Notes under the pieces: generated by a model
The model's database searches: none
Told to the model about the DNA's origin: nothing
The model's input: only the letters and a program-made list of their open reading frames with translations
Made by a program: the position numbers and the translations under genes
Virus record (IMG/VR): IMGVR_UViG_3300032303_002088
Span: 1-37,801 of that record
Reading direction: 5' to 3' (one strand)
DNA length: 37,801 nt
From: a virus
Lineage: Duplodnaviria; Caudoviricetes
In this document: piece by piece, positions 1 to 37,801 of the stretch
How positions within the stretch are numbered: the stretch's first letter is position 1
Layout of the letters: each line of letters begins with the position of its first letter

Positions 1-476
1 TTCATAGGAGAATCATAATTAAGAGGACAACCGATTTGCGTCATAAACCAACCATAGTGATTTAATTCTTTGATTGTTTTAGTGATTGCATTTTCATTAT
101 CACTTGCAAGAACATTAAATTCACTAGGATGGCAAGATACTCTTACATTTCTAGATTCAATAAGATGTTTGATACTATCAAATGATACTAATATTTTATG
201 ATAATCTGGTAAATCTTCTAGCTTTACATTTGCTTTGTCATAAGTGATAAGAGGAAAAAGATCAGAAGAAATTCTATAAGTATGATTATGGTCTGCACAA
301 TACTTTATGTATTGATATGTAACAATCATATTGTTAAGGATTCTAGAAGAAAGAGCAGAAAGAGCTTCTTGCCTTGGTAGGCTAGAGAATCTAGCATAAG
401 TCATAGTATTAAATTTAATTGGTTCATCTCTCTCTGCAAGAGATAAAACAATACAACACACACCTTTTCTACTCAT
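1..476 (-). CDS. uvsE: UV DNA damage endonuclease (UvsE/UVDE family), truncated by window start
   Basis: Not in ORF track; manual translation from ATG 476: MSRKGVCCIVLSL...TYRISSDLFPL...RVSCHPSEFNVLAS...IKELNHYG, matching UVDE motifs (GxxC, RxSS, SxHPxxF, EL). Confidence 0.9.
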   Translation of the reverse strand, partial: MSRKGVCCIVLSLAERDEPIKFNTMTYARFSSLPRQEALSALSSRILNNMIVTYQYIKYCADHNHTYRISSDLFPLITYDKANVKLEDLPDYHKILVSFDSIKHLIESRNVRVSCHPSEFNVLASDNENAITKTIKELNHYGWFMTQIGCPLNYDSPM

Positions 477-482
477 ATTACA

Positions 483-511
483 ATATTATTAGAATATACA
501 GCAATAGTCAA
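483..511 (-). promoter_or_regulatory. sigma70-like promoter for uvsE (leaderless)
   Basis: TTGACT-N17-TAATAT, 6 nt before ATG 476. Confidence 0.55.
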
Positions 512-517
512 GCAAGA

Positions 518-613
518 TCACCAATGATGTATAGCATTGATAATAAGGACTATATTAGCAATTATGCCAAGGACTACCACAAATAATTCAAATGTTTTGT
601 GTTTCATACTCAT
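518..613 (-). CDS. 31-aa single-TM small protein
   Basis: MSMKHKTFELFVVVLGIIANIVLIINAIHHW; fills the gap between co-oriented genes. Confidence 0.55.
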   Translation of the reverse strand: MSMKHKTFELFVVVLGIIANIVLIINAIHHW

Positions 614-618
614 ATATA

Positions 619-996
619 TTATACCTTCTCAAAAAATCCAAAGCTATTTAACCTTGTTGTGCCGTGGAACTTATACTTAATTGTAAAGTCATCTGGATGA
701 ATAAGTGAAAGAAATTTTCTACTTTCTTCTGTTTCATATAAATAATAATCTTGACCTATAATACATTCTATTCTGCACTCAAAAGTATCTACAAAATTAT
801 TCCATTCGTGCAAAGAAACCAACGCATCATATTCTGCCTTAATCTCTTGTAACCTAGTTTCTATTTTTTTATTGAGATTTAAATGTCTAACTTGTTGTAG
901 CTTACCAAGATCAGCAAGTTCAATTTTTGGAGCAGAGTATTCGGCTATGTAAGAAGAACTTGCACGATTTTCTAAAACTCTTTTTGGGTCTGTCAT
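619..996 (-). CDS. DUF2452-like hypothetical protein
   Basis: YSAPKI, IGQDYYLY and FLSLIHP pattern recalled from DUF2452; ATGA overlap with upstream ORF. Confidence 0.65.
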   Translation of the reverse strand: MTDPKRVLENRASSSYIAEYSAPKIELADLGKLQQVRHLNLNKKIETRLQEIKAEYDALVSLHEWNNFVDTFECRIECIIGQDYYLYETEESRKFLSLIHPDDFTIKYKFHGTTRLNSFGFFEKV

Positions 997-1169
997 CTGT
1001 AAATATATGTGGATGAACCATCTTTGTTTTTTAATTCTTTTTTAATCAACGACTTGTCTCTTTCATCTGACCAGTTTATACTATCAAAGTTTTGCTTAAA
1101 CCTATTAGAGAAACAATTTCTAGGCTTATCTCCCTTTCCAGCCCCATTATTTGCACTTTTTCCATTCAT
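993..1169 (-). CDS. 58-aa small phage protein (GKGDKPR...NFDxIxW type)
   Basis: Manual translation MNGKSANNGAGKGDKPRNCFSNRFKQNFDSINWSDERDKSLIKKELKNKDGSSTYIYR; its TGA overlaps the next ATG. Confidence 0.75.
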   Translation of the reverse strand: MNGKSANNGAGKGDKPRNCFSNRFKQNFDSINWSDERDKSLIKKELKNKDGSSTYIYR

Positions 1170-1298
1170 ATATTTGGCTTTTTTCTATTAGCAAATATGA
1201 CTCTATATTTGGGATTTATTGATTCACAAATACAACTATATTTGCAATATTTCTATTCACAAATACAGCTATATTTGAGATTTTTCTATTAGCAAATA
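1169..1298. repeat. Four tandem copies of palindromic TATATTTG-N15-CAAATA
   Basis: Units start at 1169, 1204, 1237, 1270 (period 35/33/33); inner spacing is exactly 15 nt in each. Confidence 0.9.
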
Positions 1299-1592
1299 TT
1301 ACTTACTAAAATCGCCAAGATCACGATCAAAAGAAAACTTGCCAGTCTTTTCTACAAGACCTTCGTAAGTCTCCTCTGTGCAATCTGCCATCGTAGTAAA
1401 AGGCGAGATTACTGCAAAGATACCAAATGCACCAATAGTTGCTGCAGCTGAAATTGGACGAACAAATACTAGATCTCCAGCTGATAGAAAGCCATCTGCT
1501 ACTGGAGTAGACTCACTTTGAGTATTAGAATCCGCGAATCCTACTGAAGCACAAAATAGTGCGATTAATGCTAGTGTCTTAATTTTATTCAT
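1299..1592 (-). CDS. Exported/membrane protein of a conserved bacterial small-protein type
   Basis: N-terminal signal peptide; DLVFVRP, hydrophobic helix, FSFDRDLG ending. Confidence 0.7.
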   Translation of the reverse strand: MNKIKTLALIALFCASVGFADSNTQSESTPVADGFLSAGDLVFVRPISAAATIGAFGIFAVISPFTTMADCTEETYEGLVEKTGKFSFDRDLGDFSK

Positions 1593-1600
1593 ATTAATAT

Positions 1601-1629
1601 ATTATATATGGTTATTATTGTTTCGTCAA
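1601..1629 (-). promoter_or_regulatory. sigma70 promoter (leaderless)
   Basis: TTGACG-N17-TATAAT, 8 nt before ATG 1592. Confidence 0.8.
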
Positions 1630-1630
1630 C

Positions 1631-1659
1631 TATATTTGGCATTTTTTCGTTAGCAAATA
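1631..1659. repeat. Fifth, isolated TATATTTG-N15-CAAATA copy
   Basis: tatatttg gcattttttcgttag caaata, directly upstream of the -35 box at 1624-1629. Confidence 0.85.
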
Positions 1660-1667
1660 TGATATTT

Positions 1668-1754
1668 CGGAACGAGTAGGATTCGAACCCACGGATGGAG
1701 TAAACCATCGGAAGTTTAGTAAACTTCTGCTTTAGACCACTCAGCCATCGTTCC
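1668..1754 (-). tRNA. tRNA-Ser, anticodon ACT, CCA not encoded
   Basis: Acceptor GGAACGA/TCGTTCC, G73 discriminator, anticodon arm GAAGT-TTACTAA-ACTTC, long variable arm GATGG/CCATC, T arm GTGGG-TTCGAAT-CCTAC. Confidence 0.92.
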
Positions 1755-1755
1755 G

Positions 1756-2046
1756 TTAATTATCATTTTCTGCCACATTATTAATATGATTTTTAATTAA
1801 ATTATATAATCTTATTTCTTCTGGATTAGCTTCTCTTTCGACTTTATCTAAAGAAGAAAATGCATATTCTTTTAATTGATGATGCTTAAACCTATATAAT
1901 TTATTTCCATTATCTGTTCTAGAATATTCTATATGTCTAAATGGCAAATCTTCACCTTTTATTTTGTATAGTGTGCCTAACTTTAATTTAATTTCTTGCT
2001 GTGGAAAAACTCCATCAATAAAATTTAAAATCTTTATCCAATTCAT
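1756..2046 (-). CDS. hypothetical protein
   Basis: ORF track 1756..2085; ATG 2046 preferred because of the ATGA overlap with the upstream gene. Confidence 0.65.
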   Translation of the reverse strand: MNWIKILNFIDGVFPQQEIKLKLGTLYKIKGEDLPFRHIEYSRTDNGNKLYRFKHHQLKEYAFSSLDKVEREANPEEIRLYNLIKNHINNVAENDN

Positions 2047-2228
2047 GATTTCTTCTTTTTCTTTTTGGGTTTTACATATTTCCAAACTTTGCCTTCCGTA
2101 TCTAAATCAACACTCCAAAGCATAATTTTATTGTATAATTTATATCCGTATCCATCGCCCCATACCATAGTGGTTGTGCTTATAATGTCGCCAATATAAT
2201 ATAAAATTTTAGATAATACAATCCTCAT
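2043..2228 (-). CDS. hypothetical protein with poly-Lys tail
   Basis: 61-aa ORF directly after a consensus promoter. Confidence 0.7.
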   Translation of the reverse strand: MRIVLSKILYYIGDIISTTTMVWGDGYGYKLYNKIMLWSVDLDTEGKVWKYVKPKKKKKKS

Positions 2229-2235
2229 ATATTAT

Positions 2236-2264
2236 ATGATATATTAAATGTAAGCTTTTGTCAA
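2236..2264 (-). promoter_or_regulatory. sigma70 promoter (leaderless)
   Basis: TTGACA-N17-TATCAT, 7 nt before ATG 2228. Confidence 0.8.
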
Positions 2265-2312
2265 ATATAAACTTTTTAATAACAGTTAAATAAATAGAAA
2301 GTCCCGCAGGTC

Positions 2313-2585
2313 TTAGGGCTTGCGTAACTTTTTACTTTTCGCTACAAAATCAAAAATTTCTTTTTCTACTTTTTCTAAATTTTTATATTCTATTTCACTT
2401 TTGTTAATCAATGTTTTAATTTTTTTGATAGTAGAATTAATTTGATCTTCTACTTCTGGACTCCATTCCATAGATTCTAATTTATCTAAATTAGTAAATT
2501 CTTCATTAGCGATTTTTTCTAAAAAATTTGAAGAATTCAAAGCTAATAAAGCTTTATTGATTAAATCTTGCGTTGCATCACTCAT
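2313..2585 (-). CDS. hypothetical coiled-coil protein
   Basis: 90 aa, overlapping operon packing. Confidence 0.7.
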   Translation of the reverse strand: MSDATQDLINKALLALNSSNFLEKIANEEFTNLDKLESMEWSPEVEDQINSTIKKIKTLINKSEIEYKNLEKVEKEIFDFVAKSKKLRKP

Positions 2586-2821
2586 AAAGAATTTTTCTTT
2601 GGAATAAACTCTACTAATACTTTTGATCCATTAACTTCAAAATATCTTAAATTAAAACCTTTTCGATCTAAAATTTTAGAAAGTTCATCAAAATATTTTT
2701 TTTCAATATATGCAGATATAACTTTATCTTCATGAATACTTACGCCATATTGATTTGTAAATTCAGAGCATAAACATAAGGCTTCTTCCATGTTGCTCAT
2801 ATTATGATTTACACTGGTCAT
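2582..2821 (-). CDS. hypothetical protein
   Basis: 79 aa, 4-nt overlaps on both sides. Confidence 0.7.
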   Translation of the reverse strand: MTSVNHNMSNMEEALCLCSEFTNQYGVSIHEDKVISAYIEKKYFDELSKILDRKGFNLRYFEVNGSKVLVEFIPKKNSL

Positions 2822-3012
2822 TTTGGTTTGATTATATATAATTCTGGTTTAGTCGTAATCTTATTTAAATAAGATCTTGCTGAAGTTAAGCCTTCTTTAC
2901 TATATGGAAAAACTCCATATTGGAATTTGTCTCTTTTTGATAGAATAATATAATATTTTTTCTTTTTAATCTTATTGATAGATTTATTTTTTTTATTCTT
3001 AAGTTTTTTCAT
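2818..3012 (-). CDS. hypothetical basic protein
   Basis: 64 aa, operon packing. Confidence 0.65.
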   Translation of the reverse strand: MKKLKNKKNKSINKIKKKKYYIILSKRDKFQYGVFPYSKEGLTSARSYLNKITTKPELYIIKPK

Positions 3013-3244
3013 TGTTTATTTTTTCCTTAAATTTATCCCAAAATATTTTTCCTTTACCATTCGTACTATGTTCTGCTAATCTATAAGCATTTTTAGCTTT
3101 AAAATCATTAAAATCTTTAGTTAATTCAAGATCTTCTGGTATAGAAGATATATAATCTTCAATTATATTTTGCATTTCATTATCTAATTTGTTATAATAA
3201 TCTGCAATTTTATTAAGTCTATCTCTAACTTCTTGCTTGTTCAT
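2999..3244 (-). CDS. hypothetical protein
   Basis: 81 aa, operon packing. Confidence 0.65.
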   Translation of the reverse strand: MNKQEVRDRLNKIADYYNKLDNEMQNIIEDYISSIPEDLELTKDFNDFKAKNAYRLAEHSTNGKGKIFWDKFKEKINNEKT

Positions 3245-3491
3245 TTATTTGATTATTTAAAAATTCAATAAAGTCACCAAAAGTATTAATATTTTTCTTC
3301 ATTAATTCTATTTGTTGCATATTTCTTATCAATTTTATGTCGTAAGCATCTTCAATTTCAGATCCTATCGAAATAAATGAAAGAGAATCTAAATCTAGAG
3401 ATTTTAAATCAGTTGTTTTTTTAATTTCAACTTTTTCTGCTAATTCTGCTTGTAAAAGCATACGAATATGATCTTCATCTATTAGTTTCAT
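3225..3491 (-). CDS. acpP: Acyl carrier protein (phosphopantetheine-binding)
   Basis: 88 aa, acidic; LDLDSL attachment motif, followed by EIEDAYDIKL and TFGDFIEFL helix pattern. Confidence 0.85.
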   Translation of the reverse strand: MKLIDEDHIRMLLQAELAEKVEIKKTTDLKSLDLDSLSFISIGSEIEDAYDIKLIRNMQQIELMKKNINTFGDFIEFLNNQINEQARS

Positions 3492-3504
3492 ATATATATT
3501 ATAA

Positions 3505-4500
3505 TTAAATAGATTCTTTATTACCAGAAAATACTACTTCACAATATGAATTCAATTCTTTTGAAATATATTCTTTCATGTTATCGAAATCATTAAATTT
3601 AATAAAATTTGGGCCTTCTTTATCATTATCTAATCGCAATTTAAATATCCCTAATTCTTCTAATATATCGCATTTATTGATAATTAATTTTGTAGTTCCA
3701 GATTTTTTAATAGCAGACAATAGTTTATTAAAATTTAACCAATTAACTAATCTCTTTCTTCCAGTAGTTGTACCATATTCTTTTCCTAGCTCTATTAATC
3801 TATTTAACTCTTCATCTTCCCATAAAGATTCTGGAAATAAAGGATCAATTCCGCTTTTTGTATCGTATATTTTAGCGATACCAATAATGTCTCTTATTAA
3901 TTTAGGACTAAAACCTAAAGAACATGCTGAATATGGCAAGGTTTCACTACTTGTTACATAAGGATAATCGCCATAATTAATATCTAACCAAAAACTTTGT
4001 GCTCCTTCGCATAAAACTTTACCATTTAATTCTCCGTCCCAAATATATTTTTTATCTAAATAATTTTTTGCTATTTTACCAATTCTAAGCATTTTATCTG
4101 AATAACAAGGAGCAATACCTTGTCCAGTTGTTCCTAGTTTTGGTTTTAAAAATTTTAGATCATATTGAATATGTTTTTCAGTAATTATATGAGCATTGGG
4201 ACTAACCTTGATTAATGATGTATCAAATCCTTCTTTTTTAAGATAATCTATCTCATCAAAAAATTTATCAATATTGATAACACAATTTGGACCAATAACG
4301 CATTTTTTACTATGAAAAATTCCACAAGGAATGACATGAGTTTTATATTGCTTATCATTTAAATAAACTGTATGTCCTGCATTTGGCCCACCATTCCAAC
4401 GACATACATAGTCATAATTATTAGTTATTGCATTTACAATTTTGCCTTTGCCTTCATCCCCCCAAGAAAGGCCAAAAACAATATCAACAAACTCTATCAT
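3505..4500 (-). CDS. purA: Adenylosuccinate synthetase, short form
   Basis: WGDEGKGK, GGPNAGHT, GTTGQGI, EGAQ, YPYVTSS, GTTTGRKR, NKCD; ATG 4500 overlaps upstream TGA. Confidence 0.93.
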   Translation of the reverse strand: MIEFVDIVFGLSWGDEGKGKIVNAITNNYDYVCRWNGGPNAGHTVYLNDKQYKTHVIPCGIFHSKKCVIGPNCVINIDKFFDEIDYLKKEGFDTSLIKVSPNAHIITEKHIQYDLKFLKPKLGTTGQGIAPCYSDKMLRIGKIAKNYLDKKYIWDGELNGKVLCEGAQSFWLDINYGDYPYVTSSETLPYSACSLGFSPKLIRDIIGIAKIYDTKSGIDPLFPESLWEDEELNRLIELGKEYGTTTGRKRLVNWLNFNKLLSAIKKSGTTKLIINKCDILEELGIFKLRLDNDKEGPNFIKFNDFDNMKEYISKELNSYCEVVFSGNKESI

Positions 4501-4715
4501 TGTTCGCAATTATATAATTTGCTAGGGTTTCTTAAATTAAAGATATTTACATTTTCTTCTTTTTTATCAGAAATAATAGTTACAGTTTCATGATCAATAA
4601 CTTTATTTACAATACCACAATATCCCTCTTCTGTTATAGAGTTTGTTATAACAAACATTTTCTTACCCAAGATTCTTTTTAGAATGTTAAATTTAATTTT
4701 ATTTACTGTTTCCAT
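4497..4715 (-). CDS. hypothetical small beta-rich protein
   Basis: Start reassigned to ATG 4715, 7 nt after TATAAT. Confidence 0.65.
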   Translation of the reverse strand: METVNKIKFNILKRILGKKMFVITNSITEEGYCGIVNKVIDHETVTIISDKKEENVNIFNLRNPSKLYNCEQ

Positions 4716-4722
4716 ATTTATT

Positions 4723-4751
4723 ATTATATAACTTATATATTGAAAATGCAA
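4723..4751 (-). promoter_or_regulatory. sigma70 promoter for the hyp-purA-acpP unit
   Basis: TTGCAT-N17-TATAAT. Confidence 0.7.
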
Positions 4752-4756
4752 TCTTT

Positions 4757-5050
4757 TTAATAAAAAACTATTGCGATTGCGTATTCTTTTTCATGAGATA
4801 ATGATACTTGTGCATTGTGTTTTTTATTGTTTAAAAAAATATAAGGTTTATTTTCAATATCTAAAACTTCTATTTCTTTTTTAATTCCAGCTTTGTATGC
4901 TGCTTCTTTTACTGCCCATTTTCCAGCTAATTTTTTATAATAATTTCCAGACTTAGCTTGTTTTATTTCTCTAAAAGAAAAAGTTTTGTTTACAAAAGAT
5001 GTTTTTGCTTCTTTAAATCTATTTATTTCAACTAAATCTATTCCAATCAT
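4757..5050 (-). CDS. acpS: Holo-ACP synthase (AcpS-type phosphopantetheinyl transferase)
   Basis: IGIDLVEINRF, AGKWAVKEAAYKA, KP, VSLSHE motifs. Confidence 0.92.
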   Translation of the reverse strand: MIGIDLVEINRFKEAKTSFVNKTFSFREIKQAKSGNYYKKLAGKWAVKEAAYKAGIKKEIEVLDIENKPYIFLNNKKHNAQVSLSHEKEYAIAIVFY

Positions 5051-5052
5051 AT

Positions 5053-6159
5053 TTATTTTCCGTGTGCAAAACTTTCATACATACTGTTTGCACTTACTCG
5101 AACTACCTTAATCTTATTGTTCCAAATCCCTCCTCGCATCTCTTCTATAGTTCTAAAACCTAAATAACTCATAGAACTTCTTAATCCATTTGTAAAATCA
5201 TATACAACATCTTCTAAAGTCTTATCCTCTATTAAAGGAATTAAAGTATGATCTCCTTCTACAAAAAGATTCTTTTTCGTGCCATCATATAATTCGTAAT
5301 CTTCTACTACATCTTTACTTGCCATGCCTCTATATTTTCCATATCTTTTGCCATTTTTTTCTATAATATTTTCTTCATCAATTGCATCAGCTAATCCAGC
5401 AAAAATTCTTCCACAAATTACTCCATCTGAACCAGATGCAATAGCTTTTACTAAATCTCTAGGGTTTCTAATTCCACCATCAGCAAGAATACTTGGTCTG
5501 TTTTCTTCTTTAGGATTTTCATGTCTAAAGTAATCAAGATTGGCTAATTGAAAATTCCTAACAGCTTTCCAAGCATAATATAAGCCAGTAACACTTGGAC
5601 ATCCTATTCCAGTTTTTATTTGTGTCAAACACATAGAACCTGGACCAATAAGATGTCTAAAACCATCTGCTTTTAAATTAGCTAAACGATAAACACTTTC
5701 TTTTGTTAAAGTATTACCAACTATAATATCTTGATGATAGGAAGATTGTTTATACCAAATTAAAAAATCTTCAACATTTTGTGACAAACCATTAGCTGTA
5801 TCCAAAAAGAATATATCTGTATAAGGAGCAATAATTGGTAATCTTGTTTGAAAATCTTTTAAACCTATAGCATTTATACAAAAATTACTTTGATCTTTTA
5901 TATACCTTGCTTTTACTGCTTGATCCTCTGGACTCATGAATCTATGAAGAACTCCAGCTCCACCAATTTTGTTAATTTTAATGCATGATTTTACAGATGA
6001 AACTGTATCCATTGGGGATAAAATAATTGGAATATCAATATATTTATTTTTAGATATTTTTGTAACAGTACTTACTTCTTTTCTAGATGATATATTAGAA
6101 AAATTAGGTAATAAAGCTATATCATCATATCCTAATCCTTCTTCAATGTGTATTTTCAT
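5053..6159 (-). CDS. IMPDH/GMP reductase family enzyme without CBS domains; GMP reductase favoured
   Basis: SPMDTV, GVLHRF, GPGSMC (catalytic Cys), ADGGIR, YRGMAS, VEG, GLRSSMSYLG; no Arg-Tyr dyad in the flap. Confidence 0.88.
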   Translation of the reverse strand: MKIHIEEGLGYDDIALLPNFSNISSRKEVSTVTKISKNKYIDIPIILSPMDTVSSVKSCIKINKIGGAGVLHRFMSPEDQAVKARYIKDQSNFCINAIGLKDFQTRLPIIAPYTDIFFLDTANGLSQNVEDFLIWYKQSSYHQDIIVGNTLTKESVYRLANLKADGFRHLIGPGSMCLTQIKTGIGCPSVTGLYYAWKAVRNFQLANLDYFRHENPKEENRPSILADGGIRNPRDLVKAIASGSDGVICGRIFAGLADAIDEENIIEKNGKRYGKYRGMASKDVVEDYELYDGTKKNLFVEGDHTLIPLIEDKTLEDVVYDFTNGLRSSMSYLGFRTIEEMRGGIWNNKIKVVRVSANSMYESFAHGK

Positions 6160-6161
6160 AA

Positions 6162-6452
6162 TTAAAACTCTAATATTTCCTTATTTTCTTTCTTTACATG
6201 TATGACTTGTGCTTCTTCTTTTTCTTTGATAATATCAATTTCTTCTTTTGTCAAAAATTGATTTAAATTGTCTTTGATATTATTTAAAAAAGCTATATGA
6301 TTTTTATTGCAAGGGCAAGTTGGATTTGAAGCGACAGCATCATATATGTTTTTATATTTATCCATAATATCATTTATACCTTTGAGTTTATAATCATGAA
6401 TAAGAACTATAATCTCCCAATTTTTTTCAATGCTAAGTACTGGATCTTTCAT
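6162..6452 (-). CDS. hypothetical protein with CPC motif
   Basis: 96 aa, TCPCNK. Confidence 0.7.
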   Translation of the reverse strand: MKDPVLSIEKNWEIIVLIHDYKLKGINDIMDKYKNIYDAVASNPTCPCNKNHIAFLNNIKDNLNQFLTKEEIDIIKEKEEAQVIHVKKENKEILEF

Positions 6453-6793
6453 GCTTTATCTGAATATAAGTATATTATAATTTTATATAAAAGTAAACTT
6501 AAAATATAAATAAAACCTAAAAATTTAAAACTAATAAAAAATGAAGATATTAAAGATAACCAAAAAGTAATACATAATGGGCAACTTATCAATCTTATAA
6601 AAAAATTATTATAATTCAATACTAAAAAATTAATAAACATGCCTTGATTTTGTATTTTAGAAACATTTTTATACTCATTAATATATTTAGATATAAATGG
6701 CAGAAAAAATCCATATTCAACAATCACATTAGTTTTAAACCATATAGTTAAAAATGATGCTGTAAAAAAAGAAAATAAAATTGCTTCAATCAT
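6449..6793 (-). CDS. Membrane protein with CPxC motif (DUF1360-like)
   Basis: Hydrophobic segments and LISCPLCITFW. Confidence 0.65.
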   Translation of the reverse strand: MIEAILFSFFTASFLTIWFKTNVIVEYGFFLPFISKYINEYKNVSKIQNQGMFINFLVLNYNNFFIRLISCPLCITFWLSLISSFFISFKFLGFIYILSLLLYKIIIYLYSDKA

Positions 6794-7290
6794 TCTGGTA
6801 ATTCTGGATTGTATGATGGTTTTTTATCTGATTTCAAGGTATTTGAATATGTATAACTTGAACTAGTAGATGGAGTTTCTTGTTTTTGTGAGTTATAAGA
6901 AGTCGAAAGTGTGATAGCGGGTTTTATTAAATTGGTTTCTTCAATGTTATCTGGATTTAATGCAGATATATATCTATCTGGAAATTGAACAGGATAAACG
7001 CTATTAGTAGAAGTTGTTCTATATACTGCCCATGTCTGATTAGAATGATCATTTCCGTAATTTTGTCGTCTTACAATATAACTAGGAAATTGTCTATGGT
7101 ATATTGTGTTAGTACCTAAAGAATCAAATAACCAGTATTCATTATTATTCATTTTTCTTATAGTCATTGATGGAAATTGCCTAGCGAAAACACTATTAGT
7201 AGATGTTGTTCTAGTTATAGTTGCCTCTTGATATTGACAAAATGCAACGGAATTTATTGCTATGTATATAAATATAAATAATTTTTTCAT
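6790..7290 (-). CDS. Secreted protein with three internal repeats
   Basis: Signal peptide; repeats RTTSTNSVFARQFPS, DSLGTNTIYHRQFPS, RTTSTNSVYPVQFPD; S/T-rich tail. Confidence 0.75.
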   Translation of the reverse strand: MKKLFIFIYIAINSVAFCQYQEATITRTTSTNSVFARQFPSMTIRKMNNNEYWLFDSLGTNTIYHRQFPSYIVRRQNYGNDHSNQTWAVYRTTSTNSVYPVQFPDRYISALNPDNIEETNLIKPAITLSTSYNSQKQETPSTSSSYTYSNTLKSDKKPSYNPELPE

Positions 7291-7709
7291 ATTTTTTCTA
7301 TCCAGTTTATTTTTGTTATTGGTAAAACAACTATTTGAGCTATTTTATCTCCAATAAATATATCTAATTTTGTCCTTTCTCCAAAAAATCTTTCTTTATC
7401 TGTTCTCATAAAAAATTCTTTAGGATTATTTATATTTGTCATAATAATTGATACTTCTTTAAATTGACCGTGAGTTAAAATTTCTGGAAAAACAGTAACG
7501 CCAGATTTAAAGTATAAATCTTTTTTAGATAAAATCATTCCAAAATAACCCTCTGGTATTTGAACTGATAACGATGTTTTAATATTTTTTCTTTCTCCTG
7601 CTGAAATAGTTGTTCTCTCTGCACTAGATAAATCATAAATAAATTGAGAATCTGCATCAGAAGGATCTTTTGCTCTGGTAAATATTTTTTTATATAATGC
7701 AGTTATCAT
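7287..7709 (-). CDS. Trimeric dUTPase-like protein, catalytic motifs degenerate
   Basis: YDL, IPEGYFG and GDKIAQ retained; RSG, GxIDxDY and the C-terminal RGxGGFGSTG motifs are absent. Confidence 0.8.
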   Translation of the reverse strand: MITALYKKIFTRAKDPSDADSQFIYDLSSAERTTISAGERKNIKTSLSVQIPEGYFGMILSKKDLYFKSGVTVFPEILTHGQFKEVSIIMTNINNPKEFFMRTDKERFFGERTKLDIFIGDKIAQIVVLPITKINWIEKI

Positions 7710-8112
7710 ATTTAATCAATTTTATTTTATGAAATTCAAATATTTCTTTAGATTGAATGTCCTTGTCGTATTCTTCTATATAAAGAACTTTTGATATATT
7801 GCTAGAAGCTATTAAATTTGCACAACTTGAACATGGTAAAAGTGTGACAGCTAATAGACCTGCTTTTGTAATATCTACATTTGATAATGCATTTACCTCC
7901 GCATGAATAATATACTTCCTTCTGTTATCCCTGTCAAGCCAAAATTTTTCATCTTTAGATTCTCCAGATCTTATGCCATTATATCCTACTCCTAAAACAC
8001 GACCTTTTGAATCTAAAACGCATGATCCAACTTTTTTATGAGGATCTTCAGATCTTCTTGAAGCTACAATAGCAATTTGCATCGCCATATCATCAAACGA
8101 TATTCTTTTCAT
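7690..8112 (-). CDS. dCMP deaminase (ComEB-like)
   Basis: RSED, VGSC, GYNG, HAEVNAL, PCSSC zinc motifs. Confidence 0.93.
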   Translation of the reverse strand: MKRISFDDMAMQIAIVASRRSEDPHKKVGSCVLDSKGRVLGVGYNGIRSGESKDEKFWLDRDNRRKYIIHAEVNALSNVDITKAGLLAVTLLPCSSCANLIASSNISKVLYIEEYDKDIQSKEIFEFHKIKLIKYDNCII

Positions 8113-8171
8113 TTATTTTTAAAAGATAATCCAATAAACACAAAAAATGATGCAATTAATGTTAATGTCAT
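8109..8171 (-). CDS. possible 20-aa hydrophobic peptide
   Basis: MTLTLIASFFVFIGLSFKNK; TGA overlaps the deaminase ATG; 7 nt after an AATAAT -10-like box. Confidence 0.35.
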   Translation of the reverse strand: MTLTLIASFFVFIGLSFKNK

Positions 8172-8230
8172 AATGAATATTATTGCATTTTTTTTGAAAA
8201 AAAGCAAGTTTATTCTATAATATATATATA

Positions 8231-8653
8231 ATGACAATATTGGATGCTGTAAATAAGCTTTTAAATTTTTACAATCAAAAAGACATATTCACTTTTGAAG
8301 AAGATTTTCAAAATACTATTTTTATTTCTGAAGATCCAAATTTAGATAAAATTGTTTTTATATTAGCTTTAGAAGATCTCGAAAAGAATGATATGGTTAA
8401 ATCTTATAAACAAGGTAAAAAAACTTTTTATGTTTTAAAAAAACCTTTAATAAGTTATGATCAAAATATAGTATTGTCTGGAGTTACAGCAACATTAATT
8501 AGCAAAGTAATTAACGATTTTTGTGATAAAATAAAAGATAAAAGAGATTATTGTGATCCTAAATCTATAAGTGAAAAAGATATAAGAAATTTAACATTTT
8601 TAGCTTCTATTGCAGATGTAAAAAATAATCAAAAACAAGAAAACATTGACTAA
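8231..8653 (+). CDS. hypothetical protein, possibly winged-helix-like
   Basis: 140 aa; ALEDLEKNDMVKS...KTFYVL pattern; TATAAT at 8216-8221. Confidence 0.7.
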   Translation: MTILDAVNKLLNFYNQKDIFTFEEDFQNTIFISEDPNLDKIVFILALEDLEKNDMVKSYKQGKKTFYVLKKPLISYDQNIVLSGVTATLISKVINDFCDKIKDKRDYCDPKSISEKDIRNLTFLASIADVKNNQKQENID

Positions 8654-8674
8654 TAGATAAATTTAGTTTATTAT
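8646..8674 (+). promoter_or_regulatory. sigma70 promoter (leaderless)
   Basis: TTGACT-N17-TATTAT, 7 nt before ATG 8682. Confidence 0.75.
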
Positions 8675-8681
8675 TGTATAA

Positions 8682-9275
8682 ATGCAAAATAAAATAATTG
8701 GGATTGCTGGATGTGCAAGGTCTGGCAAAGATACATTTTTTAATATACTAAAAAAGTATATACCAGAAGTAGAACAAATAGCTTTAGCTTATGAATTGAA
8801 AAAAGATTTAAATGATTTTGTTAAATCTAAAATTGGAATATCTGTATTTACTGATGAAACAAAAGATAAAACTCTTATTCGTGGACTTATGGTAGAATAT
8901 GGAAAAATCAAAAGACAACAAACTGAAGGTACATATTGGACATGTCTGGCTCAAAAGAAAATTAACGAAATTCTAAGAAGTGATAAAATTCCAGTTATTA
9001 CTGATATAAGATATGATATTTATCCTAAAGATGAATTTGATTGGTTAAAAAACGAAAATAATGGAATTTTAGTTCATATTACTAGATTGTTTGGTGATGA
9101 TGAAATCCCTCCAGCCAATGAAGAAGAGTCTATTAATAACGAAAAGTTAAGAACAAAAGCAGACTATTCAATTAAATGGAATACAGTAGAGTCAAATCAA
9201 AATCCTGTAGAAGATTCTAATTTGAATGAAGTAATAAAAGGATTTATTAAATATTATGATAAAACTAGAAAATAA
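8682..9275 (+). CDS. Deoxynucleoside monophosphate kinase
   Basis: IIGIAGCARSGKDT P-loop, VITDIRY, NGILVHITR. Confidence 0.85.
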   Translation: MQNKIIGIAGCARSGKDTFFNILKKYIPEVEQIALAYELKKDLNDFVKSKIGISVFTDETKDKTLIRGLMVEYGKIKRQQTEGTYWTCLAQKKINEILRSDKIPVITDIRYDIYPKDEFDWLKNENNGILVHITRLFGDDEIPPANEEESINNEKLRTKADYSIKWNTVESNQNPVEDSNLNEVIKGFIKYYDKTRK

Positions 9276-9858
9276 AACAGACGAATTTTTAATAAAAAGA
9301 ATTCAAAAAAAGAATTGTGATGATAGTCTTAAAATATTAATTAATCGTCATTCACCATTATGTTATAAAATATATAAAAAATATAATCCATCTTTCAATG
9401 TCAAGAATATAGATATCAATGAAATTTATCAACAAAAAGATTATATAATATATAAAACTGTTCTTTCTTTTAATTTTGAAAAGAAAGTAAAGTTTTCAAC
9501 ATGGCTAGGTAATCAAATAAGATATCAATGTCTTAACGCTATTAATAAAAAAGAAGATATTATATATATGGATGCGCCAGAGCTTCAATTTTTAATAGAT
9601 AAAAATCCTTTAGACACAAAAAATGAAAAATTAAATGAATTAAGAGATTATATAAATTCTTTACTTGAGCAATTAAAAGATATTAGAATTTGTAAAATAT
9701 TTCAAATGAGATATTTTGAAAAAGGATCTATTCAAACTTGGACAAAAATTGGTAAAAAAATGAATATGAGCACTCAAAATGCTATTAATTTACATAATAA
9801 AGGCGTACAAATATTAAAAAATAAATTGACAAGTAAGGATTTGTTTGATAAAATATAA
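9256..9858 (+). CDS. Phage sigma70-family factor (regions 2 and 4)
   Basis: SFNFEKKVKFSTWLGNQIRY region 2; IFQMRYF...TWTKIGKKMNMS HTH. Confidence 0.85.
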   Translation: MIKLENKTDEFLIKRIQKKNCDDSLKILINRHSPLCYKIYKKYNPSFNVKNIDINEIYQQKDYIIYKTVLSFNFEKKVKFSTWLGNQIRYQCLNAINKKEDIIYMDAPELQFLIDKNPLDTKNEKLNELRDYINSLLEQLKDIRICKIFQMRYFEKGSIQTWTKIGKKMNMSTQNAINLHNKGVQILKNKLTSKDLFDKI

Positions 9859-9868
9859 AAATAAGGAG
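9826..9868 (+). promoter_or_regulatory. sigma70 promoter followed by an SD-like sequence
   Basis: TTGACA-N17-TAAAAT, then AAGGAG at 9863-9868 (far from ATG 9886). Confidence 0.75.
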
Positions 9869-9885
9869 ATACTAAAAAAAATAAA

Positions 9886-10182
9886 ATGAGCGAAACAAAT
9901 AATAAAACTGATTGGTCTAAGCGTGAGCTTGGAGCATTGTGGAAAAAGAAGAGTACCACTCAAACCTATTTGACTGGACATCTATCTTTTGAAGATGGTG
10001 AGCGTATCAATGTAGTCGTATTCTCTAATAAGAATAAGAAGAATGATAAAGCTCCAGACTTTCGTATTTATGTTTCTGAGCAAAAGCCACAAGCTAATGC
10101 TTCAGTTGCATCAACACAGAAGAAGGTCGTAAAAACTCCAGTAAAAGCAGTTGTTCAAGAAGAAGACGAAGATATTCTGTGA
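9886..10182 (+). CDS. DUF736-like, putative ssDNA-binding protein
   Basis: GALWKK, YLTG, KAPDFRIY; acidic tail EEDEDIL. Confidence 0.7.
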   Translation: MSETNNKTDWSKRELGALWKKKSTTQTYLTGHLSFEDGERINVVVFSNKNKKNDKAPDFRIYVSEQKPQANASVASTQKKVVKTPVKAVVQEEDEDIL

Positions 10183-11264
10183 GTAAAAATCTTGCATTAC
10201 ATTTACCTGTCAATGCAGTAAGTTTTGGGCAGGTTTCAGTTGGCATCTTAAGAGAAATCTATAAGAGAAAATTGGAACCTTGCCTATTCTTAATTGGTGG
10301 ACAAGCAGACTTATCAGTACATAATGTGGATAAGGATTTTGCAGATTGGCTTAAATCATGCGCTGATAAATCTTTAAAAGATCATAGAAGATCAAATCCA
10401 ATATTTAAACTTTGGCATATTAATGGATCTTTTGAAACTTTTAGTGATAAACAATATTTATTAACTTTTTACGAACTAGATTCTCCAACTCCAGAAGAAA
10501 TAAATATTCTTAAAAATAACCATAAGGTTTTTGTAAGTTCTGAATATTCAAAAAATGTATTTCAAGATAATGGTGTAGAAAATGTAGAGTATCTACCATT
10601 AGCTTTTGATACGAATAATTTTTCTGTAAAAGAAAATAAATTCTTTAAAGATAGAATTACTTTTAATATTGTAGGTAAACTTGAAAAAAGAAAGCACCAT
10701 GCAAAAATTATACAATCTTGGCTTTCAAAATATGGAAATAATAGAGATTATTTCTTAAATTGTTCTATTTTTAATCCTTTTATCAAGCAAGAAGATCAAC
10801 AACAATTAATCAATAATATATTGCAAGGACAAAAGTTCTTTAATATAAATTTCTTAGGATTTATGCCTAGCAATCAAATTTATAATGATTATCTAAATTC
10901 TGGTGATATTGTAATTGGAATGAGTGGTGCAGAAGGATGGGGATTGCCAGAGTTTAATAGTCTATGTTTAGGTAAACATGCAATTATTTTAAATGCTCAT
11001 GCTTATAAAGGTTGGGCAAATGAAAAGAATTCTGTTCTAGTAAATCCAACTGGAAAAATTGAATGTTATGACAATATGTTCTTTAGAAAAGGATCACAAT
11101 TTAATCAAGGCAATATTTTTGATTTTGATCATGTAGATTTCCTTAATGCTTGTGATAAAGCTATTCAAAAAGTCAAAACCGACAGAGTTAATAAATCTGG
11201 TTTAGAATTGCAAAAGAAATTTACTTTTGAAAAAATGGTAGATTCAATACTAGAATATATTTGA
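10179..11264 (+). CDS. Glycosyltransferase, GT-B/GT4 family
   Basis: VGKLEKRK and EGWGLPEFNSLCLG motifs. Confidence 0.88.
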   Translation: MSKNLALHLPVNAVSFGQVSVGILREIYKRKLEPCLFLIGGQADLSVHNVDKDFADWLKSCADKSLKDHRRSNPIFKLWHINGSFETFSDKQYLLTFYELDSPTPEEINILKNNHKVFVSSEYSKNVFQDNGVENVEYLPLAFDTNNFSVKENKFFKDRITFNIVGKLEKRKHHAKIIQSWLSKYGNNRDYFLNCSIFNPFIKQEDQQQLINNILQGQKFFNINFLGFMPSNQIYNDYLNSGDIVIGMSGAEGWGLPEFNSLCLGKHAIILNAHAYKGWANEKNSVLVNPTGKIECYDNMFFRKGSQFNQGNIFDFDHVDFLNACDKAIQKVKTDRVNKSGLELQKKFTFEKMVDSILEYI

Positions 11265-11617
11265 TGCCAGAATACTTATATCAACATCCAGAAACTGAAG
11301 AAATCATAAGTATAATCCAAAGTATTCATGATGCTCATGAATATATTGATTCCAAAGGTATAAAATGGAATCGTATATATACTATACCTCAAATGGGAAT
11401 TGACACTAAAATGGATGCATCTATGGATTCTAAAAAATTTGCTGAAATGACTGGCAATAAAAAAGGTACTATGGGTGATTTATTTGATCAAAGTAAAGAG
11501 TTATCAGAAGCCCGTAAAAAAATGCATGGTGGAAAAGATCCAGTAAAACAAAAATATTGGGCAGACTGGAGTAAAAAACGAAAAGGTAAGAAACATCCTG
11601 AGATGTTTAAAGACTAA
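11264..11617 (+). CDS. FmdB-like N-terminal ribbon protein lacking Cys
   Basis: MPEYLYQHPETEE resembles MPxYxYxCxxCG without the Zn ligands. Confidence 0.65.
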   Translation: MPEYLYQHPETEEIISIIQSIHDAHEYIDSKGIKWNRIYTIPQMGIDTKMDASMDSKKFAEMTGNKKGTMGDLFDQSKELSEARKKMHGGKDPVKQKYWADWSKKRKGKKHPEMFKD

Positions 11618-11638
11618 TTAAAAATTGTTTAAATTAAA

Positions 11639-11902
11639 TTAAACAAAATTCAATTCAAGTTCTAAAGGATTTACTGGTTGACCTCTATCAAATCTTTTGA
11701 TAAAGTTTGTTCCTTTAGTTGGCATATTAGCTACATAAGATTTTTTATTTTTTAATGAAATCTTAATATGGTCTGCTAATACAGATATAGAGTCTAGATT
11801 TTTAATGCTAGATTTTAATGATCTTGCTATAGCACAACCTTGAGGATCAGCTAATGTACCTTCTTGTATATTTTTATTTGTTATCTTGATTCTTTTTTTC
11901 AT
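11639..11902 (-). CDS. hypothetical protein
   Basis: 87 aa, DPQGCAIARSL. Confidence 0.7.
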   Translation of the reverse strand: MKKRIKITNKNIQEGTLADPQGCAIARSLKSSIKNLDSISVLADHIKISLKNKKSYVANMPTKGTNFIKRFDRGQPVNPLELELNFV

Positions 11903-12539
11903 CTTTTATTTCTTCTATAGAATATTCATAACTATCACTATCTTCGGTAATCCATTTGGGACTATTTTCAACAGTATAAATATGAGTATTGACTTTTCTT
12001 TTTAATAGAAGCTCGTTTGGTTTTGTGGCAAAACTAGGATCAAATACTTTAATTCGATTATTTGGTTGGATTGCATAATTTCCATTATCTAATTCTATTA
12101 CATGTCCACTTTTATGTTGATCTGGTTGCTCGCTAAATCCAAAATTTAATTCATTATAATCACTATGCGCCCAATCAAGAGTAAATAAATATCTACCATA
12201 ATATTCTTTACCAGTTCTTCCAGTATATTTAATTTTTTTATTTTGCAAAACATAAAATTTTGTAACTGCCACATGATAACTAAAACTATCCCATAACTCA
12301 AGTTCATCTAAATTTTGTTCTGGAGTATTTTCTTTTTTACAAAATGCACTTATTGGTGCATGCCACCAAATTCCACCATCTTCCATTAAAAAATTAAAAA
12401 GAGGAACTTGACTTGGAATACTCGTTAATCCAAAAATTAAACATTTATAATATTTATCATGACTATCTTCTTGATTTCTTAAGTAATTACCTCGAACAAA
12501 ACATTCGATTGTAGGTATATTTGTATTTAAAAAAGCCAT
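11874..12539 (-). CDS. Conserved phage protein of unknown function
   Basis: LELWD, YLFTLDW, QHK, NGNYAIQPNNR; type recalled from aquatic phages. Confidence 0.8.
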   Translation of the reverse strand: MAFLNTNIPTIECFVRGNYLRNQEDSHDKYYKCLIFGLTSIPSQVPLFNFLMEDGGIWWHAPISAFCKKENTPEQNLDELELWDSFSYHVAVTKFYVLQNKKIKYTGRTGKEYYGRYLFTLDWAHSDYNELNFGFSEQPDQHKSGHVIELDNGNYAIQPNNRIKVFDPSFATKPNELLLKRKVNTHIYTVENSPKWITEDSDSYEYSIEEIKDEKKNQDNK

Positions 12540-12550
12540 CGTTAATTTAT

Positions 12551-12577
12551 TTACACATTAATTGATAATCTGTGTAA
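12551..12577. promoter_or_regulatory. Divergent pair of GTGTAA motifs
   Basis: TTACAC 12551-12556 (minus, 11 nt before ATG 12539) and GTGTAA 12572-12577 (plus, before phoH). Confidence 0.6.
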
Positions 12578-12594
12578 ATTATAGAGTAAGTATA

Positions 12595-13332
12595 ATGTCT
12601 AAAAAACATAAACAAAAAGAAGATAAATCGGTTTGTATTCCTCAAAGAGATAAAATTGACGGATTTTTAGATATTCGAGAATTAACATGGACAGATAATC
12701 AAAAAAAATTTATTCAATTATTACAAGATAAAAATACTAAAATGGTATTTTGTAAAGGCCCAGCAGGAACAGCAAAGAGTTTGCTTTCAGTTTATGCAGC
12801 TTTAAATGCTATCAATAGCAAAAAGATTGGTGAAATATTTTATATTCGTAACCCAGTAGAGAGCTCTTCTCATAACCTTGGGTTCCTTAAAGGTGACTTA
12901 CATAGTAAACTTGATCCTTATCTTCAGCCATTAATGGATAAACTACATGAATTATTACCAAAGAGTCAAGTAGAAATGCTTTTAAAACAGGAAAGGGTAA
13001 AAGGCTTGCCAGTTGGATTTTTAAGAGGTTTAAGTATTAATGCTAGTTATATTATATGTGATGAAGCTCAAAATTTAAGCGTTCATGACTTATTGCTTAT
13101 TACTACTAGAATGGGTAAATTTAGTAAATTAATATTAATTGGAGATATTCGTCAATCTGACATTAAAAATAGTGGATTTGAAGCAACTTATAATTTATTT
13201 GATAATAAGAAAAGCGCTGATAAAGGTATATATACTTTTAAATTTGGTACAGAAGATATTATGAGAAATGATATATTAGCTTATATTATTGAAAAATTTG
13301 AAGAACTATCTGATACACGAAAACAAAAATAA
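12595..13332 (+). CDS. phoH: PhoH-family ATPase
   Basis: GPAGTAKS, LGFLKG, FLRGLS, ICDEAQN, TRMG, GDIRQSD; ATG 12595 preferred over TTG 12562. Confidence 0.93.
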   Translation: MSKKHKQKEDKSVCIPQRDKIDGFLDIRELTWTDNQKKFIQLLQDKNTKMVFCKGPAGTAKSLLSVYAALNAINSKKIGEIFYIRNPVESSSHNLGFLKGDLHSKLDPYLQPLMDKLHELLPKSQVEMLLKQERVKGLPVGFLRGLSINASYIICDEAQNLSVHDLLLITTRMGKFSKLILIGDIRQSDIKNSGFEATYNLFDNKKSADKGIYTFKFGTEDIMRNDILAYIIEKFEELSDTRKQK

Positions 13333-13369
13333 GTAGAAATACATACATATTGATTGTATAATTTAGGAT

Positions 13370-13771
13370 ATGCCAAAGATATATTGTAGCAATTGTGGTA
13401 ATCCAATACAGTTTTCAGATGTAAAACCAAATTTTTGCCAAAAATGTGGAACTAATTTATCTGGAGTAAAACAACAAAATGTTGCTAAAAATGCTCAAGA
13501 AATTGAAATAGTAGAAATACGAAAACCTTTAAATAATTTGAATAATTTAAATTGGGATATTGAAATAGAAAAACCAAAAGGCATAAAATTAAAAGATCTT
13601 GCAAAAGGTGAAAAACAAAATCTTGAATCAAGAAATAATGATGAAAATCTTTCTAAAGAAGAATTCTTAAAACAATTTCAAAAAGAAGCAGGAACCTTAC
13701 GCAGGGGTAATCAAAATTACCAAGCTTCTGATGATGACGATGATGCTTATGATGAAGCAGAAGATGCGTGA
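13370..13771 (+). CDS. Zinc-ribbon protein with acidic tail
   Basis: YCSNCG and FCQKCG; TG-TATAAT 7 nt upstream. Confidence 0.8.
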   Translation: MPKIYCSNCGNPIQFSDVKPNFCQKCGTNLSGVKQQNVAKNAQEIEIVEIRKPLNNLNNLNWDIEIEKPKGIKLKDLAKGEKQNLESRNNDENLSKEEFLKQFQKEAGTLRRGNQNYQASDDDDDAYDEAEDA

Positions 13772-14445
13772 AAAAACCAACATTTGAAAATAAGTTTCAA
13801 GAAATAAATATTGAAATCTACAAACGAAAGCATAAGTGGAATTTAACTTCGCTTGCTTGGATGGATTTTGATGATGTAGCTCAAATATTAAGAATACATA
13901 TTCATAAAAAATGGAATATGTACGATCCAAAACAACCCCTCGCCCCGTGGATTAATAGAATAGTTAGTAATCAAATAAAAAATTTAATTCGTAATAATTA
14001 TGGAAATTATTCGAGACCATGTCTTAAATGTGCTGCTGCAGAAGATGATGAACATTGTAATATTTATACAAAACAATGCAACGCTTGTCCACTTTATGCA
14101 GCTTGGGAAAAAAATAAAAAAAATGCACATGATACTAAATTACCATTAGCATTAGAAAATCATACAAAAGAAGTGCATGAAATGCAAGATGGCAAAGTAA
14201 ATATTGAAGAGAGCGCAAAAAATATACATCGTAAAATGCAACAAATTTTAAAACCAACTGAATGGAAAGTTTATCAAATGCTTTATATAGAACATAAAGA
14301 TGAAGATCAAGTCGCATCAAATATGGGATATAAAACAAATGAAAAGAATCGTGCTCCAGGATACAAGCAAGTGCAAAATATTAAAAAAGCTATAATGATT
14401 AAAGTGAAAAAATATATTTATAGTGATGAAATTGATATTCTATGA
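13768..14445 (+). CDS. Sigma-factor-like protein with Cys-rich insertion
   Basis: DDVAQ...YDPKQPLAPWINRIVSNQIKNLIR region-2-like; insert PCLKC...HC...QCNAC; C-terminal HTH-like segment. Confidence 0.7.
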   Translation: MKKPTFENKFQEINIEIYKRKHKWNLTSLAWMDFDDVAQILRIHIHKKWNMYDPKQPLAPWINRIVSNQIKNLIRNNYGNYSRPCLKCAAAEDDEHCNIYTKQCNACPLYAAWEKNKKNAHDTKLPLALENHTKEVHEMQDGKVNIEESAKNIHRKMQQILKPTEWKVYQMLYIEHKDEDQVASNMGYKTNEKNRAPGYKQVQNIKKAIMIKVKKYIYSDEIDIL

Positions 14446-15521
14446 ACGAAATAATTTTAACAGATGAGCATAAAAAGAAAATTTTAGATGAATGGAATTC
14501 TCGCCCTTCTAATCCGCCTTCTTTGGCTGAATTAACAAAATTAATTTTTGGAGAAGGATTTGATGGTAGAAGTCAACAAGGAAAATTAATTAAAAATTAT
14601 CTTGCTTCTAGACAGATTGTCCCAAAGAAAAGCCATGAGTATGAAGCTAAAGGTTTAATAGATCTTACTGATGAACAAAAAGAGTATGTAAGTAATAATT
14701 GCCCTACAATGACAGCTGTAGAAATAGCAAAAATTATATTTAAAAATAATGATTTAACAAATTTAAATCAAGAAACAAGAAGTGTGGGAGAATATATTAA
14801 AACTCTTGATACTAAAGTTGTATATTCAAATCCTAATGAAATCCCAGAAGGAGATTATAAACCACCTACAACTCAAAATAGATGTTTAGCTAGAATTAAT
14901 AAATATGTACATGAAGGAATAGATGAGACAAAATTAACAGGTAAACAAAAAAGAGATATACAATCTTTAATTGGATATTTACATACTTATCGTTTTCTTC
15001 ATCAAATTAATACTTATCAAGATCAAAGTGAAAGAGAGCTTTTTGAAAGTAGTTTTATAAGATATACTTATGATAAAAATGATCTTACACAAGAGGAAGT
15101 AGATCAATACATAGTATTAGCTACAGAAGTAGTCATCTCGTCTAATATTCAAGGCACAATCCAAGCATTACAATTACAACTAGATGCTGCCGTTGATTCT
15201 GGCGAAAAAATATCTATGTCACTTGTAGAAGCTATCAGTACAGCTAGAAATGAATATAATCAAAGTGTCGGTCGTCAACAAAAACTTTTAAGTGATTTAA
15301 AAGTTAAAAGAAGCGAGAGACTAAGCAAGCAAGTAAAAGAAAATGCTTCTATTTTAAATCTTGTTGAATTGTGGAAAGAAGAAGAAAGTAGAAAAGAAAT
15401 GATAAGACTTGCAGAGATGAGAAAAGAATTACTAGCTAAAGAAGTAGATAGATTATCTACTATAGATGAAATTAAAGCTAGAATTATGGGAATCTCTAAA
15501 GATGAAGTCTTGAACGGATGA
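14442..15521 (+). CDS. hypothetical HTH/coiled-coil protein (terminase small subunit candidate)
   Basis: 359 aa in the packaging operon; function inferred from position only. Confidence 0.6.
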   Translation: MNEIILTDEHKKKILDEWNSRPSNPPSLAELTKLIFGEGFDGRSQQGKLIKNYLASRQIVPKKSHEYEAKGLIDLTDEQKEYVSNNCPTMTAVEIAKIIFKNNDLTNLNQETRSVGEYIKTLDTKVVYSNPNEIPEGDYKPPTTQNRCLARINKYVHEGIDETKLTGKQKRDIQSLIGYLHTYRFLHQINTYQDQSERELFESSFIRYTYDKNDLTQEEVDQYIVLATEVVISSNIQGTIQALQLQLDAAVDSGEKISMSLVEAISTARNEYNQSVGRQQKLLSDLKVKRSERLSKQVKENASILNLVELWKEEESRKEMIRLAEMRKELLAKEVDRLSTIDEIKARIMGISKDEVLNG

Positions 15522-15522
15522 A

Positions 15523-16455
15523 ATGCAAATTGAATGTAAAGTATGTAAAGAATTATTTCAAGCAGATAAATTTTTACATCTGCATTTAAAAACTCATAAA
15601 ATAACAACCGCAGAATATTATCAAAAATATTATCCTAGATATGATTTACAATCTGGAGATATGATTAATTTTAAAAATAAAGATCAATATTTTACTGACG
15701 ATTTTAACAATAAGAATCATCTTAAATCCTACGTTAAAAATCTTGAACCAGAAAAATTAGAAGAATTTTTAACAAATTTATTAATAAAAAGAAAAGATAA
15801 AAAAGAGTTAATATATTCTCCTTCTCAAGTCGAACTTAGATCTTTAATAATGCCTTCGATTGTTACTTTTAATAAATATAAATTAAATTATTATGATATT
15901 TGTTATAAAATAGGATTTAAAAATAAATTTCAAAATTACAATGGAGAAGAATTAAAATTTGAAGAATCTGAAAGATATCAAATAATGGTTGATACCAGAG
16001 AGCAAAATCCACTTAGATTTAAATATCAACAACAAATTGTTAAATTAGATTTTGGTGATTATACATTAAATGATTTAGAAAAATGTTGTTTTACAGCTGT
16101 TGAAAGAAAAAATCTTTCTGACTTTATAGGAACAATGAGTGCTGGTTATGATCGATTTAATAATGAGATAGAAAGGGCTAAAAACGCTAACTATTACTTA
16201 GTAGTACTTATTGAAGAGTCTATTAATGATGCACTTTCTTTTAATTATTTACCTCATATATCTAAAAAAATAAAAGCTACTCCAGAATTTATATTTCATA
16301 GAGTACGAGAATTAAATCAAAAATATGATAATATTCAATTTGTTTTTGCTGATGGTAGAAAAAAAGCTTCTGAATTATTAGTTAAAATATTAACTGGTAA
16401 TTGCTTTCATAAGAAATATGATTTGCAATTATTAATTGATTTGGGTATAATTTAG
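15523..16455 (+). CDS. C2H2 Zn-finger plus ERCC4-type nuclease
   Basis: CKVC...HLKTH; VDTREQ, GDY, VERK. Confidence 0.85.
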   Translation: MQIECKVCKELFQADKFLHLHLKTHKITTAEYYQKYYPRYDLQSGDMINFKNKDQYFTDDFNNKNHLKSYVKNLEPEKLEEFLTNLLIKRKDKKELIYSPSQVELRSLIMPSIVTFNKYKLNYYDICYKIGFKNKFQNYNGEELKFEESERYQIMVDTREQNPLRFKYQQQIVKLDFGDYTLNDLEKCCFTAVERKNLSDFIGTMSAGYDRFNNEIERAKNANYYLVVLIEESINDALSFNYLPHISKKIKATPEFIFHRVRELNQKYDNIQFVFADGRKKASELLVKILTGNCFHKKYDLQLLIDLGII

Positions 16456-16456
16456 T

Positions 16457-18289
16457 ATGTGGCATTGTCCAGAAAAATATAATAAAAAAGATTTAGTTGA
16501 TATTAATAAACAACTATTAGAAATACAGGGTCCAATGCTAGATAAAGAAGCTAAAATAAGTTTAGCTAAGTTTTTAAGAGCAAATCTTGGATTAACAACA
16601 GAATTAATAAGTGGAATTAAATTAGCTCCATATCAAGAGGTAAATTTAAAAGCCTTTTTTAATCGTAATTTTAATATGTGTGTTTGGGGTCGAGGATGCT
16701 CAAAATCTTTTATCGCAAGCGTATATTGTTTTTTACAATGTATTTTTGAACCTAACTCTAAAATTTTAATTGCAGGACCAACATTTAGAACTGCAAGAAA
16801 TATTTTTACAAATTTAGAAAAAATTGTCAATAGCAAAGAAGCTCAACTTTTACAACAAGCTTTTGGAGTAAAAAGTAAAAGAAATGATTTATTCGAATGG
16901 GAAATTAATGGAGGTAATATTGTTGCTATTCCTCTTAATGGTGAAAAAGTTCGAGGCTTTAGAGCCAATGTGCTTGTGCTTGACGAGTTTCTTCTTATAC
17001 CAGAAGATATTATAAAAAATGTTCTTATGCCATTCTTAGTCGCACCTCAAAATATGAAAGAGCGTATTCAGATAAGAGAAATGGAAGATAAACTTATACA
17101 AGAAGGCATTATGAAAGAAGAAGATAGAATGGTATTTCCAAATAAATCTAAAATGATTGCTCTTTCTTCTGCAAGTTATACATTTGAAAATCTATATAAA
17201 ACTTATAAAGAGTGGGTTGCAAATATATATTCAGAAGAAGCAGTCAAAGATGCCACTTATTTTGTAAGTCAAATGGGTTATGAAGCATTACCAGAAGAAA
17301 TGGTAGATAAGACTATTATTGAAGAAGCTCAAGCTGGAGGTTTAAGTCATAGCGGATTTTTAAGAGAATATTGTGCTCAATTTACAGATGGAAGTGATAG
17401 TTATTTTTCTGCTAAAAAAATGCATTTATGTACTATTCCAGATGGAGATTCGCCAACTTCTAAAATATATGGAGATAAAGATAAAAAATATATATTAGCA
17501 ATTGATCCTAGTTTTAGTAATAGTCCAAGTTCAGATTATTTTGCTATGTCTATAATTGAAGTTGATGAAGAAAAAAAAGATGGAATACTTGTTCATTCTT
17601 ATGCTGTAGCGGGTGGAGATTTAAAAGATCATATTATTTACTTTCATTATCTAATGACAAATTTTAATGTAGAAATGGTTATCATTGATAATGCTGGTTA
17701 TCAATTTATTGACTCTGCTAATGAAAATGAATTATTTAAAAGATCTGGAATTGAATTAAAATTTTTTCAAGTTAATTCAGATGCAGAAGGAATTGAGTAT
17801 GATCGTATGATAAAAGATGCAAAAAGACAATATAATAAAGAAACAAAAAGAATTTGCTTTAAACAAATGTTCACTACTGATTTTATTCGTAGAGGTAATG
17901 AATATTTGCAAGCTTCTATAGATCATAAAAAAATATGGTTTGCAAGTCGTATATGTGCAAATGGAGATGCTTTTGGAAGAGCAACAGGTGCAAATATAAA
18001 TATTGAATCAACTGGATTTGACAATTTAATAGACTTTGTAGAAAACCAAGATGATATGATATATGCCACTAAAAAAGAATGCAGTTTGATAGAAGTCAAA
18101 AGTACAAGCCGTGGAATCCAATCATTTGATTTACCTCAACATCTTAAAAGAAACACTAGTTCTCAAAGAGCTAGAAAAGATAGATATACAGCTCTTATGC
18201 TTGGTAATTGGGCAAGTAAAATTTATTTTGATATGATTAAAATTCAAGATAAAGTGGAAAATGAAACATTTAGCCCTATAATGTTATAA
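16457..18289 (+). CDS. terL: Terminase large subunit
   Basis: GRGCSKS Walker A variant, RGFRANVLVLDE Walker B, SSA coupling motif, nuclease AIDP, IID, KDRYTA. Confidence 0.92.
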   Translation: MWHCPEKYNKKDLVDINKQLLEIQGPMLDKEAKISLAKFLRANLGLTTELISGIKLAPYQEVNLKAFFNRNFNMCVWGRGCSKSFIASVYCFLQCIFEPNSKILIAGPTFRTARNIFTNLEKIVNSKEAQLLQQAFGVKSKRNDLFEWEINGGNIVAIPLNGEKVRGFRANVLVLDEFLLIPEDIIKNVLMPFLVAPQNMKERIQIREMEDKLIQEGIMKEEDRMVFPNKSKMIALSSASYTFENLYKTYKEWVANIYSEEAVKDATYFVSQMGYEALPEEMVDKTIIEEAQAGGLSHSGFLREYCAQFTDGSDSYFSAKKMHLCTIPDGDSPTSKIYGDKDKKYILAIDPSFSNSPSSDYFAMSIIEVDEEKKDGILVHSYAVAGGDLKDHIIYFHYLMTNFNVEMVIIDNAGYQFIDSANENELFKRSGIELKFFQVNSDAEGIEYDRMIKDAKRQYNKETKRICFKQMFTTDFIRRGNEYLQASIDHKKIWFASRICANGDAFGRATGANINIESTGFDNLIDFVENQDDMIYATKKECSLIEVKSTSRGIQSFDLPQHLKRNTSSQRARKDRYTALMLGNWASKIYFDMIKIQDKVENETFSPIML

Positions 18290-18318
18290 ATAGGTGTAAT
18301 TTTTAAAAATAACTAAAA

Positions 18319-20193
18319 ATGGCTAAAAAACCCCAAAAAGACGAAAAATTAACAAACTTCACAACTGTTGAACCTTTAATGGCTGTGGCAGGAATGAAAG
18401 AAATAAAAGCTTCTGATAAGATGAGAAGAAATCGTGCTGGAACTATTGAGAGAACAGATAAATACGCTAATATCTCTAATGGACTAATTCCATTTAATCG
18501 TGCAGCTAACAATATTTATAGTGCATCTAATATGGATATTAGAGATGCCGTTATTTTATGCCAAAAGTGCTATTATAATTTTGCTATATTTAGAAATACA
18601 ATTGATCTTATGACTGAATTTAGTTCTAGTAAGATATATTTTAAAGGTGGAAGTCAAAAAAGTAGAGATTTTTTTGAAGCTCTATTTGATAAAATTAATC
18701 TATGGAGCTTTCAAGATAAGTTTTTTCGTGAATACTATCGTTCTGGTAATGTATTCATTTATCGTTTTGATACTAATATTAAAGAAGATGATTTAATTAA
18801 AATCACTCAAACATTTGGAATAAGTAAAGCTGCTTCTGTTGTTTTACCTGCTCGTTATATAATAATTAATCCTGCAGATATTCAAATTGGCGGTAATATA
18901 AGTTTTGTCACTAATAGATTTTATAAAGTATTAAGTGATTATGAATTAGAAAGGCTACGTCATCCAAGAACAGATGAAGATAAAGAAGTATATGATTCTC
19001 TTCCAGAAGAAGTAAAACAAAATATTCAAAAGAAAGCTAATACTGCTTTAATGCCTCTTGATACTCATCGTCTTGTTGCTGTGTTTTATAAAAAACAAGA
19101 TTACGAGCCATTTGCAGTTCCTATGGGATATCCTGTTCTTGAAGATATTAATGCAAAAGCTGAAATGCGTAAAATGGATATGGCAGTAACAAGAACTACT
19201 CAACAAGCAATTCTTCTTATTACTATGGGAACAGATCCAGATAAGGGCGGTATCAATCAAAAAAATCTTGAAGCAATGCAAGGCCTCTTTCAAAATGAAA
19301 GTGTTGGTAGAGTTTTAATTGCAGATTATACAACAAAAGCAGAATTTGTTATTCCAGGAATTGCTGATTTACTTGATCCTAAAAAATATGAAGTAATTGA
19401 TAAAGATATTCAAATAGGATTAAATAATATTCTTATTGGTAGTGAAAAATTTGCTAATCAAAGCATCAAGGTTCAAGTCTTTATTGAAAGACTTAAACAA
19501 GCCAGAGAAGCATTTATTAATGAATTTTTATTTCCAGAAATTGTTAGAATCAGTAAAAGTCTTGGATTTAAAAATTATCCAACACCTTCTTTTGAAGATA
19601 TTGATCTTAAAGATGATATTCAATATGCTCGTATTTATAATCGTTTAGTTGAATTGGGAGTATTAACTCCAGAAGAAGGTATTATAGCTATTGAAACTGG
19701 TCGTTTACCAGATCCAGAATCATCTTTAGAAAGTCAAGTTAAATATAAAGATCTTAGAGATCAAGGTTATTATACTCCATTAATTGGTGGAAATCAGGCC
19801 CAAGCTGGCAGACCAGCTGGAAGTACATCTCCACAATCTACAAAAAATGTAAGTCCAATAGGAACTGGCAAGCAATCTAAAGCTGAATTTAGTGCTAAAA
19901 AAGTTTCTGAAAATTTTGCTCTTGCTTCTAAATTAGAAGAACATGTAACAGATTTAATTAAACAAAAATTTAATATTAAAAGACTAAATAAACAACAAAA
20001 ATCTATAGTTGATGATATTACTAAAATGATTGTATCAAATGAAAATGTAGATCAATGGATTAATAATGCTTCTGCTTATGTTGAAAATCCAATAGATAAA
20101 AATCAAGATAATATTAAAGAAACTCTTGATATTGCTTCTAATCATCAAGTAGATAGTTATATTGCTGGAATACTTAGAAATAGTAAAATTTAA
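18319..20193 (+). CDS. Portal protein
   Basis: 624 aa directly after terL; FRNTIDLM, REYYRSGNVF and GRP motifs of portal-like proteins. Confidence 0.8.
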   Translation: MAKKPQKDEKLTNFTTVEPLMAVAGMKEIKASDKMRRNRAGTIERTDKYANISNGLIPFNRAANNIYSASNMDIRDAVILCQKCYYNFAIFRNTIDLMTEFSSSKIYFKGGSQKSRDFFEALFDKINLWSFQDKFFREYYRSGNVFIYRFDTNIKEDDLIKITQTFGISKAASVVLPARYIIINPADIQIGGNISFVTNRFYKVLSDYELERLRHPRTDEDKEVYDSLPEEVKQNIQKKANTALMPLDTHRLVAVFYKKQDYEPFAVPMGYPVLEDINAKAEMRKMDMAVTRTTQQAILLITMGTDPDKGGINQKNLEAMQGLFQNESVGRVLIADYTTKAEFVIPGIADLLDPKKYEVIDKDIQIGLNNILIGSEKFANQSIKVQVFIERLKQAREAFINEFLFPEIVRISKSLGFKNYPTPSFEDIDLKDDIQYARIYNRLVELGVLTPEEGIIAIETGRLPDPESSLESQVKYKDLRDQGYYTPLIGGNQAQAGRPAGSTSPQSTKNVSPIGTGKQSKAEFSAKKVSENFALASKLEEHVTDLIKQKFNIKRLNKQQKSIVDDITKMIVSNENVDQWINNASAYVENPIDKNQDNIKETLDIASNHQVDSYIAGILRNSKI

Positions 20194-20585
20194 TTATTAA
20201 TATTAACAAATAAATCCATATATTTTCTTGTCCATGATCTTATTTCATTATATTTATCGTTAAAATAGTATAATTTTTTAGGATTATTTTCATCAATAAA
20301 TTTTTTTGCTATATTTTTTGAATCAGTTGAATTAGAAGAAGCCCAAAATAAAACTATATATTCTTTTTTATTCAATTGATATTTAAAATTTTTAAAATAA
20401 TATAAATCATTAAATTTTGATATATTTTTTTCAAAATCTTCTACTTTAATAAAACAAAAAAAAGATTTTCCTTCTAAATATATAGAAGCTCCATTTCGTT
20501 GCCATTTCCTCAAGCAATTAATAATTTCAGCAATTTTTGATTTAAATTTAGATTCTATTAGTATATTAATTATTTCTTTTTCCAT
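20190..20585 (-). CDS. hypothetical protein
   Basis: 131 aa, starts 2 nt after the giant ORF; stop overlaps the portal stop. Confidence 0.65.
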   Translation of the reverse strand: MEKEIINILIESKFKSKIAEIINCLRKWQRNGASIYLEGKSFFCFIKVEDFEKNISKFNDLYYFKNFKYQLNKKEYIVLFWASSNSTDSKNIAKKFIDENNPKKLYYFNDKYNEIRSWTRKYMDLFVNINN

Positions 20586-20587
20586 TT

Positions 20588-23500
20588 TTAAACTCCTGTA
20601 TATGAATTATTATATTTAAATGGAGACTCTGCAAAAGCTGCAAAAATATATTTTTGTGCATTCATATTTATAAGACAATTTGCTGAATCTGCTGATTTTA
20701 TCTTAAATCCATTTGAAAAGAATTCTATATTATTTTCAGTTGTATTTAAAATTGTTGAGTTTTTATTTAATATATAATAATTTGTGGCTGGATTTGTTTT
20801 ATTATTATAATTATCTATCATAATCCAATGTGTTTTTTCTGCATTAGTTGTCGCTGGCCAAACATTCATATTTTTAATAATAATTAATTTTGGAGAGAAA
20901 TTTGTAGTAACAAATGGTCCATTTGCTAATCCATTTCCTATATAAGATCCAAACTTACTACCACCTTCTGTTTCTCCAAATAATAATGAAAAATATGTTT
21001 CTCCAGATATATTACCAGTTCCTTGAGCAATAAATGATCTATTTGTAAATAATCCATAAGGTCCAGAAGACCCAGTTATTCCATTCCAAGATCCAATTAA
21101 TTCTCTTGTTGTATCACTTGGAATAACAGAATAAGAGCCTGATGTGGTAATAATAGGAGTTTGATATGGTTGCATTCTATACTGACCGTATATACCAAAT
21201 CCACTTGTTGAAGCTGTATCATTATTTATTGGAGCAGCTATACCAGAAAGCATAATAGCAAAACCTGTAGGAGATTTTAAATTACTATCACCAACACCAA
21301 CAATTCTAAAAAATCCAGTTTGATCATAACCTAATGCAAATCCGCTATTAGTAATAGTACTATTCCATTGACTACTTAAATTTAAAACTTGATTTGCAGT
21401 ATTTGCACCACTATAAGTTGCAATAGTAATATAATTTTTACCATCTTGTGTTATTGGAGTTTGAAATGGAATATGATTTTGATCTCCAATACTATATAAA
21501 AGTCCCCAAATTTTTGGCCCAACATTACCAGGAGTAGTATTTGTTATTACAGACAATCCACTTATGCCTTTAATTACAAATCCAGTTAATGGATTTGTTG
21601 GTATATTTGCATTTCTATAACCAATTCCAAATTGCCAATATTTTCCTAAATCATTTGAGTTATATATATCTTGAATAGTAAATGTTGAAGAGCATGGATG
21701 AAATCCACTTACAAGCCAACCATTTAAAGATGTATTTGGTTTTGTGCCAGTTAATCCAGGTCCTAAAGAAAGTCCACTAAAGAAAATTCCAGTATTAGTA
21801 AATCCAGGATCAAATCCTGTAATGTTTCCACCTTTTGGAATACGGAAAGCGATAACTGGAGATCTATCAGAATATAATCCTGTAATTCTACTAGCACTTG
21901 TTGTTTCAAGAATGCCTGATACATTTGTTAATGTATAAGACCCTTCATTATTTGGACCATAATTTATAAGGTTTTTTAAAAGATATGCACCACTATTATT
22001 AACTGGTAAATTTTTATTTAATAAAACAGAAGAATAGTTATATTCCATTTCATGATGCCATATCCACCAGTCAGATGATTGAGTCATACATTTTGTAATT
22101 ACAAAAGCTGGAGTTTTTTCAAGATTATGTGATATATATTGAATATTTCTTGAATCTAAAGAATTTCCTGTATAAACTAGCATCTCCATTTTGCCTCTAG
22201 TATCTACAAATGGATAGGACAATTTATTATCATTAGAACCAAAGTTATAAGCTGTAAATTTTATTGTTCCACTTGGAGGATTAAAGAAATCTTTTGTTTT
22301 AGGTCTTCCTAAATTAAATACATAACCTGCACCGCTATAATTAAATATATTTTCATCTCCAGCTTTTACAACAGCATTAGAATTATTTTGAAGATTTGAA
22401 CCTACTATAATAAAATCTCCTAATCGATTAATAGCTATATGAGAACCAAAATTATTATATTGATTACGATTTGAGGCTGTTAGTTTTGAATTTCTAATAA
22501 ATGATCCACCTTGACCAGTATAAGTATATATTGATCCTGCGTCTGGAAGATTGTTATATGGTTGTCTGAATGATTGAGAGAAAAATTCTTTAGGTGCACC
22601 AACAAATACAACATGGCCAGAATCACTCATCGCTACAGAATGACCAAATAAAGAACTATAAGGTCTACGTATACTTCCAAATCCAAAATTGATATCAGGA
22701 TATATATTTGGAGTAATTCTCGCTTCTTTGTTATAATCCCCAGTTATTCCAGTTATCATTGAATTTCCAGTTTGATCTATAGGAGAAAAATAAACATAGG
22801 CTTTTCCTGTGCCATCAATATTTTTATTAGGAACAATTAATCTACAATATCCAGAAGATAAATAATCTATATTTGCACCACAATTAAAAGCTAAATCATA
22901 TAGAGAATTTACTCCAGTAATTTTAAATGTATTAGATGGAATAAGTTGTCCAGTTCTTAGTCCTGCTGCACCAAAATCAACAAGTCCAGAATCACCAATT
23001 GAAATACCATGAGGAATATTTAATTCTAAGTTACCACTATATCCCGTTGTTGATATAAATACATTTCTTCCTGGAAAATTAGTTTGTATTTGTTTTAATC
23101 CTTTTAATGTAGTTTCTTTGTGCCTTTTATCGAAATTAAATAAATTATTGTAAAATGTAGATGGAAAATCATTTTGATTTGTTTGTACTAAAAATGGAGC
23201 ATTCATTCTAAAATTAGCATAATTTTCTGCTCCAGTTACAAACTCTGTTATATCTCCAAAAATTTTAAAATCTCCATTAACAATATTGTCTCCAATAAAT
23301 ATTCCTGTACCAATAAATCTTTGTATAGTTGGCACTGCATTCTGCGCTAGGACTCTGAATGTACCTGATGTGCCACCACTGATAACGATTGGATTACTAG
23401 ATAAATCAAATCCTAGACTAAGATCAACCGTGGTGTTGTTCGCAAAAGTAGAACTTTTTAATGTTTGAAAGGAGTTATAATTTTGACCACTAAATAATAA

Positions 23501-26500
23501 AGACCAAAATCTTGGACCAGTATTGTTTGTTTTAAACTTTAATCCCTCAAAATTTTTTACTCTTAGTCCGCTATATGGAAAACCAGAACAACCTATTGTA
23601 AATTGCCAATAATTCTCTTGATTATTTGCATTTTGTATTTCACTTGCAGATGTGCCAGACACAACAAATCCTGTACAAGCCCAACCATCATCGCTTAACG
23701 TATTATTATTTATTTTTAGTCCTGTGCCTAAAGACAATGTAGAAACAAAAATTCCACTTCTATTTGTAAAATTAGCTTGAGCTGTCCTTCCAGTTTTAAG
23801 TATGCCAGTTGGAATATTATATTCTGTAATTTTTGCGTTATATAAAGTCCCTAGACTATTTAAAAATCCTGTTTGTAAAAATGCTCCACTTGAACTGTCT
23901 AATTGATTATAGTATGATTGATTAGAGCCTATCCTATAAATTCCAGAAACTATTGTATAAACATTTTTAGGATCAAAATTACCAGATGGTGCTCCAATCA
24001 CTATAACATTTCCAGAGGCATTCATTCCAATACTATAACCAAAACATCCAGAATCTGATGGATAAGAAGGATTTGTTATAATATTTTTTATATTAAAATT
24101 TGAACCAGATCCAGTAATAATATATACTTGCCCTACATTTTTTTCTGAAACATTGCTTGGATATTCAAGTTCTTGACTATATCCTGGAGCACCTGCAGCT
24201 ATAACATGTCTACCACTTGAGATACTTGGAACATTAACATCTATATCCCATCCTAAATAAGATCCAGAAGATCCAGTAATTTTCTTACATAAAGACCAAG
24301 CATTTTGACTACCAGTATAAATATAAACTGCTCCGTTTTTAAATTGACCATCTTGAGGCGCACCAATAACTATTAAATTACCATCTTGATTAATTTTTAC
24401 TTTATGACCAAAATTTTCTTGTCCATGTAAATTAGAATCTCCAGTAAAAAATGTACTAAAATTATAATTTAATAAACTTCCATTAAATACATATGCCATG
24501 CCTGCATTTGTCATAGTATTAACTGTATTATTTAGTAAATTTAAACTAGATGTATAAACTATATTAGAATTAGTTAAATAAGGTTTTAATCCAATCAATT
24601 GTCTTCCATCAGAACTTATTGAAATTTCTCTCCAATCGTTTTTTGCTAAACTTGAAAATGCTGAATTATTCCAAGAAATACCTGTATTTATTGACATCCA
24701 AACACCATTTGAATTTATAGAAGTTCCTGTTGCAGATGCAAATTGAAATCTACCATCTCTATTCATTGAACATGAACTCCAATTAGCAATTATATTACGA
24801 TCAGTCCATGCTAGTCCATTATTTTGCGAATTATATATAGATCCAGTTGAATCAACAGCCATTTGATATTTACCGTCTTCACTAATACTAACAGAAGCCC
24901 AACTTCTAGCATATTCACGAGCTGTCCAATTTAATCCTTTATCTGAAGATACATAAAGGTTTGTGCCATATCCTGCAGCAATTTGATATTGACCATCAGA
25001 ACTTACTGCAACTGATTTCCAAGATCTATTATTTTCTTTAGGTATCCATTTATTTCCAGCGCTATCAGAAATATAAATTTTATCTCCTTCTGCAACTAAC
25101 GTTTGATATTTGTAATCTTTACTTACAGAAATCGCTGTCCATTTTTTAGCTGTTATAACTGGAGTAACATTAAGTTTTTTATATTTCCAAGTTGTACCAT
25201 AATCTAAAGACTCCCAAAGATTAAGATCATCCTCTATACATGCTATTTGATATTTACCATCTTCACTCATATCTACAGATGTAAAACGTAAATATGGATT
25301 ATTACTTGATTTATTAATCCAATTAATTCCATAATCAGATGAAACATACATTTGGGAATATGAACTTATAGCTATTTTATATTTACCATCATTACTTTGA
25401 GCTATTTTACAAAATCTAGAACTGATATCGAATGCAACTGAACGTTGAATCCAAGAACTACTATCAAATATACTTGGAAATACTCCTGTAGATTTTATAT
25501 AAGAAGTTTTTGGAGCGCCAACTACTATTGTACTTGAATCTGAATTTACAGAAACAGAGTAACCAAAAGCATTACTAGTTGTTGCTCCAGTTAATATTCC
25601 ATTTTGTAATCCTGTATATCCAGTTTGATAAAAACCTTCAGTAACTCCAGCTCCATAACCAACCCACATTCCATATCTTGCATTTTTAGTTGGCCAGACC
25701 CAATCATTATTAGAATCAAAAATAAAATTATAGTAATATGGATATTCTCCTGTTTTATAAGATCTTAATCCAGTTATTTCTGTATTTTTAAAAGAAATAT
25801 TTCCTGCTAATCCTGTAAAAATAACTACCGATCCTGTAGAAAAAGAACTAGAATTTGAATATGGTCTTACTAAATGACTAGAATTTATATTTGGTGCACC
25901 AATTACAATAGAAGTTCCTAAATTATTAATTGCTACAGATTGTCCAAAATCAGATGTACGTTTTCTACCACTTAAAAATTTAACTTCTGCTATTCTTCCA
26001 TTAAAAGTATCTAAATTATACCATCTTTTGCCCATAAAAGATGTATCTGCTGGAACTCCAAGATCATAAGCTGGATTTTGAGAATTAATTTGTAAATATA
26101 AATTATTTCCACTACCAAGTAAATTTCTATTTGGCACTATAATAGGTTCATAATATAACGCTGGAGTTGTTCCATGTGCAGGTGTAGCTTCTTTACCTTT
26201 CACAAGCATAAATAAAGAAGGATTATCACCAGTACCAAAATCAACAGATGTAAATTCTCCAGATGCCATTATATCTTGAGAATTAAATTCTTTAATTTGA
26301 AGATGTTCTTTAGGATTAATAGCTAAATTATCTAAATGTACTGTATTTAAACTTCTCCAATATCCACTTGTATTATAAGAATTTGCATAACCAGTTATAT
26401 TTTCTCTACTATAAATATCTTTCCATAATTTAAAAGGTTTCTGTCCAAAATTTATTTCAGCTAATCCTTTATTAATTGTTTGTAAAAATGGATAATAATA

Positions 26501-28876
26501 ATCTCCTGGTCTTGCCCTTGCTCCAGTAACAATTGGAACTGGAGTCCAATATGCACTAAAATTATCTGCAGTTTGCGAATATTCTAAAGTTGGTGGAAAT
26601 ACGTCTAAATTTAATCTGAAAGCATATAATTGTGCTCTAAAAATTCTTTGTACTGCATATGCTTTATCATAATCAGAATAAATTCCAGCAAAACAATCTT
26701 CATTTCCTTTCGCAATTACTTCCCAATACCATTTGCCAGTTTTAATTCCAAAATTAGATTTTCCAATAACACTTGATTCACCTTGCAATGTAAGACCCCC
26801 ATTCAAAATTGAAGTTGCATCTGAATTTAGTGAATTTAAAATTGCGTAATTTGCAGCGTTTTTACCTTGAAAAGTTCTGAAAGATGGAGAGTCTAGAGAA
26901 GAATCTCCACTGTTAAATCCATATGTTGCAAAAATATTATCTCTTGTTCCAGAGAAATAATAAGTTGTTCTTAATCCATTATTGCTTCCATCAAATGGAG
27001 CATATAAAATAGTATTATTATCTGTTTTTAATGCGCTAGATGGTACAGAAAAACCACCAGTTCCATAATATATTCCTGTGCTAATTTTTAGATCATCAAT
27101 ATATCCATAAAATGGATTAACATAACTTAAACTTCCACTATCCCAAACTGGCATACCACCAATAGTTAAGTAATTTGTATACCCTGTTGCTTTATTTAAA
27201 TTTGAAGATCTTCCAAATGATAATTCAGTATCTCTTCCTACATGTACTCCATTTAAATAATAATCGAATCTTTCAAGATTTGAATTTTCTGGAGCTTTTT
27301 GATAATGAGTTATAGCAATATGATTCCAAGTATTTAATGTCAAAGTACTTGTGCTACTCAAAAAGTAATTACCTGTTGGAGATTGTGGGTTAGGATTTGT
27401 TCCTATAGATGAAAAATAAGAATTAGCTTCTGTTTGATTTAAAAAATATTTAGTTTGAATTGATGGAGTAAAAAATGCTTTACCACTTTGAGGAGATGAT
27501 GTAAGATAATTTTCAATAATATATGGAGGATAATAACCATGAAATAAACCAAATACATTTAAACCTTGCCTTTGAGCAGAATCTGCTGGAGTAGTTGATC
27601 TTACTAAATTTAATCCTGTTGGATTATAATTAAATAGTTTATTTCTTGATCCTCTAGAAGAATTTGGTATATAAGGAGACGCTCCTGGTTCTGTTAAACC
27701 AACATAAATTCCCCATTGTGTTCCATCAACAATAGTATCATTAAAAGGTTTTTTTGATAGTTCTATTCCTGTAGATTCATGGAAACATAAAAGTGTGCCC
27801 ATAGTTTTACCTAAACCATTTGCATTACCATATAATAATCCTGTTGCTGGTGGTGAATCTGTAGGATAAACCCAAGTTTCAATTGTCCAATCTGTATCTA
27901 TTTTAAATCTAGAATTACCAGCATCAAAAACTCCACTAATTGGAATTGTCATGCATTTTGCTTGTTTAATATTTTGATATCGATTATTAGGAATAGATAA
28001 AGAAGCATTTCCAAATGCAAAAGTTAAATCAGAAAGATAAGTAAATCCAAAAAAATCATCTCTCTCTGGATTAGGAGTTCCTTGAATAAAATCTCTTTGA
28101 TCTATATAAGAAATCAAATCTGGATCTGGTTTATAATCTTGAGAGACAACGCTAAAATTATTTTCATCATTAACTAAAAATTTTAAATTTACTCCATTTG
28201 TATTATGATTTGTGTCTGAATATTTTGGAGTCCATAATTTTTTGTTTCCATAATATAAATATTTTCCTAAATCATTTGGATAAACAACTTTTCCATCAAA
28301 AAGATGATAATCTGCCATATATCCTTCAAATAATGCATTAAAATTATCTGATTCTGGATAATTTTTACCAAGAGCATGAGAAATGCCAGGATGAGCAAAA
28401 GGTCTTTTCTCTGTATACCTTGTTATTGATGCTCTATTATCTACATCCCATCTTGTGATTAATTCGCCATTTAAATATATTTTTAATCTATTTGAAGATA
28501 ATTCTTCATGAGTATCTAAAATTGCTACAATATTGTACCAGCCATTTATATCTGTAAATAACTGATCTGTACTAGTTAATAAATTTAAATAAGTATTTGT
28601 TGTCCCGTTATTATTATGGTAAACATATAATTTATTATTAATTATTTGCCATAGCCAATAATACTCAATTGGTGAAGTATTTTTCCAACTTGATAATAAA
28701 ATTCCATTATGCGTTCCTTGTCTAGATAATTTAAACCAAACACTTTGAGTTTGTCTATAATTAATTCCACCAAAACCAGGAGTATATTTCAAATAACTAC
28801 TTCTCCCATCAAACCTTAAAGAATTTGGTACTAAATAATATTGATTATCTTTATTAAATAAATTTAATTGAAACAT
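20588..28876 (-). CDS. Giant virion/tail-fibre-like protein (LamG, SPRY-like, FG-GAP and BNR propeller repeats)
   Basis: 2762 aa; WTIETWVY, WNHIAI, GYIDDLKIS; GKWYWEV, NFGQKPF; repeated FGxSV...IVIGAP; SxDxGxxW Asp-boxes. Confidence 0.85.
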   Translation of the reverse strand: MFQLNLFNKDNQYYLVPNSLRFDGRSSYLKYTPGFGGINYRQTQSVWFKLSRQGTHNGILLSSWKNTSPIEYYWLWQIINNKLYVYHNNNGTTNTYLNLLTSTDQLFTDINGWYNIVAILDTHEELSSNRLKIYLNGELITRWDVDNRASITRYTEKRPFAHPGISHALGKNYPESDNFNALFEGYMADYHLFDGKVVYPNDLGKYLYYGNKKLWTPKYSDTNHNTNGVNLKFLVNDENNFSVVSQDYKPDPDLISYIDQRDFIQGTPNPERDDFFGFTYLSDLTFAFGNASLSIPNNRYQNIKQAKCMTIPISGVFDAGNSRFKIDTDWTIETWVYPTDSPPATGLLYGNANGLGKTMGTLLCFHESTGIELSKKPFNDTIVDGTQWGIYVGLTEPGASPYIPNSSRGSRNKLFNYNPTGLNLVRSTTPADSAQRQGLNVFGLFHGYYPPYIIENYLTSSPQSGKAFFTPSIQTKYFLNQTEANSYFSSIGTNPNPQSPTGNYFLSSTSTLTLNTWNHIAITHYQKAPENSNLERFDYYLNGVHVGRDTELSFGRSSNLNKATGYTNYLTIGGMPVWDSGSLSYVNPFYGYIDDLKISTGIYYGTGGFSVPSSALKTDNNTILYAPFDGSNNGLRTTYYFSGTRDNIFATYGFNSGDSSLDSPSFRTFQGKNAANYAILNSLNSDATSILNGGLTLQGESSVIGKSNFGIKTGKWYWEVIAKGNEDCFAGIYSDYDKAYAVQRIFRAQLYAFRLNLDVFPPTLEYSQTADNFSAYWTPVPIVTGARARPGDYYYPFLQTINKGLAEINFGQKPFKLWKDIYSRENITGYANSYNTSGYWRSLNTVHLDNLAINPKEHLQIKEFNSQDIMASGEFTSVDFGTGDNPSLFMLVKGKEATPAHGTTPALYYEPIIVPNRNLLGSGNNLYLQINSQNPAYDLGVPADTSFMGKRWYNLDTFNGRIAEVKFLSGRKRTSDFGQSVAINNLGTSIVIGAPNINSSHLVRPYSNSSSFSTGSVVIFTGLAGNISFKNTEITGLRSYKTGEYPYYYNFIFDSNNDWVWPTKNARYGMWVGYGAGVTEGFYQTGYTGLQNGILTGATTSNAFGYSVSVNSDSSTIVVGAPKTSYIKSTGVFPSIFDSSSWIQRSVAFDISSRFCKIAQSNDGKYKIAISSYSQMYVSSDYGINWINKSSNNPYLRFTSVDMSEDGKYQIACIEDDLNLWESLDYGTTWKYKKLNVTPVITAKKWTAISVSKDYKYQTLVAEGDKIYISDSAGNKWIPKENNRSWKSVAVSSDGQYQIAAGYGTNLYVSSDKGLNWTAREYARSWASVSISEDGKYQMAVDSTGSIYNSQNNGLAWTDRNIIANWSSCSMNRDGRFQFASATGTSINSNGVWMSINTGISWNNSAFSSLAKNDWREISISSDGRQLIGLKPYLTNSNIVYTSSLNLLNNTVNTMTNAGMAYVFNGSLLNYNFSTFFTGDSNLHGQENFGHKVKINQDGNLIVIGAPQDGQFKNGAVYIYTGSQNAWSLCKKITGSSGSYLGWDIDVNVPSISSGRHVIAAGAPGYSQELEYPSNVSEKNVGQVYIITGSGSNFNIKNIITNPSYPSDSGCFGYSIGMNASGNVIVIGAPSGNFDPKNVYTIVSGIYRIGSNQSYYNQLDSSSGAFLQTGFLNSLGTLYNAKITEYNIPTGILKTGRTAQANFTNRSGIFVSTLSLGTGLKINNNTLSDDGWACTGFVVSGTSASEIQNANNQENYWQFTIGCSGFPYSGLRVKNFEGLKFKTNNTGPRFWSLLFSGQNYNSFQTLKSSTFANNTTVDLSLGFDLSSNPIVISGGTSGTFRVLAQNAVPTIQRFIGTGIFIGDNIVNGDFKIFGDITEFVTGAENYANFRMNAPFLVQTNQNDFPSTFYNNLFNFDKRHKETTLKGLKQIQTNFPGRNVFISTTGYSGNLELNIPHGISIGDSGLVDFGAAGLRTGQLIPSNTFKITGVNSLYDLAFNCGANIDYLSSGYCRLIVPNKNIDGTGKAYVYFSPIDQTGNSMITGITGDYNKEARITPNIYPDINFGFGSIRRPYSSLFGHSVAMSDSGHVVFVGAPKEFFSQSFRQPYNNLPDAGSIYTYTGQGGSFIRNSKLTASNRNQYNNFGSHIAINRLGDFIIVGSNLQNNSNAVVKAGDENIFNYSGAGYVFNLGRPKTKDFFNPPSGTIKFTAYNFGSNDNKLSYPFVDTRGKMEMLVYTGNSLDSRNIQYISHNLEKTPAFVITKCMTQSSDWWIWHHEMEYNYSSVLLNKNLPVNNSGAYLLKNLINYGPNNEGSYTLTNVSGILETTSASRITGLYSDRSPVIAFRIPKGGNITGFDPGFTNTGIFFSGLSLGPGLTGTKPNTSLNGWLVSGFHPCSSTFTIQDIYNSNDLGKYWQFGIGYRNANIPTNPLTGFVIKGISGLSVITNTTPGNVGPKIWGLLYSIGDQNHIPFQTPITQDGKNYITIATYSGANTANQVLNLSSQWNSTITNSGFALGYDQTGFFRIVGVGDSNLKSPTGFAIMLSGIAAPINNDTASTSGFGIYGQYRMQPYQTPIITTSGSYSVIPSDTTRELIGSWNGITGSSGPYGLFTNRSFIAQGTGNISGETYFSLLFGETEGGSKFGSYIGNGLANGPFVTTNFSPKLIIIKNMNVWPATTNAEKTHWIMIDNYNNKTNPATNYYILNKNSTILNTTENNIEFFSNGFKIKSADSANCLINMNAQKYIFAAFAESPFKYNNSYTGV

Positions 28877-28877
28877 A

Positions 28878-29735
28878 TTATCCTATCATATAATTAAGTG
28901 CAAAAGTTCCATACATTTTACCACCTATTGATATGAAAGAAAGAATATCTAATCTATTTGCTACGCCATTCAATTGAACATCTATATTATCTGGGAATAT
29001 ATAATCTGAACTAAAAGATATTGACCTTCCTCCTACATCATCTTGTTTGATAACCAATATATAAATTCCTCCTTGCCTTTGATTTGCTGGACTGCTTAAA
29101 AATCTATTGCCTTTTAATGTTATATAAGCTACTTGAGCATCATCTAAATTCCAATATATATAAGCACTATCAGTTAGTTCTTGTGCTGTAAAATTATGTT
29201 GTTTTGTAAATGATTGAACAGAAGTTAATGAAGCCACAGAATCTGTATTTAATTTGGTTGTAGTTATTGTTCCATCTAAAATTTTATCATTAGAAATAGT
29301 ATTATCTGCTATTTTATCATTAGTTATTGCACTATCTTGTATTTTTAAAGTAGTTATAGCTTGATTGGCTAATTGATTTGTATCAACGCTTCCATTTGTA
29401 ATTGATGCTTGTCCATTGATAATAGTAAATGCACCTGCTAAAGTCGTAGTTAAAGTAGTAATTGTAGCAGAATTTGCTTTTAGGTTTCCATTTATTTCTA
29501 AAAGTGTTGCAGGATTTTCGACTCCCACACCAATATTACCATTTGGTAATATAGTTAATCTTCTTACTCCACCTGTTGACAGACCAATTTTATCATTATT
29601 ATCAAATACTAAACCTGTATTTTCATCAGATGATCCACATAATGATGGAGCAGCTGGTGTACCTAAAGCCAATTTAACTTGAGAAGCTATTAAAGTAGAT
29701 GTTTCAATACTATCTGTTTGAAGGATTCTAGCCAT
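28878..29735 (-). CDS. Tail-fibre-like protein
   Basis: GTPAAPS, DENTG, GNIGVG, repeated ITxxKIxDxxI, KQDDVGGRSISF C-terminal domain. Confidence 0.8.
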   Translation of the reverse strand: MARILQTDSIETSTLIASQVKLALGTPAAPSLCGSSDENTGLVFDNNDKIGLSTGGVRRLTILPNGNIGVGVENPATLLEINGNLKANSATITTLTTTLAGAFTIINGQASITNGSVDTNQLANQAITTLKIQDSAITNDKIADNTISNDKILDGTITTTKLNTDSVASLTSVQSFTKQHNFTAQELTDSAYIYWNLDDAQVAYITLKGNRFLSSPANQRQGGIYILVIKQDDVGGRSISFSSDYIFPDNIDVQLNGVANRLDILSFISIGGKMYGTFALNYMIG

Positions 29736-29743
29736 GTACTATA

Positions 29744-29749
29744 TTACAC
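29744..29749 (-). promoter_or_regulatory. GTGTAA motif
   Basis: 8 nt before ATG 29735 of the structural operon. Confidence 0.6.
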
Positions 29750-29860
29750 GAATAAAAATCAGTACACTTAAAATACAATTAAAATAAAAATGTTAATAAT
29801 TCGAACTTTTTTACTTTTATTTTTCTTAAGAAAGATGTAATATAAAGTTTAGTTTATCTT

Positions 29861-32122
29861 ATGAGTAAAGCAATTTTAATTAAAAAACGAAATGGATGTT
29901 CTGAAAAATTTAACATAGAAAAAATAAATAAAGTAATTAAATGGGCAATTGATGGTTATTCTGGAGTAAGCCTTACTGATATAGAAATAAACGCTAATAT
30001 AAATATACATGAAGGCATTTCAACAAAAGAAATTCATTCGCTACTAATAGAAAGTGCAGCAAACCTTATATCAATATCTAGTCCCAATTACCAATATGTT
30101 GCAAGTAGACTTTTAAATTATCAATTAAGAAAAGAAGTATGGAAAGGAAAACATGCTCCAAGATTAATAGAATTTATACAAAACTCTATAAAAAATAAAA
30201 TATATGATCCTATTATTTTAGAAAAATATACAGAAGATGAATTAAATAAAATTGGTGAGTTTATAGATCATGAAAGAGATTATATTTTTACATATGCTGG
30301 TATAAAACAACTTTGTGATAAATATTTAATTAAAAATAGAACAAATGGAATAATATATGAAACTCCACAATTTGCTTATATATTAATCGCAACTTATGCT
30401 TTTATAAATTATCCAATAGAATCTAGATTAAATTATGTTCGTAAATTTTATGATGCAATTAGTAAACATAAAATTAATCTTCCAACGCCAGTAATGGCAG
30501 GAGTAAGAACTAGCAGTAGAAATTATGCAAGTTGTTGTTTAATTGGAGTAGATGATACAAGAGAAAGTATTACAGCTAGTGCAACTGCTGTAAGTATGGC
30601 TACCGCTAATAGATGTGGTATTGGAATTGATGTTAGTAAAATTAGAGCGATTGGTTCTCCCATTAAAAATGGAGAAGTTGTTCATACTGGATTAATTCCA
30701 TTTTTAAAAATTTATGAAAGTAGTGTTAAAGCTTGGCAACAAAATGGACTAAGAGGTGGTAGTGCAACTTGCAATATACAATGGTGGCATTACGAAATTG
30801 AAGATATCATTGTATTAAAAAATAATGCTGGAACAGATGATAATAGAGTTCGCAAACTTGATTATACAATTGGAATGAGTAAACTATTTTACGATAGAGT
30901 ACTAAAAGATGAAGATATTACTTTATTTAATAATGCAGAAGTTCCAGAACTTTATGAGGCTTGGGGAACAAAAAACTTTGATAAAGTATATAAAGAATGT
31001 GAATCTAAAAAATTAAAAATTAAAAAGAAAATATCTGCTCGTAAATTATTTTCTCTTATAATTAAAGAAAGAGTTGAGACTGGTCGTATTTATGTCCTAA
31101 ATGTAGATCATGCTAATGATCATGGAGCTTGGTCTGATAAGGTTACAATGAGTAATCTTTGTACTGAAGTCATTCATCCTACTATTCCATTAAATGATTA
31201 TAATGATAAAGATGGTGAAATTGGAATGTGTATTCTTTCGGCAGTAAATATGCTAGAAATAAAAAACTGGCAAGATCTTGAAAAGACTTGCGATCTTATC
31301 GTAAGATTTCTTGATGAAATCATTGAACTTCAAGATTATTTTAATATTGCTGCTGAAAATTTTGCTAAAAAACGCCGTAGTATTGGAGTAGGTATTACTA
31401 ATCTTGCAGCTTATCTAGCTAAAAATGAATTAAAATATAATTCAGATAAATCTCTTTCAGTAATTGATGAATGGATGGAGCACTTTCAATATTATCTTTT
31501 GAAATCAAGTCTTCAATTAGCTAAAGAAAAAGGTATGTGCGAAAAATTTAATAGAACAAAATATTCAAATGGAATATTACCAATTGATACTTATAAAGAT
31601 AAATTAGATGAAATTTGTAAAAGAAAATTATCTCTTGATTGGGAATCTTTAAGAAAAGAAATTAAAGAATATGGATTAAGACATTCAACTTTGTCAGCTT
31701 GTATGCCTTGTGAAAGTAGTTCTGTTATTCAATGCTCTACAAATGGAGTTGAGCCAATTAGAAGTTTAATTACTTATAAAATGAGTAAGATGGGTAAACT
31801 TCCAGTATTAGTTCCAGGGATAGGAAAATATGAAGGTAATTATGAATTAGCTTACGATTTTAAAGATAATTCTGGATTATTAAAAATGAATGCTATTATT
31901 CAAAAATATATTGACATGGCTATATCAACTAATGTATACTACAATTATAGTCATTATGAAAATAACGTACTTCCAGACGCAAAAGTTATGAAAGAATTAA
32001 TGTACGCATATAGTCTTGGATTAATTAGTTTATATTATAATAATACAGATGATGGTGATAAAGAGCAATCATTAAATCAAAAAGAAGATAGAGATTGCTC
32101 AAGTGGTGCGTGTAAACTATAG
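29861..32122 (+). CDS. nrdA: Ribonucleotide reductase class Ia alpha subunit with ATP cone
   Basis: IKKRNG cone, PTPVMAG, ASCC, SNLCTE, C-terminal CSSGAC. Confidence 0.97.
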   Translation: MSKAILIKKRNGCSEKFNIEKINKVIKWAIDGYSGVSLTDIEINANINIHEGISTKEIHSLLIESAANLISISSPNYQYVASRLLNYQLRKEVWKGKHAPRLIEFIQNSIKNKIYDPIILEKYTEDELNKIGEFIDHERDYIFTYAGIKQLCDKYLIKNRTNGIIYETPQFAYILIATYAFINYPIESRLNYVRKFYDAISKHKINLPTPVMAGVRTSSRNYASCCLIGVDDTRESITASATAVSMATANRCGIGIDVSKIRAIGSPIKNGEVVHTGLIPFLKIYESSVKAWQQNGLRGGSATCNIQWWHYEIEDIIVLKNNAGTDDNRVRKLDYTIGMSKLFYDRVLKDEDITLFNNAEVPELYEAWGTKNFDKVYKECESKKLKIKKKISARKLFSLIIKERVETGRIYVLNVDHANDHGAWSDKVTMSNLCTEVIHPTIPLNDYNDKDGEIGMCILSAVNMLEIKNWQDLEKTCDLIVRFLDEIIELQDYFNIAAENFAKKRRSIGVGITNLAAYLAKNELKYNSDKSLSVIDEWMEHFQYYLLKSSLQLAKEKGMCEKFNRTKYSNGILPIDTYKDKLDEICKRKLSLDWESLRKEIKEYGLRHSTLSACMPCESSSVIQCSTNGVEPIRSLITYKMSKMGKLPVLVPGIGKYEGNYELAYDFKDNSGLLKMNAIIQKYIDMAISTNVYYNYSHYENNVLPDAKVMKELMYAYSLGLISLYYNNTDDGDKEQSLNQKEDRDCSSGACKL

Positions 32123-32125
32123 TCC

Positions 32126-33190
32126 ATGAAAACAGTATTAAATTTTAAAAATGTAGATACTACGAAACAACCATTATTTCTTGGAGAAGACCTTAATCTT
32201 CAAAGATATGATCGTTTTAAGTATCCAGTATTTTTTGAATTATTTAAAAAGCAAAATGAAAATTTTTGGTGGCCTCATGAAATTGCTCTTAGTAAAGATA
32301 GAAGCGATTATAAAAATTTAACCGATACAGAAAGATTTTTATTTGATAGCAATTTAAGATTTCAAACTCTAGGTGATAGCATGCTTTCAAGAAGCATTCA
32401 TTCTCTTAAAGATTATGTAAGTAATCCAGAATTAGAGATATGCATGAATACTTGGGCTCAGTTTGAAGGTATTCATAGCTATTCTTATTCTTATCTTTTG
32501 AATAATGTTTATCCAGATCCTACAAAATTCTTTGATAGTATTATGGAAGATAAAGAAATTACAAGTCGCGCCGAGTTAATTAGAAATAATTTTGATAAAA
32601 TTCTTGGCGATGATGAGAAAAAAGATCCTAAACAAAAGATTTTTGATGCAATTCTTTCTATTAATGTCATGGAAGGTCTTGTATTTTATGTTTCTTTTGC
32701 TTGTTCTTTTTATTTTGGATATCGTGGTAAGATGGAAGGTAATTCTAAGATTATTAAATTTATTCAAAGAGATGAAGCTCTTCATTTTGCAGTCAGTCAA
32801 AACTTACTTAAAATTTTAAGAGATGAAGATAAAGAAGGTTTTACTAGCATCGTTAAGAAAAGCGAAGATAAAATATATGCTTTTTATGAACAAGCTGCAA
32901 AAAATGAATGCGAATGGTCACAATATTTATTTAGCAAAGGTAATTTATTAGGATTAAATCCAGAAGTTCTTGATGGATATTCTAAATGGCTATGTGATAA
33001 TAGATTAAGAAGTATAGGTTATAAGAAGATATTTAATCAAAAAGATAACCCAATTGGTGGTTGGCTTGATAGTTATTTAGACAGTAGTAAAGTGCAAACC
33101 GCACCACAAGAAACAGAATTGCAATCATATAAAATTGGTGCCAGAGATACAAATTTAAGTGACGAAGATTTTGGTGATTTAAAGCTATAA
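32126..33190 (+). CDS. nrdB: Ribonucleotide reductase class Ia beta subunit
   Basis: FWWPHE, GDS, EGIHSYSY (radical Tyr), EGLVFY, RDEALH. Confidence 0.97.
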   Translation: MKTVLNFKNVDTTKQPLFLGEDLNLQRYDRFKYPVFFELFKKQNENFWWPHEIALSKDRSDYKNLTDTERFLFDSNLRFQTLGDSMLSRSIHSLKDYVSNPELEICMNTWAQFEGIHSYSYSYLLNNVYPDPTKFFDSIMEDKEITSRAELIRNNFDKILGDDEKKDPKQKIFDAILSINVMEGLVFYVSFACSFYFGYRGKMEGNSKIIKFIQRDEALHFAVSQNLLKILRDEDKEGFTSIVKKSEDKIYAFYEQAAKNECEWSQYLFSKGNLLGLNPEVLDGYSKWLCDNRLRSIGYKKIFNQKDNPIGGWLDSYLDSSKVQTAPQETELQSYKIGARDTNLSDEDFGDLKL

Positions 33191-33219
33191 TAATTATCTG
33201 AAAAAGTGTAAATATCTAT

Positions 33220-33552
33220 GTGAATTTAGATATTAACATATTATTTAATTTAATTTTGGGGGCATTATCGTTCTTAGGTGGTTGGTTGTTTACTAGAGTT
33301 TTCTCTTTATTTGATAAGCAAGAAAAGTTAATGAAGGAATTGAATGATAAAACATTTAGCGATTTTATAACTTTAAGAAAAGAACTAGAAGCAGAGAGTA
33401 GAAAAAATGAACAAGATATTGCTGATCTAGCTTTAAAAGTTAGCACAACTTATGCCACAAAAGATACAGTAGAGAATACTATGGAAAAGATTGAAGATAA
33501 ACTTGATAGGAATTTTGAATTGATTCAACAGTATTTTTTCGATAAAAACTAA
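33220..33552 (+). CDS. N-terminal TM plus coiled-coil protein (holin-like architecture)
   Basis: Single hydrophobic helix then heptad pattern; GTGTAA 8 nt upstream. Confidence 0.65.
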   Translation: MNLDINILFNLILGALSFLGGWLFTRVFSLFDKQEKLMKELNDKTFSDFITLRKELEAESRKNEQDIADLALKVSTTYATKDTVENTMEKIEDKLDRNFELIQQYFFDKN

Positions 33553-33571
33553 TTTAACTGTAATAGTATAA

Positions 33572-34093
33572 GTGATAGTAACTGATAAAGATATATCTTA
33601 TCTTTCTAAAAAACTTAATCTATCTGAAGAGAAGACCTTCTGTTTAATTGATGATCCAGAAGCAGTAGAAAAAATACTAATAAAAGTAGCACAAGAAGAT
33701 TTGCATGGAAATGAAGTAGTAGACATTAGTTTTCCACTTTATACATGTTTATGCATTTTAAAATATAGTGAAGATTTAAAATACGATTTTAACGAGAAAG
33801 AATATATAAGTGATACTATAAGTAAAAAATATCCTACAATAAGTAAGGACAAGCTTGAAGAAGAATTTATTTTAAATATAAAAAAGAATGAAGATAGTGC
33901 TCAATACTTTACTGTGTTCTTAGGATTCTTTCATAAAAAATTGGATAGACCAAGAAGGTGCTATCCAGATCAAAAGATTTATTATACTATAGCTAAAGAA
34001 GGTTACAATAATTCAAACCGAGAGAATATAGCTTATCATTTAAATAATTGGATTAAAGTCTTAAGAAGAATCAATACTGAAATTTGGTTTTAA
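33572..34093 (+). CDS. hypothetical protein
   Basis: 173 aa, GTG start, CTGTAA 8 nt upstream. Confidence 0.7.
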   Translation: MIVTDKDISYLSKKLNLSEEKTFCLIDDPEAVEKILIKVAQEDLHGNEVVDISFPLYTCLCILKYSEDLKYDFNEKEYISDTISKKYPTISKDKLEEEFILNIKKNEDSAQYFTVFLGFFHKKLDRPRRCYPDQKIYYTIAKEGYNNSNRENIAYHLNNWIKVLRRINTEIWF

Positions 34094-34143
34094 ATCTTAT
34101 CTTAATTATTATACTTTTCTTTAATATCCCATAGAAGACTTTC

Positions 34144-34430
34144 CCTCATATATAATATTGAGGTTGTATCTAGTATATAGTCCCTACTTTTCTTTTAACT
34201 CCCATTTTTCTCTTGCGAGGAAACAGACTACGGCATTTATAGAGGCGAGGTGGCTTACCTCTGTTACATTGCCGTCCCTTACAGCCACACATTAATTCCC
34301 AAGCCATCTTATGCACAAGGGAAGTTTTCATAGTCGCAAGTCTTCACAGCGTTGCTATCTCTTGGAACTATATACTAAACAGTTTTCTATAAAACTATCA
34401 AAATTGCCTATAATTAGAAGGCTATGTCAA
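34144..34430 (-). ncRNA. Candidate structured non-coding RNA, family not recognised
   Basis: GC-richer intergenic segment behind a consensus promoter; 14-bp closing helix 34171-34184/34364-34377 with nested helices; G-U pairs favour the minus strand. Confidence 0.6.
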
Positions 34431-34436
34431 TAGGTT

Positions 34437-34465
34437 ATAATACTACTCTTTTTGGAGTTTGTCAA
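34437..34465 (-). promoter_or_regulatory. sigma70 promoter for the candidate RNA
   Basis: TTGACA-N17-TATTAT. Confidence 0.75.
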
Positions 34466-34486
34466 ATTTTTTTATATAATATTTTC

Positions 34487-34702
34487 ATGGAGCTTATTAA
34501 AAATCAGAACTCTTGGAAAAAATTTATTAAAAATAAACTTAAAAGCTATAATTTAGAAGATAGTAGAATTGATAATAATTTTAAGCCTCAAGAGTTTCCT
34601 TGTTTAGCTCAATCATATATAAATTCAGATGTTAATGGTTTAAGATTAAAATTTGTATTTGCTTATAAAAAAGATTGCAAAAAACTATTAAGTAAAGTAT
34701 AA
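34487..34702 (+). CDS. hypothetical protein
   Basis: Start reassigned to ATG 34487, 6 nt after TATAAT. Confidence 0.65.
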   Translation: MELIKNQNSWKKFIKNKLKSYNLEDSRIDNNFKPQEFPCLAQSYINSDVNGLRLKFVFAYKKDCKKLLSKV

Positions 34703-34711
34703 TCTGTGTAA
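34675..34711 (+). promoter_or_regulatory. tmRNA promoter region (sigma70 plus GTGTAA)
   Basis: TTGCAA-N17-TATAAT (34675-34703) and GTGTAA 34706-34711. Confidence 0.65.
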
Positions 34712-34735
34712 GATCGTTTGTAGTTCTTTCTCATT

Positions 34736-35152
34736 GGGCCCGTACTGGTTTCGATTTTAAGAATTGAAATTAGAATGCAAGTAGAGTTGAAGTGGACTCT
34801 ATAAACAACTTCAAACACTTAACTGCCAAATCAGCTAAGTTAAAAGGTAGTTTCTCATTGAGAGTTTCTCACAATAAGAAGCACCTAATCGCAGCCTAAA
34901 AATCTGCGACCTGTTATCTATGACACATCTACTAGAATAATGGGTATTTAGATGTATATCTTTAAATCCTTTTTATTTAATTTTTAAAGATATTATTTAG
35001 GGTGAATATAGCTAAGGTTGTATTCATTTTTAAATAAATAGCTATAGCTCAATTGCTTATTCGACACTACAGCGAAATAACGGAATAAGATAAACTTGTA
35101 GTATTTTAATTTGACTTTTTAAAAGACAAGAGTTCAATTCTCTTCGGGTCCA
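34736..35152 (+). ncRNA. ssrA: tmRNA
   Basis: Acceptor GGGCCCG/CGGGTCC-A with G3-U70, GGTTTCGA D-loop, GAC-AAGAG-TTCAATT-CTCTT T arm, tag ORF 34825-34899 ending LIAA-stop. Confidence 0.95.
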
Positions 35153-35195
35153 AGTATTTAACATATCAGCATTAATTTTGTGTAATTATAATATC

Positions 35196-35498
35196 ATGGC
35201 TAAATATTTTAGAGAGGTGGGATTTGAAAACGTTGCATTAACAGCAAGCTCTTCTATAAATGGATCATTAATTATAGCTGCACCTGGAGCAGGATTAAGT
35301 ATATATTTACTTGGAGCTTCTACTTTTGATGATATCAGACTGCATGAAACAAATGGCTCTGGAGCAAATATAGTAAATATAGGTGGAGGAATGTCTAATT
35401 TTCCATCTACAATAAAAGTAAGAGAAAATATAGGAGTTTGGCTTGTGACAACTGCAACCGCTGGAGTAACTCTTTTTTACTACATAGACAACTCTTAA
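35196..35498 (+). CDS. Small beta-rich protein, paralog 1
   Basis: MAKYFREVGFE...IYLLGA...LFYY; ATG 35196 chosen by alignment with paralog 2. Confidence 0.8.
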   Translation: MAKYFREVGFENVALTASSSINGSLIIAAPGAGLSIYLLGASTFDDIRLHETNGSGANIVNIGGGMSNFPSTIKVRENIGVWLVTTATAGVTLFYYIDNS

Positions 35499-35516
35499 AG
35501 GTGTAATAACAATATC

Positions 35517-35804
35517 ATGGCAAAATATTATAGAGAAGCAGGTTTTGAAGGAGTAGCTCAAGTTGCCAATACTCTATTATCTGGAGTAGTATTATCAGGT
35601 CAAGGGCCAAATACAACAATTTATTTACTAGGAGCAAATGCTCATTCTAATACAGTTTTAAAACAAAATAATAACAATGGATCAATCATAGCTTATATCG
35701 CAGCTGGTAATTCTGATTTTCCAGCAACAATTGCAGTAACTGGAAATAATCATATTTTCTCATCAGGTAATGATGCATGTTCTTTATTCTATTACGTTGA
35801 GTAA
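35517..35804 (+). CDS. Small beta-rich protein, paralog 2
   Basis: MAKYYREAGFE...IYLLGA...LFYY. Confidence 0.8.
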   Translation: MAKYYREAGFEGVAQVANTLLSGVVLSGQGPNTTIYLLGANAHSNTVLKQNNNNGSIIAYIAAGNSDFPATIAVTGNNHIFSSGNDACSLFYYVE

Positions 35805-35807
35805 TTT

Positions 35808-36926
35808 ATGAAAAAACTAGAAATTGATTTTAGTTCTAGCATAGCTAAAAAAGGCAAAGCTCCACTTAATAAACCATTTAGACTTCCTTCTGGTAGTAAA
35901 AAGAAATTTGGAGTTTACGTTAAGAATGATAAAGGTAATATTGTTAAAGTTACTTTCGGTGACCCAAACATGTCAATTAAAAGAGACAATCCAGAAAGAA
36001 GAAAAGCATATAGATCAAGACACGGTTGCGATAATCCTGGTCCAAAATGGAAAGCCAATTATTGGAGTTGCAAAATGTGGAGTGCAAAACCAGTTAGTAA
36101 AATTACTGCAAATGAAGATGAGGTTACTTTTGAGATTGATATTCAAGCTAAGAATAAAGGTCTTTGGTATAATATTCAACAAAAGAAAAAAAGAATGGGT
36201 AAAAATTATCGTCCAGCAAAACCTGGTTCAAAAGATCGTCCAACTGAAGAAGCTCTTAAAAAAGCTCAAGCAGATGACTATACAAATCAAGATTATAATT
36301 GGGATGGAGAAACAGAATTTGACCAAAATCAATTTACTCAAGAAGATCCAACTTTAAATCAAGTAGAAACAATGGATGACCATGATATGGAAGCTCTTGA
36401 AATGAGTGAAAGTCAATTATCAGCAATCGCAGATAAAGCAGAACAACTTCTTGAAGGAATGTCTGATCCAGAAGTTGCAGATGATATACTTGAACCTTGG
36501 ATTCAAAATAAATTAGCAATTATTGATGATTATATGGCTACAATTTATGATTACATTATGTATCCATCAAAAGAAGAAGAAATGCAAGATCAACAAAATC
36601 CAAATTTAAATCAAAATCAAGCATCCTCTATGTTTAAGGTTGGAGATAAAGTTAAAAATATTAATGCTATGTGCAAGCATTATGGCAGTGAAGGTATAGT
36701 TAAAGAAATTCGTGATCTTCCTCAAGATATGGGTTATGCAGTTATATACGAATGCTCAAATAATGGCCCAACTTGGAAAGCTGGTGATACGCTAGGAAAA
36801 ACAGAAATACAACTTCAAAAAATTAGCGAAGCAAAATGGAGCAAAGAATACAAAGATAGTATCAACTGCAATAATCCAAAAGGCTTTTCTCAAAAAGCTC
36901 ATTGTCAAAGTTTAAAAAAGAAATAA
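35808..36926 (+). CDS. Modular basic/acidic phage protein, possibly head-internal
   Basis: Concatenated short modules: KVTFGD...RHGC...YWSC; GLWYNI...KPG; EPWIQNK; FKVGDKV; INCNNPKGFSQKAHC. Confidence 0.75.
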   Translation: MKKLEIDFSSSIAKKGKAPLNKPFRLPSGSKKKFGVYVKNDKGNIVKVTFGDPNMSIKRDNPERRKAYRSRHGCDNPGPKWKANYWSCKMWSAKPVSKITANEDEVTFEIDIQAKNKGLWYNIQQKKKRMGKNYRPAKPGSKDRPTEEALKKAQADDYTNQDYNWDGETEFDQNQFTQEDPTLNQVETMDDHDMEALEMSESQLSAIADKAEQLLEGMSDPEVADDILEPWIQNKLAIIDDYMATIYDYIMYPSKEEEMQDQQNPNLNQNQASSMFKVGDKVKNINAMCKHYGSEGIVKEIRDLPQDMGYAVIYECSNNGPTWKAGDTLGKTEIQLQKISEAKWSKEYKDSINCNNPKGFSQKAHCQSLKKK

Positions 36927-36930
36927 TCTT

Positions 36931-37305
36931 ATGGCAAATGAAGGGCTTATCTTTCCAAAGTTAAATGAAAGACAAAAAGATCTTTATCTTAAAATAATTA
37001 CTAATCTTCAAACATTTGGATACTTTGATAGAGGAGTTGGAGGTAATGGAATTCATTATGCTAGTGCTTCAGAAAATCCATATAAAAATCAAGGTATAGA
37101 TTGTGAAAATTGCGTATTTTATTATCTCGAAGGCGATGCTCCAAGATGTGAATTGATTCAAGGTGCAATTGAACCAGAAGCAATTTGTAAATTTTGGATA
37201 ATCAGCGAGAAAGATATTAAAAAAGAATCTCAAGCAGCTTTTAAAGTTTTGAATAAAAAAGATAAAATTTTTGAATTGAATTTTAATGGCAAGAAAAATA
37301 AATAA
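36931..37305 (+). CDS. Protein with HiPIP-like four-Cys motif
   Basis: CENCVFY...RCELIQGAIEPEAICKFW. Confidence 0.7.
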   Translation: MANEGLIFPKLNERQKDLYLKIITNLQTFGYFDRGVGGNGIHYASASENPYKNQGIDCENCVFYYLEGDAPRCELIQGAIEPEAICKFWIISEKDIKKESQAAFKVLNKKDKIFELNFNGKKNK

Positions 37306-37801
37306 ACTTTGGAATTGGAAATCGAAAACATTATCTGTTGGGTTGGCATTAATCGTATCTTGGATCTCCTGCTTAAAAATTGGTTTTGAATTAAAAAAAT
37401 ATAACTCAATAACAAATCTTCCTAATTCTTGTTTTGTTGATGCAATGATTTATGCTTCAAGATGTAATCTTCTTTTAGTAACTACCTCAGACTCTTGGAA
37501 TAGTGTTTATGGTTTTACCTTTGGCTATAAAGACGATAAAGAATCTATTCTTGGTCATGCAGTTTGCGTTTTTGAGTATAATAATAACTTATGGATGTAT
37601 GACCCTAATTGGGGTACATCTCCAATATGTCAAATTGGAGATAGAAAAAAATACAAAGAAAAAATAAAATTGTATATAAACAAAAATTACCCTATAATAG
37701 TAATAGAGGATTTTATGTTAAATGATTGGACATATGTTCAAAAAACAAAGAAAAATAAAATGAACAAAACTTATCAAGAGGTGTCTATACATTTAGATGA
37801 A
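37286..37801 (+). CDS. Membrane-anchored Cys-His-Asp (transglutaminase/papain-like) protein, truncated by window end
   Basis: Not in ORF track; manual translation shows a TM helix, PNSCF, GHAVCVF, WMYDP. Confidence 0.7.
   Translation, partial: MARKINKLWNWKSKTLSVGLALIVSWISCLKIGFELKKYNSITNLPNSCFVDAMIYASRCNLLLVTTSDSWNSVYGFTFGYKDDKESILGHAVCVFEYNNNLWMYDPNWGTSPICQIGDRKKYKEKIKLYINKNYPIIVIEDFMLNDWTYVQKTKKNKMNKTYQEVSIHLDE

What the first reader, a model, noticed from the sequence alone, without database searches (positions are those of the whole stretch)
34144..34465. Unidentified promoter-driven structured RNA divergent from the tmRNA unit
Seen: a TTGACA-N17-TATTAT promoter fires leftward into ~330 nt with no ORF of 60 aa or more. 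The segment is visibly GC-richer than the coding DNA. A 14-bp helix (34171-34184/34364-34377) encloses nested helices 34212-34218/34334-34340, 34230-34235/34270-34275, 34241-34245/34258-34262 and 34296-34300/34319-34323. The loop at 34250-34256 is complementary to two separate sites (34283-34288 and 34301-34306), suggesting a pseudoknot, kissing loop or switch. Flanking hairpins lie at 34378-34399 and 34144-34163. Mismatches become G-U only on the minus strand, agreeing with the promoter. Inference: a phage ncRNA I cannot assign to tRNA, RNase P, SRP or 6S. A GACUA/UAGUC pair echoes the group I intron P7 helix, but no other intron core is visible. A 53-codon ORF (34331-34170) with atypical codons lies inside and is the alternative explanation.
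Basis: partly seen in the sequence, partly recalled or inferred. Interest (0 to 1): 0.8.

Follow-up and report, generated by a model that had tools for sequence, protein, structure and literature searches.

The report
Twin-box double-pseudoknot lake-phage RNA
A group of uncultured lake phages carries its own gene for a roughly 300-base, doubly knotted RNA that matches no catalogued RNA family, and its two short repeated boxes almost always change together, so they likely grip each other like-with-like to close or chain the RNA, which would be a new way for a natural RNA to assemble.

Summary
The feature is real and larger than reported: a minus-strand RNA gene of about 315 nt (34427 to 34113) behind a conserved TTGACA-N17-TANNAT promoter. 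I collected 112 distinct full-length homologues in four sequence types (278-319 nt). No Rfam family matches, even at E up to 10. The 53-codon ORF, the group I P7 echo and one 7-bp helix are not conserved. The link to tmRNA is positional only. The oddest trait is two unpaired 12-nt boxes, 55-75 nt apart, that are identical in 110 of 111 parsed RNAs across 7 different box sequences. No complementary partner was found in the RNA or in the phage DNA held, and no reverse transcriptase. Best reading: a trans-acting, ornate-type phage RNA whose boxes pair like-with-like (0.35); a shared protein or host-nucleic-acid partner remains open. Function is untested and transcription is only hinted at.

The parts
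34437..34465 (-). sigma-70-type promoter (-35 TTGACA 34465-34460, -10 TATTAT 34442-34437)
   Evidence: conserved 5-10 nt before the RNA start in 107 of 110 homologues
34113..34427 (-). the RNA gene, about 315 nt; ends inferred from where conservation starts and stops, not mapped
   Evidence: lengths 278-319 nt in 109 of 112 members measured
34406..34422 (-). 5' hairpin H1; its loop may pair with the 4 nt just before box 2 in types W, B, C (not D)
34171..34377 (-). P3 (34364-77 with 34171-84) closing the central multi-way junction
   Evidence: the 3 well-aligned pairs all show two-sided changes; more within type W
34330..34358 (-). P4: two short stems around an invariant CAA/A asymmetric loop, apical loop forming PK2
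   Evidence: P4a 100% paired in 37 rows, 3 of 4 pairs with two-sided change
   Evidence: 5 of 7 pairs change on both sides, 97.7% of cells paired; 7 of 7 pairs in 103 and 6 of 7 in 9 of 112
34296..34324 (-). P5 with apical stem 34303-34316; shortened in type C, a plain hairpin in type D
34250..34288 (-). pseudoknot PK1: 34283-34288 with loop 34250-34255
   Evidence: 2 of 6 pairs change on both sides; 6 of 6 pairs in 74 and 5 of 6 in 38 of 112
34226..34278 (-). P6 (34270-78/34226-35) and P6b (34258-61/34242-45) carrying the PK1 loop
34206..34223 (-). P7, variable hairpin
   Evidence: many two-sided changes within type B
34186..34204 (-). box 1, unpaired, in the junction before the 3' strand of P3
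34144..34163 (-).
34113..34131 (-). box 2, the 3' tail; 12-nt core equal to that of box 1
   Evidence: identical cores in 110 of 111 parsed members, 7 different cores
34736..35153 (+). tmRNA, divergent neighbour in types W and B only; not part of the element
33572..34093 (+). 173-aa helical protein of unknown function, convergent neighbour and marker of the phage group; no shown link to the RNA

Best explanation
This is a stand-alone phage gene for a roughly 315-base RNA with two pseudoknots, likely transcribed early by the host's main polymerase, whose two unpaired boxes likely lie side by side and pair like-with-like (A with A, G with G, U with U, C with C) to close the fold or to chain copies of the RNA into an RNA-only assembly that would act in trans as a scaffold or decoy. 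Shown by comparison: the gene, its strand, its promoter motif, the helices, both pseudoknots, one copy per contig, and the base-for-base identity of the boxes. Inferred: transcription and timing, the direct box-to-box contact, oligomer formation and the scaffold or decoy role. That it is a real structured non-coding RNA I put at about 0.95; the confidence figure is for the mechanism.
For: Structure: core helices 98.2% paired, 13 of 38 pairs with two-sided changes, slid controls 25-48% (types W and B); across four types 93.4% paired, 15 of 25 pairs with two-sided changes, slid controls 28-48%. Own gene: conserved promoter; changing neighbours; tmRNA 10 and 16 kb away in one D and one C contig. 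Near-universal in the group: 44 of 45 contigs with the marker ORF hold it, one as a piece at a contig end; one strong match in each of 5 long contigs. Boxes: members were picked without using the boxes; 12-nt cores are identical in 110 of 111 parsed, over 7 core sequences, with joint changes at four single positions and one wholesale swap. No column in the RNA changes as a Watson-Crick partner would. No excess of further box copies in five type D contigs, and none of note in the complete G010. No reverse transcriptase in 5 contigs. RNA types are scattered on the marker-protein tree (type C: at least 3 changes forced by well-supported branches), which fits a self-contained, exchangeable module. 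Precedent for like-with-like contacts: A-A pairs between chains in OLE (PMC12286853, passages) and in OLE and ARRPOF dimers (PMC12990946, passages). One lake metatranscriptome holds a 445-nt contig spanning nearly all of a type B RNA (contigs show neither strand nor level, and DNA may be in the library).
Against: No experiment. Identity of the boxes is equally what two sites for one partner nucleic acid would give, and the host genome is unknown, so a host target was not searched. A mixed-sequence like-with-like helix of 12 nt in a natural RNA has no precedent that I found (listing), and purine and pyrimidine self-pairs differ in geometry (recalled). One member (L444) is discordant at one position, and box 1 has one extra purine. 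Joint changes were counted by eye; no RNA tree was built. The OLE and ARRPOF contacts are between the same loop of two chains, not between two different sites. Five of the six contigs searched for box copies are 30-54% complete.
Confidence: 0.35

Rival explanations
1. The RNA is a two-site sponge or scaffold: each box binds one copy of the same host or phage protein, and the knotted core holds them at a set distance.
For: Both boxes are unpaired, purine-rich and follow a hairpin; host-type promoter; 57 of 378 alignment columns are invariant over four types.
Against: A protein that tolerates G, A or U at a position should let the two boxes drift apart, yet 110 of 111 match. No neighbouring gene travels with the RNA; RNA type does not follow the marker protein.
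Confidence: 0.25
2. The boxes are two guides that base-pair with the same host RNA or DNA sequence (antisense, anti-defence decoy or bridging RNA), so a change in the target forces both to change.
For: Explains base-for-base identity directly; types are exchanged among close relatives, as host-adapted alleles would be.
Against: No target in the phage DNA held; no nuclease, recombinase or reverse transcriptase stays beside it; the box swaps from an A-run to a UUGGG form in phages with near-identical tmRNA tags.
Confidence: 0.17
3. It is a new ribozyme or ligand-binding RNA: the invariant P4 loop, PK1 and PK2 form an active site, for example for tRNA or tmRNA processing, and the boxes are secondary.
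For: Invariant unpaired bases cluster at P4, PK1, P6 and before PK2; double pseudoknots are common in ribozymes (recalled); the phages carry tmRNA and tRNAs.
Against: No ribozyme or riboswitch model matches; the group I G-site pair is not kept; it has its own promoter and no fixed downstream gene; does not explain the boxes.
Confidence: 0.13
4. The boxes are DNA sites, or are kept alike by copying between repeats, and the RNA acts in cis (replication primer or terminator of the convergent operon).
For: Direct repeats can be protein sites on DNA (general knowledge); in types W and B the gene faces the end of a convergent operon.
Against: Box spacing varies; the boxes fall exactly in unpaired parts of the fold; the bases just 5' of the cores stay different between the boxes; the locus moves.
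Confidence: 0.07
5. The 53-codon ORF 34331-34170 is the gene.
For: The frame is open in the window.
Against: The ATG exists in 14 of 15 type W and 0 of 92 other members; the frame is 53 codons in 3 of 15 and 7-49 in the others; no PHROGs match.
Confidence: 0.01

Closest known systems
GOLLD (RF02032) and ROOL (RF03087), large ornate RNAs of phages and prophages
   Same: Phage-encoded, multi-pseudoknot, function unknown, near translation-related RNA genes; both form RNA-only cages (PMC12286853, passages and Discussion).
   Different: About 280-320 nt against 550-800+ nt; no model match at E up to 10; own promoter rather than a tRNA array; twin boxes not described for them in the passages read.
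raiA motif RNA
   Same: Similar size; two pseudoknots; a two-part stem bent by an asymmetric loop whose apical loop forms a 6-bp pseudoknot (PMC12968392, passages).
   Different: Bacterial chromosomal; closed by a conserved P1 of the 5' and 3' ends, which this RNA lacks; both raiA knots use one linker, here they use two distant strands; no Rfam match.
OLE and ARRPOF dimers
   Same: A-A pairs between chains are the nearest precedent for like-with-like contacts; ARRPOF is 255 nt with several pseudoknots.
   Different: Those contacts are short, A-only and between the same loop of two chains; here two different sites share a mixed 12-nt sequence. No Rfam match.
Group I intron core
   Same: GACUA and UAGUC words in the window and an AUAA run before the second.
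   Different: The A-U pair of the supposed P7 is A-C in 32 of 37 rows and the supposed G-site base changes with P4, not with its P7 partner; not inside a gene.

Membership tests
Any Rfam 15 family (incl. GOLLD, ROOL, OLE, raiA, ARRPOF, RNase P, SRP, 6S, ribozymes, riboswitches) | covariance-model score at the family's gathering threshold | tested here: not met
   window: only tmRNA and tRNA; 34050-34750 at E up to 10: two chance hits outside the RNA; one B, one C and two D loci at E up to 1: only tmRNA
GOLLD / ROOL | length of 550 to over 800 nt with the family's stems | tested here: not met
   278-319 nt; lengths of the known RNAs
GOLLD / ROOL | RNA-only homo-oligomer or cage | not testable with these tools
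   needs mass photometry or cryo-EM
raiA motif | conserved closing P1 between the 5' and 3' ends | tested here: not met
   5' end forms local hairpins and the 3' end is a knot strand plus a tail in all types; the end pairing in the window's energy fold is not kept in C or D by inspection
raiA motif | two pseudoknots, one from the apical loop of a bent two-part stem | tested here: met
   a likeness of plan only
Group I intron | P7 with invariant G-C guanosine site and the adjacent A-U pair (consensus recalled) | tested here: not met
   A-U in 5 of 37; the G changes to A together with its P4 partner in 7 rows while the supposed P7 partner stays C
Group I intron | interrupts a host gene, with splice sites | tested here: not met
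   intergenic with own promoter and changing neighbours
Bacterial RNase P RNA | P4 helix with bulged U and conserved regions CR I-V in order (recalled) | tested here: not met
   the look-alike GGAAAG segment pairs without a bulge as PK2 and varies with its partner; no model match
Self-cleaving ribozymes | site-specific cleavage in vitro | not testable with these tools
   no model match; activity needs an assay
Retron / DRT template RNA | reverse transcriptase gene beside or with the RNA | tested here: not met
   PF00078 in 0 of 5 contigs, one rated complete; neighbours
cis-regulatory leader (riboswitch or tmRNA-linked element) | fixed downstream gene on the same strand | tested here: not met
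   downstream neighbours differ and mostly face the RNA; tmRNA far away in C and D
Small protein gene | conserved start and reading frame | tested here: not met
Candidate structured RNAs of Fremin et al. 2023 (PMC10690425) | overlap with one of 8,495 IMG/VR candidates of 29-151 nt | tested here: inconclusive
   no motif or contig-name hit in the tables searched; the alignment archives could not be read; none is long enough to cover the whole RNA, but a part may be listed

The most novel reading that the evidence does not exclude
The two boxes form a mixed-sequence, parallel, like-with-like RNA helix (A-A, G-G, U-U, C-C) that links box 2 of one molecule to box 1 of the next, so that this 300-nt phage RNA builds rings or cages without protein, and the box sequence is a self-recognition code that differs between phage lineages.
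Probability: 0.2. Interest if true: 0.92.

Novelty: new variant of a known kind. Interest (0 to 1): 0.72.

Why it matters
Large phage RNAs of unknown function (GOLLD, ROOL) turned out to build RNA-only cages, and whether that is common is an open question. This family is half their size, has 112 natural variants with strong covariation, is carried by nearly every contig of its phage group, and offers built-in mutants: seven natural box sequences. A single-box versus double-box mutant series on an in vitro transcript tests the mechanism directly. If the boxes pair like-with-like, it would be a new RNA structural rule and a signal (joint identical change) that covariation tools built on complementary pairs do not look for.

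Tried and rejected
INPHARED phages: no match for the window RNA, a type D RNA, the marker ORF or the terminase. First viral pattern gave mostly unrelated matches. GTDB pattern scan: 17 matches, none scored with model R1 at E up to 1 and none looks like the family; R1 is weak for type D. Model R2 on 151 genomes of the phylum of an Opitutaceae MAG: no match, with no positive control in that set. R2 on 40 contigs with a related terminase (4-42% complete): best E 0.015, so inconclusive. The best-looking of these, L559, is the start of a long open frame. The second weak R2 match in G004 is a chance row that had entered the model's alignment. Expression: the run search used 1.4 kb that includes the tmRNA; 4 of its 24 runs laid on the window cover tmRNA and flanks but not the RNA; of 4 laid on a type B locus, one covers the RNA; a hole in contigs proves nothing. 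Marker protein: confident model (pTM 0.83) but no clear fold match, best Z 5.6. Box pairing with the H1 loop explains only the base before the boxes and fails in type D. Column 281 follows the C/U box position in types W and B but not in C. Anticodon-loop, Shine-Dalgarno, CsrA-site and mini-ORF readings of the boxes (motifs recalled) do not survive across the four types. One result against my P7 rejection: three of five supposed P7 pairs do hold or change together; those columns are already fully paired in P4 and P6, and type D is misaligned there.

Full report
Setting. The window is a 37.8-kb virus record of a large tailed phage with terminase, ribonucleotide reductase, a sigma factor, a tRNA and a tmRNA. 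A relative rated complete is 172 kb and encodes a DnaE-type polymerase, DnaB, primase and RecA. The host is unknown; a prepilin-like gene and an autotransporter repeat in that relative hint weakly at Verrucomicrobiota (below cut-off; the link is my inference).

Observation. The promoter alone is not beyond chance, and both strands fold equally well against shuffles. Rfam gives nothing, at gathering level or at E up to 10.

Homologues. The convergent 173-aa ORF led to 45 IMG/VR loci; 36 hold the element within 3 kb, one as a piece at a contig end. A covariance model found diverged versions elsewhere on 8 of the other 9 contigs; the ninth is 14% complete. Pattern scans of viral contigs and metagenomes added more (80 of 105 metagenome matches came with full flanks). 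With a definition that uses only P4 and PK1 motifs, 112 distinct full-length sequences fall into four types: W (window-like, 15), B (62), C (12), D (23). Mean column identity over the types is 61%. Truncated copies were left out before these counts.

Extent and strand. A -35/-10 pair ends 5-10 nt before the start in 107 of 110 parsed members, 0.27% in shuffles. G-U outnumbers A-C 71 to 2 in the core helices read on the minus strand.

Fold. 5' hairpins H1 and H2; P3 closing a junction of P4, P5, P6 and P7; box 1; then P8, a knot strand and box 2. In 36 W and B rows the core is 98.2% paired with 13 of 38 pairs changing on both sides. In 37 rows of all types, 25 well-aligned pairs are 93.4% paired with 15 changing on both sides; slid controls give 28-48%. 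PK2, which it missed, has 5 of 7 pairs changing on both sides, also within types C and D, and its 3' strand was not part of the family definition. Related sequences inflate such counts, so the within-type changes weigh most. PK1's invariant bases were part of the definition, so its tally is partly circular.

What fails. The helix 34212-18/34334-40 and the second loop partner have no comparative support. The ATG of the 53-codon ORF exists only in type W and the frame length is not kept (107 of the 112 sequences). The group I echo fails at the guanosine site, although three of its five pairs hold (see Tried and rejected). tmRNA is adjacent in W and B only; in one C and one D contig it is 16 and 10 kb away, and neighbours vary.

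The twin boxes. Box 1 and box 2 share a 12-nt core (box 1 has one extra purine). The cores are identical in 110 of 111 parsed members; one differs at one base; one unparsed member matches by eye. Seven core sequences occur: a C/U toggle in W and B, a wholesale change from an A-run to a UUGGG form in D, and four single changes within D, each made in both boxes. One of these (L573) came from a scan that ignored the boxes. By inspection this is about six to eight separate joint changes; no RNA tree was built. No other column changes as a complementary partner would. The phage DNA held has no excess of further copies on either strand, and there is no reverse transcriptase that could jump between repeats. 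RNA types C and D are scattered over a tree of the marker protein (36 of 45 loci; near-duplicates and two without a whole RNA left out), so the gene, or the marker, is exchanged among close relatives while each contig keeps one copy.

Mechanism. Base-for-base identity needs something that compares the boxes: each other, or one shared base-pairing partner. With no partner in the RNA or the phage DNA, I favour direct like-with-like pairing, within a molecule or between molecules (0.35). A protein-binding sponge (0.25), a guide for an unknown host sequence (0.17) and a new ribozyme (0.13) remain. Early, host-polymerase transcription is inferred from the promoter, and from the absence before the RNA of the GTGTAA motif seen before several protein genes. 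Transcription is only hinted at, by one contig in one lake metatranscriptome.

Comparison and novelty. It works, at best guess, like the ornate RNAs (GOLLD, ROOL, OLE, raiA, ARRPOF) but belongs to none by model, length or topology. Papers seen: PMC12286853 (passages and Discussion), PMC12968392 (passages), PMC12990946 (passages), PMC10690425 (passages, section 2.1, four of six supplementary files searched, two archives and three larger files unreadable). Eight literature searches (listings only) showed no description of this RNA; the library lacks most subscription papers, and a part of the RNA may sit in the unread archives.

Verdict. A real, new family of structured phage RNA of unknown function with an unexplained and directly testable internal code. 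Novelty: new variant of a known kind. Interest 0.72.

Noticed in passing
window 34736-35153 (+): tmRNA with an unusually long 24-residue tag; relatives have two tag types, one going with RNA type W and one with B, C and D.
   Followed up: partly
window 1667-1755 (-); also L468:8171-8260: tRNA-Ser with anticodon ACU; A at the wobble position is rare in bacterial tRNAs (recalled). Same call in a type C relative.
   Followed up: no
window 3505-4509 (-): PHROGs labels it PurZ-like, but NCBIfam scores PurA far higher (260 against 95 bits) and an IMP dehydrogenase gene lies close by: a purine-synthesis pair, no sign of Z-DNA.
   Followed up: yes
window 12556, 12572, 18294, 29749, 32110, 33206, 35180, 35501: A GTGTAA motif stands 10-25 nt before several gene starts; likely a phage-specific promoter, perhaps read by the sigma factor at 9256-9858. 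Types C and D carry the same word inside the PK1 strand.
   Followed up: no
window 34490-34702 (+): 70-aa ORF between the RNA promoter and tmRNA, present in most W and B loci but missing in L003; no family match.
   Followed up: partly
L457:206-3342 (relative G010): Phage-borne prepilin-like gene next to an autotransporter-repeat protein; many glycosyltransferases elsewhere in the genome.
   Followed up: no
L559:1330-1605 (-): A weak model hit in a terminase relative that shares an 11-base word with types C and D; it is the leader and start of a long open frame, not an RNA gene.
   Followed up: yes
window 16457-18289 (+): The terminase has 1,925 relatives at E below 1e-30, some from ocean collections, and none in INPHARED: a large uncultured phage group.
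   Followed up: partly
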